Program-made: the position numbers and the translations under genes
In this document: positions 1-64,000 of the stretch, in pieces
Numbering within the stretch: the stretch's first letter is position 1
Layout: each line of letters opens with the position of its first letter
Notes under the pieces: generated by a model
Seen by the model: the letters and a program-made list of their open reading frames with translations, nothing else
What the model was told of the DNA's origin: nothing
Databases searched by the model: none
NCBI GenBank assembly: GCA_964591445.1
Contig: CAZQAW010000002.1
Location: forward strand, 3,394-67,393
Direction of reading: 5' to 3'
Length of the DNA: 64,000 bases
DNA from: an uncultured Candidatus Saccharibacteria bacterium
GTDB lineage: Bacteria > Patescibacteriota > Minisyncoccia > Phycocordibacterales > UBA9973

Positions 1-691
1 GAGACCAATACATGTGCGTGCGGTCGATATCTTCTTTGAGTACATGCGCGGCGTTGGTGAGAATAGAAAGTATTTTGCCTTCTTTGTCGGTTTTCAAGCC
101 TTTGTTTTGTTTGATCGTTTCTGCATCGTGCATCGTAAGTCCATAAGTTTGCGCAAGCAGGTGCGTGAGATTTTCTCCGCCAAAGAGCGAGAACTTTGCA
201 CCCACACTTACTCCATGCGAAACGATGGAAATCTCGCTTTCTGTTTTTCCAACATGAACAAAAAGTTCTGGGGCTTGCATGCGTAACGGCGCAAGATGTT
301 TTGCTAAAGCTTCTTCTTCATATACCACACTCCTTGTACGAAAGCCTGCCGCGCGAGCAATGCGTTTGTATGTTTCTTGTTCACGGCGTATTTCACGAAG
401 TGTAAGCTCTGTCCCCTTGTGCGAAGGAATAACAAGTGCAACTTCACGAAGTTCAACAACTTTTTTCATTTCACGAAGCGCAACAAGTAAAGCTGCTTCG
501 TTTGTAATGCCGTCGTGGCCGATAGTGTGTTTGTGCAAACGAATAGACGCATGCTGTTTAAGAGCAAGTTCATCGTCTTTGCGAACGAGTGAAATATAAA
601 AAGCTTCTTCGTGGCCGATGTGGAGCGCAGCAAAAGAAGATGGCCCAAACCATTGTTGCATGCGAGAAAATCTGTACGGTTGTACTTTCAT
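1..691 (-). CDS. Actin-like ATPase of the PilM/FtsA family. Partial: the C-terminus runs off the window start. My own translation begins MKVQPYRFSRMQQWFGPSSFAALHIGHEEAFYISLVRKDDELAL...
   Basis: I translated the minus strand of 1-691 by hand and found a continuous frame with no stop, which the ORF track cannot list because the stop lies outside the window. The GxxHxG-type N-terminal ATP-binding loop and the later HVGKTESEISIVSHG motif are typical of FtsA/PilM/MreB actin-fold proteins. The plus-strand ORFs 14..286 and 279..599 look non-protein-like. Confidence 0.5.
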   Translation of the reverse strand, partial: MKVQPYRFSRMQQWFGPSSFAALHIGHEEAFYISLVRKDDELALKQHASIRLHKHTIGHDGITNEAALLVALREMKKVVELREVALVIPSHKGTELTLREIRREQETYKRIARAAGFRTRSVVYEEEALAKHLAPLRMQAPELFVHVGKTESEISIVSHGVSVGAKFSLFGGENLTHLLAQTYGLTMHDAETIKQNKGLKTDKEGKILSILTNAAHVLKEDIDRTHMYWS

Positions 692-711
692 CTTCTACAG
701 TATACGTTACA

Positions 712-1326
712 TTATTCTTTCGGTGAAGAGGAAGCGCTAAGTTTTGCGCGAATAACTGGCCACAGTACAGGTACAAATGAAAGAACAACTATACCTCCGA
801 TAACCGGTGCAATATATGCGTCGATGTTTGGAATTCTTGAACCAAAAAAATATCCGAAAGACGGTATGATGAGCGCCCAGAACGCTACTCCAACAATATT
901 GAAAAGTGAAAAACGCGAGTACTTCATTTGCCCGATACCGGCAACCACTGGAGCAAATGTACGAATGATCGGAATAAAGCGCGCGACAAAAATAGTTTTG
1001 GCTCCGTGTTTTTCGTAAAAGCTTTGCGCGTGAGCAACGTACTGTCTTTTGAAGAAAAGCGAATCGTCGCGGACGAAGAGAGATATGCCGGCGCGCTTGC
1101 CGATGGCGTAGCCGACGATATAGCCAAGCGCGCCGGCAACGAACACCACAACAAACACCGAAGTGAGCGGAAATACTCCTTGCGCCGCAAAAATCCCCGC
1201 AGCAAAAAGCAAAGTATCTCCCGGCAAAAAGAACGCAACCGGAAATCCAGTTTCCGCAAAAATGATTGCAAAGATACCAAGCAGTCCGAGCGAATGTATC
1301 AAAAATTCCGGATCAAGAAAAGACAT
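712..1326 (-). CDS. DedA/TVP38-family membrane protein. The start was refined to the internal ATG (MSFLDPEF...), which directly follows the stop of the upstream gene.
   Basis: Multi-TM protein carrying the F(A/I)ETGFPVAFFLPGDTLL motif characteristic of DedA. The longer ORF 712..1401 would overlap the neighbouring gene by 70 nt. Confidence 0.7.
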   Translation of the reverse strand: MSFLDPEFLIHSLGLLGIFAIIFAETGFPVAFFLPGDTLLFAAGIFAAQGVFPLTSVFVVVFVAGALGYIVGYAIGKRAGISLFVRDDSLFFKRQYVAHAQSFYEKHGAKTIFVARFIPIIRTFAPVVAGIGQMKYSRFSLFNIVGVAFWALIIPSFGYFFGSRIPNIDAYIAPVIGGIVVLSFVPVLWPVIRAKLSASSSPKE

Positions 1327-1327
1327 A

Positions 1328-1732
1328 TTAGCGGACTTTGGAACCAGGCGGCACGTCGCTTTCTGGTGTAAGGAAGATCGGCCGTGTCTTACCTTCTGCA
1401 TCTGGCACGCTGTCTACCGCCATAAGCATACCGTGCGACTCCACTCCGCGAATTGTTCGCGGTTCCAAGTTTACGATGTATAGCACTTGCTTACCAACAA
1501 GCTCTTTGAATTCTGGGTAGTATTCTCGAATACCGGAAACAATCTGCCGCACATCTTGTTCTGGTTCTATAGTTCCATCAGTCGGAACTTTCATACCAAA
1601 ATCCACCATGCATCGCAAAAGCTTGTCCGCGCCTTCAACTGCTTCCACTTCGCGGATCGTACCGATGCGAATATCCATTTTTTTAAATTCATCATACGTT
1701 ACGTATTCTGTTTTTTTATTTTCGTTTTCCAT
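1328..1732 (-). CDS. CsaA/YgjH-like tRNA-binding protein (EMAP/OB-fold domain).
   Basis: The DIRIGTIREVEAV...KLLRCMVDFG...KQVLYIVNLEPRTIRGVESHGMLMAV pattern matches the MetRS C-terminal/CsaA tRNA-binding domain. Confidence 0.7.
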   Translation of the reverse strand: MENENKKTEYVTYDEFKKMDIRIGTIREVEAVEGADKLLRCMVDFGMKVPTDGTIEPEQDVRQIVSGIREYYPEFKELVGKQVLYIVNLEPRTIRGVESHGMLMAVDSVPDAEGKTRPIFLTPESDVPPGSKVR

Positions 1733-1735
1733 AAT

Positions 1736-2179
1736 TTAATTCCCAGCCCTAGACTGGTCGGCCTTGGGCCGAATATCAATAAATCTTTGTAATATCACCG
1801 CCGCAGCTTTTGCATCAATGTTATTCCCTTTCTCAATTTTCGTTTTGCGAGCATCGCGAGATTCTTTGCCTTGGCGCCCATGCGCTTCAAACGAAGAAAA
1901 CATTTCTCCGACAAGCTCAACCGGAACACCAGTTGCCTGTTCAAGCTCTTCTTTGAAGTTTACGATCAAAGCTTCAACTGCATTCACTTGTCCAATATTC
2001 CCTTTTCCATCACCGAGCGCAATCATTCCTACACCTTTTTCTTTTACGATCTCGGAAAGTTCGGCAACCAAATGTGGCGTCGTATCCAAAGTATCATGCG
2101 GAAAAGCAATGACGCCGCCATCGTCAGAAAGCGCCACCCCAGTCCGCCGCACCCCATAATCTACCCCCATCAGCTTCAT
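1736..2179 (-). CDS. ruvX: Holliday junction resolvase-like protein RuvX/YqgF.
   Basis: The N-terminal MGVDYGxxRxGVALSD is the RNase H-fold YqgF signature. Confidence 0.85.
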   Translation of the reverse strand: MKLMGVDYGVRRTGVALSDDGGVIAFPHDTLDTTPHLVAELSEIVKEKGVGMIALGDGKGNIGQVNAVEALIVNFKEELEQATGVPVELVGEMFSSFEAHGRQGKESRDARKTKIEKGNNIDAKAAAVILQRFIDIRPKADQSRAGN

Positions 2180-2215
2180 ATATATGAGAGTAGCATATTT
2201 TCTGCCCGCTCTGCA

Positions 2216-2243
2216 TTGAATTTAAACGAGAATATGGTATGAT
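2216..2243 (+). promoter_or_regulatory. Candidate sigma-70 promoter: TTGAAT, 16-nt spacer, extended -10 TGgTATGAT. The start codon lies about 7 nt downstream, so the mRNA would be leaderless.
   Basis: Read directly from the sequence. The predicted transcription start coincides with the ATG at 2250. Confidence 0.3.
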
Positions 2244-2249
2244 GCCTGC

Positions 2250-2528
2250 ATGAACGATCTTTGGGTACATATTTCTGTGCTAGTGCTCACTTTGTGGGTT
2301 TTGGTATGGAAAGGCTATGCCCTTTGGACTGCGGCACAACGTCGCGAGCGGACTTGGTTCATCGTTCTGCTCATTGTGAACACGATTTCGATCCTCGATA
2401 TTTTCTATATCTTCCAGATCGCCAAGAAAAGCCGCAAAGACGTGTGGAATGTCTTCAATAAAAGCATTTTTTCTCTCGGTGAATGGAAATCTAAAAAAGA
2501 CAAAGACGGAAGCGAAGTAACGATGTAA
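2250..2528 (+). CDS. Small membrane protein (2 TM), function unknown.
   Basis: Hydrophobic segments LVLTLWVLVW and WFIVLLIVNTISILDIFYIF. No recognisable catalytic motif. Confidence 0.45.
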   Translation: MNDLWVHISVLVLTLWVLVWKGYALWTAAQRRERTWFIVLLIVNTISILDIFYIFQIAKKSRKDVWNVFNKSIFSLGEWKSKKDKDGSEVTM

Positions 2529-2542
2529 GCAGATAAACTAAG

Positions 2543-3043
2543 TTGTGGTATACTGGAAGAGTGCCTGAGCAGTATAAACGAAAACCAAATACCAGCTGTA
2601 CCGTCTGCAAGAAACCTCTGTATCGTCGTCCTTTAGTTTTACAAAAGAACGGAAATAAAGCATTTTGCAGTCTGACATGTTATGGTCTTTCAACAAGAAA
2701 AGAGCATCCTTGCATTGTGTGTGGAAAACCTATCCTCGCACAGTTTAATAAAAAAACGTGCAGTCGGGCATGTGCAAATACCAACAGGTCCGGAACTCAA
2801 TACAGAGTTGGTAGACCAAATGACAAAGCAGTCAAAGACCGGGCTCTCAAAATAAAGTTACTTAAACTACGAAGCGGGCAGTGCGAAAGATGTGGATATA
2901 GTACCCGCGAAATTCTCCAAGTTCATCATAAAAATAGAAACCACTCAGACAACAGAGTTACAAACCTTGAACTCATTTGTCCCAACTGCCATTGCAAAGA
3001 GCACTATTTCAATAACAGCTGGTTGAAAAAATATACAAAATAA
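2543..3043 (+). CDS. HNH endonuclease-like protein with three CxxC zinc-ribbon pairs.
   Basis: The C-terminal HHKNRNHSDNRVTNLELICPNCH is an HNH motif. It is preceded by CTVCKK..CSLTC, CIVCGK..CSRAC and CERCGY. Confidence 0.65.
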   Translation: MWYTGRVPEQYKRKPNTSCTVCKKPLYRRPLVLQKNGNKAFCSLTCYGLSTRKEHPCIVCGKPILAQFNKKTCSRACANTNRSGTQYRVGRPNDKAVKDRALKIKLLKLRSGQCERCGYSTREILQVHHKNRNHSDNRVTNLELICPNCHCKEHYFNNSWLKKYTK

Positions 3044-3058
3044 GGTAATGTTCTACTC

Positions 3059-3144
3059 GGAAGCGTGGCAGAGAGGTCTAATGCGCTTGTCTTGAAAACA
3101 AGAGTCCTGAATAGGGACCGTGAGTTCGAATCTCACCGCTTCCG
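3059..3144 (+). tRNA. tRNA-Ser, anticodon UGA (long variable arm). CCA is not encoded.
   Basis: Manual fold: acceptor GGAAGCG/CGCTTCC, anticodon stem CTTGT/ACAAG with loop CTTGAAA, 17-nt variable arm, T-loop TTCGAAT, discriminator G. Confidence 0.9.
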
Positions 3145-3156
3145 CAGAAACAAAAC

Positions 3157-3186
3157 TAAAAAAGTGGCATTCAGCCACTTTTTTAG
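3157..3186. terminator. Bidirectional intrinsic terminator hairpin AAAAAGTGGC-ATTCA-GCCACTTTTTT.
   Basis: GC stem flanked by an A-tract and a T-tract. It sits between the tRNA-Ser and the convergent dehydrogenase gene. Confidence 0.6.
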
Positions 3187-4103
3187 TTTACCCTATTTTT
3201 ATCTTGTCCTGTTTTTAACAAATTAATCATTGAATCTACAGCCATATCACTACACAATTTAATTTCAGTTTCAGTATTAAATGCATTTGAGCCATTGAAA
3301 CAATACCAGTTACTCATCGGCAGTGAATCAAATTCTCCACTCCCCAATTTGTAATCTGAAGCAGCTCTTAGTCTTCCCGATTTAAGTTCATTATAAAGTG
3401 CAGTTTCATCAAGCGGACCACGATGCATGAAGCTTACAATGAGTGAGCCACCTTTGATAAGTTTTAATTCTTGTTCACTAATAAAATGTTCTCCCGCATC
3501 TTTTGAAACACAAAGGAATACGATATCGCTTTCAGAAAGCAGTCTGTTGAGTTCTTTATATTCCAAATTTGATTCTTCATGTCTTGTCCTACTAAAGTAA
3601 GAAATAGAAGCTGGGCGGAACGGCTCGATCATTTTTGCAATTTCTTTTCCAATTCTTCCGAACCCAACGATCCCAACGTGCTGACCTTCAATACCTTTGC
3701 TTGTCATGAATTTCTTCTCTCCTGCTCGCCCCAAATCAAAAATATTTCGATTCATTGCAAGTGCCATAGTTATAGCCCATTCTGCAACAGCATGTGTGGG
3801 CGCGTCCGGAGTATTTGCAATTGCAATTCCTTTGCTTGTTACATATTCGTGATTTGGTATAAAATCTTTATATCCAATTCCAGTAAAAACAATGGCTTTC
3901 AAAGCGTCCCCGGCATCAATAATCTTGTTACTGAGTTTTTCTATTCCGCCAAGAATATACCCATCTTTCCCTTTCACAGCCGCAACAAGTTCTTCTTCTG
4001 TTGCTTCGGGCTTATCAAGTCTTTCAATTTCAAACCCAGCATTACGAAGTTTTTCTTCGTGTTCTTTTTGTATAAACAATGAATCAGTTATAAGTATTTT
4101 CAT
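3183..4103 (-). CDS. D-isomer-specific 2-hydroxyacid dehydrogenase (phosphoglycerate/glycerate dehydrogenase family).
   Basis: NAD-binding GIVGFGRIGKEIAK motif and the overall domain order of the D-2-hydroxyacid dehydrogenase family. Confidence 0.8.
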   Translation of the reverse strand: MKILITDSLFIQKEHEEKLRNAGFEIERLDKPEATEEELVAAVKGKDGYILGGIEKLSNKIIDAGDALKAIVFTGIGYKDFIPNHEYVTSKGIAIANTPDAPTHAVAEWAITMALAMNRNIFDLGRAGEKKFMTSKGIEGQHVGIVGFGRIGKEIAKMIEPFRPASISYFSRTRHEESNLEYKELNRLLSESDIVFLCVSKDAGEHFISEQELKLIKGGSLIVSFMHRGPLDETALYNELKSGRLRAASDYKLGSGEFDSLPMSNWYCFNGSNAFNTETEIKLCSDMAVDSMINLLKTGQDKNRVN

Positions 4104-4107
4104 AAAA

Positions 4108-4722
4108 TTATTTTATCTTAGTCACCCTCACCACCCGACCAGTAGAATCATAAGTAGTCCACTCTCCTGTTTGTTTTCCTTTTTTGAAATATCCCGAGCG
4201 CATGATGGTGCCAACTTTTTTGCCTTTGGCTGGCTTGCGGAACCATTGCCAGTAGCCTTCCATTTTGCCGGCGACGGTTTTGCCTTTTGCCCAGACACTG
4301 CCGTCTTTGTGGTAAACGATGTGTGGTTTATTTGTCGAAGTTTGTTTTTGTTTTGAAGCTGTCTTCCCTTTCTGTTTTTCCAAAACTTCTTTCACTCGAA
4401 ACTTTGTAATTTTTGTTACAAGCGCGAGTGGAAGTTTTTCGGTCAGCGGAAATTGAATCGTGCCTTTTGATGTTTCGTATTTTGAAAGTTCTTTCGCAAA
4501 ATTGCTTACGCCAGACGGTGTCGGGAAAAATCCAATATGATTTTTGAATCCACCAAAGAACACCAAGTTCTCATGAAAGATAAACGCTGGCATGCCGTAC
4601 TTCATCGCCTCGGTCGCCTTCGGCGCAGCTTTCTTGATCGTCGCACGCATTTGTTTCAAAAATACTTGTACGTCTTTCGGATAAGAATTTATATATGCGT
4701 CTACAGTGGTAAAACTTTTCAT
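4108..4722 (-). CDS. DUF1801 (YdhG-like) domain protein with a C-terminal MORN/YwqK-like repeat.
   Basis: The N-terminus, DAYINSYPKDVQVFLKQMRATIKKAAP...GMPAF, is DUF1801-like. The C-terminus carries G..G.W repeats. Confidence 0.5.
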   Translation of the reverse strand: MKSFTTVDAYINSYPKDVQVFLKQMRATIKKAAPKATEAMKYGMPAFIFHENLVFFGGFKNHIGFFPTPSGVSNFAKELSKYETSKGTIQFPLTEKLPLALVTKITKFRVKEVLEKQKGKTASKQKQTSTNKPHIVYHKDGSVWAKGKTVAGKMEGYWQWFRKPAKGKKVGTIMRSGYFKKGKQTGEWTTYDSTGRVVRVTKIK

Positions 4723-4793
4723 AAAGATAGTTTATCACAATATGGCTTTATACTTCCCCATCCATCACAAAACCGCTATAATGAGCGTTATAT

Positions 4794-5357
4794 ATGGCAG
4801 ATGAGACTTACAACCACGAAGAAGTAAAAGCCTTGATACATAAGGCCAAAAATGGCGATTCCGAGGCTTATGGCGAAGTCTATCGGGCTTACTACACGCC
4901 GGTCTACAGGTACATCTACCTCCGGACCAAAAGCCGGGACCAGGCAGAAGACTTGGCGCAGACGGTGTTTATGAAGGTATACAAATCACTTTCAAACCTC
5001 GAAACCACGTCCACGTCCCCGCTCGCTTACTTCTTTACGGTTGCAAGAAACACCATCATCGACCACTGGAGAAAAGAAGGTCACGGCACAGTGTACGACG
5101 ACGAAGTTGTCGCCAGCCAGTCGGACAAAGAGCAAGACACGATGGAAAGCTTTGAGACGAAAGAATCAAAAGAGCTCGTCCACCAAGCGCTCGGAATTCT
5201 GACCGAAGAACAACAAGAAGTCATGCGGCTCAAGTTCATCAGCGACCTGTCGACCAAAGACATTGCCACGATGCTCGAGAAAAGCGAAGAAGCCGTACGA
5301 CAACTGCAATCGCGCGCACTCAAATTACTTCGGGCCTATTTTAAAAGAGAAAGCTAA
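4794..5357 (+). CDS. ECF-type sigma-70 family RNA polymerase sigma factor.
   Basis: Region 2 (YRYIYLRTKSRDQAEDLAQTVFMKVY) and region 4 HTH (EEQQEVMRLKFISDLSTKDIATMLEKSEEAVRQLQSRALKKLR). Confidence 0.8.
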   Translation: MADETYNHEEVKALIHKAKNGDSEAYGEVYRAYYTPVYRYIYLRTKSRDQAEDLAQTVFMKVYKSLSNLETTSTSPLAYFFTVARNTIIDHWRKEGHGTVYDDEVVASQSDKEQDTMESFETKESKELVHQALGILTEEQQEVMRLKFISDLSTKDIATMLEKSEEAVRQLQSRALKLLRAYFKRES

Positions 5358-5358
5358 T

Positions 5359-5964
5359 ATGAAAAAAGAAACACGAACAATCGAAGAAGTTCTCGCACAC
5401 GCTCTACAGATGCATGAGTCTGGTATTTCGACTGCCGAGATCTACAAAGCTTTCCCCGAAGAAGCAAAAGACTTGCGCAGCTTTTTCGACACGATCGAAA
5501 TTTTGAAAAAGCAGACAACACACATCACACCAAGCGAAGACGCTTTCCAAACGATGCTCGCAACACTCGACAAACAACCGTTTGCGGTGCGCTCGCCTTT
5601 TACCAAGTCGTGGTGGAAGAACTACGGCGGCATGCTGTCTCTAGGCGCAACGCTTGCGCTTGTCTTCGTGCTTCAAAGCAAAACTCCAAATACCCAAGTC
5701 GCAATTGAAAATGCACCTGCACCGATGGCGATGACAGAAGTTGCAGACACAGGAGCACTTGCTGGAACTGAAACTCCTTCGATCATGGTGGCAAAAATGG
5801 CACCCGCACCAAGCGGCTCTGTCGATGATGCAATTTCTGAAATCAACTCTTCATCTTCACAAGAAACTTCGTACGGAAAGGTCGCCCGCGACAAAGAACT
5901 TGCTGCGTATGATAAAAACGACGTTAACACTTTTGCAAATACATCTTATGAAGAACTTTACTAA
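5359..5964 (+). CDS. Putative anti-sigma factor: single-TM protein translationally coupled to the ECF sigma gene (1-nt spacer).
   Basis: The ATG lies 1 nt after the sigma stop codon. The protein has one central TM segment (MLSLGATLALVFVL). The call rests on gene context only. Confidence 0.4.
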   Translation: MKKETRTIEEVLAHALQMHESGISTAEIYKAFPEEAKDLRSFFDTIEILKKQTTHITPSEDAFQTMLATLDKQPFAVRSPFTKSWWKNYGGMLSLGATLALVFVLQSKTPNTQVAIENAPAPMAMTEVADTGALAGTETPSIMVAKMAPAPSGSVDDAISEINSSSSQETSYGKVARDKELAAYDKNDVNTFANTSYEELY

Positions 5965-6673
5965 AACAACTTTCATACTTCTCTTTGCGATCTTCGCCTT
6001 CGCACCACATAAAAGCGAAGCTGCCGTACTTGGCTTGGGCGCAAATTTCTGCGACCGACTTCCTGGCATCGAACAGAAAATCCTAGTGCAAGTAGAAGAC
6101 TTCCAGACAAAACGTGAAGCAAACAAGCCGGCGCTTTCTATCAAACTTGAAGAAGCATGGACTGCAGACAAAGAAGAGCTTGCGGCAGAGCGACTTGCTG
6201 CAGACGAACGCCGAGAAGCGCAGATGGAAGCTCTCTTGGCAAAAGCAACAACAGATGCCGAGAAAAAAGCGGTGACAACTTTCAAAATAAAAGTAGACAA
6301 AGCAGTCAAAGATTTGCGCGCAGCTATAGACAAAGCAACTCTCTCCTACCAAACTGCGGTGAAAGCCCTTCGTGATGAACGCTTGGCTGGGCTCGATGAA
6401 AGCATCGCGGCTTACAAAGTGCACATCCAAACTTCTTTTGCAGTGATGAAAGAATCCTGCGTAAACACAAAGCCAACAGAAAAAACTATCCGTGCAGAAA
6501 TCGAAATGATCCGCGAGGGCTTGAGAAAAAACCAAGAACTTTTTGACAGCAAGATCGACGGCATCGACGCTATCGCCGAAGTGCGAGCAGACTCAAATGC
6601 AAAAGCCGAAGCAACGTATACAAAAGAAATGAAGTCTGCAGAAACAGCGCTCCGCAAAGTATTGAAGCAATAA
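5948..6673 (+). CDS. Secreted coiled-coil protein (signal peptide MKNFTKTTFILLFAIFAFAPHKSEA). Third gene of the sigma operon.
   Basis: Signal peptide at the internal ATG. Overlaps the preceding gene by 17 nt. Ala/Glu/Lys-rich heptad-like sequence. Confidence 0.45.
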   Translation: MKNFTKTTFILLFAIFAFAPHKSEAAVLGLGANFCDRLPGIEQKILVQVEDFQTKREANKPALSIKLEEAWTADKEELAAERLAADERREAQMEALLAKATTDAEKKAVTTFKIKVDKAVKDLRAAIDKATLSYQTAVKALRDERLAGLDESIAAYKVHIQTSFAVMKESCVNTKPTEKTIRAEIEMIREGLRKNQELFDSKIDGIDAIAEVRADSNAKAEATYTKEMKSAETALRKVLKQ

Positions 6674-6712
6674 ATTCTAGGCATTCCATTTTTTATTTGC
6701 TACCATGAAAGT

Positions 6713-7174
6713 ATGAACCCAAAGGACGTACTGTATGAATGGACAACGAGCGAATACGTATCTACGAAAAAAACCGTGGACTGGTATTGGGCTGTCGGCA
6801 TCATTGCCACTTGTGCCACTGTTGCCTCCATCATCTATCGCAATTTCCTTTTTGCAATTTTCGTCATCTTGGGCGCGGGGTTTCTCATTATGTTCCAAAT
6901 AAAAAAGCCGAAACAAGTGGACATGAAGATCTTGAAGCGCGGCATCATGATAGACAACTATTTGTATAGTTTTGATTCGATCAAATCGTTCTGGGTGGAC
7001 AACCGCGGCCACAGGCTCTACCTCCACTCCGACCGCATTGTGCTCCCAATGATGGCGATCCCCCTTGGCGAAACGAACCCCGAAACCGTGCGAAGCTACC
7101 TCGCGGAACACTTGAAAGAAGAGGAAGTCTCCGAAAATTCCCTCTCAACCATCGTCGACAAGATTGGGTTCTAA
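6713..7174 (+). CDS. Hypothetical membrane protein.
   Basis: Two TM segments followed by a soluble C-terminal domain. No recognisable motif. Confidence 0.4.
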   Translation: MNPKDVLYEWTTSEYVSTKKTVDWYWAVGIIATCATVASIIYRNFLFAIFVILGAGFLIMFQIKKPKQVDMKILKRGIMIDNYLYSFDSIKSFWVDNRGHRLYLHSDRIVLPMMAIPLGETNPETVRSYLAEHLKEEEVSENSLSTIVDKIGF

Positions 7175-7180
7175 AAAAAT

Positions 7181-7206
7181 AAAAACTGCCGGAGGGCAGT
7201 TTTTTA
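7181..7206. terminator. Intrinsic terminator CTGCC-GGAG-GGCAG followed by TTTTTT.
   Basis: Hairpin plus T-tract immediately after the stop at 7174. The convergent tRNA-Arg follows. Confidence 0.55.
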
Positions 7207-7209
7207 ATG

Positions 7210-7281
7210 TGGTCCCGGCAGGAATCGAACCTGCATCATAACTTCCGCAAAGTTACGTCCTATCCATTGAACGACGGGACC
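7210..7281 (-). tRNA. tRNA-Arg, anticodon GCG as read from the sequence. Carries G37 and has no encoded CCA.
   Basis: Manual fold of the reverse complement: acceptor GGTCCCG/CGGGACC, D-stem GTTC/GGAC, anticodon stem TAACT/AGTTA with loop TTGCGGA, T-loop TTCGATT, discriminator A. Confidence 0.8.
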
Positions 7282-7323
7282 AGTAGTCTGTATCGCTACA
7301 CTACCAGTTTTTTAACTAAAAAG

Positions 7324-7614
7324 CTACTCTTCTTTATTATTTTTCAACTCCCCCTTCGCCCATTTGATGATTTGCTCTTTTGTTGCTTCTCCGCAGATCC
7401 AACCCTTACTTTCTGTGTTGTATAAAAATGGCACGCCGCCGCACATGTCTTTGTCGTATTTTTCCATCAGTTTTTCGTTTTCGCTGTTGTGCCAGATTTC
7501 AACACGAGTAACTTCAAACCCAACTTCCTTTTCAACTTCGTCTAAAAGTGTTCGGATGCGCTCGCAGTGCGGACATTCTTTGCCGTAAAATTCAAGTAAG
7601 TGCGGTGCTTTCAT
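7324..7614 (-). CDS. Thioredoxin/glutaredoxin-like protein with a CPHC active site.
   Basis: FYGKECPHCERI is a thioredoxin-fold redox motif. The start was refined to MKAPHLLEF, which abuts the stop of the upstream gene. Confidence 0.7.
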   Translation of the reverse strand: MKAPHLLEFYGKECPHCERIRTLLDEVEKEVGFEVTRVEIWHNSENEKLMEKYDKDMCGGVPFLYNTESKGWICGEATKEQIIKWAKGELKNNKEE

Positions 7615-7615
7615 G

Positions 7616-8128
7616 TTAGATAGTTTTGACCGGAAGAACAAAAGTGTCCGGAGTTCCTTCGCCGCTCGGATTTTCTTCGGTAAAGACAAGATCAAGTGTT
7701 TTAGTCGAAGGTGTTTTAGTAAGCTTCAATTCCGCATCATAACGCACCGGGCCGGTCGTCATCCAATCTTCGTCTGTTGTAAGCGTACCGCCACCGACTA
7801 CGTTGCCATCACCATCGATCACTTCGACAAACCCTGCTTGCGCTTCAAACACGCTCCATGCGCAGCCGAGAATATCCATCTGTGTGTTGTCGACAACTGT
7901 TTTTACAGTAAGCGGAAATGCGACCGTCGTTTTCGAAAGTGGGGTGCTGACGATAAGCCCACACGCACCGTTGTCTGTGGCAATAGCTTCAGCTTCTTTT
8001 TGAGAAGAAAATTTGTCTCCAATACCGTCTACCTTGTACTTGCTTTCGCGGAAAAGATATATAAGAAATGCAATAAAAAGAAGCGCGATCACGAGCCCAA
8101 TAGTATAGCCTTTTGATGTTCTGTTCAT
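7616..8128 (-). CDS. Membrane-anchored Ig-like (Gmad2-type) domain protein.
   Basis: N-terminal TM (IGLVIALLFIAFLIYLF) followed by a beta-rich domain. The family assignment is tentative. Confidence 0.35.
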   Translation of the reverse strand: MNRTSKGYTIGLVIALLFIAFLIYLFRESKYKVDGIGDKFSSQKEAEAIATDNGACGLIVSTPLSKTTVAFPLTVKTVVDNTQMDILGCAWSVFEAQAGFVEVIDGDGNVVGGGTLTTDEDWMTTGPVRYDAELKLTKTPSTKTLDLVFTEENPSGEGTPDTFVLPVKTI

Positions 8129-8173
8129 ATAAGTAGTATAGCAGATAAACAAAAACCCGCCGAAGCGGGATTG

Positions 8174-8428
8174 TTATTTTGTCATTCGAGAAACGAGAGA
8201 CTTTCGGCGAGCAGCAGTGTTCTTTGAGATAACGCCTTGCTTTGCAGCCTTGTCGATAGCTTTGTAAGCGAGAGCGAGAGATTTCTTGCCTTCGTCTTTG
8301 TTCTTGCCTTTGACAAGCTTCGTAACTTTCTTGACGGCTTCCTTGTAGTTCTTCTTGCGGCGGTCGTTGACTGACTTTTTGCGAAGAGAGCTTCGAAGGG
8401 CCTTTTTTGCTGAACGTGTAATTGGCAT
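8174..8428 (-). CDS. rpsT: 30S ribosomal protein S20.
   Basis: MPITRSAKKALRSSLRKKSVNDRRKKNYKEAVKK is the typical bS20 N-terminus. The ORF-track start lies 42 nt upstream of this conserved start. Confidence 0.85.
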   Translation of the reverse strand: MPITRSAKKALRSSLRKKSVNDRRKKNYKEAVKKVTKLVKGKNKDEGKKSLALAYKAIDKAAKQGVISKNTAARRKSLVSRMTK

Positions 8429-8469
8429 GCGGGTACTATACCAGATTATAGGAGGGGAAGCAAGAAGCA

Positions 8470-8530
8470 CCTCACCCCCGGACTTCGTCTCGGCCCCTCT
8501 CCATTAAACTGGAGAGGGGCTGGGGTGAGG
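8470..8530. repeat. GC-rich nested-palindrome element, copy a: CCTCACCCC - CCGGACTTCGTCTCGG - CCCCTCTCC ATTAAAC TGGAGAGGGG - C - TGGGGTGAGG.
   Basis: Outer 9-bp inverted repeat CCTCACCCC/GGGGTGAGG encloses an inner palindrome CCCCTCTCC/GGAGAGGGG. The same modules recur at 16027-16065 and 43757-43870. Confidence 0.6.
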
Positions 8531-8554
8531 TCGCAATTATGCTATAATTCTCCT

Positions 8555-9136
8555 ATGATATCCAAACTTACCGGCCCTATCGCCCACGTAGATGAGAAGT
8601 TCATCGTTGTAAATGTCGGCGGCGTCGGCTACAAAGTTTTCATCACAACAGACTTGATGGGCAAGATTATCGGCAACGATGTACGCCAAGCCGAAGTCTG
8701 GACACACTTAGCCGTGCGAGAAAACGCTCTTGATCTTTTTGGATTCGAAGACATATCTGAACTTCGATTTTTTGAAATGCTGATCGACATTTCGGGCATC
8801 GGCCCGCGCTCTGCCCTTTCCATCATCTCTATCGCGCCGATCGATACTTTGAAACGCGCGATTGGTTCTGGCGACACATCTTACCTTACCAAAATTTCCG
8901 GCATCGGCAGAAAAACTGCAGAGAAAATCGTCATCGAACTTCGAGATAAGCTTTCCGCGCTCGGCCACAAGAGCGAAGTTGGCGAACACAAAGCTGAGCT
9001 CGACGCACTCGAAGCACTCAAGTCTCTTGGCTATTCTCAAAACGAAGCTCGAGACGCACTCAAAGATTTGGATCCGTCAGTCACAACAACGAATGCCAGA
9101 ATCAAAGAAGCACTCAAAATTTTGGGAGGGAAATAA
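8555..9136 (+). CDS. ruvA: Holliday junction branch-migration protein RuvA.
   Basis: MISKLTGPIAHVDEKFIVVNVGGVGYKVFI...GIGPRSALSIIS...ISGIGRKTAEKIVIELRDK shows the RuvA domain I/II helix-hairpin-helix motifs. The start was refined to ATG 8555. Confidence 0.9.
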   Translation: MISKLTGPIAHVDEKFIVVNVGGVGYKVFITTDLMGKIIGNDVRQAEVWTHLAVRENALDLFGFEDISELRFFEMLIDISGIGPRSALSIISIAPIDTLKRAIGSGDTSYLTKISGIGRKTAEKIVIELRDKLSALGHKSEVGEHKAELDALEALKSLGYSQNEARDALKDLDPSVTTTNARIKEALKILGGK

Positions 9137-9162
9137 AAAAATCCCCGAACGGGGATTTTTTT
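9134..9162. terminator. Bidirectional terminator AAAAAAATCCCCGAACGGGGATTTTTTT.
   Basis: Perfect GC hairpin flanked by an A-tract and a T-tract, between convergent genes. Confidence 0.65.
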
Positions 9163-9164
9163 AT

Positions 9165-9434
9165 TTATTCATTCTGTAGTTGATCAATCATTGATTTTTC
9201 TTCTTTCAATACATCGTTGAGTAGTGTTTCGTCATGCATTTTGAACGCTTTGTTTTTCTTGTCGTAGTTTGACCAAAGGAAATTTAAAAAGTTTGGGTCT
9301 TCTTTTGCCATTTCCAAAATATCGATCAGATATCGTCCAGGCATACGCCCTAAGAAACCAATAAATTCTTCTTGGTTTTCAGGCGAGAGCGCAGAAAGCG
9401 CGAGTTCTTGTTTTAGTAGTTCAAGTGGAGACAT
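9165..9434 (-). CDS. Hypothetical small protein (89 aa).
   Basis: ORF with plausible protein-like composition and good intergenic fit. No recognisable motif. Confidence 0.35.
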   Translation of the reverse strand: MSPLELLKQELALSALSPENQEEFIGFLGRMPGRYLIDILEMAKEDPNFLNFLWSNYDKKNKAFKMHDETLLNDVLKEEKSMIDQLQNE

Positions 9435-9660
9435 AAAATTAGAATCCGATTGTTTCAGAAAAATTTTTCAGAATACCAAAAAGCTTTTGCTGCTTTGCAT
9501 TCAAGTCTTTTAACTCAATACTTGAGTAATGTGCGCTCACAGGAGCTTTTCCGAAAGATTCATTCGTTGGCATTTGTTCCATATAGCTCAATAATAATAT
9601 GCCAGGCATACAAAGTGCAAGTTATTTGCTCTTCCTCGATAAAACATATAAGCTGTCAAT

Positions 9661-10614
9661 ATGCCAGAACTCCCAGAAGTGCACACAACCGTGTCCGGAC
9701 TCCAAGACGTGCTTCCCTATCTTTTTATCAAAGACGTATGGACGGATTTGACCACAACAGACAAGCGAAATACCGACTCAGTAAAGCATCCGGCTTATTT
9801 TGAATACTTTAAAAAAGAAGTTACTGGAAAAAGAATTGAGAATGTGTCTCGCCGTGGGAAAAATATTTTGATCAAAATTGAAGGCGGTAAGACCATTCTC
9901 ATTCACATGAAAATGACAGGTCATTTGCTTTTTGGACGTTACGACTATAATGCAAAAGAAAATACATGGTTCCCGCATGACGAAGAACCAAACCAAGCGC
10001 TTCGCGACCCATTTAATAAATATGTACACGTGGTGTTTACTTTAAAAGACCCGAAAAAGTCTGGCGCCAAAAGCGAAGTGCATTTGGCGTTTTCTGACTC
10101 GCGCAAGTTCGGGAAAATGACTTTGCTTGAAACCAGTGAACTAGAATCAACATTACACTTGTCTCATATTGGGCCAGAGCCGCTTGAAGAAAGTTTTACA
10201 GTGGCAAAAATGATAGAGCGACTCGCGACAAAACCAAACGGCAAAATCAAAAGCGTACTTATGGATCAAACGGTCATCGCCGGCATCGGCAATATTTATT
10301 CGGACGAAATACTTTGGGAAGCCGGCATTCACCCCGAGGAATGCGTAAAAGATATTCCACTTCCCCTTTTCTCTCTTATGTTCAAAGCAATGAAAGCAAC
10401 GCTTTCACGAGGAATTGATTTCGGTGGAGACTCGATGAGCGACTACAGAAATATTTATGGCGAACCGGGGAAATTTCAAAACGAACACAATGTATATCGC
10501 CGCACGGGAAAGCCTTGCAAGAAAAAAGATGGCGGCACTATTGTTCGCAAAGTTGTCGGCGGACGAAGTGCGCACTTTTGCGACATGCACCAAAAACTTA
10601 TAAAGCAAAAGTAG
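9661..10614 (+). CDS. mutM: Formamidopyrimidine-DNA glycosylase (MutM/Fpg) with a C-terminal zinc finger.
   Basis: N-terminal MPELPEV with catalytic Pro2 and Glu3, H2TH region, and a C-terminal CKKKDGGTIVRKVVGGRSAHFC zinc finger. Confidence 0.9.
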   Translation: MPELPEVHTTVSGLQDVLPYLFIKDVWTDLTTTDKRNTDSVKHPAYFEYFKKEVTGKRIENVSRRGKNILIKIEGGKTILIHMKMTGHLLFGRYDYNAKENTWFPHDEEPNQALRDPFNKYVHVVFTLKDPKKSGAKSEVHLAFSDSRKFGKMTLLETSELESTLHLSHIGPEPLEESFTVAKMIERLATKPNGKIKSVLMDQTVIAGIGNIYSDEILWEAGIHPEECVKDIPLPLFSLMFKAMKATLSRGIDFGGDSMSDYRNIYGEPGKFQNEHNVYRRTGKPCKKKDGGTIVRKVVGGRSAHFCDMHQKLIKQK

Positions 10615-10653
10615 TTCACAAGACTTTTTTCGTATCTTTTATATAATAAAGAC

Positions 10654-11232
10654 ATGGATGATCTCAAATGGTTTATCGCAGTGATGGGGCTACTCTTTGT
10701 CGGGTGGCTTGTTTCTGGCGGGCCAACACGTTACAGCTCGACAAAGCCTTTTATCCGGCCACCGCAACCTTTGGACACTGGCGAAGTGTACGGGCCAAGT
10801 AATCCGTTCTCTTTCTTCCAACCTGCACCAGTTATCCAGCCGACATACCCAGATGGTTGGCAGCAAGTGAACACGCAATATTTTACGTTCTACACACCAG
10901 ACGGTTGGCGCGTGCGAGAAATCAATTCGGACGACACGTATCGCGGGGAAATAACAAACGGAAACACTGTCATCACTTTTGATTTTGGAAAAGACACAAA
11001 CCCGCTCAGCTTTGAAGGCAATCCGCGCTACACAATCAACCACGAAGATATTGGCACATATGATGCAAAGATCGTCGTGCCTGCCGGCGGAACAAGTGGC
11101 ACAACCGGAGCTTACTACAAAAAACTTTTCAAAAAATACACACTCACGATGACCGGAGAAAATCTGACTAAAAAAGAACAGACAACTGCGCTCACTATTT
11201 TCCGATCTGTGCGATTTAAAATCGTACGCTAA
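10654..11232 (+). CDS. Hypothetical membrane-anchored secreted protein.
   Basis: N-terminal TM (WFIAVMGLLFVGWLV) followed by a soluble domain rich in Pro/Tyr/Thr. Confidence 0.4.
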   Translation: MDDLKWFIAVMGLLFVGWLVSGGPTRYSSTKPFIRPPQPLDTGEVYGPSNPFSFFQPAPVIQPTYPDGWQQVNTQYFTFYTPDGWRVREINSDDTYRGEITNGNTVITFDFGKDTNPLSFEGNPRYTINHEDIGTYDAKIVVPAGGTSGTTGAYYKKLFKKYTLTMTGENLTKKEQTTALTIFRSVRFKIVR

Positions 11233-11726
11233 ATATTCAAAATTCGAAACACAGCAATTCCAAAAGCTGTTGCGACATTCAACGATTCTTTCTTCCCTTT
11301 CATTGGGATCTCGGCAACAACGTCGACAAGTTCCAAAATATTCTGCGGCAAACCTTCAACTTCGTTGCCGACAAGAAATGCGATTTTATTCCAGTAAGAG
11401 GCTGGTCCGCCTTGGGCGGATATTTTTTTGTAATCAATGGAATTTTCTGACTGTTCGATTGCAATGATTGTAAAATCTTCTTGCTTTAATTTTTGAAGAA
11501 GTGGTGGAAGTGTTGCGCTGTGCGTCCAAGGAATTTCTTTTTCTGCGCCAAGAGCAGTTTTTGCAATATCTTTTCGTGGACGAAGAAATCGATCCAGAGG
11601 GTCCGGAGTATAACCGACTAAATGTATATGCGAAATTCCCGCCGCGTCAGCAGTTCGAAACATCGCACCAACATTTTCGGCGCTCCTAATATTGAAGAGA
11701 ATCGCACACGACTCTTGAGATTTCAT
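11229..11726 (-). CDS. SpoU/TrmH-family RNA 2'-O-methyltransferase.
   Basis: ILFNIRSAENVGAMFRTADAAGI...IAFLVGNEVEGLP...LNVATAFGIAVF shows SPOUT-class motifs. It is encoded directly downstream of tRNA-Lys. Confidence 0.75.
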   Translation of the reverse strand: MKSQESCAILFNIRSAENVGAMFRTADAAGISHIHLVGYTPDPLDRFLRPRKDIAKTALGAEKEIPWTHSATLPPLLQKLKQEDFTIIAIEQSENSIDYKKISAQGGPASYWNKIAFLVGNEVEGLPQNILELVDVVAEIPMKGKKESLNVATAFGIAVFRILNI

Positions 11727-11729
11727 TTG

Positions 11730-11802
11730 TCCGCTCGGTAGGAATCGAACCTACGACCATCTCCTTAAAAGGGAGCTGCTCTACCAACTGAGCTACGAGC
11801 GG
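11730..11802 (-). tRNA. tRNA-Lys, anticodon UUU. The first position is a C1-G72 pair, and CCA is not encoded.
   Basis: Manual fold: acceptor CCGCTCG/CGAGCGG, D-arm GCTCAGTTGGTAGAGC, anticodon loop CTTTTAA, T-loop TTCGATT, discriminator A. Confidence 0.85.
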
Positions 11803-12085
11803 AAATAACTATAATTTAGGTACACTTCAAAATACCATAACAACCCTTAAAAATCAACTTTTTCCTATAGGAAACGAGACTTTTCTGGTTTATCCACATG
11901 GCGAGACTTTACACTTTGCATAGACGTAGTACAATAAATCTAAATCAGGTTTGTTACAAATTAAAAGTGATCCTCTTGAGGAATTATATTCGTAATTGAG
12001 TAACGGGCCTCAAAGATTTATTATATTAGTTCTTTACACGAGACTGTTCGTTTAAAAAATAAATATGGTAGGGGTATACAAAGTG

Positions 12086-12146
12086 AAAGGCCATCGGCAT
12101 GAAGCGTAATGAAAATTAAGCTCTATACCGATGGCCTTTTTTCTTT
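12086..12146. terminator. Long hairpin AAAGGCCATCGG...CCGATGGCCTTTTTTC (12-bp stem, ~30-nt loop) with a T-tract on the plus strand.
   Basis: It lies immediately 3' of the holA stop on the minus strand. In plus orientation it could also terminate a transcript from the 280-nt non-coding region upstream. Confidence 0.5.
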
Positions 12147-12164
12147 ATGCAAAAATTCTGGTTG

Positions 12165-12893
12165 TTACAAAACAGAAAGCACGAATTGTTCAAGCGCTAT
12201 CTGCGAGTCGCTTCCCTGCCTTCGGCTTTCATACAACACGCTTGCGAGTTTGGAAGACATATTTTCAAGTTCTTCTTCGCTAAATTTTTTTGCAGCAGCT
12301 TCAGCTTTTTTGTGAACGAATGGATTGAGTCCGAGCGTTGTCGCGCTTATGCCCTCGCTTTTTTTTACGAGCAACATATTCTTCATTTGCCAGAAAAGTA
12401 TGCCATGAAGTTCTTCTGCAGATTTTCCATTGCGCCACGCTTTTGCAATGTGCACCCACGATTCTTTTTTGTCGCGCATGCCAAACGCATCGGTAAGCCC
12501 AAAGACGTTGAATTCTTTTTTGCCGTATTTTGAAACTGGCGTTTCAAACTGCTCGACATCTTCTGCCACTTTTTTCAACTTCATTAATGGATCTTTCAAA
12601 AGTGATCTTTCAGAAATGACGAGCACGTTTTCGCTTTCTTTGAGTTCTTTCAGGTGAGAAAAAATATATTCACTCACTTCCGCATTTTCAAGTCCGCGTT
12701 CGAGCACAATGACATGCTTTGCACCGAACAAAGATGATGTAGTCATGTAGTCATTCAAAACAGAAACGTCGACGTCGACGTCGACGTCGTTCATAGAAAC
12801 AACTGTGTATTCTTTTTTAAGATACGCTTCAACAACTTTGTCGCACGCACTGTGGCGCTTTACATTGTTGTCGCCAAAATACACGTAGATCAT
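12165..12893 (-). CDS. holA: DNA polymerase III delta subunit (HolA-like).
   Basis: N-terminal IYVYFGDNN...VVSMNDVDVD...LFGAKHVIVLE matches the delta-subunit AAA+-like N-domain. The size and the position beside polA are consistent. Confidence 0.65.
   Translation of the reverse strand: MIYVYFGDNNVKRHSACDKVVEAYLKKEYTVVSMNDVDVDVDVSVLNDYMTTSSLFGAKHVIVLERGLENAEVSEYIFSHLKELKESENVLVISERSLLKDPLMKLKKVAEDVEQFETPVSKYGKKEFNVFGLTDAFGMRDKKESWVHIAKAWRNGKSAEELHGILFWQMKNMLLVKKSEGISATTLGLNPFVHKKAEAAAKKFSEEELENMSSKLASVLYESRRQGSDSQIALEQFVLSVL
12767..12790. repeat. Perfect tandem hexanucleotide repeat (GACGTC/GTCGAC)x4 inside holA, encoding DVDVDVDV.
   Basis: CGTCGACGTCGACGTCGACGTCGT is read directly from the sequence. 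It is in frame and each unit is itself a palindrome. Confidence 0.9.
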
Positions 12894-13372
12894 ATGCGGA
12901 CTTTTTTCTTATATGCTTTGTAGGTGTCGCCATATTTTTCTTCGAGCATTTTTTCTTGCTTCATGACAAACGTGATGCGCGTGATAATGAATACCGCAAT
13001 CGCAATAAGCGTGATCGGCAAAGAGTCTGAAAGAAATCCGTATGAAATAAGAAGGAGTGCGAGACCAACATGCGTCGGGCTGCGAAAAATTTTGTACGGA
13101 CCTTGGTGAAAGTGCGCGACATCGTGTTTGGTATCTGGATGGTTGCGGGCGTGAGCTGTGCGCTTTGAAGTCATTTGCGCCCAAACGATAATCGCCGTTC
13201 CTAAAAAAAGAATGAATGCGCCCCACATATGTGCGCCTTTCATCAACAGACTTGCCGGAAAAAGCTGATCTACTAAAACACCGACGACAAAACCAGCCAA
13301 ATAGACCGTATAAGAAGTTGCTAATACGCCATGCACATTTGAAGTAAGTTTTTTCTGTGGTGTTTCGTTCAT
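12890..13372 (-). CDS. Isoprenylcysteine carboxyl methyltransferase (ICMT/PEMT) family membrane methyltransferase.
   Basis: Multi-TM protein with the C-terminal GPYKIFRSPTHVG motif, which corresponds to the ICMT RHPxY-type SAM-binding region. Confidence 0.65.
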   Translation of the reverse strand: MNETPQKKLTSNVHGVLATSYTVYLAGFVVGVLVDQLFPASLLMKGAHMWGAFILFLGTAIIVWAQMTSKRTAHARNHPDTKHDVAHFHQGPYKIFRSPTHVGLALLLISYGFLSDSLPITLIAIAVFIITRITFVMKQEKMLEEKYGDTYKAYKKKVRI

Positions 13373-13389
13373 ACTACAATCGTATCATA

Positions 13390-15807
13390 TTATTTCACCT
13401 CCCCCCAATTCTCCCCTGCGCCATAGTGCACCTCAAGCGGCACGTCGGTTTTGTAATGAAGATAGGATTCAGAAAGCACTTGCTCCATCGCAGTTTGGAT
13501 AAGCTCGCTCGCTTTTTTCACGTCTTTTTCTTCAATTTCATAAATAAGTTCGTCGTGAATCTGAAGGATGAGCCGCGCACTTTCTCCGAGGCCAGCTTTT
13601 GAAAGCGCTTGGTCGGCGTGCAAAATTGCAAGTTTAATGATATCGGCAGCTGTTCCTTGAAGCGGCGCATTGGTCGCAGTTCGCTCAGCCATTGCTCGAA
13701 TAAATGGGATTTTTGAATTGATATTTGGGAAATGTCTTTTACGGCCGAACAATGTTTCCGTATAGCCGTGCTGTAGCGCAAACGCTTTTACTTCATCCAA
13801 ATATTCGCGCACACGGGCAAATTCTTTGAAATAATTCGTATAGAAAATCTGCGCTTCTTCGCGAGATGAATTCAAATTCTTCTTGAGCGCCGAAACTCCC
13901 ATACCATAAATGATGCCGAAATTGATCACTTTTGCCCGTCGTCGCATTTCAGAATCGACTTTATTTTCCGGAACACCGAAGACTTTCGACGCAACAGACG
14001 CGTGAACGTCTTTGCCTTCTTTGAAAACGTTGATCAAAAATGGATCGCCGGAGAGCATTGCCACAACACGAAGCTCTATCTGCGAATAATCAAACGCGAC
14101 AAGCTTTGCTCCAGCACCTGCTTTAAAACCGCTTCGTATTGCCTTGCCGAGTTCGCTTTTGATGGGGATATTTTGCAAGTTCGGATTGTTCGAAGAAAAT
14201 CGTCCCGTCGCTGCACCATTTTGAGAAAAGGTGGAATGTAGTCTTCCATCAACGCCCACTAAATCTGGGATCACATCTATATACGTCGAGAGTAATTTCT
14301 GCAGTTCGCGATATTTGATGATTTCAGAAATGATCGGATTTCCTTCTTCGAGTTCTTCAAGCACTTCGATCTTCGTTGAAAATGTTCCGCTCGCACCGCG
14401 CTTCCCTTTTGTTTTCAAACCCATTTTGTCAAAAAGAATTTCTGAAAGTTGTTTTGGTGAATTCAAATTAAATTCCGTGCCGGCAAGTTTGTAAATAGTT
14501 TTTGTAATTGCATCCAGCTTTGCATGATAATCTTTTGAAAGTTTCTTGAAAAAGTCCTGATCGACGAGCAACCCCTTCTCTTCCATGCGACGAACAATCG
14601 GCATGATCGGCTTTTCAATTTCATCAAACACTGTTTGCAACCCCGCATCTTTTTTGAGCTTTTCAAAAATCACTTCCCGCGCTTTAGCAAAAGAATCCGT
14701 CCGCGCAAAATGCACAATGTCTTCAAGCGTCGGGTTCGTCATGTCAGAATTTAAAAGCGAAAGCGCAATACCTGTCTCAATCAACGCTTCTTTGCCGACT
14801 TCTTCATCGACAGAAATGCCCTTCAACGCCGCGTCTTCGGCTTGGTCTGCCACTGCCTCTCCACCGCCAAAGATAGATTTTACTCGCGCGTACAAACTTC
14901 GAAATTCAAGTTCAGTGAAAAGTGTTTCGATTTTTTTCATATCAAATGCATCACGAAAACTTTGTTCCGGAAGTTTGAAATCAATCGGCGCGTCTCGGCG
15001 AATGGTCGCAAGTGTTTTAGAAAACAAAGCTTCTTCTTCTCCGTCTTCGAGAAGCTTGATAATGCGGTCCGTCATGCCGGCTTTTTTGAAAGCGTCTTTG
15101 TCTTTTTTTAAAGCTTTGTACATTTGTTCGATAGTACCGAAAGTTGTGATGAGCGTTGTCGCAGTTTTTTCGCCAATGCCTTTGATGCCGATGATGTTAT
15201 CAGATGGATCACCGCGAAGACCTTTGTAGTCGGGCAGTAGTTCCGGCTTGAAACCAAATCGCGCAAGCACGGCGGCTTCGTCATATACTATTGTGTCCGT
15301 AATTCCCTTCTTCAAAGTAAACACCTGCACTTTTTTCTTGTCGACAAGTTGAAGCGTATCCATGTCTCCCGACGCAATGATGATTTCCAATTCTTTATCA
15401 CCCTTCATTTCTTCGACAACAGTTCCTAGCACATCGTCGGCTTCAAAACCTTCTTTTGCATAAACTGGAATTCCAAATGCTTCAAACACTTTTCGAGAAC
15501 CTTTAATTTGCGAAATCAGAGCGTCGTCTATTTTTACCCGAGTTCCTTTGTAGCCATCGTACGCTTCGTGACGGAAAGTCTTTTTCGGCAAGTCAAAAGC
15601 CGCGACAATGTAGTCGGGCTTGAGGTCGGTAATGATACGAATGAGCATTGTAGAGAGTCCGTAGAGCGCGCCTGTCGGCTCACCTTTTGAAGACATGAAG
15701 TCCGGCAAGGCATGATAAGCCCGATGAATAATGGCATGCGAATCAAGCAAAACCAGGCGTTTTACCCTGAGCGAAGAAGGGTTTTTAGAAGTCTTTACGG
15801 TTGCCAT
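13390..15807 (-). CDS. polA: DNA polymerase I (5'-3' exonuclease plus polymerase domains). At 805 aa the central 3'-5' proofreading domain appears vestigial or absent.
   Basis: N-terminal 5' nuclease motifs (LLDSHAIIHRAYHAL, GIKGIGEKTA), C-terminal Pol A motifs (DYSQIELR, RRRAKVINFGIIYG, QIHDELIYE). I could not find a DTETT-like Exo I motif. Confidence 0.9.
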   Translation of the reverse strand: MATVKTSKNPSSLRVKRLVLLDSHAIIHRAYHALPDFMSSKGEPTGALYGLSTMLIRIITDLKPDYIVAAFDLPKKTFRHEAYDGYKGTRVKIDDALISQIKGSRKVFEAFGIPVYAKEGFEADDVLGTVVEEMKGDKELEIIIASGDMDTLQLVDKKKVQVFTLKKGITDTIVYDEAAVLARFGFKPELLPDYKGLRGDPSDNIIGIKGIGEKTATTLITTFGTIEQMYKALKKDKDAFKKAGMTDRIIKLLEDGEEEALFSKTLATIRRDAPIDFKLPEQSFRDAFDMKKIETLFTELEFRSLYARVKSIFGGGEAVADQAEDAALKGISVDEEVGKEALIETGIALSLLNSDMTNPTLEDIVHFARTDSFAKAREVIFEKLKKDAGLQTVFDEIEKPIMPIVRRMEEKGLLVDQDFFKKLSKDYHAKLDAITKTIYKLAGTEFNLNSPKQLSEILFDKMGLKTKGKRGASGTFSTKIEVLEELEEGNPIISEIIKYRELQKLLSTYIDVIPDLVGVDGRLHSTFSQNGAATGRFSSNNPNLQNIPIKSELGKAIRSGFKAGAGAKLVAFDYSQIELRVVAMLSGDPFLINVFKEGKDVHASVASKVFGVPENKVDSEMRRRAKVINFGIIYGMGVSALKKNLNSSREEAQIFYTNYFKEFARVREYLDEVKAFALQHGYTETLFGRKRHFPNINSKIPFIRAMAERTATNAPLQGTAADIIKLAILHADQALSKAGLGESARLILQIHDELIYEIEEKDVKKASELIQTAMEQVLSESYLHYKTDVPLEVHYGAGENWGEVK

Positions 15808-15826
15808 ATAGGCTTAGTATAGCATT

Positions 15827-16294
15827 TTAAGAGATCTCAATCTCGCGAATAGATTCTTCTTTGTGAGACAAGTTTACCTTGATTGCATCAGACGGAATGA
15901 GTCCTGGAACCTGTTCTGGCCATTCGATCAGAATAAGATTTTTTGGATCAGACATGATTTCTTGCCAGCCGAGTTTTTCTAATTCTGTTTTGGAGCTTAA
16001 GCGGTATGCATCTATATGGATGAGTTTTGTGAATTGCCCCCTCTCCTGGCTAGGAGAGGGTTGGGGTGAGGTTGGTGGAAGATTATAGAACTTCATAATT
16101 ACAAACGTTGGTGAGACGAGATGTTCTTTTACGCCAAGCTCTCGCGCGATTGCTTGCGTGAACGTTGTCTTCCCTGCGCCAAGGTCTCCGGAAAGTGCAA
16201 CAACAGCCGCGCCGGTAAACCGGCGCGGCTTCACTGCTTCCAGCACTTCTTCCGCAACAGATTGTATTTCAGGTAGCTCAAAACTTCGTTTCAT
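15827..16294 (-). CDS. tsaE: tRNA threonylcarbamoyladenosine biosynthesis ATPase TsaE (YjeE), carrying an in-frame insertion of about 14 aa.
   Basis: P-loop GDLGAGKTTF, SPTF and HIDAYRL motifs. Between SPTF and HIDAYRL lies NLPPTSPQPSPSQERGQ, which is encoded by the palindromic repeat at 16027-16065. Confidence 0.8.
   Translation of the reverse strand: MKRSFELPEIQSVAEEVLEAVKPRRFTGAAVVALSGDLGAGKTTFTQAIARELGVKEHLVSPTFVIMKFYNLPPTSPQPSPSQERGQFTKLIHIDAYRLSSKTELEKLGWQEIMSDPKNLILIEWPEQVPGLIPSDAIKVNLSHKEESIREIEIS
16027..16065. repeat. GC-rich palindrome element, copy b: CCCCCTCTCCTGGCTAGGAGAGGG TTGGGGTGAGGTTGG, inserted in frame in tsaE.
   Basis: Same inner palindrome and GGGGTGAGG module as at 8470-8530 and 43757-43870. 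It translates as PTSPQPSPSQERGQ on the minus strand. Confidence 0.6.
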
Positions 16295-16314
16295 GCGGAG
16301 ACTTTAGCATAAAG

Positions 16315-16428
16315 AAAAGAAAGAAACTAGTTGGAAAAGCCTTGCGGAGGCTGTCGAGCCGAGCAGGCTACATTTTCAGCAGAAAATGATAGCTTGCTTT
16401 TCCAGCTAGTTTCTTTCTTTTCCGACAC
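16315..16428 (+). ncRNA. Candidate structured RNA or repeat element, copy 1. The conserved ~50-nt core CCTTGCGGAGGCTGTCGAGCCGAGCAGGCTACATTTTCAGCAGAAAAT sits inside a 24-bp flanking stem.
   Basis: The core is shared with 36935-36985 and, in reverse complement, with 63229-63284. The flanking arms AAGAAAGAAACTAGTTGGAAAAGC / GCTTTTCCAGCTAGTTTCTTTCTT pair with a single U-G wobble, which holds only in the plus-strand RNA. An intrinsic terminator follows at 16434-16457. Confidence 0.45.
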
Positions 16429-16433
16429 AAAAC

Positions 16434-16457
16434 AAAAGCCCCCGGTAGGGGGCTTTT
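16434..16457. terminator. Terminator hairpin AAAAGCCCCC-GGTA-GGGGGCTTTTGT.
   Basis: GC stem with flanking A and T runs. It lies 3' of the large minus-strand gene and 3' of the plus-oriented element. Confidence 0.6.
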
Positions 16458-16484
16458 GTACATGCGACTGCGCTTCTTTCACTT

Positions 16485-19292
16485 TTAGTGAGGCAAATGT
16501 GTTGGAGCTACCTGCTTCACAAATCGTGTCGGAGCGAATACTTTTCGTCCAAGCATAATAAGAAGAAGGACAATGAGAATGAATGCGAGCCAGCCGATCA
16601 AAGTATTCGGGAAGAGGCCATCTGCACCAAAGAGTGCAAGTGCTCCCAAGAATCCTACAGCTGATCCGGCGATCGTGTCGATAGAGTATGCAACAACGTC
16701 ATCTTGGATATTGCTTCCATAGACGTAAGCTGCTGTTCCTGAAGCAACAAGGGGGTCACCATTCTTTGCAGTTGTGCGAACGATACCATCGACGAAGAAA
16801 GATTCTTCTTCCTGAGGGTTGAGTGTTCCCACTTCTACCGTAACAGTATTGTCTTTCAAAGAATATTCACCGCGAGTGTTTCGAACGTCTGTAACATTTT
16901 CTGGAAGTTGGATGTGCACGACTACATCACGAAGCGTTGTTCGCTTTGCAATATTTTTGTAAGTAACAACGTAGTCGATCGCATCGCCTGGTCGGTATGT
17001 TTCATAACGACTTTCAATAGTAAGCGTCATGAGAGGAACATTACCTGAACCACCGCCACCTGTGTAGATGATGATCGGATCAGTATTTGTCTGAGCCTGA
17101 GTTCGGAATGACAAGATGTTTCCATAGACTGTTCCGCTTGTGCCATTTGAAGCAACTGCCCGGAAGTAGTACGTCGTATTTGGAGCAAGGTTATAGATCG
17201 GAGCAGAAAAAGACGTATTACCATATACAGTCTGAGCTGTAGTTGTTGCACCAAGAGAGTATGTGCTTCCCCACTGGAACCATACAGATGCTGTGGTAGA
17301 ACCACTGCAATTACCACCAAGAGGACATACGTAATTCATTCCAGAAACATATCCATTCAAGTTTGCACTTGTCTGGCCAACACCAGAAGCAACAAGAGTT
17401 GAAACTGAAAGTTGAGTTTGCTGAACGTAGTTGTATTCGTCGTTGTCTGTTGGGTACGCACAACCTGGATCGTTCATGTCTACATAACCATCGTAGTCGT
17501 TGTCGCGTCCGTCATTACATGCGTAAGTTTGTGGAGGATTGATGATCTGGTTGTATTCATCATTGTCTTTCGGAGATGAACAACCAGGGTCATTCATGTC
17601 GACATACCCATCGCCATCGTTATCAAGGTTGTCGCTACATGCGTATGTCTGTTGATACACAGTTCGCATATTTACAACAAGTGTTCGAGTTTGGATCGCT
17701 CCGCCCAAGATAGATGCAGAAAGTGTAAATGTTGTTGTTCCGTAAATCGGATGTGTGTCGATAGATCCGCTTGTTCCAACTGGTCCAAGAGATGAGATCG
17801 AAACATTTGTACAATCATTTGTTGTCGCCCATGTAAGAGTCGAAATACCGCCGCTGTTTACTGTTGAAGGTGAAGCGTTGAAGCTTGTAATCGCACAGTA
17901 TCCTTGTGAAGGCTGTTGTGTAACATACACTGTGACTGTTTTTGTCTGAGTTGGACCAGGTCCGTCTGCAGTCAAAGTAAATGGTGTTGTCGCGATCAAA
18001 TTTCCTGTTGAAGTTGAACCAGAAAGCATTTGTGAACCAAGATTTGTAATAGAAACTTGATCACAGTTTGTTGTTGTCCAGTACAAGTTTGCAGGGCTAC
18101 CATATGCCGTAGTTGAAGGTGCCGCAGAAAAACTATTGATAACACAGTTCTGAACTTGTGGCTGCTTCACTGTCACCGTAACAGTACGAGTGATAGTTGT
18201 ACCGTTGTTACAGTTTACTGTAAGTGTATACGTTGTTGTATTTGTCGGAGCAACTGTGACAGATCCAGAAAGTCCGGGATGGCTGTTGCCTGAAGTTGGA
18301 GAAATACTTACGCTTGAAGCGTTTGTTGTATTCCAAGAGAGTGTAGTCGTGTCACCTTTGTTGATGTTTGTAGATGATGCAGAAAATGTCGCAGTACATG
18401 CTGGAGGATTTCCTACATTGATACTTACAGTGTCATAAAGTGTGTTGCCGTTTTGACAGTGTACAGTAAGAGTATATGTTTGGTCGTGTTGAAGAGCGCC
18501 AGTCGGCTTTGTTCCAGATGGAACAGTTGCATTACCAAGGCCTGAAATGCTAGCGCTTGTAGCACCAGTTACTGACCATGAAAGTGTAGACGAACCGTTG
18601 TAAGAAACGTTTGTCGGACTTGCATTGAAGTAGTTGATGTTACATGCAGCTGGAGGAGGTGTGTTACCTACTAGAAACTGCGCGCGAACCGTACCTTGGT
18701 GACAGAAAGTCTGGCTTGTCGGGCAAGTAGAATCCGGACCGACTGAGCCCATATTGAATCCTCCGCCAAAAATAGCTGCTGCGTCATTGGCAGAAAGCGG
18801 AGTTCCGTACGTAGAATGTTCAGCGTACCATACCGCAGAACCAGGAACATACGTAAGCGTCTGAGCCTGAGAACCATTGATACTTACTGATGCAGAACCT
18901 GACTGAGGACAGTTTGTACAGTTTGAAGCTGTTACTGAACCAAAGAATGTCTGACTATGAACTGCGCCTGTCGACTGAGGACTCATTCGCACAGTTGTAT
19001 TTTGTGCAGCTACAGGACCAGTGTTGTGATAGTAGACACGAACGGCAATGGTATCTCCTGGATCAGCAGACACAGAACCATACCAAGCCGAAGTTGAATT
19101 CGGATTGTTGGTGACGTTCATCACCTTGACCGTAGCGAGGTCGCCAGGGTTTGTGTTGAAATACGTAGTACTCTGTGCTTGAGCCATGCCAAAAAAAGCA
19201 AAGCCGACGGCAAGCGTTCCCAAGAATACGTATTTCTTTATATTATTGAAATAATTCATATACTTTTTCTTACTGTTTATAATTCTGTACAC
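16485..19292 (-). CDS. Large cell-surface adhesin-like protein: signal peptide, DUF11/CARDB-like N-domain, four tandem ~85-aa Ig-like repeats, two dockerin/TSP3-like Ca-binding repeats, fibronectin-III-like domains and a C-terminal TM anchor.
   Basis: Repeats such as NxSPxxVxxGxxTTLxWxTTNAxxVSIS...TYTLTVxCxNG occur four times. Two CxDxxDNDxDGYVDMNDPGC motifs are present. The C-terminus contains GLFPNTLIGWLAFILIVLLLIMLGRK. Confidence 0.65.
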   Translation of the reverse strand: MYRIINSKKKYMNYFNNIKKYVFLGTLAVGFAFFGMAQAQSTTYFNTNPGDLATVKVMNVTNNPNSTSAWYGSVSADPGDTIAVRVYYHNTGPVAAQNTTVRMSPQSTGAVHSQTFFGSVTASNCTNCPQSGSASVSINGSQAQTLTYVPGSAVWYAEHSTYGTPLSANDAAAIFGGGFNMGSVGPDSTCPTSQTFCHQGTVRAQFLVGNTPPPAACNINYFNASPTNVSYNGSSTLSWSVTGATSASISGLGNATVPSGTKPTGALQHDQTYTLTVHCQNGNTLYDTVSINVGNPPACTATFSASSTNINKGDTTTLSWNTTNASSVSISPTSGNSHPGLSGSVTVAPTNTTTYTLTVNCNNGTTITRTVTVTVKQPQVQNCVINSFSAAPSTTAYGSPANLYWTTTNCDQVSITNLGSQMLSGSTSTGNLIATTPFTLTADGPGPTQTKTVTVYVTQQPSQGYCAITSFNASPSTVNSGGISTLTWATTNDCTNVSISSLGPVGTSGSIDTHPIYGTTTFTLSASILGGAIQTRTLVVNMRTVYQQTYACSDNLDNDGDGYVDMNDPGCSSPKDNDEYNQIINPPQTYACNDGRDNDYDGYVDMNDPGCAYPTDNDEYNYVQQTQLSVSTLVASGVGQTSANLNGYVSGMNYVCPLGGNCSGSTTASVWFQWGSTYSLGATTTAQTVYGNTSFSAPIYNLAPNTTYYFRAVASNGTSGTVYGNILSFRTQAQTNTDPIIIYTGGGGSGNVPLMTLTIESRYETYRPGDAIDYVVTYKNIAKRTTLRDVVVHIQLPENVTDVRNTRGEYSLKDNTVTVEVGTLNPQEEESFFVDGIVRTTAKNGDPLVASGTAAYVYGSNIQDDVVAYSIDTIAGSAVGFLGALALFGADGLFPNTLIGWLAFILIVLLLIMLGRKVFAPTRFVKQVAPTHLPH

Positions 19293-19334
19293 GACTGTAC
19301 ATTTTTAAATCTTCGATACAAGTGCATCAAAAAC

Positions 19335-19372
19335 TTGAAAATGTACAGGGTAGCGAATGTGTTGCTACCCTG
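19335..19372. terminator. Hairpin TACAGGGTAGC-GAATGTGTT-GCTACCCTGTA 3' of the minus-strand gene 19397..20845.
   Basis: 11-bp perfect stem followed by a T-rich run on the minus strand. Confidence 0.45.
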
Positions 19373-19396
19373 TAGTTTACTCTTAAAGCAATCTTT

Positions 19397-20845
19397 TTAC
19401 TTTCTGCTTCCATTATTACTGTTGCGACTACCACCACCATTTCCACCTTGACGAGCCGTAGCTTGTCTTGGGGCTGGGTCTTTCTGTCTAACATTATTGT
19501 TCCTGTTATTATTTTTAGGAGCTTCAACATTTTGAGAAGGTTTACTCAGCCTTACATCGGGAGATGTTTCAACATCTTGGCGACTTGGACCAGCGTTGGT
19601 GTTACTTCGTGGGCGTGGCGCAGAATTGTAATTCTGCTTATGCCCTTTTGGAGTTACATCACTGGTTCTTTCGCGTGACCTTGATGGACCGTTGTAAGCA
19701 CTGGGCTCATTGCCTTTCAAGGTGTTTGCGGTAAGGACTTGATTATCATTTCTTACATCTCTTCTAGGTTTAGTGTAAGAAGAAGCAGAATTTTGATAAC
19801 CAGAACCTCTTGGCCTCGGATCAGGATTAGTATAGCCAGTATTCGTGGTTCCATTATAACCTCGTGGACCACCGCCACCTTCAGTTGGATTACCACCACT
19901 GCCATCAACAGACTCACCACCATTTCCTTCTTGTGGCCAACCGGTTGAAGGGTTGGTAACAGGAGGTGGTGGAGGGTTGTGAATATTCGTAACCTGATTG
20001 TTGTAATAACTATTATCAGTGTACGAATTGTCGATGAAAGTAGGAGCTCCTCCACAACATTGCTGTTGAGGGATATACATTGGTGTATATCCTAAGCTCA
20101 TACCCATACTTACACCAACCGAAGCGGAAGCATACGATTGCCCGCCTGTGTGAACATATACAGGAACCTCACGGTCTCTGTATTCCACAACTGTTTTGGT
20201 TTCAGCATGAGTTTCAGGAGCCGGTGTTTGTTCCGGTCCGTCATCGGCCAAAGGCGTTTGTACGGTTGCACCTGTAGTTACTACGATAAACGGATTACCA
20301 CATTCAAGTGACATCCAGGCAACTTTTGGATAAGTTTTTGAATGACTTATTCCAGGAACTACATTGGGGTCAAACACAAGATAGTGTTCTGTGTAGTGTT
20401 CATTCTTACGTGTTGCACGTGAATAACTACCGACAGTTACCTGATCAAGCTCTACGCGTGTCGTCCAAATCTGAGAAATGGGCTTAGATTGAACATGGCT
20501 GTTTTGCATGAACCACCTCATGTTATCCGGACGAATGTCTAGTCTTTCACCTTTGTCGTTTGTCCAACCATAAAGATCACTGTAATAGCGTAATGTGACA
20601 CTCCCTGTTTGTTCATGCTGTGCACGAAATTTAAGAGTGGGATCATCTAAGGCAGCTTCCAATTGAGAAATTTCTGTACGGCTTTGTTTCGCAACAAAGC
20701 CGTAAGCTTTTACTTGAGTATCGGCATTAACGATACCATAATCTACATAAGGATTTTGTGCGCACAACTGCTTCTGTGAAGCTAAGTTAAATGCGGTAAG
20801 CAATAAAATTGCTTTGATTTGAGTGTAAAAGAACTGATTTTTCAT
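19397..20845 (-). CDS. Secreted protein with a long low-complexity N/P/G/S-rich C-terminal region and a basic tail.
   Basis: Signal peptide MKNQFFYTQIKAILLLTAFNLASQ, an N-terminal globular part, and a C-terminal half dominated by P/G/N/S/T/R. Confidence 0.45.
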   Translation of the reverse strand: MKNQFFYTQIKAILLLTAFNLASQKQLCAQNPYVDYGIVNADTQVKAYGFVAKQSRTEISQLEAALDDPTLKFRAQHEQTGSVTLRYYSDLYGWTNDKGERLDIRPDNMRWFMQNSHVQSKPISQIWTTRVELDQVTVGSYSRATRKNEHYTEHYLVFDPNVVPGISHSKTYPKVAWMSLECGNPFIVVTTGATVQTPLADDGPEQTPAPETHAETKTVVEYRDREVPVYVHTGGQSYASASVGVSMGMSLGYTPMYIPQQQCCGGAPTFIDNSYTDNSYYNNQVTNIHNPPPPPVTNPSTGWPQEGNGGESVDGSGGNPTEGGGGPRGYNGTTNTGYTNPDPRPRGSGYQNSASSYTKPRRDVRNDNQVLTANTLKGNEPSAYNGPSRSRERTSDVTPKGHKQNYNSAPRPRSNTNAGPSRQDVETSPDVRLSKPSQNVEAPKNNNRNNNVRQKDPAPRQATARQGGNGGGSRNSNNGSRK

Positions 20846-21035
20846 GTGAATATGTTTTATTTTGTTTGTTTACAAGATTTTCTGGCGTAGGGCGGGGTGT
20901 CGGGAAAAATAAATACACTTCTTACGTCTGGTTATATGATAGCATATCCAAAGCTAAATGTCAATACCCCCTCTACCCCATTTTCCCCTTATTTCTATAG
21001 GCTAAAATCGGCCTTTCGGGTATACTTTATGTATA

Positions 21036-22739
21036 ATGACCATCCAATTTGACGACGAAAAAGAGGCTCGAAAGCTCGAAGAACTCCGCAAAGTCGAGGA
21101 AGAAGACCTGGTCCGCATCTTGGCCGAGGCAAAATACGGCATTCCGTCCATCGATTTGTCTGGGCAAACCGTTGAAAATGAAGCACTTCGCCTAGTCGAC
21201 GAGCCGGTTGCACGAGCACTCGAAGTTGCACCATTTAAACTCTTGGGCAAGAACTTATATTTGGCAATTCGCACACCAGAAAAAGATGGGTTAGAAGATC
21301 TTCGACAAGAAATTGAGAAAAAGGGCTATGGTGTCGCCTACTACATGGCGTCTCGCGCAAGTTTGGAAAAAGTCTGGGCGCGCTACAAAGAACTTTCGTA
21401 TGCATCAAGCTCAAAAGTGGGCGGTATCGATATTTCTGGTGAAGTTGTCGCAGGTATTGGAGAAAAAGTGCGCACTATTTCGGATGTACAACAAGCTATC
21501 GACGACTCGACAAAAGAAAACAAAACACATCGCATTTCGCATATTCTTGAAATACTTTTGGGTGGAGGAATTGCAATCAACGCTTCTGACATACATATCG
21601 AACCCGAAGAAGCAGACGTGCACGTGCGTTTCCGTCTAGACGGCGTACTTCAAGACGTAATGAAGTTCGACATGCAGACGTACAAACTTTTGAATTCGCG
21701 CATCAAGCTTCTCTCGGGCTTGAAACTGACAACATCTTTGAACGCGCAAGACGGGCGCTTCAGTATTTTCCTCGGCACGGATGAAATCAGCATTCGTACG
21801 TCGATGATTCCTGGCGCGTATGGAGAAAGTATCGTGATGCGTATTCTTAACCCAAAATCTATCCAAGTAAATCTTGAAGACCTTGGCATTCCGGAGAAAT
21901 TGCTTGCAATCATCGACCAAGAAATTAAAAAACCAAACGGGCTCATACTTCTAACCGGCCCAACAGGTTCCGGAAAAACCACAACGCTCTATGCGTTCTT
22001 GCGCAAAATTTACAGCACACAAATAAAAATCATTACGATCGAAGACCCGGTGGAATATCATTTACCAGGCATTACTCAGACACAAACTGAAAATGAAAAA
22101 GGCTACACCTTCCTCGAAGGACTTCGCTCTGCGCTCCGCCAAGACCCGGACGTGATAATGGTTGGAGAAATCCGCGACGACGAAACCGGGAAAATTGCTG
22201 TTGAATCTGCGCTTACTGGACACTTGGTGTTTTCTACACTTCACACCAACAATGCGGCTGGTGTGATTCCTCGACTTATCGATTTGTCGGTCAATCCGAA
22301 AACGCTTGTCTCTGCCCTTTCTCTTTCGATGGCGCAGCGCTTGGTGCGAAAGCTTTGCACGAACTGCAGAAAAGAACGCGACCCGAATGCAGAAGAAAAA
22401 AATAAAATGGATTCGATACTTGCCAAAGCCGAGCAAGATGGAAAGCATGTTGCTGAATACGGAATTACACTCAACGCTCCGTACAAAATCTATGACGCAG
22501 TCGGTTGCGAGAAATGTAACAACACTGGCTACAAAGGCCGCTGCGGTATTTACGAAGCAATCCGCACAGACGAAGCAATTGAAAAACTGATTGTTCAAAG
22601 CCCGAGCGAAAGAGATATAAGAAAAATCGCGCGAAGCCAAGGCATCCTCGACATGCGCGAAGACGGAGTGATAAAAGTGATCAAAGGCGTCACTTCACTT
22701 GAAGAAGTAAAAAGCGTTGTGGATCTGGATGAGAACTAA
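21036..22739 (+). CDS. pilB: Type IV pilus / type II secretion assembly ATPase (PilB/GspE family).
   Basis: N-terminal GspE_N-like domain, Walker A LLTGPTGSGKTTTLYA, Asp and His boxes, and a tetracysteine zinc motif CTNC...CEKCNNTGYKGRCGIYE. Confidence 0.85.
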   Translation: MTIQFDDEKEARKLEELRKVEEEDLVRILAEAKYGIPSIDLSGQTVENEALRLVDEPVARALEVAPFKLLGKNLYLAIRTPEKDGLEDLRQEIEKKGYGVAYYMASRASLEKVWARYKELSYASSSKVGGIDISGEVVAGIGEKVRTISDVQQAIDDSTKENKTHRISHILEILLGGGIAINASDIHIEPEEADVHVRFRLDGVLQDVMKFDMQTYKLLNSRIKLLSGLKLTTSLNAQDGRFSIFLGTDEISIRTSMIPGAYGESIVMRILNPKSIQVNLEDLGIPEKLLAIIDQEIKKPNGLILLTGPTGSGKTTTLYAFLRKIYSTQIKIITIEDPVEYHLPGITQTQTENEKGYTFLEGLRSALRQDPDVIMVGEIRDDETGKIAVESALTGHLVFSTLHTNNAAGVIPRLIDLSVNPKTLVSALSLSMAQRLVRKLCTNCRKERDPNAEEKNKMDSILAKAEQDGKHVAEYGITLNAPYKIYDAVGCEKCNNTGYKGRCGIYEAIRTDEAIEKLIVQSPSERDIRKIARSQGILDMREDGVIKVIKGVTSLEEVKSVVDLDEN

Positions 22740-22741
22740 AA

Positions 22742-22775
22742 AAGACTCGCACAACATTGTGCGAGTCTTTAATTA
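22742..22775. terminator. Bidirectional terminator AGACTCGCACAACATTGTGCGAGTCTTT.
   Basis: 10-bp GC-rich stem between the convergent pilB and the gene at 22780. Confidence 0.6.
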
Positions 22776-22779
22776 TCCC

Positions 22780-24165
22780 CTAAGAACCATATGGCTTTGT
22801 TTTTTCTTCTAAAAACTTTTCAAGTTCAGGAGAATACTTAGTGTTATATGCTAAGTCTTTTTTACGCATGAACTCATCAAATTCAGCAAGAGATTTATCC
22901 CCAAAATTGCGAAACTTTTTAAAATCGCTTCGTTCAAACAAAGTAGCATGCCAAAGATAAGTAATGCCGTTTCCTCTTAAGCAGTTATACAAACGCACAC
23001 TAAGGTCAAAATCATCTATCGATTTGCACAACAACTCAATGCGTTTCTCATTATATATTTCCAAAATGTCCGGTATCTGACTGTCTTTATTGTCCAATTT
23101 TTCCTTAAGATCAGGGTAAATGGCGAGTAATGCTGAAGTTACTTCAATCGGTAAATTACTGTTTACAAGATTTGCTTGGTAAAGATGCTTTGCAATTACT
23201 AACGCAGAAGCTTGGATTCTCTGTTTTTCAGAAAAAATCTGATTCTGCATCCTGTTTCGTAGGTGTAATTGTTTCAGTAATAAATACACTGTACTCGAAA
23301 CTTCATTCCATTCGGGAATAAGTGAAGAAACAATAAGATCTTTCTTCCTTATGAACATAGCGCTTTTTAATGCATTCATCCCTTTTCTATAGAACCGTAC
23401 TCTTGAATAATCAGACATATCTACAAAATATTCTCTGTCAGCTTGCGTCAAAGTCGGGAGTTCAAACTTTTCTTCTATTACAAACTTTATATGTCGAGGT
23501 AAAGTGCTTATTTTATTCTTAAGCAACGCCACAAATTCACTTGAAATATAAGGAGCGGTTTTAAGTTTTGCCTTCTCTATATATTCTTGAGCGATTTTCT
23601 TTACAATTTCTTTTGAGTTGGCAACTTCGTCAGAAAATGGGAAGTATATTCCATTTTTATCATTGTGTATTTTTCTTATACACTCTTCAAAAAAACGAAT
23701 ATGTCTGTACGGTTGTTTGTAAAATAATTGCGGTGCTTCGCCCAAAACAGAACGTACTAACTTTTTTTCTTCCTCGGTAATTTTTTCCTCAAAAGTAATA
23801 GTTTGGTACGAATCTATGACCTGCAATACTCCTTCAAGATAGGCAATGGCTTCATCTAGTTTTAAATAATCAAAAATTGCCTTTTGCATATTTTTGATTT
23901 CTTCACCGCTTATCTGAAAAGCGACTGCAATATCTTTTTCATCCGTCAGACACCAGGCGTAGAGCTTGAAAAGTTCGAGCTTAAGCTGGCGCCCGGTTGG
24001 CTTTGGGCCAGATTCTTCAACTTCTTTTTTTGTGGCAGTTGAATGTTTCCTAATTGCAGATTCGTTTATTTTTAGTATTTGAGAGATTACTCTCATTGGC
24101 AGTCTTAAGAAAAGACAGGTGCGGATAAATACTTTTACTTCGGGTGTAATTTTTATTTTATTCAT
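22780..24165 (-). CDS. Hypothetical regulator: N-terminal HTH plus a C-terminal domain resembling the RNA polymerase alpha-subunit C-terminal domain (alphaCTD). Encoded in an AT-rich stretch.
   Basis: The C-terminus DLSVRLYNCLRGNGITYLWHATLFERSDFKKFRNFGDKSLAEFDEF parallels the alphaCTD pattern LSVRSANCLK..I.TVGDL......L.K..N.G.KSL.EI. The N-terminus has an HTH-like ISQILKINESAIRKH. The local GC content is visibly lower than in the flanking genes. Confidence 0.45.
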   Translation of the reverse strand: MNKIKITPEVKVFIRTCLFLRLPMRVISQILKINESAIRKHSTATKKEVEESGPKPTGRQLKLELFKLYAWCLTDEKDIAVAFQISGEEIKNMQKAIFDYLKLDEAIAYLEGVLQVIDSYQTITFEEKITEEEKKLVRSVLGEAPQLFYKQPYRHIRFFEECIRKIHNDKNGIYFPFSDEVANSKEIVKKIAQEYIEKAKLKTAPYISSEFVALLKNKISTLPRHIKFVIEEKFELPTLTQADREYFVDMSDYSRVRFYRKGMNALKSAMFIRKKDLIVSSLIPEWNEVSSTVYLLLKQLHLRNRMQNQIFSEKQRIQASALVIAKHLYQANLVNSNLPIEVTSALLAIYPDLKEKLDNKDSQIPDILEIYNEKRIELLCKSIDDFDLSVRLYNCLRGNGITYLWHATLFERSDFKKFRNFGDKSLAEFDEFMRKKDLAYNTKYSPELEKFLEEKTKPYGS

Positions 24166-24256
24166 TTGTAAGGAGTTTTTTAGTTTTCTCTATTCTAGCA
24201 TATTTTTTACTTTTGTCAATGTATTGGTGAGTATGAACGTATGTTACAATTTTTGT

Positions 24257-24442
24257 ATGTTTAAGAGTCTTCGAAATCCAAAAGCTTTGGGAGATATCAG
24301 TAAAGATTTGGGTCAAATATTTTTTGCATCTGTTTTTCTCAGTGGCTTGTTAGGCACTGCAGGAAATTACTTTAGTATTGTCACTGGCCTCATTTTATCA
24401 ATTGTATTTTGGTCAGCCTATATAATTACTAGAAAATTATAA
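24257..24442 (+). CDS. Possible small membrane protein (~61 aa), low confidence.
   Basis: The internal Met of ORF 24119..24442 gives a 2-TM peptide. The region is AT-rich, and a second ~33-aa hydrophobic ORF follows at 24446-24547. Confidence 0.25.
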   Translation: MFKSLRNPKALGDISKDLGQIFFASVFLSGLLGTAGNYFSIVTGLILSIVFWSAYIITRKL

Positions 24443-24550
24443 TTTATGAATATACATTTTATGACAAACATGTACATATTGGGCGCATTACTTGCCATAG
24501 CAATAATTCTTTTAATTATCGCTGCAAAGAAAAACACAGATAAGTAAAAC

Positions 24551-24578
24551 AAAAAAGCCACCGTGAGGTGGTTTTTTT
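24551..24578. terminator. Terminator AAAAAAGCCACC-GTGA-GGTGGTTTTTTT.
   Basis: Hairpin with a T-tract after the small ORFs. Confidence 0.5.
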
Positions 24579-24908
24579 GTTTGTGAGAAAAAAGCATTAA
24601 TCTTTAAACAATCCTTACAATGCTATGCACTGGAAGTAATAGATTTTTAAAGGATAGAACCAGAAACTATAAATAGTACCAAAACGTCCTTTGCAAATCT
24701 CTAGAGACCGGAGCCTGATTGCTTAAAGATTGATGCCTTCTTTTGTTGTAAATGACTGGAGACTTTATTATACCTACTCTATACAAAGTGCAAAGTCTGT
24801 GTTGTTAATATCTCTGTGGATTACGTGTGGAAAATGGTATACTACCTCTATAAGTTATTAACAGAACAAAGTTTAGCATAAAAATATTGTATTGTCAAGC
24901 ACCCTCTT

Positions 24909-25910
24909 ATGGACAAAGACGAAGCACAATTGAACAAAAACGAAGACCGCTACCTCGACCACACTTTGCGGCCAAACGCTTGGGATGAATATATCGGCCA
25001 AGAGACTATAAAAGAGAACTTGCGCATACTTCTTCAAGCTGCAAAAGAACGCAACCACCCAGCGGAACACATCCTTTTCTACGGGCCGCCAGGTTTGGGC
25101 AAGACAACACTTGCGCACCTTATTGCCAAAGAAACCGGCCGACAAATGAAGATAACTTCCGGCCCGGCTATTGAAAAAGTCGGAGACTTGGCGTCCATTC
25201 TTACCAACCTTTCTCCGGGCGATATTATTTTCATAGACGAAATCCATCGCTTGAACAAAATGGTGGAAGAAGTGCTCTACCCGGCAATGGAGTCCGGCGT
25301 GCTTGATATCATCATCGGCAAAGGACCGAGCGCTCGCACCATCCAGCTCGACTTGCCGCCGTTTACGCTCATTGCTGCGACAACTCGAATCGCTCTCCTC
25401 TCTTCCCCGCTCCGATCACGTTTTTCTGGTGGAGTGTTTCGACTTGAGTTTTATACCGAAAAACAAATCGAATCCATCATCGCACGTTCTGGCAAAATTC
25501 TCGGTATTACACTTGAAGATGAAGCACTTTCAGAAATCGCAAAACGTTCACGCTTTACTCCGCGAACTGCAAACTACTTTTTGAAACGCTGCCGCGACTA
25601 CGCACAAGTTCACAAAAAAGATTTAGACAAAAAAACAGTCTTTCTCGCGCTTTCGCTTTTAGGTATCGACGAGCTCGGACTTTCGCAAAGTGATCGTCAT
25701 GTACTCGAAGTTATCATTGAAAAATTTAATGGCGGGCCTGTCGGCTTGAACACTATCGCCGCAGCGACGAGCGAAGAAGAAGCGACTATTGAAGAAGTAG
25801 TAGAACCGTATTTAATCCAAAGAGGCTTGCTCGAACGCACTCCCCGTGGACGCATCGCAACCAAAAAAGCTTACGAACACCTGGGTTTTGATTTTATAGA
25901 AAAGGAATAA
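24909..25910 (+). CDS. ruvB: Holliday junction ATP-dependent DNA helicase RuvB.
   Basis: LRPNAWDEYIGQE...ILFYGPPGLGKTTLAHLIA (Walker A), DEIHRL (Walker B/sensor), and a C-terminal winged-helix domain. Confidence 0.9.
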   Translation: MDKDEAQLNKNEDRYLDHTLRPNAWDEYIGQETIKENLRILLQAAKERNHPAEHILFYGPPGLGKTTLAHLIAKETGRQMKITSGPAIEKVGDLASILTNLSPGDIIFIDEIHRLNKMVEEVLYPAMESGVLDIIIGKGPSARTIQLDLPPFTLIAATTRIALLSSPLRSRFSGGVFRLEFYTEKQIESIIARSGKILGITLEDEALSEIAKRSRFTPRTANYFLKRCRDYAQVHKKDLDKKTVFLALSLLGIDELGLSQSDRHVLEVIIEKFNGGPVGLNTIAAATSEEEATIEEVVEPYLIQRGLLERTPRGRIATKKAYEHLGFDFIEKE

Positions 25911-26203
25911 AAAAAGCCCCCGTACATCTTTTCAGACATACGAGGACAAAACATGAAATCAAAACCGTATTTTTAATGGAGACTAAAAATAATGTAAGAA
26001 GAAAGTAGTCCAACAATTGTTAAGATAACAAGAAGAGCAATTTTTTTAGCTTTTGCTGCTGTAGGGTGTTCATTATAGAAGTGAGCGCCCTCTCGTGAAA
26101 TGTGCTTTGCTGACATATGTGCTTGTGTTTTTAATATTATTAAAATTTTGTGAATTAGGATATTTATTTAGATAGTACGCCTGTCTATACAGCTTGTCAA
26201 CAT

Positions 26204-26232
26204 TTGAAGTTTGGGGGCGGAAAGCGTATAAA
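26204..26232 (+). promoter_or_regulatory. Candidate ruvC promoter TTGAAG-N17-TATAAA. The predicted transcription start lies at or 1-2 nt before the ATG, so the mRNA would be leaderless.
   Basis: Read from the sequence. The -10 element ends 8 nt before ATG 26241. Confidence 0.35.
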
Positions 26233-26240
26233 TAGAGCAT

Positions 26241-26717
26241 ATGAAACTCATTGCCATTGATCCTGGATACGACCGCGTGGGGATTGCGATTATAGAAAAA
26301 GACGGAAAAAACCGCGAGACACTTCTCTATTCCGACTGCTTTTGTACTGACAAAACACAGACTATTACCGAGCGGATTTTTTCTGCCGGACAAGAAGTTG
26401 AATGGCTGATCAAACAATTCGCGCCAGAGATGATGGCTTTGGAAAAGCTTTTTTTTGCAAACAATAAAACAACAGCTATGGGAGTTTCGGAAGCGCGCGG
26501 AGCGTTGCTTTATATTGCGTCACAATATAATTTGAAAATCGTTGAATATACGCCGGTGGAAATCAAAGTTGCGGTGGCAAGCTACGGTAAAGCAACAAAG
26601 GAAGACGTACACAATATGGTTGCAAAACTCATAACACTTCCTACAAAGAAGCGTTTGGATGACGAAGTAGACGCTATCGCGCTCGGCCTCACCGCCTTGG
26701 CACATAAGGGTTTTTAA
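26241..26717 (+). CDS. ruvC: Crossover junction endodeoxyribonuclease RuvC.
   Basis: MKLIAIDPGYDRVGIAII (catalytic Asp), ...EKLFF..N...A.....ARG...YPVEIK..V.G.G.A.K..V..MV.....L......DAIAL shows the RuvC motifs. Confidence 0.9.
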   Translation: MKLIAIDPGYDRVGIAIIEKDGKNRETLLYSDCFCTDKTQTITERIFSAGQEVEWLIKQFAPEMMALEKLFFANNKTTAMGVSEARGALLYIASQYNLKIVEYTPVEIKVAVASYGKATKEDVHNMVAKLITLPTKKRLDDEVDAIALGLTALAHKGF

Positions 26718-26834
26718 GGAATTTCCTCGTTTTCCACACACTTTGCCTTTACCTCTTGCAAAGCGTAAAACTTTTTGTTACAAATAATGCACTAAGTAAA
26801 TAACGGTCGCTATTATTATTTATTTTTATATCGT

Positions 26835-27017
26835 ATGAGTTATAAAGACGACGAAATGACCATGGAAGAAACAGACATATTCATGAACAATGCAGATATA
26901 GCAGAGGAAGATGAAATGGATATGAGTGATGACGACATGGATATGGACGACGACGCGCTCGACATGGATGAAGACGGAGACGACGACATGTTTGGCGGCG
27001 AAGAAGAAAATAATTAA
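26835..27017 (+). CDS. Extremely acidic Asp/Glu/Met-rich small protein (60 aa) with DMD repeats.
   Basis: MSYKDDEMTMEETDIFMNNADIAEEDEMDMSDDDMDMDDDALDMDEDGDDDMFGGEEENN. Flanked by a promoter-like AT-rich region and a strong terminator. Confidence 0.45.
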   Translation: MSYKDDEMTMEETDIFMNNADIAEEDEMDMSDDDMDMDDDALDMDEDGDDDMFGGEEENN

Positions 27018-27027
27018 AAGGAAATAT

Positions 27028-27055
27028 AAAAAGCGCAGCTCTCGCTGCGCTTTTT
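27028..27055. terminator. Bidirectional terminator AAAAAGCGCAGC-TCTC-GCTGCGCTTTTT.
   Basis: Perfect 8-bp GC stem flanked by A and T tracts, between the convergent acidic-protein gene and tyrS. Confidence 0.65.
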
Positions 27056-27062
27056 ATATTAA

Positions 27063-28451
27063 TTATATTGTGAATTTAACAAACCGCTTTTTGCCGATCT
27101 TGAGCGTAAGCTCTTGTTCTATTTTTATTTGCGGGTCGGAAATCTTTTCTTTTGTTTCCAGGTCTGTGACCGCGCCTTCGTCGAGCAAGCGACGGAATTC
27201 CCCTTTTGATTCTACAAGCCCATTTGCAAGTACGGCATCGATCAAAAGTGTTTCTTTTTCAACTTTGAATTCATCGATCTCATCCGGAATTTCTTTTTTC
27301 TGGAACTTGGTAATAAAGTCTTCTTCGGCTTCTTTGACATTTTTCTCACCGTGATATTCAGCAACAATCTGCCGTGCAAGTTCCATTTTGATATCTTTTG
27401 GATTCACTTTGCCGCCGGCAATTTCTTTTTTGATTTCTTCGATTCTGTCGAGCGTTGTGTATGTGCAAAGTTCAAAGTAGTTTGCAATGACAGAGTCTGG
27501 AATCGAAAGCACTTTGCCGTACATGTTGGCCGGTGTGTCAGTGATAGCAATGTAGTTATCCAAACTCTTACTCATCTTTTCTTTTCCATCGAGTCCAACA
27601 AGGAGTTCAAAACCAAGCACTGCTTGTGGCGGCTGATTGTTCATCTTCATCACATCGCGGCCGACAAGCATGTTGAACATTTGGTCTGTACCGCCAACTT
27701 CGAGGTCACACGAGCCATAGATAGACGCGAGAACCGTCGAGTCGATACCTTGAAGCACAGGGTACATCATTTCGTGCATATAGAGCTCTTGGTTGTTTTT
27801 GAGTCGAAGTTGAAACATGTCACGTTCGATCAAGCGAGAGTGGGTAATATGTCGAAGTGTTGCAAGAAATCGAGAGAGAGAAACTCCATGCACAATATTG
27901 TTCTTCAAATGTGTTTTCTGCATTCGAGTTTCGTCATAAATAACAGCTTTGCCTAAAAATGAATTTCCATCGACAGAAAGTTTGCTTTCAGTTTCTGGGA
28001 CGTTGATATTTACTTTCAACCCTTCTTGGACAGAGATGTCTGTCACCCCAGCAAACCAGTCTGAATTGCGGATCCAAGAAAATACTTTTTCATCGAGCAA
28101 AAGGATCTTCCCTACTTGGTCGAGGTACGTTTTCATATTTTCTTCAATTTGCTTTTGGTCGATTTCTGGGCGAACTTTGCTTTTGCCTGTCGGGTCGCCG
28201 ATCATGGTCGTGTAGTCTCCGATCAAGAAAATAACCTTACAGCCCAGATCCTGGAACCGGCGAAGCTTGCGGAAGACGACCGCGTGCCCGATATGAATAT
28301 CCGGCCGAGTCACATCCACGCCAAATTTAATCACCACTTTTTCTGGCTGTTCAATAAGCTTCTTACGAAAAGCGCCGTCCGGGTCGATAAACTCTCCTAC
28401 CCCACGCGCCAGCAATTCGTCTATAATTTGAACTCTTTCTTTCATAGGCAC
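27063..28451 (-). CDS. tyrS: Tyrosyl-tRNA synthetase with a C-terminal S4-like domain.
   Basis: HIGH motif (PDIHIGHAVV), KMSKS motif (KMSKSLDNYI), GGTDQ-like EVGGTDQMFN, and a C-terminal S4-like region. Confidence 0.85.
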   Translation of the reverse strand: MPMKERVQIIDELLARGVGEFIDPDGAFRKKLIEQPEKVVIKFGVDVTRPDIHIGHAVVFRKLRRFQDLGCKVIFLIGDYTTMIGDPTGKSKVRPEIDQKQIEENMKTYLDQVGKILLLDEKVFSWIRNSDWFAGVTDISVQEGLKVNINVPETESKLSVDGNSFLGKAVIYDETRMQKTHLKNNIVHGVSLSRFLATLRHITHSRLIERDMFQLRLKNNQELYMHEMMYPVLQGIDSTVLASIYGSCDLEVGGTDQMFNMLVGRDVMKMNNQPPQAVLGFELLVGLDGKEKMSKSLDNYIAITDTPANMYGKVLSIPDSVIANYFELCTYTTLDRIEEIKKEIAGGKVNPKDIKMELARQIVAEYHGEKNVKEAEEDFITKFQKKEIPDEIDEFKVEKETLLIDAVLANGLVESKGEFRRLLDEGAVTDLETKEKISDPQIKIEQELTLKIGKKRFVKFTI

Positions 28452-28538
28452 ACTTTAGCATAAATGACGCTTTTTGTCTTTTAGATAAAATAAAAACCCC
28501 TCCTTAATACGGAGAGGTCTTTTAAAATTTTAACCTTC

Positions 28539-29255
28539 TTATAGTTCAATAAGTTTTCGCGCAGTTTGTGCTATCTCATATTCTTTTACACAACCACCTG
28601 CTTTTTCCCAACCTTCATTCATGACTATCTTTCCAATTGGCAAAGAAGTTATAACCGGTTGATAGAAAAGCTCAAACTTACTATGAGTTTCACCTTCTTT
28701 TATAAAAGGAAGGTGACAATTTAAAAACGGGATTTGATTAAAAACGAGTCCGTTATTTTCTTCTGCAATATCAAGTATTTTCTTTCTTAAATCTTTAATA
28801 CCTTTCCTAATACCTTTAGGATGAGAATATAGTGGACTACTTATAAAAGCCAGACCTGAGTCACTCATATCCATCATCCACAAAATTGCTTTATAGCGTA
28901 GCTGGGTATAATTTTCACAAGAACGTAAAGTTCTTGATACTTTATATTCCATAATCCAGTTAGCCAAATAAAGAGTTATCCGCCAACTAATCCTTCGGCT
29001 TAAACCAAGATTGGTTTGTTTTTCATACCACTCAGATGAGTTATAAGGGATTTCATAATACCTTGAATAGTATGATTTTTGAGCAATTTTTTGAAATTCT
29101 TTATGAGAATTCAAAAAAATAATTCTCAATAATGGAATTAGCTTAGGTATACGACAAAGAAAAAAGTACTGTGATTCTACGCCAAGTAATATCATTGGAC
29201 TGCATACAAGAAACCCAAGAAGGGTTGTGTACATAATTTCTACTATTGTGTTCAT
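28539..29255 (-). CDS. Hypothetical protein in a distinctly AT-rich block. It has an N-terminal TM and no recognisable motif.
   Basis: Long ORF fitting the intergenic boundaries. Its composition is visibly more AT-rich than the neighbouring tyrS and PBP genes. Confidence 0.4.
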   Translation of the reverse strand: MNTIVEIMYTTLLGFLVCSPMILLGVESQYFFLCRIPKLIPLLRIIFLNSHKEFQKIAQKSYYSRYYEIPYNSSEWYEKQTNLGLSRRISWRITLYLANWIMEYKVSRTLRSCENYTQLRYKAILWMMDMSDSGLAFISSPLYSHPKGIRKGIKDLRKKILDIAEENNGLVFNQIPFLNCHLPFIKEGETHSKFELFYQPVITSLPIGKIVMNEGWEKAGGCVKEYEIAQTARKLIEL

Positions 29256-29367
29256 ACGTATTGGTTTTTAATTTTTTCATTTAAATTATATCATACTAAT
29301 TTTATTAAGTCAAATAATTTATTTTTATGTCACAAAAACATTATTTTCTATGTTACTATTTATACAT

Positions 29368-31875
29368 ATGAAAAAAATTGTATCTTTGTTTGGTAGCTCG
29401 AAACATCGCGTCCGAAATATCATCTTTTCTGTTTTGGGTGTTGGTATTATCTTGGCGAGTTTTCTTTTTATTTGGATCGGGTCACTCGATATTCCCGACT
29501 TCAAATCCTTTGACGAACGACGAGTTGAAAAGTCGACACAGATCTACGACCGCACCGGCGAAGTCTTACTCTACGACATTCACAACAACTACAAACGAAC
29601 AGTTATTCCCTTTTCTGAAATGGGCACAAATATCAAAAACGCAACTGTCGCTGTTGAAGACGCGGAATTTTACAACCATAAAGGTATTCGCATAAAATCC
29701 ATCATTCGCGCGGTGCTTTCAAATTTGAACATTATTAAAAACGGAAATACTCAAGGTGGATCAACCATCACACAACAAGTTATTAAAAATAGCCTCCTTA
29801 CTCAAGACAAAAAAATTACCCGTAAACTCAAAGAGTGGTTTCTTGCAGTAAAGCTTGAACAAGTGATGTCTAAAGAAGATATTTTGGCAATCTATTTGAA
29901 CGAAAATCCTTACGGCGGAAGCATGTATGGTATACAAGAAGCTTCAAGAACATTCTTTGGTAAAGAACCGAAAGATTTAACAATAGCCGAATCGGCCTAT
30001 TTAGCAGCGATACCAAATGCGCCGACATACTATTCGCCTTATGGAAAAAACAAAACAAAACTTGATGAACGCAAAAACTTTATTTTGGGGCGAGAAAAAG
30101 AACTTGGTTTTATAACTCAAGAAGAATATGACACAGCGAAAGCAGAAGTGGTAGAGTTCAAACCGCAAGAACTTGTCGGCATCAAAGCGCCACACTTTGT
30201 GTTTTACATAAAAGAATATTTGGAGACAACATACGGCCCAGACATGGTGGAATATGGCGGATTGAAAGTCATCACAACACTCGACGCAGAACTCCAAGCA
30301 AAAGCGGAAGAAGTTGCGCTTACAAATGCGCTTAAAAATCAAAAAGACTTTAACGCTTCAAATACAGCAGTTGTTATCCTTGATCCAAAAACCGGTCAAG
30401 TGCTTTCGATGGTTGGTTCACGAAACTATTTCGACAAAGAAATCGACGGGCAATTCAACGCCGCAACTGGCTTCCGACAGCCGGGTTCATCATTTAAACC
30501 ATTCGTTTATGCAGCCGCATTTGGCAAAGGCTATACTCCAGAAACGACATTGTTTGATGTACCGACGGAATTTAATGCAAGTTGTTCTCCATATGGCGGC
30601 GGAAAGAATTGCTATATGCCAGACAACTACAACGGCGAATTCCACGGCCCGATGATGCTCAAAAATGCTTTGGCTGAATCCATCAACGTTCCGGCAGTTA
30701 AACTTTTGTATTTGGTTGGTATCAAAGACGCGATCAAAACTGCAAAAGATATGGGTATCAAAACGCTTACCGACCCGGACCGATACGGACTTACTCTCGT
30801 GCTCGGAGGCGGCGAGGTTTCACTTCTTGATATGGCCGGCGCGTATGGAACATTTGCAAACGGCGGCGTTAAACAAAAAACACAATCAATACTTTCTATT
30901 CAAGATTCCAATGGAACAATGCTTGAAGAATACCAGGAAGAAAAAGCCCAAGTACTCGACAAAAATGTCGCGCTTACTATCTCGCAAATACTTTCAGATA
31001 ACGAACTTCGAACTCCAACTTTCGGTACTAATTCAACCTTGAACGTTTCTCCAAACGTTGCCGTCAAAACCGGTACCACAAATGCAAACAAAGACGCCTG
31101 GATGATGGGATATTCAACTTCGGTTGTAGTGGGAGTCTGGAGTGGAAACAACGACAACACTTCGATGAAAAAAGGTTCGACTGTTTCTGGTCCGACGTTT
31201 AGCGCGCTCATGCGCGAAGCGCTGAAGAAATATCCGGAAACGTCTTTTGAAGACCCACTTCCAAATCCTAATTATGATTTTTTGAAACCAGTCATTCGAG
31301 GTAAATGGTTAGGAGGTGAAAGCTTTACGATAGACTCGATTTCCGGAAAACTTGCAACAGAATTTACTCCGACAGAAACTCGGGTTGAAAAAGTGATTAC
31401 CAATGTGCACGATATACTTTACTGGGTAGACAAGAGCGACCCGATGGGTCCGGCACCAACAAACCCAGAAAAGGATTCTCAGTTTAAAAATTGGGAAACA
31501 GCTGCGCAAAACTGGTGGAATAAAAATCAAGGAAGCTACCCTGTTGTAAGCACAGGCAGCGCTCCAACCGAGTATGATGACGTTCACACACTTGCAAGCA
31601 AGCCAACGGTTACATTTATTTCTCCAATAACAAACCAAACAGTTAGTGGTGAAAGCCAAGTGACAGTAAACATTTCCATGACAGGCATGTATCCTTTCAA
31701 AAAAATGGATGTGTTTGTAAACAACGTATTTCTTGGCTCTACTCAAACAAATACTTTTACATTTACACCAAACGATATTGAAGGAATAAGCGAAACAAAC
31801 GAGCTCCGCGTGCTCGTTAAAGACAGTATTTATAATGCGGGTGAAGCAAAAAACACATTCACTGTCACACTTTAG
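29368..31875 (+). CDS. Class A penicillin-binding protein (bifunctional transglycosylase/transpeptidase, PBP1A family).
   Basis: GT51 motifs (EDAEFYNHKGI, GGSTITQQVIKN), transpeptidase SSFKP (SxxK), SIN (SxN) and KTGTTN (KTG), plus an N-terminal TM anchor. The start was refined to MKKIVSLF. Confidence 0.85.
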   Translation: MKKIVSLFGSSKHRVRNIIFSVLGVGIILASFLFIWIGSLDIPDFKSFDERRVEKSTQIYDRTGEVLLYDIHNNYKRTVIPFSEMGTNIKNATVAVEDAEFYNHKGIRIKSIIRAVLSNLNIIKNGNTQGGSTITQQVIKNSLLTQDKKITRKLKEWFLAVKLEQVMSKEDILAIYLNENPYGGSMYGIQEASRTFFGKEPKDLTIAESAYLAAIPNAPTYYSPYGKNKTKLDERKNFILGREKELGFITQEEYDTAKAEVVEFKPQELVGIKAPHFVFYIKEYLETTYGPDMVEYGGLKVITTLDAELQAKAEEVALTNALKNQKDFNASNTAVVILDPKTGQVLSMVGSRNYFDKEIDGQFNAATGFRQPGSSFKPFVYAAAFGKGYTPETTLFDVPTEFNASCSPYGGGKNCYMPDNYNGEFHGPMMLKNALAESINVPAVKLLYLVGIKDAIKTAKDMGIKTLTDPDRYGLTLVLGGGEVSLLDMAGAYGTFANGGVKQKTQSILSIQDSNGTMLEEYQEEKAQVLDKNVALTISQILSDNELRTPTFGTNSTLNVSPNVAVKTGTTNANKDAWMMGYSTSVVVGVWSGNNDNTSMKKGSTVSGPTFSALMREALKKYPETSFEDPLPNPNYDFLKPVIRGKWLGGESFTIDSISGKLATEFTPTETRVEKVITNVHDILYWVDKSDPMGPAPTNPEKDSQFKNWETAAQNWWNKNQGSYPVVSTGSAPTEYDDVHTLASKPTVTFISPITNQTVSGESQVTVNISMTGMYPFKKMDVFVNNVFLGSTQTNTFTFTPNDIEGISETNELRVLVKDSIYNAGEAKNTFTVTL

Positions 31876-32133
31876 TTACCATAAGATAGTGCTAACAGGA
31901 ATATTCTCCTTTTTGAGTTCAGTTAAAATCTCATCCTTTTTTATAAAGAGATGCGATTTTAATGTTTGAGATATTTTAAAATGAATAGTATTTTTTTTAA
32001 TTTCAACTTGTTCTTTTGAGAGCTCAATGTTTGTTACTTTTTTGAGCACGCGAAGAATAGATTCTTTTTGGTCGTCGGCCGAAAAAAGTATTTTTTTGAA
32101 TTGGCCTAAAAAATCGTTCAGTCGGCCGTCCAT
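31876..32133 (-). CDS. Hypothetical small protein immediately downstream of dnaN.
   Basis: The ORF abuts dnaN. No confident motif. Confidence 0.35.
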   Translation of the reverse strand: MDGRLNDFLGQFKKILFSADDQKESILRVLKKVTNIELSKEQVEIKKNTIHFKISQTLKSHLFIKKDEILTELKKENIPVSTILW

Positions 32134-32134
32134 A

Positions 32135-33232
32135 CTAGCGGTTCATTGGCATTACCAAATAAGTAAATGAAGTGTCGCCGGAACCTTGAATAACGAGCGG
32201 TTTATTGCTGCCATTTGAACGGAACACCACGCTGTCTTGGTGAATGGATTGGAAACAGTCAAACACGTATTTATAATTTACATTCAAATCCACCTGTTCC
32301 CCAGAAAGTGCGCCGTCTACCGAAGTAGTATTTTCCCCGACATCATTATTCTTTGCATAGAGTTTTATTTTTTTCTCTTTCGGGTTAATGGAAAGAGTAA
32401 TTTGGTTAAATTTATCTGAAAAAATATTTGAAATTTTAAGCGCGTTCATTGCGTCTTGTTTTAAAATAATTGCTTCGGTCGTATGAGTTTTTGGAATGAT
32501 CTGTTTGTAGTCAGGGAATACGCCGTCGATAACTCGAGAAGTGAGATAAAGCCCTTGTGTTTCAAAAACGATCTGATTTTTACCAATAACCATATTCGCA
32601 TCGGTATCTATATCCTGACACACACGCACTATTTCTAAAATGTTCTTATACGGAATAATGATCGGAGAAAATTCATACGTTTCTTTAGTTTTTATTTTCT
32701 TTTCCGCTAAGCGGAATGAGTCAGTCGAGACAAATACAAGAGAACCTTGATCCGGATACATATACACACTTGAAATTTCTGGCTTTATTTCAGAGAGTGA
32801 TGCGCTGTAGTATACCGCTTTAAAGCCTTCTATAAGCTTTTTAAGAGGGATTGTGATGGATTCACCTTCTACAGTCGGAAGCGTTGGAAAATCTTCGGCT
32901 GGCTGGCCTTTAAGGATAAAAGAATTCTTTTTTGTTATCATTTCCAGGTTTCCATTCTTGAGCTCAATATTTACAACACCTTCGTCATACATAGTAGAAA
33001 AAAGACTTGAAAGAAGTGTTCCAGAAACAGCACAAACACCCTCTTGCTCGACTTTTGCCGGAACTTCAAGTTCGATACCTAAAGAAAGATTTGTTGCGCG
33101 AAGCTTCACACTTTTACCAGCGACCACAAAAAGAATAGATGAAAGCACAGGGAGGGTTAGATTTTTACCCGTTACGCGTTCAGCATTACTTATAGCCTTC
33201 TTTAGTTTTTCAATTGAACACTCGAATTTCAT
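32135..33232 (-). CDS. dnaN: DNA polymerase III beta subunit (sliding clamp).
   Basis: Three-domain beta-clamp pattern beginning MKFECSIEKLKKAISNAERV. It sits immediately downstream of dnaA. Confidence 0.9.
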   Translation of the reverse strand: MKFECSIEKLKKAISNAERVTGKNLTLPVLSSILFVVAGKSVKLRATNLSLGIELEVPAKVEQEGVCAVSGTLLSSLFSTMYDEGVVNIELKNGNLEMITKKNSFILKGQPAEDFPTLPTVEGESITIPLKKLIEGFKAVYYSASLSEIKPEISSVYMYPDQGSLVFVSTDSFRLAEKKIKTKETYEFSPIIIPYKNILEIVRVCQDIDTDANMVIGKNQIVFETQGLYLTSRVIDGVFPDYKQIIPKTHTTEAIILKQDAMNALKISNIFSDKFNQITLSINPKEKKIKLYAKNNDVGENTTSVDGALSGEQVDLNVNYKYVFDCFQSIHQDSVVFRSNGSNKPLVIQGSGDTSFTYLVMPMNR

Positions 33233-33463
33233 ATATGTGTATTTTATTCTTTATTAAATACTATTACTAATACTAGCATGGTGGATATGTGGATTAGTGG
33301 TATAAAACCCTTATTTTGTATAGCTTAATTGATAATTTCATACTGTTTATTTCTTGTTGATAATGTTGACTGTATGTTTATAAATACACATTTTTCATTA
33401 AAGGATATATTCTTTCCACAGATGAGGTATCGGTTGTATACACACTTCACACTCTTTTCCACA
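33233..33463. promoter_or_regulatory. dnaA-dnaN intergenic region: candidate oriC segment with degenerate DnaA boxes and an AT-rich stretch that could be a DNA-unwinding element.
   Basis: GGTGGATAT, TGTGGATTA (33281-33297), TTTTCCACA (about 33456). Long AT-rich run at 33300-33410. Confidence 0.5.
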
Positions 33464-34813
33464 TTATTTAAACAGAGTTCTCAACTGTTCAAGCTCTTGG
33501 ATAAGTCCCGGGTCGGTTTTTAAATCTTTCTTGATCTTTAAACACGAGTGAATGACGGTCGTATGGTCTTTACCACCCAATTTTTGCCCAATAAGAGGGT
33601 ATGAGACATTGAAATCCTCTCGAAGGATATACATAACAAGCTGGCGTGCCTTTACTATCTCCTTTCGGCGTGTCTTGTCATAAATAGCTTCTTCTTCAAG
33701 GTTAAAGAATTCAGCAATAGACTTCACCACATCTTTAATTGCGACATTTTTCTTTGGGCGAATGTTATTTTTGATAAGATTTTTAACTTCAGCCAATGTA
33801 ATTTCGCGATTTTTGAGTTGAGATTGTACTAAAATAGAATTTAAGCTCCCTTCAAGCTCGCGAATACTGCCTTGGATCGATGCCGCCAGGTGTTCAAGTA
33901 CTTCGTCTGTTATTGAAACAGCTGATTCCTTGAGTTTCTCTTTGAGAATTGCCAAACGAGATTCGTATTCCGGCTGGTTGATATCAACGATCATACCCGC
34001 AGAGAAGCGAGACTTGAGACGGTCTTCAAGGCCTGGAATGTAGTTTGGGTGTTTATCTGAAGAAAAGATAATTTGCTTGTTGTTTTCGTATAAAGTATTG
34101 AATAAATGGAATAATTCTTCTTGTGTTTTCTCTTTTGTGGAGATGAATTGGATATCGTCCATAATAAGCACATCGTATTTACGGTACTTTTCTTTAAAAC
34201 TATTTGGTTTGTTGTTTTGGACGGAGTTGATGTAATCGATAGCGAACTTTTCAAGAGTAATATAATGCACTTTTTTCTCTGGATAGCGAGCTTTAATAGC
34301 ATTTCCTATTCCTTGAATAAGGTGTGTTTTTCCGAGTCCTGTATCTCCATAGATAAAAAACGGGTTATACGAGGTTCCAGGGCGGTTTATGATGGCTTGT
34401 GAAGCAGCATGAGCGAGTTCATTGAATGGTCCGACGACAAATGAATTTAAATCATAGCGTGGGTTTAAGTTGTCTTCTTTGTTGATATATAAATCTTGAA
34501 GTGGAAGTTCTCTGTGACTAAAAACACTTTTATCTTCAAAGTGTTCTTGCGCTTTTTGGCGAGCATCGTGTTTGCTAATGATGTACTCTACCCCGCGAGT
34601 ATCCTCCGCAAATGTCATGAGTGTTTTTAAAATAGACTTGTGAAATTTTTTATAGAGCCAGTCTTTAACGAATTCATTCGGAACGCCGATGTAGATGGTA
34701 CCAGCTTCCTGTTTTGCAATAGAGGTGTTCTTGAACCATGTACTAAAGTTGGCTTTAGACATGTCTTTTTCAAGTTCAAGTAAACAATTGTCCCACAGTT
34801 CTTTGGTATCCAT
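33464..34813 (-). CDS. dnaA: Chromosomal replication initiator DnaA. The start was refined to the internal ATG (MDTKELWDNCLLELEKDMSKANFSTWFKNTS).
   Basis: Walker A GDTGLGKTHL, sensor and box motifs, and a C-terminal DNA-binding helix. The ORF-track start is a GTG that lies inside a perfect DnaA box. Confidence 0.9.
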   Translation of the reverse strand: MDTKELWDNCLLELEKDMSKANFSTWFKNTSIAKQEAGTIYIGVPNEFVKDWLYKKFHKSILKTLMTFAEDTRGVEYIISKHDARQKAQEHFEDKSVFSHRELPLQDLYINKEDNLNPRYDLNSFVVGPFNELAHAASQAIINRPGTSYNPFFIYGDTGLGKTHLIQGIGNAIKARYPEKKVHYITLEKFAIDYINSVQNNKPNSFKEKYRKYDVLIMDDIQFISTKEKTQEELFHLFNTLYENNKQIIFSSDKHPNYIPGLEDRLKSRFSAGMIVDINQPEYESRLAILKEKLKESAVSITDEVLEHLAASIQGSIRELEGSLNSILVQSQLKNREITLAEVKNLIKNNIRPKKNVAIKDVVKSIAEFFNLEEEAIYDKTRRKEIVKARQLVMYILREDFNVSYPLIGQKLGGKDHTTVIHSCLKIKKDLKTDPGLIQELEQLRTLFK

Positions 34814-34982
34814 ATGAAGTACACCTATTATAGACTTTAAAAGTATATTTGCAAAATTATCCACAGCTTAATTAACATGTGGATAAGGTGTGGAAAGATA
34901 TGAATAACTTTTCTCACCCCTCGCTTCGCAAGGGAGGAAAATTGAGCTTGTAAAATAAAATATTTTATTGTATACTCCCCTC
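34814..34982. promoter_or_regulatory. Region upstream of dnaA with perfect DnaA boxes TTATCCACA (34857-34865) and TGTGGATAA (34878-34886), plus TGTGGAAAG (34889-34897). It also contains the rpmH promoter.
   Basis: Exact matches to the TTATNCACA consensus in both orientations, 10 nt apart. Classic rpmH/dnaA divergent arrangement. Confidence 0.55.
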
Positions 34983-35117
34983 ATGTCATTCACATATAAC
35001 CCGAAAAAGCGAAAACGAGCCACAACTCACGGCTTTCTTGTTCGAAGCAAAACCAAGAACGGCAAGAACGTCTTGAAGCGCCGCCGAGCTCAGGGCCGAA
35101 AGCGAATAGCTCTCTAA
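34983..35117 (+). CDS. rpmH: 50S ribosomal protein L34 (44 aa). Not in the ORF track because it is shorter than 60 aa.
   Basis: My own translation: [44 protein letters not shown]. The stop lies 3 nt before rnpA. Confidence 0.85.
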
Positions 35118-35120
35118 ACT

Positions 35121-35453
35121 ATGCTCCCAAAGTCCAAGCGCGCCACATCTTCTCATATAGATGAACTCGCAAAAGGTAAAAAGACCCTTTCGGGGGCTTT
35201 TTTTACTATGTCGGTGAGATTTGTAAAAAACCCTTTAGAAATAAGCCGATTTGCGGTTATTGTCTCTAAAAAAGTGGCTAAAACAGCTGTTTCTCGCAAT
35301 AAGCTCCGCCGACAAGCCTATTCCGCCTTGGAAAATAAGGATATTTTTCTTCCCGCTGGGATGATCTGCGCTTTCTATGCTAAAAAAGAGGCTGAAAAAG
35401 CACAATACGCTGATTTATCAAGGGATATTTCAGAACTTATATCAAAAATATGA
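35121..35453 (+). CDS. rnpA: RNase P protein component.
   Basis: Basic protein with an RNR-like motif (SRNKLRRQAY). Positioned between rpmH and yidD. Confidence 0.85.
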   Translation: MLPKSKRATSSHIDELAKGKKTLSGAFFTMSVRFVKNPLEISRFAVIVSKKVAKTAVSRNKLRRQAYSALENKDIFLPAGMICAFYAKKEAEKAQYADLSRDISELISKI

Positions 35454-35665
35454 ACAAAATAGCTATATTTTTTATCAAATTCTATAAAATAATCCTTCGG
35501 CCATTCTTAGGTAATCAAAAAATCTGTGGATTCTACCCTACTTGTTCCGAATACGGTCTCCAAGCCTTTCAAAAATACAACTTTTTCAAAGCAAGCTATC
35601 TCACTATCCGAAGAATCCTTCGTTGCCATCCTTGGCAGAAAAATCATTTTGATCCACTGCCATAA
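35450..35665 (+). CDS. yidD: Membrane protein insertion efficiency factor YidD.
   Basis: FIKFYKIILRPFLG..CGFYPTCSEYGLQA is the conserved YidD motif. Overlaps rnpA by 4 nt (ATGA). Confidence 0.85.
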   Translation: MNKIAIFFIKFYKIILRPFLGNQKICGFYPTCSEYGLQAFQKYNFFKASYLTIRRILRCHPWQKNHFDPLP

Positions 35666-35704
35666 ATATTTTGAATAGTTCTCTTTTTAGAGTACAATAG
35701 GGAA

Positions 35705-36439
35705 ATGTTAACCTCACTTTGGACAGCTGTGCTCTATAAGCCACTTTATAACGCTCTCATTGCCATTATCGAGTTTATCCCGGGCCACAATGTTGCGGTC
35801 GCGGTGATTTTACTTACTATTATCGTCAAACTCATCCTCTTCCCTCTCACTCGCAAATCAATCATCAGCCAGGCAAAATTGAAAGAACTTGAACCGGAAA
35901 TCGCGCGATTGAAAGAACAATTCCCTGACAAACAAGAACAAGCAAAAAAGACGATGGAATTGTACAAGCAATACAACGTCAATCCATTCTCTGGTTGTTT
36001 ACTCATCTTGATCCAAATCCCGATTATCTTTGCGCTCTACTACGTGTTTTACAAAGGACTCAATTTTAATCCCGACATGCTCTACTCGTTCGTTGAATTT
36101 CCAAAAATCATGAGTATGGAATTTTTGGGAATTATGATGCAGGGCAAAAGTATTGTGCTCGCCGTGCTCGCTGGTGTTACACAATTTGTCCAAGCATATC
36201 TTTCTACTACAATGCCGACAAAGAATCCGAATCAGACTGGCTTTGCCGCTTCATTTGCACAAAGCATGAATATCCAAGTTCGTTACGTACTCCCAGTGAT
36301 CGTGGCAATCATCGCTTATCAGATTTCTGCTGCAGTTGCACTTTACTGGGTCACAAGCAACCTCTTTACTATTGGGCAAGAATTCCTCATCCGCCGCAAA
36401 CTAGGGTCCAAGAAAGTATCTGCTGTAACTCTCAACTAA
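35705..36439 (+). CDS. yidC: YidC/Oxa1-family membrane protein insertase (short form).
   Basis: Five-TM core carrying the conserved YidC helices. Confidence 0.85.
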   Translation: MLTSLWTAVLYKPLYNALIAIIEFIPGHNVAVAVILLTIIVKLILFPLTRKSIISQAKLKELEPEIARLKEQFPDKQEQAKKTMELYKQYNVNPFSGCLLILIQIPIIFALYYVFYKGLNFNPDMLYSFVEFPKIMSMEFLGIMMQGKSIVLAVLAGVTQFVQAYLSTTMPTKNPNQTGFAASFAQSMNIQVRYVLPVIVAIIAYQISAAVALYWVTSNLFTIGQEFLIRRKLGSKKVSAVTLN

Positions 36440-36440
36440 C

Positions 36441-36905
36441 ATGAACAGAAGCGATATAGAAAAAAGCATACACGACCTTTTCCGGGCAACGAATCTCACT
36501 ATCGACGAAGTGGTGGTGAAAGATGATGAAGACACAGGCATGGTATGGTTTTCTATTCGTACGAGCGAGCCGGAACTTTTTATCGGCCGAAATGGTGAAA
36601 CACTTCAAGCTTGGAACCATATCGTTCGCAAAATGATCGAGAAACAACTTACCAGAGCGGAAACCTTTACTGAAATCTTGATCGATGTAAACGACTATCA
36701 AAAGAAAAAAGTAGACAGTTTGAAAACAATAGCTCATATGATGGCTGAACGCGCACGATTCTTCAAATCAAGCGTCGATGTCGAGCCGATGTCCCCTTAT
36801 GAAAGAAAGATTATTCACTCATATCTTGCAAATAAAAACGATGTGACAACAGAGTCTGCGGGCGAAGGACGAGACAGGCATGTGGTGATCAAATACGTTG
36901 GTTAG
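36441..36905 (+). CDS. jag: Jag/KhpB-like RNA-binding protein (KH plus R3H domains).
   Basis: The C-terminal ERKIIHSYLANKNDVTTESAGEGRDRHVVIK is an R3H motif. Typical gene order after yidC. Confidence 0.8.
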   Translation: MNRSDIEKSIHDLFRATNLTIDEVVVKDDEDTGMVWFSIRTSEPELFIGRNGETLQAWNHIVRKMIEKQLTRAETFTEILIDVNDYQKKKVDSLKTIAHMMAERARFFKSSVDVEPMSPYERKIIHSYLANKNDVTTESAGEGRDRHVVIKYVG

Positions 36906-37019
36906 CCGCACAAAAGAAAAAGCATTCCGGAGACCTTGCGCAGGCTGTCGAGCCGAGCAGAGCAAATTTTCAGCAGAAAATTATGTCGTGTCTCCGGAAT
37001 GCTTTTTCTTTTGTGCGGC
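36905..37019 (+). ncRNA. Candidate structured RNA or repeat element, copy 2. The conserved core sits inside a perfect 30-bp stem that exactly fills the spacer between convergent jag and the gene at 37023.
   Basis: Core ACCTTGCGCAGGCTGTCGAGCCGAGCAGAGCAAATTTTCAGCAGAAAAT. Arms GCCGCACAAAAGAAAAAGCATTCCGGAGAC / GTCTCCGGAATGCTTTTTCTTTTGTGCGGC. Confidence 0.45.
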
Positions 37020-37022
37020 TTG

Positions 37023-38624
37023 TTAATTTAACTTCAAACTCCACAAGCTCGAATCTTTTTTATTGATGAAGAAAAGTTTGGTGCCGGTAGAGTCGATGGC
37101 GAGTGATACTGCATCGATATCTTGCCCGACGCTTTCAGTCGGAGTTTCGATGAGCGTATTTGTTCCAGTTTCAAAATCTATTTTCCAGATCACGTCAGAA
37201 AAACTCACAAGACCTTGGTACCACACGTCCGGATATTCCCCATTTGCCATTGCTGTTGGTACGCCGCAATAGGCAATGGTGTTTGTTGCAAAGACGCACT
37301 TTGCCGGCAAGGTTGTAAATGGAAATGTCGTTCGTGTCTGTTTTGCTCGGTTGTAGTCGTTGAACGTCACTATTCCTCCGACAGTTGCGCTATACAATAC
37401 ATGGTTTTTGTCTGGGCTCATAAGCGTAGTAAGGCCGTTGATCGGGCCAAGGATTTTTGAAGTTGTTTTTTTGTCTGTATCGAGCATATACGCATATCCG
37501 GGCACGGCGCTCGAAGCTTTTGTTGTAAGCAAGACTGTGTTTGTATTTACAAACTGCGGTTTCCATTCACTAAAAGGTGATTTGAATACAGAAGTTGTCT
37601 TGTTTTGCGTTGGCATGAACACATCGCCGTTTACTCCCCCGTCAAAACGTGTAAGATAAAATGTTCGTCCCACATCTCCTTTCACGAAAGACAAAATATT
37701 TTCCGGCAAAAACACCCCCTTGAGTTCTGTGTTTGTATTCTCTACGCCGATCGTATGTGTTGGTACTGTGCCGGCAAAAGTTTGAATTGCTTTTGTGTCT
37801 TGGTTGAGATATCTCATGACCACAGTTTCGCTTCCTGGTATAAATATCGCTTCGTGTACGCGTGGAATGGTTGTCGTTGTAACTTTCTCTACGCTCGGAC
37901 TATCGAGCAATGTCTCATATATACGCCCGGTCGCTTTTTCGGCGTAACGCACCACTTCTTTTTTAGTGATCTGAGGTGGAGGCACAGGCTTGGTGCACTG
38001 GAATGGAGTATTTAATTTTTCTCGTGTTGCTGCATCAACTTTGCCTGTTGGTTCTTGTGTTGCTTCGTCAAAAATAAAGAAGATTCGTTGGAAAATTTTC
38101 ACCGCGTTTTCTGTTGCCAGATCAAAAGTTGTGCTTTCCTTCCCCGGAGAACCGACGCCACTTGGCGCGATCTGTAGTTCACCGCACTGGTTGAAAAGTT
38201 TTTGCAGTTCTTTGACGTCAGTGTTCTTGGTTTTAATTCCCAGATCTTTTTTAAATACAAAAGTTGTTTGGGCTGTAACAACCTCTTTGTCTTCTTGTAC
38301 TTGGCCTGGCATGACGTCGACTTGCGCAAAGCCAAAACCTGCAACTGGATTTCCAGAAATCTGAATGAGCTTCTGTTCTTTGCTTGGAGTTGTATTTGTA
38401 TCAGTTTCTGCTGGTGTTGTGTCCGGAGTAAGCGGAGTTTCATTTTCGTCTACTTTTGTATTTGATCCAAAAGGAAAGAAGTCGCGAAGCGTGATCCCGC
38501 TTCCGTCTTGTAAAGGCTCGCCTGTGGCGGTCGTCGCAGATCTGCCTTTTAAATAAAGCAAACCGCCAAAGACCGCAGCCCCGACAACAATGAGTATGAC
38601 AATGATAATAAGTGCTTTTTTCAT
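37023..38624 (-). CDS. Membrane-anchored secreted protein with a putative peptidoglycan-binding-like segment. Function unknown.
   Basis: N-terminal TM, Thr/Pro-rich linker, an L..LF...G...G.PG.....FD..T..AVK.FQ pattern, and beta-rich C-terminal repeats. Confidence 0.4.
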   Translation of the reverse strand: MKKALIIIVILIVVGAAVFGGLLYLKGRSATTATGEPLQDGSGITLRDFFPFGSNTKVDENETPLTPDTTPAETDTNTTPSKEQKLIQISGNPVAGFGFAQVDVMPGQVQEDKEVVTAQTTFVFKKDLGIKTKNTDVKELQKLFNQCGELQIAPSGVGSPGKESTTFDLATENAVKIFQRIFFIFDEATQEPTGKVDAATREKLNTPFQCTKPVPPPQITKKEVVRYAEKATGRIYETLLDSPSVEKVTTTTIPRVHEAIFIPGSETVVMRYLNQDTKAIQTFAGTVPTHTIGVENTNTELKGVFLPENILSFVKGDVGRTFYLTRFDGGVNGDVFMPTQNKTTSVFKSPFSEWKPQFVNTNTVLLTTKASSAVPGYAYMLDTDKKTTSKILGPINGLTTLMSPDKNHVLYSATVGGIVTFNDYNRAKQTRTTFPFTTLPAKCVFATNTIAYCGVPTAMANGEYPDVWYQGLVSFSDVIWKIDFETGTNTLIETPTESVGQDIDAVSLAIDSTGTKLFFINKKDSSLWSLKLN

Positions 38625-38625
38625 A

Positions 38626-40191
38626 TTATTTACAATTACCTCCGTAGACCGAAAAGTGTGCGGCCGATATATCTCTCCAAACTAATATCTTAGATGGGTT
38701 GACTCCTCCGTTTACTAAAGTGGTTTTTTCTGCCGCCGTTTTTACTTCATATATTGCACACAAGCCGGCATTTTGCGCACTCGTTATAAATAGTTTAACA
38801 TTTTCTGCTGTTGGTGAAGCTCCGTCAAAGTTCGCGTCAATACATGTGCCAGCTGGGTGACAAGCAGCTTTATGTGTACGTGACGGCTGCCATGCTTCGG
38901 TCACTCCCCATTTTTCACCAATGGCGCTGCTTGCAAGTGCGGTCGTCATCGTTTGCAAATGCTGCTTCAGTATTTTTTCTACTTTTGTTCCCCTGCTGTT
39001 TTTGATAGGAACATCTACACCACCAGCTCCACGCAGTTCTATGCAATCTGTCGGACATCTTCCTGTGCCTTGTGGGTATTCGATGTTCAAGACAGTGCCG
39101 TCTTCTGCTACTTCTTCTACTGTGATAGTTTGCTTGTTTAGATCCAAATTGATCTCAAGCAGTTTTGGATTGAGCGTATTTAATATCGCGTACGCGCCAA
39201 GTACCAAGATAAGACCCAAGATCGCGTTTGTCATTCTCCCCTTCGCGCTTTCTTTGCTTGTGATGACATCGCTTGACATGTATTCAATACCCCCAATGAC
39301 AAGCATAAGCACAGCGAGCACTCCGGCAAGCGCAATACCGATACGGAATATGATTTTCAAATAATCTGCTACTTTTGTATCAGTGGTGTCGATTGTTGAA
39401 AGTCCGGGAAGTGGCGCAAGCAAGCAGTATTGGTTTGGAATACAACCAGGTTCTGTTGCGGCACTTACGCCATTGCCAGAGTTCAAAACTTGTCCGGGTT
39501 TTGCAGATGTGCGGAAGAATCCGTCGAAATAATTTGTATTGGTTGCGGTATTGTAGACCTGATAATAATAGTCTGTGTTGCCATTCAAATTTTTGAGTTC
39601 TATTTTTGCGTTAAATGTCCCTGGCTGTGTACTTTTGAAGAACTCACCAAGTTTTTGATCGTATGTCCCCGGTCCAGCCGAACTATACCGTGCTCCAAGA
39701 GTAAACGATCCTGTGCCTGCAATTATTATCTTTAAATTGATAGTTGCTTCTTGAAATCCAGCATTCTGGGTATCGAGCAATACTGATACTTCTTTGTCTG
39801 TTACGTCTTTTTCTTTTTCTGTTTTGAAACAAATATCTGATCCATATATCGGCGTCTGAGTACTACTGCTTGCATCAGTTACAAAGATGCAATAGTCTGT
39901 ATCTATTTTTAGGCCCGTAAGGCGTTTTGAGAGCATATTGTTTGGGCCAAGTGCAAATGGGGGCGTGAAAACAAATTGAGTTCCATCGACTCCGTTTTCT
40001 CTATACCCAATTTTTATGCTTGATCCAGTTGGTTCGAGAATCTTTCCTGTAATAAGGGCAGAGTTTATTGTCTTCTCTTCAACTTTCATGTTAATTGCCT
40101 GCACAGCATCTGCTGTAAAAGGCACAATGAACACTACTGCAAGTAGTGCGATGACTGCATATTCTTTTATATAGCCCAAAAGCTTTTGCAT
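38626..40191 (-). CDS. Hypothetical membrane protein (N-terminal signal, two central TM helices, Cys-containing C-terminal domain). Possible secretion-apparatus component.
   Basis: Central IIFRIGIALAGVLAVLMLVIGGIEYM and AILGLILVLGAYAILNTLNP helices. The assignment rests on context with VirB4 and VirB6-like genes only. Confidence 0.35.
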   Translation of the reverse strand: MQKLLGYIKEYAVIALLAVVFIVPFTADAVQAINMKVEEKTINSALITGKILEPTGSSIKIGYRENGVDGTQFVFTPPFALGPNNMLSKRLTGLKIDTDYCIFVTDASSSTQTPIYGSDICFKTEKEKDVTDKEVSVLLDTQNAGFQEATINLKIIIAGTGSFTLGARYSSAGPGTYDQKLGEFFKSTQPGTFNAKIELKNLNGNTDYYYQVYNTATNTNYFDGFFRTSAKPGQVLNSGNGVSAATEPGCIPNQYCLLAPLPGLSTIDTTDTKVADYLKIIFRIGIALAGVLAVLMLVIGGIEYMSSDVITSKESAKGRMTNAILGLILVLGAYAILNTLNPKLLEINLDLNKQTITVEEVAEDGTVLNIEYPQGTGRCPTDCIELRGAGGVDVPIKNSRGTKVEKILKQHLQTMTTALASSAIGEKWGVTEAWQPSRTHKAACHPAGTCIDANFDGASPTAENVKLFITSAQNAGLCAIYEVKTAAEKTTLVNGGVNPSKILVWRDISAAHFSVYGGNCK

Positions 40192-40192
40192 G

Positions 40193-41188
40193 TTATTTGA
40201 TGATATCTATATAAAACGATTGTGTCGTAAGCTGGAAAAGTTTCGTTACGCTTTCAAGTTCAAGCCCTACTTTTGCTCGCCCATTCTCCCCTCCGCGAAC
40301 TACGAGCAAGTTTCTTGGAAGCGGAGTTTCTATTTTATTGTTATTGATACTCCATTTGTAAGCGATTTCGTTTGTGTTCGGATCTTTCACCGAGAAGAAG
40401 TATGGTTCTGCCACGATGCTTGCTTCTTTAGAAGTCAGCCGGTATCCGTTGTTGAGCGCTTGAGCAAAGAGTGTTCCCTGAAGCGGCGATTCTTCGTAAA
40501 ACACAACTTTCGGTTTACCTGGAACGATAGTTATGCTTGCCTCGCCTCCAGTCGTCTGACTTGTTGCGTTTACTGAAATAGTCTCTTCCTTGTTCAGATA
40601 GCTTGCTTTGAAAGTAAAAGTATTCTTGCCGTAGCCAGATGCACGTTGGTCGATAGTATAATTCTTTTTCCAGTTGTAAGAATACGCACCTGCTCCGCCG
40701 TTTGTAGATTTTGCATTTGGAAGCGCCACCACTTTGATGGTCGCTTCTGAGCTTGGCAATGCTTTTCCTTCATAAAACGGCGGCACGTATGAATCAAGCG
40801 CTTCCCACAGCATGTCGAATTCCGAAGGAGTGATAACGACCTGTTTTTCAAAAGTAGCGCTGTTTGACTTGATGACGGCGCGGATGGTTGTAGATACGCC
40901 AACGTCTGGCGCACGTACTGAAAATGTTTTAATGCCATTTGCATTACTTTTGAGTTTTCCATCTTGGTACCAAGTGATTTGAGAAAGATTGAGGTCAACA
41001 CTGTAGCTCGTCAAAGTAATGGTTACGTCTTGGTTCGGCTGTGGATTTTCCGGCGCCACAGTCATGCTGATATCGCTTGCGGTTAAGGCACTTTGAGCAT
41101 AAACATTTCCAGCTCCAAAAACCGAAGCCAAAAAGACAAGTGCGAGTGTGTGCACGAGGAAAACTTTGTAATGAAAACGAGAGTTCAT
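40193..41188 (-). CDS. Hypothetical secreted beta-rich protein.
   Basis: Signal peptide MNSRFHYKVFLVHTLALVFLASVFGAGNVYA. Translationally coupled (1-nt gap) to the upstream gene. Confidence 0.4.
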   Translation of the reverse strand: MNSRFHYKVFLVHTLALVFLASVFGAGNVYAQSALTASDISMTVAPENPQPNQDVTITLTSYSVDLNLSQITWYQDGKLKSNANGIKTFSVRAPDVGVSTTIRAVIKSNSATFEKQVVITPSEFDMLWEALDSYVPPFYEGKALPSSEATIKVVALPNAKSTNGGAGAYSYNWKKNYTIDQRASGYGKNTFTFKASYLNKEETISVNATSQTTGGEASITIVPGKPKVVFYEESPLQGTLFAQALNNGYRLTSKEASIVAEPYFFSVKDPNTNEIAYKWSINNNKIETPLPRNLLVVRGGENGRAKVGLELESVTKLFQLTTQSFYIDIIK

Positions 41189-41234
41189 TAGCTTAAGTAT
41201 AAAATACTTTGTATGAAAATACGAGGGAAAAGTC

Positions 41235-43067
41235 TTACTTTACACCCTTCTCTGCCATTTCGAGTTCGTCTTTAGATTTCTTGATTGCAAGCACTTGCGA
41301 CGGGTCAGACGTGATGATCTGGTCTTCGGTATAAGACGAGATGATTTTGATAGCGACGTGTTTGAGTCCGGCAAAGAAAATACCTTCTCCGACGTTTGAT
41401 TCAAGAAGCAAATATTTCTCTTCGTCTGTGAGGTTAAAGGTTTTTTGGAGTAAGTCGATCGATGACGGAGACTGTTTAAGTAGAAGTTGGAGCGAAGAGT
41501 TAGTAACAATCGGCACGCCGTACGGGCTTTTCATAAAGTCCCCTACGTCTTGAGTGATCGTACAAAGTCCAAGGTAGTATTTTCGGCCACGCTTTGCGAT
41601 CGAGTACAAGAACGACGCTGTATCGTCGGATTTCATCATCCACCACGCTTCGTCGACAACGAGCAAGCGCTTTTTCAAATTCTTGCGCACTGCGTTCCAA
41701 ATATAGTGCGTGACGATGTACATGGCAACCGGTTTCAATTCGTCTTCCATGTCGCGCACGGAAAAAACGACGAACTTTTTGTTGATGTCGACGTTTGAAG
41801 GCTGGTTTAAAAATGTAGACCATGAACCGCGAGTGAACTTTGCCAAGCGCTGAATGAGAGACTCACTTCCCTCCATGCCAGCTAAGACCATTTCAAAGTC
41901 AGTCAAAAGCGGCGGCTCGATATTTGAGAAATCTGAATCAGCGGTGATGTCTTTGATCGCGTATGTTTCGGTAATCGCGCGGTCGACGATGGAATCTTCT
42001 TCCGGAGTAAGGCCGCCAAGCATGATACGGAAAAGCCCGACCAAGTTGATCACGTTTGAACGAAGCACGTCCGCCGGAGTTTCATCTTCGCGAGGAATTG
42101 GAAGATCAAACGGGTTGATGTGGTGTTCTGAAGAAAGTGCAATGTTGAAGTATCGCCCGCCGACGGCTTCGGCCAAATATTCGTATTCTTTTTCCGGGTC
42201 GATCACGATAACTTCTGTATCGAACATGAGCGTACGAAGGATTTCGAGTTTTGTCGCGTATGATTTACCGGAACCAGATTTGGCAAAGATGATCGAGTTG
42301 TAGTTTTCCAAAGAAAATCGATCGAAAATGACGAGCGAAGAGTTGTGGCGATTTACGCCATAGAGTATTCCCTTGTCAGACGTAAGGTCAAACGAAACGA
42401 ATGGAAAAAGCGAAGAAAGCGGCTCAGAATTGAGCTTTTGGTGGACGTTCAAGAGGTCACTTCCGAGAGGAATGACTGAATCAAACCCTTCTTCTTGCTG
42501 GAAAAGTGCCGGTTTCAAATAGACAAGCTTTGATTCGAGGATAGACTTGATTTCGTTCTCAATTTTAAAAAGCTCATTTTCGTTGTTGCCGTATACTGTT
42601 ATATAAAGCCCGACGTCAAAAATCTTTTCTTGCGCTTGTTGCAAATTGTCTCGCAATCCTTCCAAGTCTTGATACGCGGTGTCGAGCATCGGGTCGCGAA
42701 CAAGGCCTTTGCTTTCGCGGATGTTGATCTGGCTTTGTACTTCGGCAACTTTCTTTTGGAACTCGCGGAGGATTTTTGCAGTTTCGATCGGATGGATGAA
42801 AATGGAAACGTCAAAGATCTTGTCGAGGTTGATGATCGGAGAGAACCAGTTGTCGGAAAGATAGCGTGGATACGAAATGACGAAGAATGTGCGAGCCATT
42901 TTGTCTCCCAAGTTAAGTGCCTTTGGTTCTATTTTGAGCGCAGACGGCGCAATGATATCGCGGAATTCAAGCGTTGCCGCTTCATAAATTTCCGTCGGCA
43001 AAACCGGAAGCACCTGCTTCTTCCCCGCTCCGTCATCTTTCTTTTTTAGAAAATCAAAAAGTGCCAT
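41235..43067 (-). CDS. virB4: VirB4/TrbE/TraC-family type IV secretion ATPase, C-terminal ATPase portion of 610 aa.
   Basis: Walker A IIFAKSGSGKSYATK, Walker B LLVVDEAWWMM, and family-typical blocks (GLCTITQDVGDF). Confidence 0.8.
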   Translation of the reverse strand: MALFDFLKKKDDGAGKKQVLPVLPTEIYEAATLEFRDIIAPSALKIEPKALNLGDKMARTFFVISYPRYLSDNWFSPIINLDKIFDVSIFIHPIETAKILREFQKKVAEVQSQINIRESKGLVRDPMLDTAYQDLEGLRDNLQQAQEKIFDVGLYITVYGNNENELFKIENEIKSILESKLVYLKPALFQQEEGFDSVIPLGSDLLNVHQKLNSEPLSSLFPFVSFDLTSDKGILYGVNRHNSSLVIFDRFSLENYNSIIFAKSGSGKSYATKLEILRTLMFDTEVIVIDPEKEYEYLAEAVGGRYFNIALSSEHHINPFDLPIPREDETPADVLRSNVINLVGLFRIMLGGLTPEEDSIVDRAITETYAIKDITADSDFSNIEPPLLTDFEMVLAGMEGSESLIQRLAKFTRGSWSTFLNQPSNVDINKKFVVFSVRDMEDELKPVAMYIVTHYIWNAVRKNLKKRLLVVDEAWWMMKSDDTASFLYSIAKRGRKYYLGLCTITQDVGDFMKSPYGVPIVTNSSLQLLLKQSPSSIDLLQKTFNLTDEEKYLLLESNVGEGIFFAGLKHVAIKIISSYTEDQIITSDPSQVLAIKKSKDELEMAEKGVK

Positions 43068-43068
43068 A

Positions 43069-43722
43069 TTATTTTTCGAGTTTGATAGACTGTGTTACTT
43101 CGCCAGGGTTAAAAATTTTATAAAAGAGTTCCACGATTTCTTCGGTGCCAAGCGCGACAGTGCGGATGCCGATGCGAGAAAGTCCTTGTTGGATGACGCC
43201 GATGCGCTGGTCGAGCTGGCTGCGTTTTTCTTCAAAGTTGATTTGGTCTGCGGTGCGTTTATCCGTCGGATCTTTTTGTTGGCCCGGAAGCAAATTTTTC
43301 AAACCGGCAATCGTCCCTTCACTTCCCAAAGCCGGCTGCGTGTATGGCACGGTGATGAAAAAGCTTTTCGTCATGATGTTGACGCTTTCGGTAAAAGAGC
43401 GGATGAATTCAATATATTCTCGAGTTTGGATTTTAAGGAGTGGTTCGAGCTGTTCTTTCATGCGGTTCTCGAGCAAGCCAAGATATGGGCGGATGTCGAG
43501 CCGGCGGGATTGCACAGAGATTTGTGTAGAAAAATCAAGCGAATTTAAAAAGTTCTGGAATTGCAAAAGCACTGCTTGCTGTTCGTCGACAGATTTGAGC
43601 GAAAGGTTGATGGACGACGCCAAAAGTACAGCGCGAATGCCGCCGTCTTTTAAAATAATGATACCGTCCCTGACTTCTTTGATCGGGACAAAATCTTGCG
43701 TTGCTTGAGCTCTGACTGCCAT
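43069..43722 (-). CDS. virB4: VirB4-family N-terminal domain encoded as a separate 217-aa ORF. Either a split gene or a frameshift at an A5/T5 run.
   Basis: TQDFVPIKEVRDGIIILKDGGIRAVLLASSINLSLKSVDEQQAVL is the characteristic N-terminus of Gram-positive/conjugative VirB4 proteins (PIKDIRDGII..KDG.Y..ILE...INF.L.S.EEQ). Its stop TAA is separated by 1 nt from the ATG of the ATPase ORF, in a different frame. Combined length 827 aa. Confidence 0.55.
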   Translation of the reverse strand: MAVRAQATQDFVPIKEVRDGIIILKDGGIRAVLLASSINLSLKSVDEQQAVLLQFQNFLNSLDFSTQISVQSRRLDIRPYLGLLENRMKEQLEPLLKIQTREYIEFIRSFTESVNIMTKSFFITVPYTQPALGSEGTIAGLKNLLPGQQKDPTDKRTADQINFEEKRSQLDQRIGVIQQGLSRIGIRTVALGTEEIVELFYKIFNPGEVTQSIKLEK

Positions 43723-43756
43723 TAGGTTTAGTATAGCACTTACTCTTTTATTTTAT

Positions 43757-43870
43757 GGTGTGTATTCCTCCTCTCCTAGCCAGGAGAGGACTACGGCTTG
43801 CCGAGTGGTGAGGTTGTTTGTTCCTGAACTCAACCTCACCCCGAACCTTCGGTCGACCCTCTCCTAGCCA
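43757..43870. repeat. GC-rich nested-palindrome element, copy c (composite): CCTCTCCTAGCCAGGAGAGG ... GTGGTGAGG ... CCTCACCCC GAACCTTCGGTCGA CCCTCTCCTAGCCAGGAGAGGG.
   Basis: Contains the same outer (CCTCACCCC/GGTGAGG), linker (CCGnACnTTCGnTC) and inner palindrome modules as copy a. Lies in the intergenic region between the virB4 N-domain gene and the prgI-like gene. Confidence 0.6.
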
Positions 43871-43879
43871 GGAGAGGGT

Positions 43880-44290
43880 TTATTTCTTTTTCACGTCCAA
43901 CACGTCGAGCGACCATGCCATGTCTTTGAGCTTGCTTTCGGAGAGTTTTGGTACGTATGAAGATGTTGGAATCGAAGATGCAGCTTCTTTGTTTATCTCA
44001 GACTGATCTCTCGGTATTTTCTTCCAGACGTAGAGTTTGCTCTTGCCGATGTATGCGATGTATGACTGCAAGATGTCAATAAAAGGCTTGTCGTTGACTT
44101 TGTAAAATGTGAGCGCAAGTGAAAGTGCGGCAATAGGAAGCATGATAAGCACAGCAAAAAAGAACGGCAAGATTTTGTAGATGACGAAACATATTCCCGC
44201 ACCGCCGGCCAAATACAAGAATTGTCGGAACGAGAACGGCCCAAAGATCTTGTCTTCAACGTCGATGAATTGTGGAACTTTGAATTGCAT
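43880..44290 (-). CDS. PrgI/VirB3-like small membrane protein of type IV secretion systems.
   Basis: MQFKVPQFIDVEDKIFGPFSFRQFLYLAGGAGICFVIY plus a second TM helix: the PrgI-family N-terminal pattern (x.FGP.t.RQF.yl). Confidence 0.5.
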   Translation of the reverse strand: MQFKVPQFIDVEDKIFGPFSFRQFLYLAGGAGICFVIYKILPFFFAVLIMLPIAALSLALTFYKVNDKPFIDILQSYIAYIGKSKLYVWKKIPRDQSEINKEAASSIPTSSYVPKLSESKLKDMAWSLDVLDVKKK

Positions 44291-44293
44291 ATA

Positions 44294-44980
44294 TTAGACC
44301 GCTTCGCGATAAGGATCTTTCACTGGTGCTTCATTTGAAGCGGGTTTTGGTGTGGGAGGATTTGGAATTGCTGAAGGCGCAACCGGCGTATAAGTTGTTT
44401 CCTTTTTCGGCAAAGAAAATGTTCCAGAAAGTTGCTCTTTGACAAAAGAAGGCTTGCCTGAAGTCGGATTCTCGATGCCATTTAAAATATTAGCGCGGGA
44501 TTGGAGAGGAGAACTTTTTGAAGAAATTGTTACAGGCGCTGACACGGGTGTAACTTTTGGTGCCTCAATTTCAATGCCTGACTTTTTAAGCGTGTCTGAT
44601 TCGATACTGCTTACCTCGTTATTTTCTGTTTGATCGTCCTCTTCCCCCACATCGTTAATCTCTTTCAATTCTTCTCTTATCACCGCAAAGATATCTGTGT
44701 TTACTTCATCTACGATTTTACCTACCACTACAGTATCTGTAATACCAAGCTTTTCTTCAAGCTCATGTTGGTAGTTGTTTGGAGATGTTGCGCCGAGCAT
44801 CACAAATGTAGTTATGAGCTCAAGGTCTCCGAGTTGAGAAATCGTAAGGTTATTTTTTTTACCAATTTCTACTAGCTTGCGTTGGTAGTCAGAAGACATG
44901 ATAGCCTTCTGTAAAGACTCCGGCACATTTGCGTACAAGTCTTTAAGTGTCTGTATGATTTCATCTTGCGTTGGTTGCAT
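44294..44980 (-). CDS. Hypothetical soluble protein in the T4SS-like locus.
   Basis: ORF coupled (3-nt gap) to the prgI-like gene. Pro/Ser/Thr-rich C-terminus. Confidence 0.4.
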   Translation of the reverse strand: MQPTQDEIIQTLKDLYANVPESLQKAIMSSDYQRKLVEIGKKNNLTISQLGDLELITTFVMLGATSPNNYQHELEEKLGITDTVVVGKIVDEVNTDIFAVIREELKEINDVGEEDDQTENNEVSSIESDTLKKSGIEIEAPKVTPVSAPVTISSKSSPLQSRANILNGIENPTSGKPSFVKEQLSGTFSLPKKETTYTPVAPSAIPNPPTPKPASNEAPVKDPYREAV

Positions 44981-45020
44981 ATATTTTTAGTATAGCGCAC
45001 TTTTTGTTTTCTAGTAGTGT

Positions 45021-48000
45021 TTAGTGGCCATGACTATCTGCTTTTGCTTCACTATGTCCACTTGATTTTGATGGTGTATCTTGACCCCCACTTGGTTCGT
45101 GGTACGTTGCGTGCGTGTGTGGAGCATGTGGTAGGTGTCCCTGCGAATGACTTTCATTTGTTTTCCCACTCCATTCAATTGCTCTTCTAATTGCTTGCAC
45201 GCCTCCAACTATCGAAGCTGCTACAACAGTTGAACCTGGTGCAAAACCTTCATTTATCATTCCTGCCCCTGTAGCGCCTGCTAGCACTAAGCCTGAACCT
45301 TGAGCGAATCCTTTACCAAGCTCTTCCATAATCTGTTTTGTTCCTTCCCAATTGGTTTTAAGAATAGTTGACTGAGCCTGGCTAAGCTTGTTTTGGGTGC
45401 TTCTCATTTCTTTTGACGCCTTCTTAGATTTCTCAAGAAGTTGTGCGTATCGTTCTTTGAGTTGCTCTCTTTGTCGAGTTTCTGCTTCGGTTATTGTTGT
45501 GCCTTTTTTCTTCGCTTCCGCGATTTTTTTATCGAGCTCAAGTACTTCTTTTCCTACTTCTCTTGCTGTGTCTTGAGCGGCAAGAGCTTTGCCTCTTTTA
45601 TCACCGAGCTCAGTTCTGAGTTCGCTTATGTGTGATGAGGTAATTTCCTTGCCGAACTCTTTAATGTTATCTAGTTCGTCTCGCTCATCATCCAAATAGC
45701 GTTTACCGGAACGTCGCATAAGTGTAGACTGCCACTGTTTTTCGCGAGCTGTCTTGATGCGTTCTTTGTTCTTCTCCATTTTCTGTATGCCCAATGATTC
45801 TTCCATGGAAGATTGTGCTTTTGTTGCCACAACTTTTCCATTTTTGTCTACATATTCCCCTTGCGCATTCATAGCGAATACCTTGCCTCCCTTTTCGTAA
45901 GCTCGAATATTCTGATCCACAAGTGCAGCTTTCTGGGTAAGATCGGCAACTTTTTTCTGGGCTGCATTTTTTTCATCGCTCTTATCAGGAAGTGTTTTTA
46001 TGCGTGCATTTTCAATACGAATCTGGTTTTGCAAGTCTTCCTTGATATCTTTATAGTTTGTTTGTTTGTCCTTTTCTTTCTCGATTTTCTTCTCTTCATC
46101 TTTGTATTTGTGTTCATCATAGCCAAGGCTCTTGCCGTATTTGTCGTCCTTCTCTGCCTTGCGAGCTTGGAGTCCAAGCCATCCACCATCTGTTGATTTA
46201 GTATCAAGCCCCGCAAACGAAAGACCCTTATTTAAGTTCATCCCTGTCTTTTCAGAAAGTTTGTTACCAACTGCGGTATTGCGTGCATCAAATGTTGATG
46301 TTGCAAGCTTGTTTGAAGCTGCAAGTGTTGCTCTCGCCATCATTCCGCTTAAGCCTTTTTTCGCCGCTGCGTCTTTAAGACCTTGGTTTTGTGTGGCGTT
46401 ATATCCCAATCTGCCAAGTGTCGCCCGTCCGGCGAGCGCGTAGCCTCCAGCAGCCAAACCTATTGCTCCGCCTGCAAGCGCAGTTCCCGCTTTGACCACT
46501 GCACCGCCGATTTCTCCTGACATATCAAGAGCAATTTTGCGCGCGCGCATGAGGAGCGTGACGATGATAAGGAGTGGGATAAGCACGCCGAGGATGATCT
46601 GTGTCGTTGTTTTGTCGCTGCCAAGATCTCGGAAAAAGTTCGTATTCATGAACATGATGATGAGATACATGAAGAACATGAATACAGGCACAACGAATGC
46701 TTGGCTAATAAGTTTACTCCACCAGCTTGAAAAACTCATTTCCCCTAATATTTTACCACCAGATGAAGGCATGATGAGCGAGATGAATGCAATCGGCGCG
46801 AATATCATCAGTATCCAAAGTCCCGCAACGCGCGCCATGAATAGAAATGCTACGCTCGCGAACACCCATATGCCGATACAGTTAATGACCGTCATTATAA
46901 GAGATATGATAATGAACTGTCCTGGTGGTGGTGCCCCGTTTACCCCAACAGCTTCTGGTACACCGCTTTGGCTTGTGAGTTTGAGTGTGGTTGCTTGCTG
47001 GAATATAGTTTGTGGATTAAATTTACTTACGATAGCCGTTGAAACATTTCTCGTATTTTCATTTATCCATACATTCTCTACTTTGTCATTACTTACACAT
47101 TTGCCGTCTACATACATACCACCGCAAATATTGTTATAAAACACTCCTCCTAAAATATTCGAAGCGTCTATGACTACTCGTGCAAAAAACAAGCTGAAGT
47201 TGAGGAGCAGCGCAACAAGAATGACATTTTTTATGGTATTTTTTGCGTTGACGTTGTGATTGCCAAGTATAGTGCCGATGCCCACCCACAGCAAAATAAA
47301 GATGAACATGATGTTGGCAATGTCACGAGCGATCTTCCAACCTTGCTCGACGAATGTTGCTCCGGAACCTTTATATGAATTGCTGTCGAGCGTGAACCCC
47401 ATTGCCCAGTCGAGAAGTTGTCCGGACAAGCTGAACAGGAATGATGTTGGAACGAAAAAAATGTAATAAAATGCTCGAGCAAAGCACCCAGCCCAAGTAT
47501 CTGATTCTAAAATGTCACATGTAGGAAGACTGTTATTGCCTACTGAGGTGGTGGGTCCGCCAAGTCCGTTGCTAACAGAGGATGTCACACTTGAGGTATT
47601 GTTCTGTACTTCAGTAGGGATGCCTTGGTTGTCGATAGAGATTTCGATTGCATTGGAAACTACACCATTCTGTGATACTGTGCCTGTTCCCAACGAAATT
47701 CCCGTATCCGAGGAAGCAACTGCGGAATAAGTAAAAGTGTTCTTTAAAACTGCTGCAGTTTCATACACACCGGTGCCGTCTGGGTTTAAAGTGACGGGGG
47801 CATCAGTGACGATCTTGGTTTTTACCGCATTAGCTCCCGACGTATCTTTTTCCCATATTGAAATAGTTACCTCATCGTCATTTGGGTCTACGCCAGAGCT
47901 GGTTACAAGTATTTTCCATGTTGACGTTGTTCCAGACAGTGTTGTGCCTCCGTTTGCAAGGTTGAGTTTTGCATATGTTTGCGCTCGCGCAGAAAAGACG

Positions 48001-48098
48001 GGAGCAAGCATGCTTCCCCCTACTATTCCTATCATCGCTATGATAACTACGATTTTTTTGAACATGTGTATGGTGTATACAGAAATAACCTGGCCCAA
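45021..48098 (-). CDS. VirB6/TrbL-like polytopic membrane protein (about 8 TM) with a long charged coiled-coil C-terminal extension and a His-rich tail.
   Basis: N-terminal signal, a cluster of hydrophobic helices (IFILLWVGIGTILG, VILVALLLNFSLFFARVVIDA, IIISLIMTVINCIGIWVFASVAFLF, FVVPVFMFFMYLIIMFM, ILGVLIPLLIIVTLLM), then K/E-rich sequence and HLPHAPHTHATYH. Confidence 0.45.
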   Translation of the reverse strand: MGQVISVYTIHMFKKIVVIIAMIGIVGGSMLAPVFSARAQTYAKLNLANGGTTLSGTTSTWKILVTSSGVDPNDDEVTISIWEKDTSGANAVKTKIVTDAPVTLNPDGTGVYETAAVLKNTFTYSAVASSDTGISLGTGTVSQNGVVSNAIEISIDNQGIPTEVQNNTSSVTSSVSNGLGGPTTSVGNNSLPTCDILESDTWAGCFARAFYYIFFVPTSFLFSLSGQLLDWAMGFTLDSNSYKGSGATFVEQGWKIARDIANIMFIFILLWVGIGTILGNHNVNAKNTIKNVILVALLLNFSLFFARVVIDASNILGGVFYNNICGGMYVDGKCVSNDKVENVWINENTRNVSTAIVSKFNPQTIFQQATTLKLTSQSGVPEAVGVNGAPPPGQFIIISLIMTVINCIGIWVFASVAFLFMARVAGLWILMIFAPIAFISLIMPSSGGKILGEMSFSSWWSKLISQAFVVPVFMFFMYLIIMFMNTNFFRDLGSDKTTTQIILGVLIPLLIIVTLLMRARKIALDMSGEIGGAVVKAGTALAGGAIGLAAGGYALAGRATLGRLGYNATQNQGLKDAAAKKGLSGMMARATLAASNKLATSTFDARNTAVGNKLSEKTGMNLNKGLSFAGLDTKSTDGGWLGLQARKAEKDDKYGKSLGYDEHKYKDEEKKIEKEKDKQTNYKDIKEDLQNQIRIENARIKTLPDKSDEKNAAQKKVADLTQKAALVDQNIRAYEKGGKVFAMNAQGEYVDKNGKVVATKAQSSMEESLGIQKMEKNKERIKTAREKQWQSTLMRRSGKRYLDDERDELDNIKEFGKEITSSHISELRTELGDKRGKALAAQDTAREVGKEVLELDKKIAEAKKKGTTITEAETRQREQLKERYAQLLEKSKKASKEMRSTQNKLSQAQSTILKTNWEGTKQIMEELGKGFAQGSGLVLAGATGAGMINEGFAPGSTVVAASIVGGVQAIRRAIEWSGKTNESHSQGHLPHAPHTHATYHEPSGGQDTPSKSSGHSEAKADSHGH

Positions 48099-48196
48099 CG
48101 TGGACAGAATACAACTTTAGTATATCATTTACTCCTTAAGAAAATACGAAAAAACAGTGCAAAACTTTTGTTTTGCACTGTTTTTCTTTGTTTTAT

Positions 48197-50470
48197 TTAG
48201 TAGACACCCAAGTTGCTTTCAAGTATTGGTACACCAAATGCGCTGTTGATGTTGATGACATCGGTAACGTGAATTTCGGCGTAGGCTCCGTTTGGCAATC
48301 CCCCTCCGTAGAACACGTCATCCAAGAATACACTGGTTGTTGGTATAAGTGACGCTGCCTGTTCTTGGACAGAAAGCAAGTCTTTTGGATACGATTTGCG
48401 TTGTGTTGGTCCGGTGTATGTGGTGCCGACGTTTGAGCCAGTCTTGTCGATACCGTCCACTTCTTTGCGGCAGCGGTAAAAGAGGTCTACTGCGTCTCGT
48501 GTGTCAAACTCTATCTGGTATATCTCAGCTTCCAAGTTCTTTACATCGTCTCCTGTTACCAAATTTGAGGTCATGGCTTGGAATGTGCGCACCAGTTTTT
48601 CGTATTCGGTATTGTTAGGGTCAGTTTGGTACGCGGCAAGGGCCTGTGGAAGTTGGCTGTTGATGTAGGTAAGCTTGCTGATATTTGATTTCATCTGCCC
48701 GATCTGCGCTTCGATTTCGGTGTATTCGTTCTGATAAGTCGGAAGTGAATTGTATAACTGGTTGATCTCTGCTGTTACTGTCGGCATGTTGAATACATTG
48801 AACTTATCCTTCATGATATCGATAAAGCCTTTGAGTTTGACCGGCGGATCATTCTCGCTCATGCCGCCTTCGATGATACGTTGGACGAGAGATATGGTTC
48901 GTTCTTTTGACATTGCGCTGTTTGTATCAACACCGGTGTATGCTCGGAACAAAACAGTAAAGAATGAAGCGATACCACTTGCTTTTTGTATTTCTGTCAA
49001 AGCCGTTGCTTCGTTTTGGTATACCGTATCTTGCCAGTTTGCGGCTGGGCCGGGCAAGCAGAAGTCTGCTTTGTAAATTGCCGGAAGCATCTGGTTGATC
49101 GCGCCAGTTTTTGTAAGCTTGTTTGCCCCATACGTATTCCCCGGTCCAAGACGATCCAAGTAATCTTGCTGGTCTTGTATAATTCCCGGAAGTCCAGTGT
49201 TGATATCAAACTCATTTGCTGGATGGTTCCAATGTGTTTGTGATACACCAGACCCTCCGTTTGAAGATGATCCTGTGTTGCTGCCTGAACCTCCGTTGTA
49301 TTGATAAGGATTTGTGCCAGAGCTTGAAGTATCTGCAAGCGAGCTCAAACCTTTTTGCATCATCTGGTTCAAAAGCGCGTCAAATATTGCCGTAAGCGAT
49401 GCATCCAAATCTTCACTGTTGATCAAAGAGTCTGTAGGAATATCGAGCGCGGTGTTGAGCTGATGTGAAAGCACTCCACCCGGTGTGCGAGTTTCTTCAT
49501 AAGTACAAGTATATTTACGCAAACGTTCTTTTGCCGCATTAATGTCTGCTTGATTATAAGATGCTCCATCAAATGGTTCATAACTTCCGGTATTGTTAGA
49601 AGCCTCGGGTGTGGGGAGGCCTGCAATAATCATGTCCTCGCTCTTGTCCCAGTCTGCCGGTGGTTCTTCGTAGTCGCTTGGCTCTACACATACTTTCAAA
49701 GAAAGAAATCCAAAGTTGTTTTGAAGATCTGTTTTTATTTCCTGTATCCTGTTTTGTCCATAACCGGCAATTCGACGAGAAAATTCGTCGCCGGTAATGA
49801 TAGTTGCGCCGATCTGGTTGTTCTGCGGAAGTTGGGTCATTGCAAGCCATCCGTCCCAACCCCCGACGGCAAAGTCGGCTTGGAATTGTTGTGCTTGCGC
49901 CGAACCAATAACTTTGTCTAAACTATATTGCGCGTACATGGAAAAATTTGCTTGAAGTGAGGCAATCAAGTTGCGTGCAATATCTTTACCGAAAGGAGAA
50001 ACGATCTGTATTTGCGCCGTCAAACTCATGAGTTCTTCGTCAGCGATACTTTTGAAAAATCTACCGGGGTTCTGTACGAATGCTGGGGAACCTTTGAATC
50101 CAGTGTTAATCCAGTTCACTGTCGCTTGAGTGATCTTTCGGAGCAATGTTTGTGCGGCAGCACGAGCAATTTTTTTCAAACAAGTTTCTTTGTTTTCAAG
50201 TGCTTTGGTCGCTGGGTCGTTGGTGTCTACTGCCCCACTTGTCAAACCTTCAAGCTTGCTTGACCCCAAGTTAAGAAGTTTGTTCAATCCGCATCCGATA
50301 CCAGCGCCAAGTATTGGGCCTGCACCTTGGAAGATGCTTGCTCCGCCGGAGAACTGCGCTTCAACCTTGCTTACTTCAATGATGAACAAGCCTTGTCCAA
50401 GTACTCCGACAAAAACGATGACTGAAAGTATTTTTTGTAGCCAGGACTTCATACGTTTGTAGTATATCAC
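48197..50470 (-). CDS. Large membrane-anchored extracytoplasmic protein (757 aa), function unknown.
   Basis: N-terminal TM (ILSVIVFVGVLGQGLFII) with the remainder predicted to be extracytoplasmic. Overlaps the next gene by 4 nt. Confidence 0.4.
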   Translation of the reverse strand: MIYYKRMKSWLQKILSVIVFVGVLGQGLFIIEVSKVEAQFSGGASIFQGAGPILGAGIGCGLNKLLNLGSSKLEGLTSGAVDTNDPATKALENKETCLKKIARAAAQTLLRKITQATVNWINTGFKGSPAFVQNPGRFFKSIADEELMSLTAQIQIVSPFGKDIARNLIASLQANFSMYAQYSLDKVIGSAQAQQFQADFAVGGWDGWLAMTQLPQNNQIGATIITGDEFSRRIAGYGQNRIQEIKTDLQNNFGFLSLKVCVEPSDYEEPPADWDKSEDMIIAGLPTPEASNNTGSYEPFDGASYNQADINAAKERLRKYTCTYEETRTPGGVLSHQLNTALDIPTDSLINSEDLDASLTAIFDALLNQMMQKGLSSLADTSSSGTNPYQYNGGSGSNTGSSSNGGSGVSQTHWNHPANEFDINTGLPGIIQDQQDYLDRLGPGNTYGANKLTKTGAINQMLPAIYKADFCLPGPAANWQDTVYQNEATALTEIQKASGIASFFTVLFRAYTGVDTNSAMSKERTISLVQRIIEGGMSENDPPVKLKGFIDIMKDKFNVFNMPTVTAEINQLYNSLPTYQNEYTEIEAQIGQMKSNISKLTYINSQLPQALAAYQTDPNNTEYEKLVRTFQAMTSNLVTGDDVKNLEAEIYQIEFDTRDAVDLFYRCRKEVDGIDKTGSNVGTTYTGPTQRKSYPKDLLSVQEQAASLIPTTSVFLDDVFYGGGLPNGAYAEIHVTDVININSAFGVPILESNLGVY

Positions 50471-51378
50471 TCTCTTGCGAAATATTGCTGTAGAATTTCA
50501 AGTGCATTGCCAGGTTCTTCTCCATATTTCTCATATTGCGCAAGCCCCACAAGCCCAACAAGTGGGTTGTCGTAGAAATACGTCATGTTCGATACTGCTA
50601 CGCCGGTTTTGTATGACGCATTTGCAAAGTCAAGTGCGAGCTTCGCGGTTGCTTGGGGTACTTCTATTTTTTTGACTGCCTCAGCTAGGTCAAGATATGC
50701 CTTGCCTATCGTCTCAAGCTCTTTTGCTTTGCCTTCGTTCGCTTGGTCGATCGATGTTTCGAGTACGACAAGTTCGGTACCGATGCCTTTTTTCAGATAT
50801 GTTTCAAGAGTTTTGTCGAAGTTTTTTGCAAAGCTTGTATTCGTGCCGCCGGTTTTCATGTCGGCAAGTGTGTATTTGTCCTCGATATCTTTTTGCAAAG
50901 CCGCGTTCTGGCCGATCTTCTCTGCCAAGTCGTTGATGGATTGTTCTGTCAACGCCCCGGCTTCTTTAAGAGAAATGACTGTTGCGAAAATTTCTTTTGC
51001 AAAAGCTTCCGTTTCGTTGTCGTTCATTTCTATCTGCTCATCAAGGCTTGCGCCGGTTTTGATGGCGACTTGGCGTTTGCGTTCGTCGATCTCTGCTTTG
51101 TCGCTTGTGCCGTCTTTGTCGGTGTCCGCACTTGTTGCATCCGTTCCCCATAGAGCTTCTTCCCAATCCGGAATGCCATCTTTATCGGAATCTTGCGTGA
51201 CAAGTTCTTGGACCGTCGTGTGGATGACTTCTTCATTTTTTACGATCACTTTTTTCTGGTAGCGTACATACAGCCACACCGCTATGCCTACAATAAGCAG
51301 TATGACGATGATCGTTGTAAATTTTTTGCTCGGTAAATAACGCTTCATATTACTTGAATTTCGGAGTTTTAGACGCAC
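50467..51378 (-). CDS. Membrane-anchored protein with TSP3/dockerin-like Ca-binding Asp repeats.
   Basis: DSDKDGIPDWEEALWGTDATSADTDKDGTSDKAEID repeats follow an N-terminal TM. Confidence 0.4.
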   Translation of the reverse strand: MRLKLRNSSNMKRYLPSKKFTTIIVILLIVGIAVWLYVRYQKKVIVKNEEVIHTTVQELVTQDSDKDGIPDWEEALWGTDATSADTDKDGTSDKAEIDERKRQVAIKTGASLDEQIEMNDNETEAFAKEIFATVISLKEAGALTEQSINDLAEKIGQNAALQKDIEDKYTLADMKTGGTNTSFAKNFDKTLETYLKKGIGTELVVLETSIDQANEGKAKELETIGKAYLDLAEAVKKIEVPQATAKLALDFANASYKTGVAVSNMTYFYDNPLVGLVGLAQYEKYGEEPGNALEILQQYFARE

Positions 51379-51712
51379 CGTAGAAAAGTACTGGAATCAC
51401 TGGGTAAGGTGTGCCCACATCAGTAAAACATCCTGGTGATGGAGCGGCTGCGTATTTGCCAAGTATTTGTTTACCGGCAGTTGGAGAGTTTACGCTTCCC
51501 GGAATTCCTATTGGGAAAAAGTAGTTTGTCGCTGGCCAAGCACCGTTGGGAACTATGGTTACCGGTCCATATCCTGCACAAGTTATGCCGGGAATGCTTG
51601 AAGATACGATTTTTGTACTACCAAAGTTGCGAGTCACAAATGCATCCGCATAATCAAAAAGCGCAAAAGATATAAGTGCGAAGAACAATATGACAAATGT
51701 AAGCCTTCTCAT
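51350..51712 (-). CDS. Small secreted protein. Start refined to MRRLTFVILFFALISFALFDYADA.
   Basis: Clear signal peptide at the internal Met. The longer ORF would overlap ksgA. Confidence 0.4.
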   Translation of the reverse strand: MRRLTFVILFFALISFALFDYADAFVTRNFGSTKIVSSSIPGITCAGYGPVTIVPNGAWPATNYFFPIGIPGSVNSPTAGKQILGKYAAAPSPGCFTDVGTPYPVIPVLFYGASKTPKFK

Positions 51713-51741
51713 ATATATATAGTATATCTTACATGTGAGGT

Positions 51742-52575
51742 TTATTTCGTGTGGATATGTGGCGCAAGTGCTTGCGTGAGAGCGATCCAAAGCGGAAGCT
51801 CTACGTTTTCGGCACGAATTTTAAGCGAAAGAGAAAGGTTTTCAAAGGCTTTTTGGATGATTTCTTTTGTAATACCAAGCTCGGTTAGATTTTGGATAAG
51901 CACTTTACGTTTATGGGCAAAACCGGTTTTGACTACGTTAAAGAAAGCTTTTTCGGTAATGTGTGCCGTCTCGAACTTTTGTTTGGAAATATTCGTGATC
52001 GCGATGATAGCTGAATCTACTTTGGGCTCGGGAGAAAAATAATGTTTTGGAACTTTTGAAACATATTTTGGTTCGCCGTATGCTTTGACGGAAAGTGAGA
52101 GAATGCTTTCCTGTGCCCCGCGTAGTCTTCTAGACGAAGTGGGGTGTCTTCCAACAATGCGTTCAGCGACTTCTTTCTGAACAAGAAACACAATCGCGCT
52201 CGGCTGCGCCTCGCGCTCCAGAAACATCTGAAACAACGCGCCCGTAATATAGTACGGAATATTGGCGATAACTTTGTAGTCATGCGGAAGTTCTATATTG
52301 TCTTCCATAATGTCCCCTTCTATCAAAACAAGTTTTTTATTTCTGATCTCTGTTGCAAATGTTTCTTCTAAAACCGGAATCAAACTTTTATCTTTTTCGA
52401 TCGCAATAACTTTGCCTGCATGCGCGAGCAATTCTTTGGTCAGCGCACCTTTCCCGGGGCCGATTTCTAAAACTGTATCTTTGCTTGTCACGTTACCACC
52501 CGCAATCATATCAGAAAGAGCCTTCTTTGATTTCAAGAAATGTTGCCCTAAAGATTTTTTTGCGCGATGGTGCAT
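51742..52575 (-). CDS. rsmA: 16S rRNA (adenine1518/1519-N6)-dimethyltransferase RsmA/KsgA.
   Basis: SLGQHFLKSK...VLEIGPGKGALTKELL is the SAM-binding motif. The start was refined to MHHRAKKSLGQHFL by analogy with KsgA N-termini. Confidence 0.85.
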   Translation of the reverse strand: MHHRAKKSLGQHFLKSKKALSDMIAGGNVTSKDTVLEIGPGKGALTKELLAHAGKVIAIEKDKSLIPVLEETFATEIRNKKLVLIEGDIMEDNIELPHDYKVIANIPYYITGALFQMFLEREAQPSAIVFLVQKEVAERIVGRHPTSSRRLRGAQESILSLSVKAYGEPKYVSKVPKHYFSPEPKVDSAIIAITNISKQKFETAHITEKAFFNVVKTGFAHKRKVLIQNLTELGITKEIIQKAFENLSLSLKIRAENVELPLWIALTQALAPHIHTK

Positions 52576-52576
52576 G

Positions 52577-54496
52577 TTAGTCGAGGTAAATCGTTTTGAC
52601 ATTTCGTGCATACTCTCTTTCTACCAAATGTTCGGGTATGTCGTAAAGGAATTCGGATGGTGCGTTGATTTGTCGTGAACCGAAAATTGTGCGGATCGAA
52701 GCATACGTCAAAAACAATTTTTCTTTTGCACGAGTGATCGCAACGTAGAAAAGTCGGCGCTCTTCTTCTTTTTCTTCTTCAGTCGCATTCCCGTCTTTAT
52801 GATGCGGAAACAGATCTTGTTCAAGTCCGCTGACAAACACGTATTTAAATTCCAAACCTTTTGAAGCGTGAACTGTCATCATGCGCACGCCTTCTTTTGT
52901 GTCTTTGTGGTCGAGCGAATCTTGGTCTGAAGCAAGCGCTGCGTCTTCCAAAAGTTTTTCCAAACCTTCGCCGTCCGGCATTACGTCATATTTCAGCGCA
53001 AGCGAGGCGAGTTCTTTGATGTTTTCCAAACGCTCTTTGTCTTCGTCGTTTCCAGACGAAAGTTCTGTTTCGATGCCTGTTGTTTTGATAAGGTAAATGA
53101 TCGTTTCAGAAGGCGAATGCACAAGCGCGTATTCTTTGATCAAGTCCAAAATAGCGTAAAAAGAAAGGACTTTTTTCTGCATTGCCGCCGGCAAGTCATG
53201 TATGCCGCCGGCAAAAAGCTTGGCAATAGAAGTCTTGCCAATGCCTCGTGTTGGAAAGTTGATGATGCGTTTCATATCGCTCAAACTTTCGCGGTTGAGT
53301 GCGGTGCGAATGTACGCCAGCACGTCGCGAATTTCTTTTCGTTCAAAGAATTTGACGCCAAGCACTTGATAAGGAATGTTGTGCATAAGCATCGCTTCTT
53401 CGAGTACGCGGGATTGGAAGTTTGCGCGGTAGAGTATCGCAATGTCGTTTGGGTCAGTTCCCTCTTTGAGCAATCCGTCGACTGTGTCGGCAATGAATCG
53501 CGCTTCTTCGTTTTCGTCAAAGCCTTCAGTCAAAGTAATCTTCTCGCCAACTCCTTGTTTCGTGTACAAGTTTTTTTCTTTGCGATGAATATTTTTCTTG
53601 ATGACTTCATTTGCTGCCTCAAGTATCGCTTGTGTTGAACGATAATTTTCTTCAAGCAACACGACTTTTGCCGTTGGATAATCTTTTTCGAAGTTCAAAA
53701 TGTTCTTGATGTTTGCGCCGCGCCAGCCGTAAATGTTTTGGTCGCCATCACCGACCACGCAAATATTTTTATATTTTTGTGCAAGAAGTTCCGCCAAACG
53801 AAATTGCACTTCATTCGTGTCTTGGTATTCGTCGATATGCATGTACTTCCATTTTTCTTGGTAGTGGTCGAGAATGTCTGGATGTTTTATAAAAAGCCGC
53901 ACTGTTTCTACCAACAAGTCGTCAAAGTCAAAAGCATTTTCTTTACGCTTCAGTTTTTCGTAGATAGACCAAACGCGCGACGTCATTTTGTCGACGTTCG
54001 TCGTCGCGCGTTCTGCGTATTGTTCTGGAGTCAAGAAATCATTCTTCGCTTTTGAAATCACGTTCTTAAATTTTCTCGGTTCAAATTGTTTCGGATCAAG
54101 GCCTATTTCAACAACCGCCGCCTTGATGAGTGCTTTTGCATCATCGTCGTCCAAAATGGAAAAGTGTTTAATCGTGCCGATCCGTGCAGCGTTTTCTTTT
54201 AAAATTTTTACGCCAAGCGAATGGAACGTCGAAACAAACGGCAAACTCTCTCCCAGCCCCTCCTTTCGCACAGCCGCATGCACGCGTTCGCGCATTTCTT
54301 TTGCCGCTTTGTTGGTAAAAGTAATCGCCAAAATGTTCTCTCCGGCTACGCCTTGGTGCAGCAAATGCACGATGCGATGCGTAATAGTCTTCGTTTTACC
54401 AGCCCCGGCCCCAGCCACGATCAAAAGCGGCCCGTTGGTGTGCATTGCCGCCTCCCGCTGGGCCGCATTTAACCCCGAAAGATAATCCGTACTCAT
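52577..54496 (-). CDS. pcrA: UvrD/PcrA/Rep-family ATP-dependent DNA helicase (short form, about 640 aa).
   Basis: LNAAQREAAMHTNGPLLIVAGAGAGKTKTITHRIVHLL (motifs Q and I), DEYQDTN (motif II), VGDGDQNIYGWRGA (motif III), and downstream motifs IV-VI. Confidence 0.85.
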   Translation of the reverse strand: MSTDYLSGLNAAQREAAMHTNGPLLIVAGAGAGKTKTITHRIVHLLHQGVAGENILAITFTNKAAKEMRERVHAAVRKEGLGESLPFVSTFHSLGVKILKENAARIGTIKHFSILDDDDAKALIKAAVVEIGLDPKQFEPRKFKNVISKAKNDFLTPEQYAERATTNVDKMTSRVWSIYEKLKRKENAFDFDDLLVETVRLFIKHPDILDHYQEKWKYMHIDEYQDTNEVQFRLAELLAQKYKNICVVGDGDQNIYGWRGANIKNILNFEKDYPTAKVVLLEENYRSTQAILEAANEVIKKNIHRKEKNLYTKQGVGEKITLTEGFDENEEARFIADTVDGLLKEGTDPNDIAILYRANFQSRVLEEAMLMHNIPYQVLGVKFFERKEIRDVLAYIRTALNRESLSDMKRIINFPTRGIGKTSIAKLFAGGIHDLPAAMQKKVLSFYAILDLIKEYALVHSPSETIIYLIKTTGIETELSSGNDEDKERLENIKELASLALKYDVMPDGEGLEKLLEDAALASDQDSLDHKDTKEGVRMMTVHASKGLEFKYVFVSGLEQDLFPHHKDGNATEEEKEEERRLFYVAITRAKEKLFLTYASIRTIFGSRQINAPSEFLYDIPEHLVEREYARNVKTIYLD

Positions 54497-54659
54497 AAGT
54501 CTTTCTACTATAGCACACCGCAAATCTCCCCTTTTCCCCAGAAAAAGCCTTACAAAATAAGAGTAATTTCGCTTGACAAATAGCTATCTATTGTGCTATA
54601 ATATAAGCAAATATAGAAAGAAACTAAATAAATATAAACACTCAAAAACCCTATACAAA

Positions 54660-55514
54660 ATGGAAGAAATTGTAAAAAAGTTAGCGGATCTTACAACTGC
54701 TGTAAACAATGGTTTTAGACAAACCAATGAAAACCTGGACAAATTGAATGGTACGGTAAAAGATGAAGGTCGTAAAACAAGAGGATTGGTAGGTTGGAAT
54801 TTATTCTTTACTCTACTCACTCTGGGGCTTGTTATTTATTGCTGTTTTTTCAATAGTGGCTGCAATAAAGTCGCAGAAGAAAAAGCTGTTCCTTGCAAGT
54901 TGAACACAGAAATGTGGGTGACTGGCGTAGGAGCCATCAGCGATCCCGAAGCACTTGCCGCGCTCAAAGGCACAGACACGATCTACCTCAGTTTTCAAAA
55001 AGCTGACGGAGAGCGTTTCAAAAAAGTGCTTACTTTGAACACCGCCCAACAGGCTGGCAGAAAGATCGAATACCTTATCGATTTCCAAAAGATTGATAGC
55101 GTACAAAACTTCTGCACATTCCTGGTACAGGATTTCCGGATTACTGATAAAGTGCTGGTTCAAGATACTGTGAAAACAATATCTTTGCCAAGCGTGCAAT
55201 CTGTTCCGAAATCCAAAGCCAAAATGCAGGAAGGATCTGATCCGGCTCCATCAGAACAGAAGCAATCTAATGCTTCAGGTTCAGGTGTTGTTGAGTATGA
55301 CAGGTCTATCACAGGCAGCACTCAAGCATTTATAAAAATGCGTGATGGTTCGGTAAAGAAAAGGACACTTACCCTTGAAGATGGAACCAACAACTTGCTT
55401 TGGGAAAACACTGCTGATATTGTGGCAGTGAATCCCGAAATAAAGTCTGGCGATCATGTAAAAATTTTAGTAATGAATAAGCTTGATTCTTTGTTTCAAC
55501 AAACAACAAAATAA
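54660..55514 (+). CDS. Hypothetical single-TM membrane protein.
   Basis: Start refined to MEEIVKKLADL. TM segment LVGWNLFFTLLTLGLVIYCCFF. Confidence 0.4.
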   Translation: MEEIVKKLADLTTAVNNGFRQTNENLDKLNGTVKDEGRKTRGLVGWNLFFTLLTLGLVIYCCFFNSGCNKVAEEKAVPCKLNTEMWVTGVGAISDPEALAALKGTDTIYLSFQKADGERFKKVLTLNTAQQAGRKIEYLIDFQKIDSVQNFCTFLVQDFRITDKVLVQDTVKTISLPSVQSVPKSKAKMQEGSDPAPSEQKQSNASGSGVVEYDRSITGSTQAFIKMRDGSVKKRTLTLEDGTNNLLWENTADIVAVNPEIKSGDHVKILVMNKLDSLFQQTTK

Positions 55515-55532
55515 ATCGTTGTTTATTAAACC

Positions 55533-55568
55533 AAAAGCCGATGCATACAGTATGCATCGGCTTTTTTT
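55533..55568. terminator. Bidirectional terminator AAAAGCCGATGCATA-CAG-TATGCATCGGCTTTTTTT.
   Basis: 11-bp perfect stem flanked by A and T tracts, between convergent genes. Confidence 0.6.
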
Positions 55569-58500
55569 ATTTCTTCACGTTTTCAAGATACTTTGTTGAA
55601 ATGAGGTATAGATCTTCCAAGCTTTTGTTTGGATTTTTATTGAGCCAGACGCGGTTCGCCCGTTCTATATAATGTTCAATAGTTTCTTTGTTTTCTACGT
55701 CAATAGAAAGTTGTGTCGTTTCAGTAAGCTTTTTCATATATGCCCACAAGCGATTGAGTTCTCCGTTTGGAGAATCGTGAATAGTTTTTTCAGTCATTTT
55801 AAATAGGTTTGCCGCAGATTCACCCTTTACCTCTTTCCACATTGTACTCTTGCTGAGATCATCAACTTTAAATATCTTTTCATAGATATCTGCTGTTTGA
55901 ACTTCCGGAGAAGCAGCTGCTGGTTGTGGTATGTTTTCCGCTGGAGTATTTCCTTGTACTGGCGGAGTGTCTTCTGGCGCCGGAGCACTGTTTTGTGGAG
56001 GAGGGGTGCCTGTATCAAGATCGTCAGCGCCACTTTGGAAGAAGTCTTGTTTCTGAGAGCCCTGGAAGTTTCCCCGGCTTTTATTGTTCTGATTCCATGC
56101 TTCTTCTTTTATTTGAGAAGTATTATTACCTCCGTTATTGCCCTTGTCCCAAGCTTCTTCTTGTATGGTTTGTCTATCAGCTCCTCCTCTATTGCCTTGA
56201 TTCCACGCTTCTTCTTGGATAGAGCTTGCCGGAGTACTTGTTCCATCTGTTACCCCTCGAAGTTTGCGCGCGCCTTCGACAATATCGCTTCTGTGGAAAT
56301 CAGTAATTTTCTCTTTTGTAATATCGTCATGTCCGTGAATACCTGTTGCAAATTCTTTGCCGTCTGCTCCGATTGCTTTTTCTATATCGTCTGCGTGAGC
56401 GATCTTGAGCCATGTATCTGTTTTGATATTGCTGAGCTCTCCCGTTGCGCCGCCGAGCTTATTTCCCTTCCAAAGTTCTTCAGAATGTTTTTCAAGAACG
56501 TTCATCAAGTTGTTGAACTTTGTGTGGTCTACAATTTTGAGAATTCCTGTTGACTTATCAAATGAGAATGAATCTTTGAATGCGCTCGTGCTTGCGCCGA
56601 GAACGTTCCTGCCTTCTGAAAGTTTGACCAAATTTGCCGCAACGTTCAAGCTCTTTGCGCCAATTTCTTCGTTCAACAAGTCGTTCGGTACTTGCATATG
56701 GTCCATGGCGATCTCGTGAAATACTCGTTCAAGTTGCACAGGTACTCCGTTTTTACCAAGTATGACAGAAAAGTCTTGGGTAATGCCGCGTTCAACCAAA
56801 GCTTCTCCTGTTTTTTGAGTTATTGTGCCGTCCGGATTGTGCACCCCGTCTTTTGTTCGTAGATATTCCGCCGCACCCTTGTCTACGCCGGCTTCGGAGT
56901 ATTGGTGAAAGTCTGGCGCGGTCGGAGTTCCCGGCATGTCGATTTTTTCAGCAGAACTGAACATGTCTTTAATGCTGTCTCCGTATTCGTTCCACAAATG
57001 ACGTGCGCCGAAACCGAGTCCTCCGAAGATGAGACCTGTCGTTGCACCTTTCAACATAGACAATTTCACTAAAGACTTCGCTGCTTGTTCGCTTTGCTCT
57101 TTAGTAAGATTTTCTTGTTTCATTCTTTCCGCAATAACACCTGCAAACTTTGTTTCAAATTTTTCTGTTAATGCTTTGAGAGCTGCGGCATCCTTGCCTT
57201 TCAAATCTCCATATTGTGCAAGTGGAGATGCCATAAGAAGTGCATATCCTTTGTTCATCGCAGTTTGCATTGCGTATTTGTTTGTAAATTGCTGGTGTGG
57301 CTGTCCAAAGTCAATGACATTTTCGTCGAGCTCTTTTTGAGCAATAGCGAGACGGTTTGCGAGAAAACCTTGTCGAAGAGCGAATACTTCTTTGGCTGAT
57401 GCATATTCTTCTGTAAGTTCTTTTTTATCTTCTTCGCTTGCAGTTGCAAGAGCTTGTTCGAGTCCAAGCATGCGGTTTTGTGCAGATTCAAAACTTTTCC
57501 ATGCAATACTTACCTTTCCAGTAAGACCGCCGCTCATCTCTCTTTTTACCCCTGTGCTTGTATTTGTAATAATCTTCTTTTCATCGAAAGCTTTAAATTT
57601 TGAAAGCAGTTTTTCTTTGAGTTCTTCTTCTTTCAGTTTGCCGGTGTATTTATTCCATGCTGTGTCTTTTACTTTTTCGTCTCGAATACCCGCTCGAGCT
57701 TTTACCAATGTTTCGCGCACATTTTCTTTGCCTTTAAAATATCCGCGAAGTGCGCCAAGTGCTGGGGCAATTACAAGTCCGGCCCAGTTGAGTACCCCAA
57801 TTGTCTCAGCTCCACCACGAACAGTGTAGCCTGTCACAAACGACAAGCTTGGCAACATTCCTTTCTTTGTTACAACTCCAAGTTGTGCGCCGGCCGCTGC
57901 AGCCTGCATCGCATCCGGATCTTTGGCGATACGCTGGTTAAAGTCGATGTTGGCATCGATCATGCGCAAGTAGTCAGTCGCTTTTTGTTGATCGTTCCCA
58001 AATTTTGCAAGAAGGAGCGAACTTATTTTTTCTCGTTGCTTGTTGTATTTTTCTTCCGCTGCGTCGAAGTCTGATTTTTTGTGGAAGTCGGCAAATCTTC
58101 CGGACATGAATTTGTCTAGCTTGCTGCTCTCGTCGAGTCCCCATTCGCTCGGCATGTCGCCAAAGTTTGTTGCTTGCCGGTTGAAGGCTTCAACTATTTT
58201 TTTCTCTTCAGGCGTCAAGTTCTCAAGTCCGTGCGCGTATTCGATGTTAAGCTGCCCTGTTTCAGAGTCTTTAACTGCGCCGAGTCCGGTATTTTTGACG
58301 CTTTCAAAAATAGCTTTTGCGTATTTGCCGTAGCGTTTGAAGCCTTCCTTATAAACAAGCGTTTTTGCTTTTTCTTTGTTTGCTTCTGTGAAACCAGCTT
58401 TGAAAAGCTTTTTCCAGCCAAGAAATCCTTTCCCTTCTTTTTCATAGATTTCTTTTGCCGCTTCTTCTACCAAATCTACCCGTACTTGCCGCAAGTTGTG

Positions 58501-59157
58501 AAGCACCATGTTCTGCAAACTTTCGTTCATTTCAGAAAAACCCGGCAGCTCCTTCATTGGATCAAAGCCGAATTCGATACGGAATGTGTCTCCCATTTTA
58601 CGGCTCTCTTTTTCTTTTTTCTTATTTGCTATTTCTTGATCCGCTCGGCGTTTTGTTTCCCATTCAGGTACCACTGGGCCGATAAAATTTTTGGATCCTT
58701 TTTCTCTTAACTCTCTTATCTCGACAGTTTCTGCTGGCCATTTTTCCCGGATGATATCGTTTATCTCGGCGGTCTTGTTTGCAAAGATATCTTTTTCTGC
58801 AGGATCAAGATCTGTGTGGTCTTTCACTTTTTGCGCGATGAGTTCGAGGCGGTATGCCGATACTTCTCCAGTATTGAGGAATTTCTGATATTCTGCTTTG
58901 GAAATGACAATATTAGAAGCGTTGTGTTCAGCTTTTGCCTTAGCCAATGTTTCGGCAAGTTCTGTTGCTTCTTTATTGACTTTTTTATGAGCTTCATTTC
59001 TCTTTTTTTCTGCGTGCATTACAATATTTTCCTCATTCATAAGGCGTGCTTTCTTCTTGCGCAGTTCCTCTTTTGACGGGAGGCTTATTGCTCCTTCAAG
59101 TTCATTTGACATATATGTAGTATACCTTAAATTGTATAAAGTTATGCGGTACTTCAC
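55567..59157 (-). CDS. Giant hypothetical protein (1196 aa): coiled-coil-rich, two internal hydrophobic segments, and C-terminal tandem EEAWNQGN repeats.
   Basis: Long uninterrupted ORF. No N-terminal signal peptide, but it has internal hydrophobic stretches (GVLNWAGLVIAPALGALRGYF, GATTGLIFGGLGFGA) and three ~17-aa tandem repeats near residues 979-1030. Confidence 0.45.
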   Translation of the reverse strand: MKYRITLYNLRYTTYMSNELEGAISLPSKEELRKKKARLMNEENIVMHAEKKRNEAHKKVNKEATELAETLAKAKAEHNASNIVISKAEYQKFLNTGEVSAYRLELIAQKVKDHTDLDPAEKDIFANKTAEINDIIREKWPAETVEIRELREKGSKNFIGPVVPEWETKRRADQEIANKKKEKESRKMGDTFRIEFGFDPMKELPGFSEMNESLQNMVLHNLRQVRVDLVEEAAKEIYEKEGKGFLGWKKLFKAGFTEANKEKAKTLVYKEGFKRYGKYAKAIFESVKNTGLGAVKDSETGQLNIEYAHGLENLTPEEKKIVEAFNRQATNFGDMPSEWGLDESSKLDKFMSGRFADFHKKSDFDAAEEKYNKQREKISSLLLAKFGNDQQKATDYLRMIDANIDFNQRIAKDPDAMQAAAAGAQLGVVTKKGMLPSLSFVTGYTVRGGAETIGVLNWAGLVIAPALGALRGYFKGKENVRETLVKARAGIRDEKVKDTAWNKYTGKLKEEELKEKLLSKFKAFDEKKIITNTSTGVKREMSGGLTGKVSIAWKSFESAQNRMLGLEQALATASEEDKKELTEEYASAKEVFALRQGFLANRLAIAQKELDENVIDFGQPHQQFTNKYAMQTAMNKGYALLMASPLAQYGDLKGKDAAALKALTEKFETKFAGVIAERMKQENLTKEQSEQAAKSLVKLSMLKGATTGLIFGGLGFGARHLWNEYGDSIKDMFSSAEKIDMPGTPTAPDFHQYSEAGVDKGAAEYLRTKDGVHNPDGTITQKTGEALVERGITQDFSVILGKNGVPVQLERVFHEIAMDHMQVPNDLLNEEIGAKSLNVAANLVKLSEGRNVLGASTSAFKDSFSFDKSTGILKIVDHTKFNNLMNVLEKHSEELWKGNKLGGATGELSNIKTDTWLKIAHADDIEKAIGADGKEFATGIHGHDDITKEKITDFHRSDIVEGARKLRGVTDGTSTPASSIQEEAWNQGNRGGADRQTIQEEAWDKGNNGGNNTSQIKEEAWNQNNKSRGNFQGSQKQDFFQSGADDLDTGTPPPQNSAPAPEDTPPVQGNTPAENIPQPAAASPEVQTADIYEKIFKVDDLSKSTMWKEVKGESAANLFKMTEKTIHDSPNGELNRLWAYMKKLTETTQLSIDVENKETIEHYIERANRVWLNKNPNKSLEDLYLISTKYLENVKK
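56068..56223. repeat. Three tandem ~51-nt in-frame repeats inside the 1196-aa ORF (IQEEAWNQGNRGGADRQT / IQEEAWDKGNNGGNNTSQ / IKEEAWNQNNKSRGN).
   Basis: Visible both in the DNA (CCAAGCTTCTTCTTG-type units) and in the protein. Confidence 0.6.
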
Positions 59158-61895
59158 AACTTCTTTTCTATTGTCGAATATATTTTTTGAGCAACTTCAA
59201 GCTTGTCAGTCAGGATTGTATATTCTTTGTTATTCTCACCTTTTTGCAATTTATGCATGCGTCGTGCGTATTCTATTGCATCTCGTTCTTTTCCGACATC
59301 ACGCAGGTCCTGAACAGTATAGGTCTTCTTGTTTATTTCTTCAATGCGTTCTTCTACGAGTTTTTTGTTCTGAATTAGTTCTTCATCATTGAGCCATTTA
59401 AGCTGTGTTTTGTTAGGAGCTTCGTATTTTACAAGCGACTCGGTTGCTTTGACTGGTGCTGTTGAAAGAGGTACGGTTGAGCGAATCTCTCGCGCCTTTG
59501 CCATGGTTGTTGCAAGTTCGGCATTCTCTTCTTCTTGAGCAATTTCACGCTCCATTTTCTCTATTGCTTCAATCTCGTCTCGGATCGCCTTTAAATGTAT
59601 TTCATTTATTTTTGCGTCTTGGTCGAGGATTTCCGCTTCACGCATCTTCTCTTTCACTTTCTTTTCCAGATCTTCGATCTTCTCTTCAAGCTGCACACGC
59701 GCTTTTTCTTTCTGATACGCCTGAGCCTTTTCGCTCAGGACTTTTATTTTTGGAGCGTATGTATTGAGCTTAGTATCTTTGTTGAGAAGTCCGCAGATCT
59801 CGAGAAACTTTTCTTTTGTCAGTTTGTCTCTGCCCTTTGCATCTTTGCCAGGAAGTACCATTACTCCACGAACTAGTTTTGCGCCAGGGACTATTTTGCG
59901 GATTTCTTTAATAATCGGGCGCAGATCTTTTGTTGTGGAGTTGATGAAGAAAGAATTATTTCCTTTGCTGTAGGTTGCAAAAGTATCATAGCCTTTTGCT
60001 TTTGCGGCCAAGTACCCTTCTTTAAGATAATTGCCGGGAATTTTTTCACCCTTTGCATTTGTTTCGTCGTCCATTGTTGCAAAAACAGTTTTACCGAGTA
60101 CTGCACTTTCTGTTAGGATGCCTTGCTTCTTCATTTCCTCGGCTGCAACATCAAGATATTTCATTGAATCTGCCGCATGGTTTCCACGTAAGGTAATGAG
60201 TTCTCTGATTGAAACTTTCTTCTCAACATACTTGCCGCTTTTCTTGTCTTTGACTCGGATTTCTGTAAACACAGTATCGAACTCCTCGTCTTTGAACGGT
60301 TGTTTCGGATCGCGCCCTTCTTTGATAAGTTCTATTACTTTTTGGTACGGCAAATAAGAATAAAGTGCTTCAAGACTTTTTGGCCACTCGGCTTGGAAGA
60401 ACGGTGGTTTGAAATTTTTACTATCCGCATAAGATAAATTATCCACTTCATTTGTGAATTTCCCGAGTTTTTCCATCCACGGCTCAACTTCGTAAGCTTT
60501 AGCTTCGTTCATAATTCTAAGAACTATGTCTCCAGCCGAAGTTCGCGTATCATCAGTTTCCTTGTGATGATCAGCAAAAGCCATGACCAATTCGCCATCT
60601 TTTTCGATAGAAAGAGTACGCCGTCCAGTGTCGATGTGTAACACGAAACTTCCTTTTTTAAGAGGTTCTTCTATTTCGACTCCGTTTTTCGTTGCTGGAC
60701 GTGTAAGTTTTGATTTCTCACCTTTCATTACGAACTCTGTGTCCGCTCCGGAGTTATAAATAGTGGAAGCTCCGCGTTCTCCTTTTCTGCGTTGCTTGAA
60801 TTCTTGTCCGTAGTTGAGGAAGTACAAAGCGATCTGTGTGTCAAAGTCGAGCATTGCGGTTTTTACTGGTTCTTGCTCGCCAGTATCTGGGTTTTCTTCG
60901 TAGCGCGGTTCACCGTGTACTACCACGCGGTCGATGCCGTGTTCCTGCATATATTTCGCTATCTCTTGTATAGTTGCCTGCTGTGCAACTTCTTTGCTAT
61001 TTTTTGTTTCGTACTCGCCTTCCTTTAAGGCTTCTTTGAATTCTTCTTTTGTATATATCTTTTCACCAAGACGTGTTTCGAGCTTTACTTGCTTAGTTTT
61101 TTTATCAAACCCGATCACTTTTGCTTCTGCGCCCATGAAGCTAAACACGTCACCTTTTTTCATAGTCTTGATTGTTTCGTCTGCTTGGCGGCCGCGAAGC
61201 TCTTTTGCAAGCTCTTCGTCGCTCAAACCTGCTGGTCTATTTATTTTTGGTGTGGGTGCTTTTGGGGTAGTCATGGATTTTTTAGTGCTTTTAGATCTGG
61301 CTACTTTTGGTTTGGTTTCTGCCGCTATTTTGGCATCAGGTTCTTCGTCTTTCGTATCGTCTGTAAATTCATAGGTAGCTGTTGGCGGTTCGGGGATAGC
61401 GGGAGGTCCCGGTATTTCCTCTGGGGGTTCTTTGTTTTCGATTGCGGGCTCGGCTGGTGCTGGTACTTCCGGTGTTTCTTCGACAGCAGCCACCTTTTCT
61501 TCTTCGGGCTTAAAAATATCTTCTAGTTCTTTCCGGCTCTGTACTATTGTATCTATCCAGAACTGTTCGGTTTTCTCAGATATCTGAGTTTCTGGCCTTA
61601 ATGTTCTTGAGAAGGTGCTTATAAGGTTGTGAGCCGCTTCTTCTTCCCCAGCCAGAACTCTTTCAATGAACATTTTTACTACCCCGTCAACTCGTGATGC
61701 ATGTTTTTCTTTCCTCGCCTCTATGATTGCGTCGTCTGAGTTTATAAACTCAGCAAGTTCTTTTATTTTTTGAGTAAGCCGTACCTCTTGTTGCTTTAAA
61801 TGGTCCGCATTCTCAATAGACATACTAGTAGTATACCCCCTTGACACCATATTTTTATGGGGAAATCTTAATCCACACTTTTTCCACATGGCCAT
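59154..61895 (-). CDS. Large hypothetical protein (913 aa) with a possible DHH-like phosphoesterase core. Translationally coupled (ATGA overlap) to the 1196-aa ORF.
   Basis: AFADHH at residues ~440-444, preceded by VLHIDTGRR and NPDTGE (loosely DHH motifs I-III). Acidic Pro-rich N-terminal region and a C-terminal coiled coil. The domain call is weak. Confidence 0.4.
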   Translation of the reverse strand: MAMWKKCGLRFPHKNMVSRGYTTSMSIENADHLKQQEVRLTQKIKELAEFINSDDAIIEARKEKHASRVDGVVKMFIERVLAGEEEAAHNLISTFSRTLRPETQISEKTEQFWIDTIVQSRKELEDIFKPEEEKVAAVEETPEVPAPAEPAIENKEPPEEIPGPPAIPEPPTATYEFTDDTKDEEPDAKIAAETKPKVARSKSTKKSMTTPKAPTPKINRPAGLSDEELAKELRGRQADETIKTMKKGDVFSFMGAEAKVIGFDKKTKQVKLETRLGEKIYTKEEFKEALKEGEYETKNSKEVAQQATIQEIAKYMQEHGIDRVVVHGEPRYEENPDTGEQEPVKTAMLDFDTQIALYFLNYGQEFKQRRKGERGASTIYNSGADTEFVMKGEKSKLTRPATKNGVEIEEPLKKGSFVLHIDTGRRTLSIEKDGELVMAFADHHKETDDTRTSAGDIVLRIMNEAKAYEVEPWMEKLGKFTNEVDNLSYADSKNFKPPFFQAEWPKSLEALYSYLPYQKVIELIKEGRDPKQPFKDEEFDTVFTEIRVKDKKSGKYVEKKVSIRELITLRGNHAADSMKYLDVAAEEMKKQGILTESAVLGKTVFATMDDETNAKGEKIPGNYLKEGYLAAKAKGYDTFATYSKGNNSFFINSTTKDLRPIIKEIRKIVPGAKLVRGVMVLPGKDAKGRDKLTKEKFLEICGLLNKDTKLNTYAPKIKVLSEKAQAYQKEKARVQLEEKIEDLEKKVKEKMREAEILDQDAKINEIHLKAIRDEIEAIEKMEREIAQEEENAELATTMAKAREIRSTVPLSTAPVKATESLVKYEAPNKTQLKWLNDEELIQNKKLVEERIEEINKKTYTVQDLRDVGKERDAIEYARRMHKLQKGENNKEYTILTDKLEVAQKIYSTIEKKL

Positions 61896-62012
61896 TGACT
61901 TTGGTCGGCGGGTCGGCTACCATTTAAAGTACCTCTGAATGGCAGACTTTTCCCAAAGTCCTTATAATATAAGGGTTTTTACGGGGAAACAGCAGAAAAG
62001 CCTTATAAAATC

Positions 62013-63170
62013 GTGAATTTACAACCCTCACAAGACTCTCCTGGTCCCGAACGATTAGCATCGGTTGGTCCAAAGACGAAAAAAGCCTTATTTTACAAGG
62101 GTACATATGCCCAAGCTTCTTTTTTGTTGCTTGCGACTTTTGCCCTCGTTTTCCCTCCGATGGTCTCTCAGGCTAGTCTTTTCTCATATATTGTGGGAGA
62201 AAAAGCAGATGCGGCTGACCAAGCTATAGTAAAAAATGCTCCTAACTCCCAAACTATCGCTCTTTTGGAAGCAAGCCCTCGCATTGACCCTCTTTCGACA
62301 GAGTCAAATGACACTACTATATATAACAGCTCGGCCCTTGCTCCGGAAACTGGCCCGCTTGGTACGGTTGCCGATGTGGCGCTCGCTCCCGAGACAGATC
62401 AGATCAGCCTTTACGTCGTAAAATCTGGCGACACTATTTCTTCTATTGCCAAAATGTTCGGCGTGAGTACAAGTACGATCCGCTGGGCGAACGACCTTGC
62501 TTCCGGACAAAGTGTTGCTGAAGGCGCTGTTCTCACTATCCTCCCTATTTCCGGCGTTGAACATACCATTACCAAAAACGACACTTTGAAGAAAATCGCC
62601 GCACGATATGGCGCAGATATGGATGACGTTGCGTCTTTCAATGGTATTACCGAAGACACCGTGCTTGAAATCGGTTCGACTATTATTGTGCCAGACGGCG
62701 AAGTTGCTCCGGTAGAAACCAAGACAGTGAAACCGACTAAAACTGCCGACACAAAGGCCAAGAAACTTGCGACTGCAAAAGTGTTGCAAGCGAATTTGCC
62801 TACAGTTGAAGGCTTCATCCGGCCGATCATCGGTGGACGCAAGTCTCAAGGTTTGCACGACAGATACGCCATCGACTTGGCTGCGCCGATCGGAACTCCG
62901 ATCATGGCTTCAGCTGGAGGAACTGTGCTTCTTGCAAAAATGGGTTACAACGGCGGCTATGGAAACTATGTTGTTGTTAAACACGACAATGGAACACAAA
63001 CTTTGTACGCGCACATGAGCAAGATCGGCACAACTGCCGGCGCGACTGTACAACAAGGCGAAGTGATCGGCTACGTAGGTTCAACAGGACGTTCAACTGG
63101 TCCGCACGTCCATTTCGAAGTTCGAGGTGCTAAAAATCCTGGAGTTACTCCTGGAGTTTGGGAAAGATAA
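62013..63170 (+). CDS. LysM-domain peptidoglycan M23 metallo-endopeptidase.
   Basis: Two LysM repeats (YVVKSGDTISSIAKMFGVSTSTIRWAN; ITKNDTLKKIAARYGADMDDVASFNG) and an M23 core (HDRYAIDLAAPIGTPI...VVVKHDNGTQTLYAHM...GSTGRSTGPHVHFEV). Confidence 0.85.
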   Translation: MNLQPSQDSPGPERLASVGPKTKKALFYKGTYAQASFLLLATFALVFPPMVSQASLFSYIVGEKADAADQAIVKNAPNSQTIALLEASPRIDPLSTESNDTTIYNSSALAPETGPLGTVADVALAPETDQISLYVVKSGDTISSIAKMFGVSTSTIRWANDLASGQSVAEGAVLTILPISGVEHTITKNDTLKKIAARYGADMDDVASFNGITEDTVLEIGSTIIVPDGEVAPVETKTVKPTKTADTKAKKLATAKVLQANLPTVEGFIRPIIGGRKSQGLHDRYAIDLAAPIGTPIMASAGGTVLLAKMGYNGGYGNYVVVKHDNGTQTLYAHMSKIGTTAGATVQQGEVIGYVGSTGRSTGPHVHFEVRGAKNPGVTPGVWER

Positions 63171-63194
63171 AAAAGCGCAGTGATGCGCTTTTTT
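63169..63194. terminator. Bidirectional terminator AAAAAAGCGCA-GTGA-TGCGCTTTTTT.
   Basis: Hairpin with flanking A and T tracts after the M23 peptidase gene. Confidence 0.6.
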
Positions 63195-63198
63195 AATA

Positions 63199-63313
63199 CC
63201 AAAACAATAAAACAAACATTCTGAAAGCAAGCTATAATTTTCTGCTGAAAATTTAGCCTGCTCGGCTCGACAGCCTCCGCAAGGCTTTCATAATATTTGT
63301 TTTATTGTTTTGG
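63199..63313 (-). ncRNA. Candidate structured RNA or repeat element, copy 3, in minus orientation. The core sits inside a ~30-bp stem whose outer arm overlaps the last four codons of the comM-like gene.
   Basis: Reverse complement of 63229-63284: AAGCCTTGCGGAGGCTGTCGAGCCGAGCAGGCTAAATTTTCAGCAGAAAATTATAGC. Arms CCAAAACAATAAAACAAACATTCTGAAAGC / GCTTTCATAATATTTGTTTTATTGTTTTGG have two mismatches, one of which is a G-U wobble only on the minus-strand RNA. Confidence 0.45.
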
Positions 63314-64000
63314 TCGATATTGCAACGCTTCCAAAACATGCTGTGTGGTTACATTTTCGCTTTCTGCCAAGTCTGCAATGGTGCGCGCGAGTTTGATGAC
63401 TCGGTGGTATGCTCGCGCAGACAGCCCGAGTTTTTCGGCTGTCGTATTTAAAAGTTTTTTCGTTTCTTCGGAGAGCGGAACATAACTTGCGAGGTCTCGT
63501 GTATTCATCTCTGTATTTGTGGTGATGCTACGCGGATGATTTTTAAATCTTTTTCTCTGTATTGCTCTTGCGCGTTCGACGCGTTTTTTTATTTCAGCAC
63601 TTCCTTCGCCTTCTCGTGTCGTAGTGCTCAACTTTTCATAATCCACTTCGCCGACGTGCGTCCAAATATCGACGCGGTCCATGATCGGCCCGGAAATTTT
63701 TCTTTGGTATCGCGCAATATCATTTTGTCGACAGACGCATTCTTTGTGAAGCGCGCCGCGGTTGCCGCATGGACACGGGTTCATCGCTGCGACCAAAATA
63801 AATCTTGATGGAAAAACGACCGAACCTTTGGCGCGAGAAACAGTGACCACTTTGTCTTCCAAAGGTTGTCGCAAACTTTCAATCACACGTTTTTCAAATT
63901 CTGGAAATTCATCGAGAAACAAAACTCCATGATGTGCGAGCGTGACTTCGCCAGGTTTTGGAAAGGTGCCACCGCCAATCATCGAAACGTACGATGCGGT
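63302..64000 (-). CDS. YifB/ComM-family Mg-chelatase-like AAA+ ATPase. Partial: the N-terminus lies beyond the window end.
   Basis: HHGVLFLDEFPEF (Walker B/sensor), RFILVAAMNPCPCG, and a C-terminal Mg_chelatase_C-like region (ARAYHRVIKLARTIADLAE). Confidence 0.8.
   Translation of the reverse strand, partial: TASYVSMIGGGTFPKPGEVTLAHHGVLFLDEFPEFEKRVIESLRQPLEDKVVTVSRAKGSVVFPSRFILVAAMNPCPCGNRGALHKECVCRQNDIARYQRKISGPIMDRVDIWTHVGEVDYEKLSTTTREGEGSAEIKKRVERARAIQRKRFKNHPRSITTNTEMNTRDLASYVPLSEETKKLLNTTAEKLGLSARAYHRVIKLARTIADLAESENVTTQHVLEALQYRPKQ

Follow-up and report, generated by a model that had tools for sequence, protein, structure and literature searches.

We identified the GC-rich palindromes of a 64-kb stretch of DNA, hereafter the window, as very probable members of the BoxC/PIT/TMECO architectural class, the G/C-rich class II intrastrand triplex motifs. 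Taken as a whole, the observations are probably best explained by a small non-coding interspersed repeat of this class whose triplex fold is selected and which spreads via folding. The class of structural repeat is already known, whereas the window copies are new as an additional member, with the differences described below. The motif literature comprises work by Bachellier in the 1990s, Hoyne & Maher (2000, 2002) and Holder et al. 2015 (PMC4666352). The preliminary description of this DNA, which had proposed a MITE- or REP-like element, did not recognise this known family with the same architecture.

Repeat copies in the window

GC-rich modules shared by three loci had been reported previously, and they are real at all three, with small corrections of coordinates. 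By pattern scan of the 64-kb window, the inner palindrome CCCTCTCC-N-GGAGAGGG was located at 8495-8518, 16039-16060 and 43857-43878; compared with these three strict matches, 100 dinucleotide-preserving shuffles yielded none. The form CCTCTCC-N6-8-GGAGAGG matched four times in the window and never in the shuffles, and a fourth, slightly decayed hairpin at 43770-43789 was caught by this relaxed CCTCTCC-N-GGAGAGG form only. Exact copies of GGGGTGAGG were present at 8470 and 43834 on the minus strand and at 8522 and 16063 on the plus strand, together with a one-mismatch copy at 43805-43813. The original extent of copy A (8470-8530) stood, and the other two were redrawn: copy B spans 16037-16072, not 16027-16065, and copy C spans 43767-43878, having been noted as 43757-43870. 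The gene context given earlier was right for every copy. Copy A occupies the spacer of the divergent rpsT and ruvA genes, copy B lies in frame within tsaE (PF02367), and copy C is found between PrgI-like and TraC-like genes of a T4SS-like cluster.

Read on its G-rich strand, a unit of the family begins with a pyrimidine arm (CCCCTCTCC), which pairs across a variable loop with the complementary purine arm (GGAGAGGGG); a linker then leads to a third, G-rich segment (GGGGTGAGG). The four hairpins of the window have stems of 8-10 bp and always present the pyrimidine arm first; stems are highly conserved and loops are variable in this interspersed, multi-copy family. The third segment is a mirror image of the purine arm, as the reversed arm GGGGAGAGG equals the tail save for one A replaced by T, and in all window units such a segment (G opposite G, A or T opposite A) lies 3′ of the purine arm. 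The tail is accordingly a mirror repeat and not an independent terminal repeat. The linker measures 2-3 nt in the plus-strand unit of copy A and in copy B, and is a small hairpin of 14-17 nt in the minus-strand unit of copy A and in both units of copy C.

A single hairpin makes up the core of copy A, and each strand supplies a third strand to it; this is why copy A resembles a nested palindrome. Its central hairpin (8494-8519; pyrimidine arm CCCCTCTCC, loop ATTAAACT, purine arm GGAGAGGGG) has a DNA fold of -26 kcal/mol (z = -7.5). The plus-strand unit is completed by GGGGTGAGG at 8522-8530, which follows the 2-nt linker CT. The minus-strand unit has a long linker at 8479-8493, CGGACTTCGTCTCGG on the plus strand and the mini-hairpin CCG-a-GAC GAA GTC-CGG on the minus strand, and its third strand at 8470-8478 reads CCTCACCCC on the plus strand and GGGGTGAGG on the minus strand, again mirroring the purine arm GGAGAGGGG apart from a T in place of one A. 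A single plus-strand unit constitutes copy B, in which the hairpin CCCCCTCTCC-TGGCTA-GGAGAGGG (16037-16060) is followed, after the linker TT, by the third strand GGGGTGAGGT (16063-16072); the complete 36-nt strand is CCCCCTCTCCTGGCTAGGAGAGGGTTGGGGTGAGGT. Copy C contains two units arranged tail to tail. Unit 1 (43767-43813, plus strand) is slightly decayed and is composed of (T)CCTCTCC-TAGCCA-GGAGAGG(A), the linker mini-hairpin ACTACGGCTTGCCGAGT and the third strand GGTGAGG, and unit 2 (43834-43878, minus strand) of CCCTCTCC-TGGCTA-GGAGAGGG, the linker mini-hairpin TCGACCGAAGGTTC and the third strand GGGGTGAGG. The spacer between them (43814-43833) forms, together with both third strands, a 10-bp inverted repeat GGTGAGGTTG/CAACCTCACC. 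The 9-bp outer inverted repeat of the preliminary description is confined to copy A and to the unit pair of copy C; it does not hold for copy B, which has a GGGGTGAGG arm on one side only.

Several other features were noted in the window. In the spacer upstream of tsaE, a 17-bp inverted repeat GAAAAGAAAGAAACTAG/CTAGTTTCTTTCTTTTC (16314-16330 and 16406-16422) encloses approximately 75 nt and may be a different small palindromic insertion; at this place, the related genomes L002 and L254 hold two triplex-motif units instead. The dnaN and dnaA genes at 32135-34864 mark a likely replication origin region near 35 kb. To its right, a T4SS-like/surface-protein gene cluster (37023-61895, minus strand) points towards it, and transcription of this cluster would be head-on to replication if oriC adjoins dnaA. 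A small ORF at 2543-3043 with a weak HNH_3 endonuclease match (E = 1.2e-5) adjoins tRNA-Ser (3059-3145), far from the repeat copies.

Mirror symmetry and relation to known triplex motifs

The third strand changes together with the purine arm. In L002, purine arm and third strand read GGGGAGG then GGAGGGG, AGGGGAG then GAGGGGT, AGGGAAGG then GGAAGGGT, and GGGGGAG then GAGGGGG. L254 also carries variant purine arms, each with its own mirror third strand, and in two other CPR genomes (L029 and L114) GGAGGGG is followed by GGGGTGG. The loci were retrieved by a pattern that included the third strand, and the unbiased test is formed only by the 81 pyrimidine-arm hairpins from the same loci that are without the CCTCTCC core; a full-length mirror third strand was present within 48 nt downstream in 26 of these 81. 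On the same hairpins, shuffled flanks gave 0/81 and the direct-repeat model gave 7/81, and this model was rejected for the third strand, the mirror model being preferred.

Co-variation was also detected in the linker. Eleven linkers of 16 nt were analysed, taken from the window and from Cyanobacteria, Bacteroidota and Armatimonadota; 94.5% of cells were paired and compensatory change was present at all five of the five pairs. The covariation score was 0.72; shuffles reached 0.23 (0/500), and slid controls 0.08-0.20. The mirror co-variation shows a constraint; it agrees better with a triplex than with a quadruplex or a transposase site, and the reader of this constraint may be a triplex, a protein or an RNA fold.

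A different structure has been proposed for the same E. coli motif, which Kaplan et al. 2016 read as a quadruplex-hairpin switch (HPGQ). Applied to the present family, the four G-runs of the purine arm and third strand would compete with the hairpin. The E. coli sequence GGGAGAGGGTTAGGGTGAGGG is a canonical G3 quadruplex motif that switches in vitro (Kaplan et al. 2016), and the window copies do have G-runs of GG, GGGG, GGGG and GG. However, these runs permit a two-tetrad form only, and four G-runs of at least three with short loops were found neither in the window (GG/GGGG/GGGG/GG) nor in the L002 variants, which have two runs. The L002/L254 forms AGGGGAG...GAGGGGT and GGGGGAG...GAGGGGG retain perfect mirror symmetry with two usable G-runs, and the long hairpin linkers would be poor quadruplex loops. 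Since several variants have just two usable G-runs, the conserved property is mirror symmetry and not quadruplex potential. A quadruplex was rejected as the conserved feature on these L002 variants, which are without four G-runs, and the switch is a very improbable account of the family.

The order of parts, i.e., pyrimidine arm, loop, purine arm, short loop and G-rich mirror strand, is shared with BoxC/PIT/TMECO, and the E. coli motif has been described as a class II purine-motif intrastrand triplex with a pyrimidine arm, a purine arm and a reverse-Hoogsteen strand (PMC4666352). The E. coli TMECO sequence is CCCTCTCCC-N3-6-GGGAGAGGG-(TTA or CCG)-GGGTGAGGG (PMC4666352), and the core found here is nearly the same (CCCTCTCC / GGAGAGGG / GGGTGAGG), and T·A-T and A·A-T fall at equal positions. 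Both families have short second loops, among them CC, CT, TT, TTA and CCG. The two also share inverted pairs, multiple copies, local hypervariability between strains and, as far as the 30 window ORFs show, the lack of an associated transposase; in E. coli, five pairs of TMECO copies are in inverted configuration, and TMECO loci are unusually variable between strains (PMC4666352).

The window copies also differ from the E. coli family. Their register is shifted by one G relative to BoxC/PIT/TMECO, and window-type first loops are 6-8 nt in length, compared with 3-6 nt in E. coli. Because of this register shift and the different loop lengths, the strict TMECO pattern CCCTCNCCC-N3-6-GGGNGAGGG-N3-GGGNGAGGG has no match in the window. 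Unlike TMECO, the present family has an optional structured linker of 14-17 nt (up to about 40 nt), and one hairpin can bear third strands on both sides. In-frame intragenic copies occur here, whereas E. coli TMECO copies are always intergenic (PMC4666352), and the host, assigned through homologues to Patescibacteria/Paceibacterota (a CPR lineage), has a genome of 43% GC. A further likeness was found to the G-rich repeats of Methanomicrobiaceae and Deinococcus, e.g., GGGGGGTGGGGG-GCA-GGGGAGGGGG-CTCG-CCCCCTCCCC (PMC8044849). These are also interspersed, with a G-rich double run beside a complementary C-rich arm, and combine a purine arm with its mirror in which A is replaced by T. However, the archaeal repeats follow the order third strand, purine arm, pyrimidine arm (class I polarity); the repeats of that study are intergenic only, and its authors read them as a quadruplex/hairpin switch (PMC8044849).

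Occurrence in other genomes and turnover at individual sites

Distribution of the family was assessed by a scan of one genome per species with CCTCTCC-D-N2-10-H-GGAGAGGG-N1-31-GGGGTGAGG, a pattern written to exclude the E. coli register. Among the matches listed, the motif occurs in more than 12 bacterial phyla, including Patescibacteria/CPR. Carriers among these matches are Chloroflexota, Bacteroidota, Cyanobacteria, Planctomycetota, Gemmatimonadota, Verrucomicrobiota, Armatimonadota, Nitrospirota, Ignavibacteria, Alpha-, Gamma- and Deltaproteobacteria and Melainabacteria, and at least four CPR genomes are among them (Nomurabacteria twice, Magasanikbacteria and Amesbacteria). The same pattern matches viral contigs among the matches listed, and the family is thus common to bacteria and phages. 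In 40 metagenome contigs (31-66% GC) we detected a hairpin with the window's own loop, set in many unrelated flanks, and copy A shares its long linker almost letter for letter with the Ca. Nomurabacteria locus L102. We did not find this breadth across phyla and viral contigs, or the co-variation of third strand and linker, in the searchable literature.

Two individual contigs deserve mention. L107 is labelled as a Bathyarchaeia archaeon; since Dehalococcoidia contigs carry exactly the same unit and linker (GGGATTAAGG), L107 looks more like bacterial DNA binned with the wrong genome than like a case of the repeat in archaea. On a Bacteroidales contig (L011:62-251), three identical short-linker units are spaced by 78 nt, and therefore the family can form tandem arrays as well.

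Architectures were compared for 164 hairpins of other genomes among the matches listed. Most (124) have one short-linker tail and 15 have one long-linker tail; a further 15 combine a long and a short tail as copy A does, six have two long tails and four have two short tails. The third segment is therefore on one side only in 139 of these 164 hairpins. This bears on the proposal that the family is a MITE, i.e., a non-autonomous transposon with terminal inverted repeats CCTCACCCC/GGGGTGAGG whose transposase would be encoded at another place and act in trans. A 9-bp outer inverted repeat in copy A, a multi-copy family, presence/absence polymorphism and the same element in different genes would all fit a MITE. 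However, an arm that is one-sided in copy B and in those 139 hairpins, and that mirrors and co-varies with the inner purine arm, does not behave as a terminal inverted repeat, and a transposase-binding end would have no reason to co-vary in this way. Target-site duplications, an expected trace of such movement, were absent from 273 single units (longest shared flank word 3.55 compared with 3.29 in the control), and none was visible at copies A, B and C. The units are just 32-61 nt long, and no transposase domain was present in the 30 window ORFs. We therefore consider a MITE very unlikely.

Comparison with relatives revealed empty and filled sites at loci B and C, and the repeat was gained or lost between relatives rather than being limited to three copies with the same sequence in all of them. 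At the tsaE site, L003 (TsaE 78% identical) is empty, and L001 (86%) has the same unit as copy B with a 36-nt hairpin linker. L004 and L005 (50%) carry a short-linker unit at the same TsaE loop, and L002 (79%) carries a different unit in the orientation opposite to that of copy B. At locus C, the spacer between the PrgI-like and TraC-like genes is empty and 31-44 nt long in L246-248, L253 and L257, and in L256 it is filled by the same 111-nt composite as window copy C. The locus A spacer of L002 and L254 contains two units of other subtypes, and these genomes have two further units upstream of tsaE, where the window has none. In addition, one unit is present with 45/45 identity in two genes, tsaE of L002 and ksgA of L256, and unit 2 of copy C recurs in L277, its linker unchanged and its flank different. 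Empty and filled sites, together with the same element at different sites, therefore show that the family was copied to new sites and lost from old ones.

Turnover was most evident between L254 and L002. These genomes differ at 129 positions in 13.2 kb, and 99 of the differences are packed into the 400 nt that surround the tsaE element; the site is occupied by a different element in opposite orientation. Outside both clusters of differences, there are 7 in roughly 12.4 kb. The tsaE difference is an allele swap with the element at its centre. As at TMECO loci, the region of the copy B site is more variable between close relatives than its surroundings. The second cluster (L254:2201-2600) has 23 differences and covers the 3′ end of a large surface-protein gene beside tsaE; the two genomes are otherwise approximately 99.9% identical. 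A separate observation concerns the loop of a copy C hairpin, which is inverted between the window (43777-43782, TAGCCA) and L256 (9941-9946, TGGCTA) in composites that are otherwise almost identical; cruciform or template-switch events would be expected to produce such a flip.

We also considered a REP/BIME origin, in which the palindrome would be bound or moved by a RAYT (IS200/IS605-like tyrosine transposase) or would serve as a site for gyrase, IHF or another host protein. The window family is an interspersed GC-rich palindromic repeat that turns over, as REP-like elements are; it is located mostly in spacers, the copy C composite resembles BIMEs, and recognition of a single-strand hairpin would fit an HUH enzyme. 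Small GC-rich extragenic palindromes, mosaic clusters and presence/absence polymorphism are likewise common to this family, REP/BIMEs and MITEs. This part of the preliminary description holds, but the conserved GTAG-type head of REPs is absent from the flank profile. In a Pfam scan of the 30 ORFs in these 64 kb of the source genome, transposase, RAYT (Y1_Tnp) and HUH domains were not detected. Copy B is intragenic, and in-frame intragenic copies are common elsewhere. REP families are species-specific, whereas one core occurs here in more than 12 phyla (among the matches listed) and in phages, and mirror symmetry is not explained by a palindrome-binding dimer. Unlike REP/BIMEs and MITEs, the window family has no target-site duplication or true terminal inverted repeats, and its host range is far wider. 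A REP/BIME origin is accordingly highly improbable.

Five of the six reading frames of a unit are open, and copies are found in frame within genes. The whole unit of copy B is translated on the minus strand as PPTSPQPSPSQERGQ, which adds about 10-15 residues to a TsaE loop whose modal length in homologues is 11. In an AlphaFold model of TsaE (pLDDT 86, pTM 0.82), residues 78-84 have pLDDT below 50 and form the loop between strands 67-71 and 90-95. In other genomes, units were located within or adjacent to Pfam matches of real genes, which comprise Peptidase_M23, Peptidase_M19, altronate dehydratase, a Type ISP restriction enzyme, DnaG, a phage portal protein, Dus (a Nomurabacteria genome) and ksgA (L256). 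In the searchable literature, we came across neither in-frame copies in essential genes (tsaE, dus, ksgA) nor near-identical genomes whose differences are nearly all close to a copy. The elements yield spurious or altered peptides (PSP..GEG.GVR, TSPP.PSP..GEG), which annotators should recognise.

Side observations were made on two of these genes. The ksgA/RrnaAD product of L256 (911-1900) has 329 aa, compared with 266-289 aa in relatives and in the window, and its gene contains two in-frame triplex-motif units (1199-1245 and 1718-1764), the first of which is the 45/45 unit of L002 tsaE. The TsaE loop is longer in many CPR homologues (P0116, P0073, P0086 and P0118), with inserts such as VIPAKAGIQ and FDHAQGK that resemble translated copies of further GC-rich repeat families. 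Repeats of several types seem to land, or to be tolerated, in this loop time and again.

A precedent for such insertions is provided by Rickettsia palindromic elements (RPEs), small palindromic repeats that occur in frame in protein genes and are tolerated as an extra surface peptide. RPEs are 100-150 bp in length and are not known outside Rickettsia. Compared by description only, they are like the present family in that a palindromic insertion is tolerated in frame within genes; to our knowledge, triplex or mirror logic has never been described for them. A literature search on palindromic in-frame elements in Patescibacteria returned Rickettsia RPE papers only, and one on the translated peptides (GEGLGVR, ERGPGGEV and others) returned nothing relevant.

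Transcription, proposed fold and significance

Function at the RNA level was also considered. Transcribed hairpins or a three-way junction could stabilise mRNA or partition it, a role that REPs have in operons; they could also attenuate read-through or hide GGAGG runs that resemble Shine-Dalgarno sequences. Watson-Crick folds of the elements are very stable (z = -7 to -8), and in the alternative Watson-Crick folds copy A is an ordinary three-way junction and copy C is five hairpins. The linker hairpin co-varies, the genes on both sides of copy C are co-directional members of an operon-like cluster, and a terminator-like hairpin with a T-run is present at 43855-43890. However, this last site, the sole terminator-like site in the terminator scan, is antisense to both neighbour genes. 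Elements point either way with respect to genes, as the opposite tsaE copies of the window and L002 illustrate, and Watson-Crick pairing of the third strand with either arm is poor. RNA does not form purine-motif triplexes, and promoter or terminator activity was not found for E. coli PIT elements (PMC4666352). No Rfam family was matched; searches of the whole window at the gathering threshold, and of loci A and C at an E-value threshold, returned only tRNAs and sub-threshold noise from miRNA-precursor hairpins. A promoter scan of copy A gave two weak 9-of-12 promoter-like matches that flank the element but do not agree in strand with rpsT or ruvA; a TGGTATAGT-type -10 box, seen by eye upstream of rpsT, lies outside the element and is conserved with L002. 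An RNA element is thus unlikely, and for annotation of the window the palindromes are best labelled as a known class of structural repeat, not as a regulatory RNA, terminator or transposon.

For the BoxC/PIT/TMECO-class repeat, we propose the following mechanism. Once single-stranded during replication, repair or transcription, the G-rich strand would fold into a hairpin and a reverse-Hoogsteen purine-motif triplex (G·G-C, A·A-T, T·A-T), and selection on the element would preserve this hairpin-plus-triplex fold. The fold would promote stalling, template switching and recombination, and these events may copy the element to new sites and also invert, swap or delete it; the same events would make its surroundings hypervariable. 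The element would encode no function of its own and persist where it is tolerated, in intergenic spacers and in permissive loops such as the TsaE beta-hairpin.

The steps of this proposal differ in strength. An isolated TMECO strand forms a stable triplex in vitro, as judged by CD, NMR and melting; in double-stranded TMECO DNA no triplex was seen, and in-vivo DMS footprinting gave no protection (PMC4666352). Triplex formation in vivo is thus hypothetical even for the E. coli type family. That the triplex is the selected fold is a conjecture that we hold at close to an even chance, leaning slightly against it, and the copying mechanism is one that we infer entirely. It is a long shot that the family is a phage-carried, cross-phyla mobile DNA of a new type, propagated via a self-folding triple-helical single strand rather than via terminal repeats or a dedicated transposase.

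If the triplex fold is selected, these repeats would offer a natural handle on two old questions: do DNA triplexes form in living bacteria and make a difference there, and how do BoxC-type repeats spread without a transposase? If the more far-reaching proposal is true, mobile DNA of this new type would be small enough, and open in enough reading frames, to enter essential genes in frame, minimal CPR genomes included, and the three-way co-variation would be the first comparative-genomic evidence of a DNA triplex under in-vivo selection.

Follow-up and report, generated by a model that had tools for sequence, protein, structure and literature searches.

A BoxC/PIT/TMECO intrastrand triplex motif in frame within tsaE, and a candidate partnership with DUF559 nucleases

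The window, by which we mean the whole 64-kb stretch of DNA analysed here, contains an intact gene for TsaE with a GC-rich repeat unit embedded in its reading frame, at a surface loop of the protein. The protein is identified as TsaE by Pfam PF02367 (E=4e-32) and TIGR00150, and it meets the criteria for that protein, namely a P-loop (GxxGxGKT), SPT(F/Y) and HxDxYR motifs and the TsaE fold, its AF2 model matching the TsaE structures 1HTW and 6N9A with TM-scores of 0.73-0.77. The gene and the parts of the repeat within it are as follows.

15827-16294, minus strand: tsaE coding sequence, 155 aa, intact, with the motifs GDLGAGKTT, SPTF, HIDAYRL and EWPE all present
16034-16078, minus strand: codons for PPTSPQPSPSQERGQ, TsaE residues 73-87 (codon positions counted from the sequence)
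16037-16075, plus strand: full repeat unit, 39 nt, 13 codons (P74-G86 of TsaE), GC-rich and in frame
16039-16072, plus strand: strict three-strand motif, CCCTCTCCT-ggct-AGGAGAGGG-ttg-GGGTGAGGT, 9 triads, 0 mismatches
16039-16046, plus strand: pyrimidine stem CCCTCTCC, Watson-Crick partner of 16053-16060
16053-16060, plus strand: purine stem GGAGAGGG, which makes a 9-bp hairpin with 16039-16046
16063-16071, plus strand: mirror-repeat third strand GGGGTGAGG, which read backwards matches the purine stem over 8-9 triads with no mismatch

The original prediction, that a palindromic repeat sits in frame inside tsaE as an insertion of 39-42 nt, is borne out by the 39-nt, 13-codon unit; the position given for it (16027-16065) was about 10 nt away from the unit, the strict motif and the codons of the quoted peptide (16037-16075, 16039-16072 and 16034-16078, respectively). 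The plus strand reads CCCTCTCC-TGGCTA-GGAGAGGG-TT-GGGGTGAGG-TTGG across the unit and the gene sense reads CCAACCTCACCCC-AA-CCCTCTCC-TAGCCA-GGAGAGGGGG, the G-rich, triplex-capable strand being antisense to tsaE. On folding, the 9-bp hairpin has an energy of -17.3 kcal/mol in the mRNA (z=-2.9), with z=-2.7 for DNA. Translation of the unit yields a loop of about 13 residues rich in Pro and Ser, and the window protein reads PPTSPQPSPSQERGQFT between SPTFVIMKFYNL and KLIHIDAYRL.

HMMER alignments of the window TsaE with solved TsaE structures are either broken or carry a 14-residue gap at the insert. The usual spacer had been put at about 8 residues and proves to be larger: 11-12 residues separate the end of SPTF(T/V)(L/I) from the His in the solved Thermotoga maritima and Haemophilus influenzae proteins. 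By the same measure the commonest form among the 120 nearest homologues has 15 residues and the window protein 26; a second count puts the modal spacing at 16 residues, found in 48 of the 120, and that of the window protein at 27. Homologues of TsaE number 6388 at E<=1e-10. Across the clade the distance from SPTF to HxDxYR ranges over 14-38 residues, so that loop length is variable. In the AF2 model the insert forms the turn of the β-hairpin that joins the two motifs (strands 67-71 and 90-95), with a pLDDT of about 68 compared with 86 overall, in keeping with the loop location that had been expected. The motifs flanking the insert are those that touch TsaD and ATP in the TsaBDE structure (PMC6009658). 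Strand topology, in the absence of a measured distance, leads us to infer that the hairpin tip bearing the insert would lie at the end of the sheet far from both ATP and TsaD.

The tsaE segment is an in-frame copy of the dispersed GC-rich repeat known as BoxC, PIT or TMECO, an 'intrastrand triplex motif' (TM) (Bergler 1992; Hoyne & Maher 2000; Holder et al. 2015, PMC4666352). In a TM, a pyrimidine stem is followed, after a loop, by its complementary purine stem and, after a second loop, by the purine stem again in mirror copy (PMC4666352). The window motif, CCCTCTCC-loop-GGAGAGGG-TT-GGGGTGAGG, has this architecture together with the stem sequences, and the tsaE copy fits the structural definition (loop 1 of 3-6 nt, a short loop 2 and stems of at least 8 nt). 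Its 8+8+9 core of stems and third strand is identical to E. coli TMECO nos. 1, 4, 12 and 20 (PMC4666352 Table 1). It also satisfies the consensus CCCTCNCCC-N3-6-GGGNGAGGG-N3-GGGNGAGGG, which allows one mismatched triad, and departs from it only at the loop-proximal triad, a permitted class II T-A.T and not C-G.G; the triads made by the third strand with the purine stem are G.G, A.A and T.A. Intergenic location has been described for the E. coli copies but does not belong to the structural definition, and the tsaE copy, lying within a gene, does not share it. TMECO has been reported as always intergenic in MG1655 (PMC4666352). E. coli has 23 TMECO loci; Salmonella lacks TMs (Holder et al. 2015). 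That the repeat belongs to an already described family, and that GGGGTGAGG represents the mirror-repeat third strand of a TM, had both gone unnoticed in the original prediction.

Further copies, and one degenerate hairpin, lie elsewhere in the window.

8470-8530, no strand assigned: intergenic copy A, in the rpsT/ruvA spacer, a palindromic double motif built on one common hairpin, each of the DNA strands carrying a third strand
28497-28518, plus strand: degenerate hairpin CCCCTCC-ttaatac-GGAGAGG, at the position that holds motif-DUF559-motif in relative L149
43770-43878, no strand assigned: intergenic copy C, two inverted motifs with the hairpins outermost

The 64 kb hold five TMs at three loci, one in tsaE and four in two spacers, where about none would be expected. 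The hairpin pattern occurs three times against 0.00 expected, and GGGGTGAGG four times against 0.10 expected, each time adjoining such a hairpin. Sites A and C are both intergenic and consist of inverted or palindromic pairs, which meets the TM criterion of a dispersed multi-copy repeat often found in inverted pairs; the same module at these sites also substantiates the claim that the extra TsaE residues are encoded by a module found between genes. Copy A is laid out as CCTCACCCC-15 nt-CCCCTCTCC-loop-GGAGAGGGG-CT-GGGGTGAGG. At site C the third-strand segments are only 20 nt apart (43814-43833), the layout is the one found around DUF559 genes, and the bases just ahead of CAACCTCACCCC are similar to the 3' end of DUF559 in L149; this inner end, CAACCTCACCCC, is common to the tsaE unit, site C, L149 and the insert in a distant tsaE (P0021). 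The degenerate hairpin is possibly a relic of a motif-DUF559-motif arrangement, on weak evidence.

Two other identities for the repeat were rejected. No Rfam family covers any TM site (the whole window at the gathering threshold, and 16000-16500 at E<=1), the only matches being to spurious miRNA-like hairpins, and an RNA-family identity was dropped. A three-way junction, with CCTCACCCC pairing with GGGGTGAGG as at site A, fails for solo copies and variants, which have no Watson-Crick partner for the third segment; in these the third segment mirrors the purine stem and is not its complement.

Variant motifs in relatives change their stems while keeping the mirror rule (AGGGGAG/GAGGGGT, AAGGGGGAG/GAGGGGGTG and AGGGAAGG/GGAAGGGT). 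The mirror rule was judged on asymmetric variant stems and against shuffles, since GGAGAGG reads the same in mirror image and neighbouring hairpins give direct copies. Such covariation of pyrimidine stem, purine stem and mirror strand offers only indirect support for a triplex geometry. Folding of the G-rich strand into a stable intramolecular purine-motif triplex (CD/NMR) has been demonstrated in vitro for E. coli oligonucleotides with the same stems (PMC4666352). DMS footprinting in E. coli did not detect the triplex in vivo (PMC4666352), and the triplex fold at the TMs described here is therefore a potential and not a demonstrated state. Long second loops can themselves fold as a mini hairpin, 17 of 35 beating 95% of shuffles.

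A scan with CCTCACCCC-N-CCTCTCC-N-GGAGAGG finds at least 120 loci, and the matches listed include Proteobacteria, Bacteroidota, Chloroflexota, Planctomycetota, Cyanobacteria, Acidobacteriota, Actinomycetota and Verrucomicrobiota. The family is represented in most bacterial phyla. Other TM copies lie in frame inside the domains of RsmH, TsaD, UvrD, Dus and MurD, on low-GC metagenome contigs, and inside a GT1 glycosyltransferase domain, and the unit is read in at least three frames over both orientations (PSPSQERG, PLLARRG and LSWLGEG). A literature search found no paper on in-frame TM or BoxC copies or on such inserts in proteins of the candidate phyla radiation, which does not in itself prove novelty.

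A relative (L001, with TsaE P0004) has a plain 6-residue loop, ENQNWQ, and no repeat copy in its 2950-nt contig; its polA is 93.7% identical to that of the window in DNA, and its TsaE is 84% identical outside gaps. Because this relative combines a short native loop with absence of the repeat, the long spacer is, on this comparison, an insertion and not a lineage-wide loop, and the refutation test proposed with the original prediction did not overturn it. The net gain is 11 codons (33 nt) over the empty loop of this relative, the closest with such a loop, and about 14-15 residues over the solved structures; the predicted addition was about 14. The native loop has diverged from the empty allele, which leaves no target-site duplication or clean edge of the insertion readable at tsaE; alignment with orthologues supports the insertion and leaves its exact boundaries unresolved.

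The unit entered tsaE after the split from the empty-loop lineage. The same TM unit is present in P0021, a TsaE only 53% identical to that of the window, and the loop was colonised separately in distant TsaE lineages. Among other relatives the loop carries the 39-nt unit, this unit with 33 nt more, or a variant unit that runs the opposite way; in one the 33-nt indel falls in loop 2 (L002), and two carry the reversed variant TM (L003 and L177). The tsaE loop has been colonised repeatedly, by several repeat types. The original prediction had not picked up this recurrence.

tsaE is a local hot spot of divergence. Two relatives that are 99.16% identical over 13.2 kb (L173 and L003) have 100 of their 129 differences within tsaE, with a dS of 0.377 there against 0.002 in polA, and two contigs with 99.9% identical polA have tsaE genes that are only 86.6% identical. 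The L003 allele comes from one assembly only, and chimerism of that metagenome contig cannot be ruled out altogether; the L173 combination turned up three times. The in-frame insert is present in independent data (an NCBI MAG, JGI 3300045398 and two Logan runs), and its longer form comes from JGI 3300010356. Site C varies as well: L130 has a single hairpin there, a 97-99% identical relative has an 88-nt indel between the two hairpins, and L149 has a 98% identical copy with different flanks. TM-bearing sites turn over fast, and the inference that the element is or was mobile is upheld by the presence, absence and orientation polymorphism of the loop in near-identical genomes, by the separate gain in the 53%-identical TsaE, and by the indel and relocated copy of site C.

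Every pair of tsaE alleles compared (the window with four relatives) has a dN/dS of 0.09-0.25, and tsaE is still under purifying selection. We infer that the protein tolerates the insert, as had been thought probable, and that the insert contributes nothing to TsaE, because purifying selection is kept and because there are both insert-free alleles and alleles with different inserts in the opposite orientation. Tolerance is further inferred from the position of the hairpin tip away from ATP and TsaD.

The window has no DUF559 gene in its 64 kb, and L149, which is about 96% identical to it, has a TM-DUF559-TM arrangement with the same TM subtype. Targeted tblastn found DUF559 at seven TM-selected loci, five of them with the gene between inverted motifs (other TM pairs were uninspected), and all DUF559 matches in TM-selected loci adjoin TMs or sit between them. 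In two samples chosen for DUF559 alone, all 50 TMs lie no further than about 200 nt from an end of the gene, compared with 0-0.25 TMs per set in the shuffled control; in the second sample strict TMs occur at only 6 of 16 loci. In many phyla TMs cluster tightly at the two ends of DUF559 genes. In E. coli, ycjD is a DUF559 gene with a degenerate TM at its end, and TMECO no. 9 lies 168 nt away.

DUF559 matches PDB 3HRL and the I-Bth0305I homing-endonuclease domain 3R3P (E=5e-4 for 3R3P), and DUF559, Vsr and the I-Bth0305I-type (EDxHD) homing endonuclease are placed in one PD-(D/E)XK clade (PMC3424549). The core E-x-D-G-x-x-H is kept, with E64, D66 and G67 invariant in the DUF559 alignment. Some DUF559 genes stand alone and others are joined in frame to host proteins; in-frame reading of whole units is also possible within essential genes (metG in L022). 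The hairpins around the genes point either outward or inward, two end arrangements that do not fit a single simple transposon model. No paper tying DUF559 to BoxC/TM repeats was found in a literature search, which again leaves novelty unproven. By analogy, the association suggests a repeat/nuclease pairing like that of REP and RAYT, with no DUF559 activity shown.

Taken as a whole, we consider it likely that tsaE carries a TM insert that is tolerated and recurrent, with DUF559 as the candidate propagator. Under the proposed mechanism a DUF559 nuclease of PD-(D/E)XK fold, from the clade of Vsr and homing endonucleases and flanked by inverted TMs, would spread the family; gene-less inverted pairs such as site C would be deletion derivatives, and solo TMs such as the tsaE copy would be single ends or collapsed pairs. 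Recurrence in the tsaE loop would then reflect selection, insertions elsewhere in tsaE being lethal. Propagation of the family by a DUF559 nuclease with inverted flanking TMs, for which no activity is shown, is a tentative proposal that we would not yet favour over its negation. The broader reading, in which BoxC/TMECO repeats are the terminal repeats of a bacteria-wide selfish DUF559-encoding element and gene-less pairs and solo copies its non-autonomous derivatives, is put forward with the same reserve, a little short of evenly balanced. DUF559 could alternatively be a passenger that lands between TMs and not a mobiliser.

The insert itself might be read in other ways. Its metagenomic source, and a related contig that ends within tsaE (L176), raise the prospect that an assembly or binning artefact mis-spliced a GC-rich segment into the gene, which recovery of the same in-frame insert from independent data sets, with reading frame and codon-level conservation intact, renders negligible. 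An ordinary lineage-specific expansion of the loop by small indels and substitutions, with a coincidental likeness to the repeat, could draw on the 14-38-residue range in the clade, which implies that change is tolerated; it is highly improbable, being already contradicted by a stretch of 34-39 nt whose stems match both the intergenic copies and the E. coli consensus (0 expected), by the short loop in a roughly 93%-identical relative, and by the same DNA unit in the 53%-identical P0021. We also think it unlikely that the insert is kept as useful to tsaE, whether as a peptide (a new interaction surface) or, in the mRNA, as a hairpin that pauses translation or stabilises the transcript. The stable mRNA hairpin (-17.3 kcal/mol, z=-2.9) is kept in both insert types and both orientations, and the insert has persisted in at least three lineages, but the alternative inserts encode unrelated peptides (PPTSPQPSPSQERG and PLLKGEWPSTAEG), the insert-free allele is under the same purifying selection, and the same unit recurs in unrelated proteins and spacers. 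PIT elements, moreover, have neither promoter nor terminator activity in E. coli (PMC4666352).

How the family spreads is less settled. Spread without a dedicated enzyme, by stalling of the replication fork at the folded strand and subsequent template switching, or by gene conversion from other copies, with DUF559 as mere cargo or a selfish gene homing into TM pairs, is a serious if on balance improbable alternative. No transposase or integrase lies near TMECO, and the motif has been tied to local instability (Holder et al., PMC4666352); allelic replacement and indels are observed at TM sites, the ends around DUF559 are arranged in two opposite ways, and strict TMs are found at only about half of moderate-GC DUF559 loci. 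Structure alone, however, does not need the stem sequences that are conserved from E. coli to this low-GC lineage, nor does this alternative sit well with the tight clustering of TMs at both DUF559 gene ends in many phyla or with the gene-less pair at site C, which keeps bases like the DUF559 3' end. Mobilisation as a REP/REPIN or IS200/IS605-type element by a Y1 enzyme (RAYT/TnpA), or as a classical MITE by a DDE transposase, is very unlikely: the TM is a short GC-rich palindrome, often in REPIN-like inverted pairs, but neither GTAG nor CGTC tags the hairpin end at any of the three sites in the window, no terminal inverted repeats accompanied by a readable target-site duplication are seen, and the TM has a conserved mirror third strand, which is absent from REPs. 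The genes found between inverted copies are DUF559 and not Y1 transposases, in a window not fully screened for transposases.

In the 30 years since they became known, BoxC/TMECO repeats have been seen as orphan motifs of intergenic DNA without a mobility gene. A motif described as strictly intergenic can sit in frame in conserved, normally essential genes. The variant motifs provide a natural covariation test, in which the pyrimidine stem, purine stem and mirror strand change together, and they give the first argument from sequence that what is propagated is a three-strand geometry and more than a hairpin, the in vivo triplex being unproven. The DUF559 association supplies a testable candidate enzyme for the spread of BoxC/TMECO and a possible function for this widespread domain, including E. 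coli YcjD. TM units also explain many odd loops and 'hypothetical' peptides (PSPSQERG, PLLARRG, LSWLGEG) in metagenome proteins and mark places of assembly breaks and allele divergence.

Compared with BoxC/PIT/TMECO in E. coli, the window motif shares the three-part architecture (CCCTCTCC...GGAGAGGG..GGGGTGAGG beside CCCTCTCCC...GGGAGAGGG..GGGGTGAGGG), the dispersal across bacteria in several copies and often inverted pairs, and the unusual variation of carrying sites among close relatives. TMECO, by contrast, is reported to be always intergenic in MG1655 and to have no linked mobility gene, whereas the window copy is in frame in a conserved gene; in the window lineage a mini hairpin of 13-36 nt often takes the place of the 3-nt second loop, stems have diversified (GGGGGAG, GGGAAGG) under the same mirror rule, and the motifs flank DUF559 genes. 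RPEs are palindromic repeats found in frame in unrelated housekeeping genes, at positions that fit protein fold and function, and also in spacers (Ogata et al. 2000, reviewed in PMC10969869). The TM meets their criterion of an in-frame palindromic repeat in unrelated protein-coding genes and, without a sequence comparison to the RPE consensus, not that of size, family and conserved peptide: RPEs are about 100-150 bp, confined to Rickettsia and encode a conserved peptide segment, while the TM unit, which measures 34-39 nt and is spread across bacteria, has a mirror third strand and is translated in several frames and in either orientation.

Like I-Bth0305I and Vsr, DUF559 belongs to the PD-(D/E)XK clade, its profile matching 3R3P and its core being E-x-D-G-x-x-H; I-Bth0305I, however, lies in a group I intron of a phage and is directed at a specific gene, whereas DUF559 genes are bounded by TMs and not by intron or intein sequences. 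As for MITEs, site C has an inverted TM pair, and at tsaE, with its diverged native loop, no duplication is readable. REPs are described as 20-40-bp palindromes tagged with GTAG or CGTC (PMC3733652). The TM differs in having no such tag at either hairpin end (three window sites) and in its third, mirror-symmetric segment; the motif-adjacent gene is DUF559, and not a RAYT gene, at all seven TM-selected loci where DUF559 was found (window and source genome not fully screened), with a Vsr-like PD-(D/E)XK fold in place of HUH Y1 and no demonstrated activity. The REP/REPIN-RAYT system is nevertheless alike in placing a single-copy nuclease gene between inverted short palindromes, with gene-less singles and inverted pairs elsewhere. 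If the proposed partnership is true, it would be a second repeat/nuclease pairing of the REP-RAYT kind, on a different fold, and in low-GC lineages, probably of the candidate phyla radiation, its derivatives would regularly give rise to new protein loops and hyper-divergent alleles.

In the window's TsaE, PPTSPQPSPSQERGQFT separates the conserved SPTFVIMKFYNL and KLIHIDAYRL blocks. The HMMER alignment with T. maritima 6N9A splits at this point (query 70/91 versus chain 71/77), and that with H. influenzae 1HTW opens a 14-residue gap at the insert. On the plus strand the inserted DNA reads CCCTCTCC-TGGCTA-GGAGAGGG-TT-GGGGTGAGG-TTGG. Against an expectation of 0.00, the window holds three instances of the hairpin pattern; GGGGTGAGG is present four times where 0.10 would be expected, with such a hairpin adjoining every one. 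Because these counts lie far above expectation and the other sites are intergenic, the palindrome and module that the original prediction saw in tsaE are real; the interval first proposed, 16027-16065, sits about 10 nt too far left.

15827-16294, minus strand: tsaE, 155-aa TsaE (Pfam PF02367, E=4e-32; TIGR00150)
16037-16075: repeat unit in tsaE, 13 codons, P74-G86
16034-16078: the peptide as originally quoted
8470-8530: site A, intergenic, in the rpsT/ruvA spacer
43770-43878: site C, intergenic

A full-text search on motif words linked the unit to the intrastrand triplex motif TMECO, formerly BoxC and PIT (Holder et al. 2015, PMC4666352), whose consensus is CCCTCNCCC-N3-6-GGGNGAGGG-N3-GGGNGAGGG. 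Entries from E. coli, for instance CCCTCTCCC-TGTG-GGAGAGGG-TC-GGGGTGAGGGC, have both stems and the third strand in common with the tsaE unit. Reversed, GGGGTGAGG pairs with GGAGAGGG as G.G, A.A and T.A triads, and a purpose-built motif finder scores the tsaE copy at nine triads without mismatch. Scanning one genome per species for CCTCACCCC-N2-32-CCTCTCC-N4-8-GGAGAGG returned at least 120 matching loci; the matches listed span most bacterial phyla, with a second loop usually of 3-7 nt. Canonical motifs cannot separate a mirror from a direct repeat, because GGAGAGG equals its own mirror image. This is settled by asymmetric stems in two related loci, L003 and L173 (AGGGGAG...GAGGGGT, AAGGGGGAG...GAGGGGGTG, AAGGGGAGG...GGAGGGGTG and AGGGAAGG...GGAAGGGT): in each, the pyrimidine stem complements the purine stem and the third segment mirrors the purine stem. 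As far as sequence can tell, the third segment is a mirror repeat, not a direct one. A three-way junction is excluded because the third segment lacks a Watson-Crick partner. Where the second loop is long, it usually contains a mini hairpin (in 17 of 35 spacers folding is better than for 95% of the shuffled versions), which keeps the third segment beside the duplex. These patterns are indirect evidence that the three-strand geometry is what is propagated; they do not establish triplex formation in cells. TMECO forms a stable purine-motif triplex in vitro but gave no footprint in vivo, and promoter or terminator activity was not found (PMC4666352).

The original prediction of an insertion would have failed had repeat-free relatives shared the extended spacer, a condition that the data do not fulfil. 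Five close relatives came out of a search through 5.8 billion proteins, and we aligned their DNA. One of them, L001, has a six-residue loop (ENQNWQ) and no repeat on its contig, and its polA is ~93-94% identical to that of the window. The window's unit is also found in L173, L174 and L175, and in L002, where an additional 33 nt between CCTCACCCCAA and the hairpin form a small hairpin of their own (GTCCATC...GATGGAC). At this position L003 and L177 have an insert that is palindromic but different, CTCCCCC-ttttaaa-GGGGGAG-t-[GGCCGagcaCGGCC]-GAGGGGG, translated PLLKGEWPSTAEG. Of the 120 nearest homologues, 48 have 16 residues between SPTF and HxDxYR; the window has 27 and L002 has 38. A more distant TsaE (P0021, 53% identical) contains CCAACCTCACCCC-GA-CCCTCTCC-TGAAA-GGAGAGGG at the equivalent loop, with orientation and frame both as in the window; this type of insert is missing from its nearest neighbours in the homologue set. 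Given the short loop of L001 and a P0021 unit that its neighbours lack, the TsaE loop represents an insertion that arose more than once, not a lineage-wide feature. The tsaE insert is an in-frame copy of the motif at the hairpin tip, gained after the split from the empty-loop lineage, with separate gains elsewhere.

Further homologues carry other inserts in this loop: P0116 (L126 1018-1488) has a clear palindrome, CATTCCTGC-gaag-GCAGGAATC, translated VIPAKAGIQ; P0073 has an unrelated insert with only weak folding; and P0086 has an unrelated insert seen at the protein level, its DNA not having been examined. The tip thus accepts several insert types, including at least two palindromic repeats. 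Between tsaE and polA, which are 19 nt apart in the window, L002 (617-1390) has two small ORFs of 133 and 118 aa, neither with a Pfam match. A related Logan contig (L176 1-110) terminates in tsaE just downstream of the loop, which may be an assembly break caused by a variable or repeated segment. A second repeat family has three copies in the window (16314-16422, 36904-37020 and 63198-63314), each with a ~55-nt conserved core (CCTTGCGGAGGCTGTCGAGCCGAGCAGGCTAAATTTTCAGCAGAAAATTATAGCTTG) within 27-31-nt arms that are 94-100% complementary per copy and differ in sequence between copies, a covariation-like pattern; it has no Rfam match. Its first copy sits immediately upstream of tsaE, and in L002 the element likewise occurs upstream of this gene.

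In an AlphaFold2 model of the window's TsaE (mean pLDDT 86.4; matches to 1HTW and 6N9A chain E with TM 0.77 and 0.73) the insert, at pLDDT ~68, sits between strands 67-71 and 90-95, in a loop region as anticipated. The TsaBDE structure (PMC6009658) shows the SPT(F/Y)T peptide reaching into the active site of TsaD, with Tyr82 of the HxDxYR block stacked against the same protein. Since both ends of the hairpin lie at this interface, the insert-bearing tip should point away from it, an inference from topology for which no distance was measured. Outside the loop dN/dS is 0.09-0.25 for all ten pairs of five tsaE alleles, indicating functional genes throughout, whether or not an insert is present; tsaE remains constrained despite the insert, in keeping with the tolerance originally thought probable. 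The peptides of the two insert types are unrelated and an empty allele exists, which argues against a role for the inserted peptide. The tsaE mRNA gains a hairpin of -17.3 kcal/mol (z=-2.9), for which a role is not excluded, although nothing points to one.

Other genes host the unit as well. A metagenome scan for the hairpin with the exact tsaE loop (CCTCTCCTAGCCAGGAGAGG) found 45 loci, for the most part at 31-50% GC, with Pfam-confirmed in-frame copies within six proteins, on low-GC metagenome contigs:

L146: TsaD
L142: RsmH/MraW
L171: UvrD
L129: Dus
L132 and L148: MurD
L156: GT1 glycosyltransferase

Pfam also places in-frame copies at the ends of a Wzy-type protein and a GT2 protein. The unit can be read as ...PSPSQERG..., ...PLLARRG... 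or, from the G-rich strand, ...LSWLGEG...; of the remaining frames two are closed by the loop TAG and one by a TGA within GGGGTGAGG. One of the hosts, TsaD, is the partner of TsaE.

Sites carrying the motif turn over quickly. L173 and L003 are 99.16% identical over 13.2 kb, yet 100 of their 129 differences fall between tsaE codon 27 and the stop codon; tsaE (L173 2772-3242, L003 10001-10468) is 86.6% identical where polA is 99.9%, and dS is 0.377 in tsaE against 0.002 in polA. This concentration and the dS contrast indicate that one genome acquired a divergent tsaE allele by recombination, the acquired allele bearing a different motif in opposite orientation. As a caveat, the L173 combination was assembled three times, that of L003 only once. 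A second cluster of 23 differences lies at the 3′ end of the upstream 825-aa gene (L173 ~2250-2500), and the motif-bearing spacer between the two clusters is identical. In all lineages tsaE identity is 82-92% where polA identity is 93-99.9%. At site C the window has two motifs and L130 (97-99% identical) a single hairpin, the result of an 88-nt indel whose borders are the 20-nt hairpin repeat, and the site A orthologue in L003 and L173 holds other motif subtypes. The suggestion that the element is or was mobile is supported by alleles that differ in insert presence, type and orientation, and by repeated insertion into the loop. Site C itself lies between a PrgI-family gene (43880-44290) and an unannotated 217-aa ORF (43069-43722), beyond which a 610-aa ORF (41235-43067) looks VirB4/TraC-like by eye, without a Pfam scan; the region 41235-44290 is a possible locus for a conjugation or type IV secretion-like apparatus.

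Motifs also bound genes for the DUF559 nuclease domain. L149 matches window 28031-28487 at ~96% identity; there it has such a gene enclosed by an inverted pair of motifs, of the subtype found in tsaE and at site C. The gene's final codons (LNLTPNLRSTLS) are motif sequence, and its stop is the hairpin-loop TAG. A degenerate hairpin, CCCCTCC-ttaatac-GGAGAGG, lies at window 28497-28518, exactly where L149 has this unit; the neighbouring window gene 28539-29255 (238 aa, no Pfam match) replaces it.

L149 594-1037: DUF559 gene, 125 aa, PF04480 E=3e-32
L149, L004, L018, L022, L054, L077, L166; L178; L179-L222: loci with DUF559 flanked by inverted motifs, many phyla, whichever way loci were sampled

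We ran tblastn with the L149 protein against 178 loci (1.34 Mb), most chosen solely for containing motifs. DUF559 was found in seven (Acinetobacter, Beijerinckiaceae, a betaproteobacterium, Hymenobacter, Gemmataceae and two low-GC metagenome contigs), each time adjoining or between motifs. A complete motif-DUF559-motif unit sits in frame within metG of the betaproteobacterium (L022, MAG CAVPKE010000004.1, ~2112-2648), between the anticodon-binding (Anticodon_3) and tRNA_bind domains of methionyl-tRNA synthetase, and in Hymenobacter sp. BT190 (L077, ~3763-4288) motif and DUF559 are fused in frame to the C terminus of a PurQ-like amidotransferase. E. coli MG1655 ycjD, annotated 'DUF559 domain-containing protein' (L178, NC_000913.3 1351204-1351760), has its stop codon within a degenerate motif; TMECO no. 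9 lies 168 nt beyond, and the intervening DNA includes a duplicated ycjD 3′ fragment. Its neighbour is fabI, in whose sequence BoxC was reportedly first described. In the reverse test, a strict motif finder applied to viral-contig loci selected solely for DUF559 found motifs in 19 of 23 loci in one set (40 motifs) and in 6 of 16 in the other (10 motifs), against 0-0.25 per shuffled set. All 50 lie within ~200 nt of the DUF559 gene ends, a zone of ~20% of the sequence, and none elsewhere. The flanking stems vary by lineage, but the complement rule, the mirror rule and the mini hairpin are all preserved. Hairpins are usually outermost; the gene-less site C has this layout too, and its inner bases retain a resemblance to the DUF559 3′ end. 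The opposite arrangement also occurs.

How the motif spreads is inferred. By analogy with RAYT and REP, the DUF559 nuclease may recognize the folded motif end and promote its copying, both activities being hypothetical; we hold this tentatively, at a little under even confidence. The tsaE solo copy would then be a single end or a collapsed pair, as in site C versus L130. The main alternative is enzyme-free spread, with structure at stalled forks, or else gene conversion, as the driving force and DUF559 merely homing into motif pairs; we regard this as possible but doubtful. The DUF559 profile matches PDB entries 3HRL (E=6e-38) and 3R3P (E=5e-4), the latter the catalytic domain of homing endonuclease I-Bth0305I, and DUF559 is classed with Vsr in one PD-(D/E)XK clade (PMC3424549). 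No transposase or integrase was reported close to TMECO (PMC4666352). We infer that the tsaE insert is selfish DNA, either neutral or of slight cost, and that it appears in this loop because insertion elsewhere in tsaE would be lethal.

The repeat and in-frame palindromes as a phenomenon were already known separately. The literature searchable here yielded no account of the two together, of mini-hairpin or variant-stem forms, of the tsaE allelic hot spot, or of the DUF559 association; nor was this association found in the DUF559 literature searched, mostly titles and abstracts. The unit has neither a REP tag nor a Y1 partner, although the window was not screened ORF by ORF. It behaves like the Rickettsia palindromic elements but is not one of them, because its length, sequence and taxonomic range differ (no comparison with their consensus sequences was made). 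TMECO is 'always intergenic' in MG1655, is frequently present as inverted pairs and shows raised local variability (PMC4666352), which the turnover seen here fits. By architecture and sequence the unit belongs to BoxC/PIT/TMECO, and intergenic location is the sole described property that it fails.

Follow-up and report, generated by a model that had tools for sequence, protein, structure and literature searches.

A putative mobile hairpin element of Patescibacteria, with a conserved core and copy-specific arms, upstream of tsaE

What is the long hairpin that stands between tsaE and the large gene upstream of it? We analysed a stretch of 64,000 nucleotides (the window) in which a plus-oriented structured element lies between the start of a minus-strand tsaE gene and the stop of a minus-strand ORF of 935 aa. 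A sequence-only reading of this DNA had taken the element for an independent small RNA with its own terminator. Sequence and fold bear out the layout that it described: the minus-strand gene tsaE has its start codon at 16292-16294 (Pfam TsaE match, 4e-32), the stop of the 935-aa ORF is at 16485-16487, and both neighbours lie on the strand opposite to the element, which is not the 3' UTR of a co-directional gene. The label 'adhesin' given to the 935-aa protein finds no backing in Pfam, a search of which gave no match for this protein.

The hairpin and two further copies in the window

The element (copy 1) is 109 bases long and lies in the slot between tsaE and the large upstream gene. Folded as RNA, the segment 16312-16460 forms a three-way junction of a long stem (P1) and two smaller hairpins (P2 and P3).

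16314..16422, plus strand: copy 1, whole hairpin (sequence, RNA fold, covariance-model score)
16314..16340, plus strand: 5' arm of P1, A/purine-rich and copy-specific (arm comparison)
16341..16395, plus strand: conserved core, comprising the junction, P2 and P3 (fold, covariation)
16343-16365, plus strand: P2, with loop GUCG and internal loop GGA/GA (RNA fold)
16366-16394, plus strand: P3, with loop AGCA (RNA fold)
16396..16422, plus strand: 3' arm of P1, T-rich (sequence)
16432..16459, no strand assigned: bidirectional intrinsic terminator with A-tract, GC stem and T-tract, attributed to the 935-aa minus-strand gene (scan, relatives)
16301..16309, minus strand: extended -10 of tsaE, TGCTAAAGT, 6 nt before the ATG (promoter-motif search)

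The 27 bp of P1 comprise 26 Watson-Crick pairs and one U-G pair, and enclose the 55-nt core. That the stem holds a single U-G wobble had been read correctly from the letters; the positions assigned to it (16335 and 16408) are both A, and the sole wobble is T16331-G16405. The minimum free energy of 16312-16460, with the adjacent terminator included, is -84.6 kcal/mol, against -38.6 +/- 4.1 for shuffles (z-score -11.2, 200 dinucleotide shuffles). Against a covariance model built from the family, copy 1 scores 80.6 bits (E about 1e-19). Copy 1 is far beyond chance.

The window contains three copies in total, spaced 20-26 kb apart among housekeeping genes, and a covariance-model search with filters off identified no others in its 64,000 nt. 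Their cores are near-identical (97% between copies 1 and 3), and their 27-31 bp arms share no sequence. The plus orientation of copy 1 is set by comparison with the other two.

36904..37020, plus strand: copy 2, with 31-bp perfect arms, filling exactly the gap between the jag stop and the stop of a convergent gene (sequence, fold, model)
63198..63314, minus strand: copy 3 (sequence, fold, covariance model)
63169..63194, no strand assigned: bidirectional terminator adjoining copy 3 (sequence, fold)

The neighbours of copy 2 are jag (R3H) and a convergent 533-aa gene, while the 5' arm of copy 3 overlaps the final codons of a Mg-chelatase/ComM-like gene. The core of copy 2 is 100% identical to a core at locus L038 (3629-3696), whose 3' arm no longer pairs. 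This orthologue of the intact L034 copy thus presents a broken stem beside a perfect core. We also observed two long imperfect hairpins in the window, at 48132-48203 and 12086-12139 (34-nt and 25-nt arms, 4-nt loops), that have no core and may be ordinary long terminators or element relics.

A family of folded strands in Patescibacteria

We searched species-representative genomes with a degenerate pattern of the core, and then metagenomes with the pattern followed by a covariance model. The pattern identified 26 true loci in species-representative genomes. All 26 belong to Patescibacteria, and their groups include Paceibacteria, Nomurabacteria, Kaiserbacteria, Saccharibacteria and RAAC4 OD1; the remaining 19 pattern matches were chance occurrences in GC-rich genomes. 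The metagenome search added about 40 copies, bringing the total to 60 unique copies. Homologues of the Jag protein encoded in the window carry the names Parcubacteria or Paceibacterota.

Every copy has a long P1, usually of 20-40 bp. In an alignment of 59 distinct cores, pairing holds in 94.7% of cells and double changes occur at 19 of the 21 pairs, three P2 base pairs being uninformative for covariation as they were fixed by the search pattern. Covariation at this level was reached by 0 of 500 shuffles, and registers slid along the alignment came nowhere close to it. Unpaired core nucleotides are kept as well: those of the internal loop (GCA/GA) and of the two hairpin loops, GUCG and AGCA. 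Across classes of the superphylum, both sequence and covariation show the core to be conserved; the degree of sequence conservation is inflated, because the search pattern fixed parts of it.

The hairpin family is apparently new to Rfam and to the literature. At the gathering threshold, Rfam returned only three tRNAs in the window; over 16250-16500 the top-scoring model, a miRNA-precursor hairpin, reached 31 bits where the threshold is 70, a score that reflects the long stem only. Copy 1 matches no Rfam family at gathering or E-value thresholds. K-turns, SRP helix 8, the hammerhead and other ribozyme cores were compared by eye and rejected, as their motifs do not fit and their Rfam models gave no match. 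Viral contigs and phage records yielded chance matches or none, and we found no description of the family in the literature on structured RNAs of the CPR, on CPR repeats or on the core string. Two loci carry copies head to head, with 5' ends abutting in L103 (1277-1396 on the minus strand and 1397-1517 on the plus strand; 80 versus 41 bits) or 41 nt apart in L031 (2583-2665 on the minus strand and 2707-2823 on the plus strand; 68 versus 36 bits).

The two strands of the element are not equivalent. With G-T counted as a mismatch, the P1 pairs of 60 copies comprise 1464 Watson-Crick, 48 G-T and 10 A-C pairs. After homologous arms are collapsed, G-T still exceeds A-C by 35 to 10 (p = 2.5e-4), with a weaker bias in the outermost stem (9 versus 6). 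The minimum free energy is lower on the sense strand in 58 of 60 copies, so that the plus-strand preference already noticed for copy 1 has the same polarity throughout the family. The fold is evidently selected on one strand only, which for copy 1 is the plus strand. Because pairs covary and the strands are asymmetric (G-T over A-C), the family is a structured single-stranded nucleic acid, RNA or ssDNA alike by sequence.

Insertion slots, host genes and arms

The genome represented by the window has a promoter signature, TGnTAnnnT, which precedes 18 ORFs (80 aa or longer), 5-8 nt ahead of their start codons. Genes bearing it include tsaE, polA and the gene after polA, and example sites from the motif search are 16301-16309(-), 15816-15824(-), 13379-13387(-), 28452-28460(-) and 8540-8548(+). 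A signature this close to start codons suggests that mRNAs are leaderless and that most genes have their own promoter; the tsaE mRNA is accordingly predicted to be leaderless. The small-RNA proposal called for a promoter upstream of copy 1, and neither search points to one: TGnTAnnnT occurs neither on the plus strand between 15000 and 16330 nor in the 60 nt that precede copies 1, 2 and 3, and a promoter scan at copy 1 gave no sigma-70-like site. Upstream of P1 in 48 intergenic copies, -10-like hexamers are not enriched (17 versus 12 expected in the sense direction, 13 versus 9 in the antisense direction). As an intrinsic terminator the hairpin gives a mixed picture: P1 is not followed by a T-run, but its own 3' arm is T-rich. 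Over the 48 intergenic copies, the 8 nt beyond the stem contain 2.6-2.9 T in either direction, which is no T-run.

Syntenic tsaE contigs of relatives, reached through TsaE homologues, reveal the history of the site. In L067 (TsaE 86%) the layout is that of copy 1 and the 5' arm is identical. In L066/L135 (79%) the gene order is the same and the tsaE -10 (TGCTAAATT), the terminator and its flank are kept, with the slot occupied by about 115 nt of unrelated short GC-rich hairpins that have no covariance-model match. In L139 (60%) the site is empty: terminator and flank are again kept, and the terminator directly abuts the tsaE promoter (-10 TGCTACAGT). The terminator (AAAAGCCCCCGGTAGGGGGCTTTT) is real at 16434-16457, where the sequence-only reading had placed it, and is not the element's own. 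The terminator scan places it on the minus strand, and its retention where the element is absent argues that it belongs to the upstream gene and is older than the element. The sequence-only reading had itself proposed synteny as a check on its small RNA, and the outcome goes against it, with copy 1 shared by L067 only, unrelated sequence in L066 and an empty site in L139. These comparisons indicate that copy 1 is a lineage-specific insertion into a slot between the older terminator and the tsaE promoter, which forms the slot's other edge.

The same holds at two other sites. A copy stands directly after the polA stop in L066, L068, L135 and L136, where L139 has a different long-arm element and the window an empty site.

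13373..13389, no strand assigned: empty polA site, 17 nt from the polA stop to the next gene, containing that gene's promoter

At the jag site, L146 (Jag 97%) has the same arm as copy 2, the slot in L142 (81%) is taken by another element, whose perfect arms measure 27 bp and whose core is not the same, and L144 (68%) is empty, with no spacer and overlapping convergent genes. The tsaE, polA and jag sites have therefore each been seen filled, empty and differently filled, a pattern that implies rapid turnover and indicates that copies are gained and lost between close relatives.

Other hairpins use these slots as well. In relatives, the slots after jag and polA are filled by elements whose arms are long and perfect (22-27 bp) but whose GC-rich core is another one (GGGTTAAGCG or GGGTGAAGCGC). 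Short GC-rich hairpins bearing a related GGGTGAGG motif cluster in the tsaE slot of L066.

L142, 3474-3566; L139, 7937-8020; L066, 4860-4985: elements with other GC-rich cores, or hairpin clusters

The occurrence of different families in the same slots suggests that several hairpin families compete for gene-end sites. In the window, the polA stop is only 2 nt from the promoter of the next gene. A second repeat family in the window consists of short GC-rich palindromes (CCCTCTCCTrGCyAGGAGAGGG plus GGTGAGGTTG..CAACCTCACC) at 43760-43885 and, inside tsaE, at 16039-16078. The tsaE palindrome is translated in frame as PPTSPQPSPSQERGQ and is absent, longer or different in the TsaE proteins of close relatives.

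Among 38 classifiable intergenic copies, the commonest class (13) has both neighbours on the opposite strand, as copy 1 does; 12 lie between convergent genes, seven are sense between co-directional genes, and six lie between divergent genes. Orientation relative to host transcription is close to random. Copies occupy the short dispensable stretch that separates a stop codon or terminator from the leaderless promoter of the following gene. An all-against-all comparison of flanking ORFs identified no recurring neighbour gene or partner protein beyond orthologous synteny. Homology to L142/L144/L146 and L053 identifies a cluster of dnaA, rnpA, yidD, yidC and jag at 33464-36905, on the strength of which the window probably covers the region of the chromosomal origin; no clear switch is visible in the GC skew. 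We rejected a replication-linked orientation, because copies 2 (plus) and 3 (minus) are oppositely oriented although both are found to one side of dnaA; GC skew was uninformative.

The arms of P1 behave differently from the core. Conservation within sub-families extends to the inner arms, while each copy has outer arms of its own. Orthologous copies in truB differ in the outer stem by paired changes. The 5' arm of copy 1 is matched only by the orthologous L067 copy among the window and the other loci compared, and the arms of copies 1 and 2 are absent from the flanks, the empty sites, the rest of the window and the other loci compared. These results exclude arms copied from elsewhere in the window or loci. 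They also exclude insertion of a core into the loop of a pre-existing terminator at copies 1 and 2, as the empty sites of L139 and L144 hold neither arm. For copy 3, L066 and L078, native coding sequence seems to make up part of one arm, with its complement in the opposite arm. Intergenic arms are longer than in-ORF arms (median 31 versus 20 nt) and are A-rich on the 5' side and T-rich on the 3' side (A 649 versus T 479; 39 elements versus 17), an asymmetry that in-ORF copies lack. Copies 1-3 lack the conserved terminal inverted repeats of a MITE in the strict sense, their arms sharing nothing, and no target-site duplication accompanies them. A GAGCGA-like direct repeat does flank the in-ORF sub-family; counted as a duplication, it would break the reading frame. 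We identified no transposase or conserved terminal repeat for the family.

This in-ORF sub-family sits in frame and stop-free inside genes for TsaD, TruB and phosphoglucomutase (PGM_PMM), all confirmed by Pfam, with domains split by the insert. TsaD hosts carry one copy in L029 and two in L078. TruB is a host in L030 and L062, at the same site, and PGM_PMM in L050 (sense) and L075 (antisense), in the linker between domains I and II. The first insert in the L078 TsaD is not in L029; the second stands at the L029 insert position, where the junction fold is retained in proteins only 51% identical. The positions of the in-ORF copies indicate that they lie in permissive protein linkers. Variants of P2 alter the encoded residues (AVEP, GVGP, RVGA) and retain pairing, which argues that the nucleic acid, not the peptide, is under selection. 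A conserved peptide as the explanation of the core is ruled out by these variants.

Readings of the element and comparison with known systems

With dispersed copies and presence/absence polymorphism between close relatives, the family behaves as a mobile repeat in the broad sense. Copy 1 is probably an insertion of a structure-defined, non-autonomous mobile hairpin element of Patescibacteria. A conserved core of about 55-60 nt, with two small hairpins and a three-way junction, would cap a long stem of nearly free sequence. The moving machinery would recognise the core, presumably in the form of a folded single strand, given that selection on the fold is confined to one strand, and the inner stem would travel together with the core. 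The outer stem may be private to each lineage, having moved by cut-and-paste, or may be rewritten locally by intrastrand template switching; the latter route would account for copies that pair an arm of native coding sequence with an arm complementary to it. With about -60 kcal/mol, an A-rich 5' arm and a U-rich 3' arm, a transcribed hairpin would have its effect in cis, as a structure at transcript ends or for RNase III, and would not serve as a dedicated small-RNA gene.

Several observations weigh against mobility. No transposase, target-site duplication or conserved terminal repeat was identified, and the arms of copies 1 and 2 match neither their flanks nor other sequence compared. Selfish repeats would not usually keep near-identical cores in distant lineages, and this points to a function at host level, as do the one-strand selection and the pairing kept at the TsaD site shared by proteins 51% identical. 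A doubtful reading that keeps some chance of being right is that only the folded 55-nt core is inherited, with a perfect stem remade at each site by fold-back or template switching from RNA or ssDNA; in a related version, the core would be a conserved Patescibacteria small RNA freed from many host transcripts. To our knowledge, per-site stem synthesis of this kind has not been described for bacterial repeats.

It is unlikely that the family is a domesticated cis module at transcript ends, placed between genes that have leaderless promoters of their own and able, whichever way it faces, to act as terminator, insulator, 3'-end protector or RNase III site. Copies do fit precisely into the gap from a stop codon to the following promoter, or lie between convergent stops that have no other terminator (copy 2, and the L066 copy after polA), A-rich 5' and T-rich 3' arms occur in intergenic copies and not in in-ORF copies, and there is precedent in terminator-like repeats such as SPRITE (PMC10969869). 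Such a module would lack a U-tract after the hairpin in either direction, would be redundant at copies 1 and 3, which adjoin a canonical terminator, and would occupy sites that are dispensable in relatives; it accounts for neither the conserved core nor the one-strand selection. The independent small-RNA gene, with a plus-strand transcript of ~120-140 nt from just upstream of P1 to the terminator at 16434-16457, is weaker still and quite unlikely. It is consistent with selection of the fold on the plus (sense) strand, with a TAGCAT hexamer ending 4 nt before P1, and with the layout antisense to both neighbours being the commonest intergenic class. The symmetric terminator, with its A-tract and T-tract, could also stop plus-strand transcripts, and similar bidirectional terminators follow copy 3, L045 and L042b. 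All of this is outweighed by the missing extended -10 and promoter-like site at copy 1, the lack of -10 enrichment across the family, a terminator that is kept where the element is absent, a locus that is not conserved in relatives, and family members that also lie in ORFs and 3' UTRs.

An RNA acting in trans is improbable. On that reading RNase III would cut the long stem and free a core of ~60-90 nt that binds a conserved Patescibacteria protein, resembling snoRNAs hosted in other genes or TIGR stem-loop units. Conservation of the core down to unpaired nucleotides and selection of the sense-strand fold are in its favour, and so are stems that vary yet always pair, as in TIGR stem-loop arrays (PMC12045711). 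Random orientation to host genes, however, implies that many copies are untranscribed; sites turn over rapidly, and there are no box C/D motifs, variable spacers, arrays or associated gene. A site that acts on one strand as ssDNA in replication or recombination, like an integron attC site or an sso-like priming site, is highly improbable. Its fold would be strand-specific and G-T-tolerant and its stem structure-defined and sequence-variable, as observed. The element nevertheless has no R''/R' boxes and no cassette array, copies lie inside ORFs, and the orientations of copies 2 (plus) and 3 (minus), on the same side of dnaA-rnpA-yidC-jag, do not follow the fork.

Patescibacteria genomes are tiny and tightly packed and are thought to be poor in repetitive DNA. 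The mobile hairpin that we favour would be a superphylum-wide, structure-defined element that hops between gene ends and also sits in frame inside essential TsaD, TruB and phosphoglucomutase genes. It would provide a new marker of genome dynamics in Patescibacteria and a source of protein insertions, and its one-strand selection may offer a handle on RNA- or ssDNA-based mobility or processing machinery. For annotation, the case is a warning that a stable, covarying intergenic hairpin need not be a small-RNA gene.

Several known systems share features with the element. REP/REPIN repeats with their RAYT transposases, and MITEs such as Correia, ERIC and SPRITE, are likewise short, non-coding, hairpin-forming intergenic repeats with presence/absence polymorphism. 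Some repeats of the REP/REPIN or MITE type function as terminators or as sites for RNase III. A GTAG or CGTC tag marks REPs, and MITEs are characterised by conserved terminal inverted repeats and target-site duplications. In the element, by contrast, arm ends vary, neither tag is present, and neither conserved terminal inverted repeats nor target-site duplications are seen. Integron attC sites resemble it in being structure-recognised, strand-specific and possibly branched in the apical part. They have conserved outer R/L boxes and a variable centre, whereas the element has the opposite arrangement; the attC boxes R'' (RYYYAAC) and R' (GTTRRRY) are absent from its arm ends, and the window contains no cassette array or integrase.

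Quasipalindrome correction by template switching during replication (the Ripley model, Lovett laboratory) turns imperfect inverted repeats into perfect ones and can copy one flank onto the other. Copies with native coding sequence in one arm are consistent with it. As a mutational process and not an element family, it is invoked here only as a possible explanation of arm growth.

TIGR stem-loop units of phages and parasitic bacteria form tandem arrays beside tas, with box C/D motifs and two variable spacers (PMC12045711). In both systems, which occur in CPR-type organisms, variable yet palindromic stems flank a unit with conserved motifs (PMC12045711); the element differs in being dispersed and in having a core and loops that are conserved and base-paired. 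Rickettsia palindromic elements (RPE) are palindromic repeats of ~100-150 nt in the reduced genomes of these host-dependent bacteria; their hallmark is to lie in frame in unrelated housekeeping genes, where the inserts are read through as peptide insertions (PMC10969869). The element is likewise palindromic, dispersed in the reduced genome of a host-dependent bacterium and in frame in TsaD, TruB and PGM_PMM. The likeness described here is one of behaviour; the taxa do not overlap and the host phylum is different, and the element has a conserved centre, non-conserved arms, a superphylum-wide spread and a covarying fold on one strand. We describe the element as RPE-, REPIN- and MITE-like in behaviour, and as set apart from these repeats by its conserved centre, free arms, one-strand selection and spread across the superphylum.
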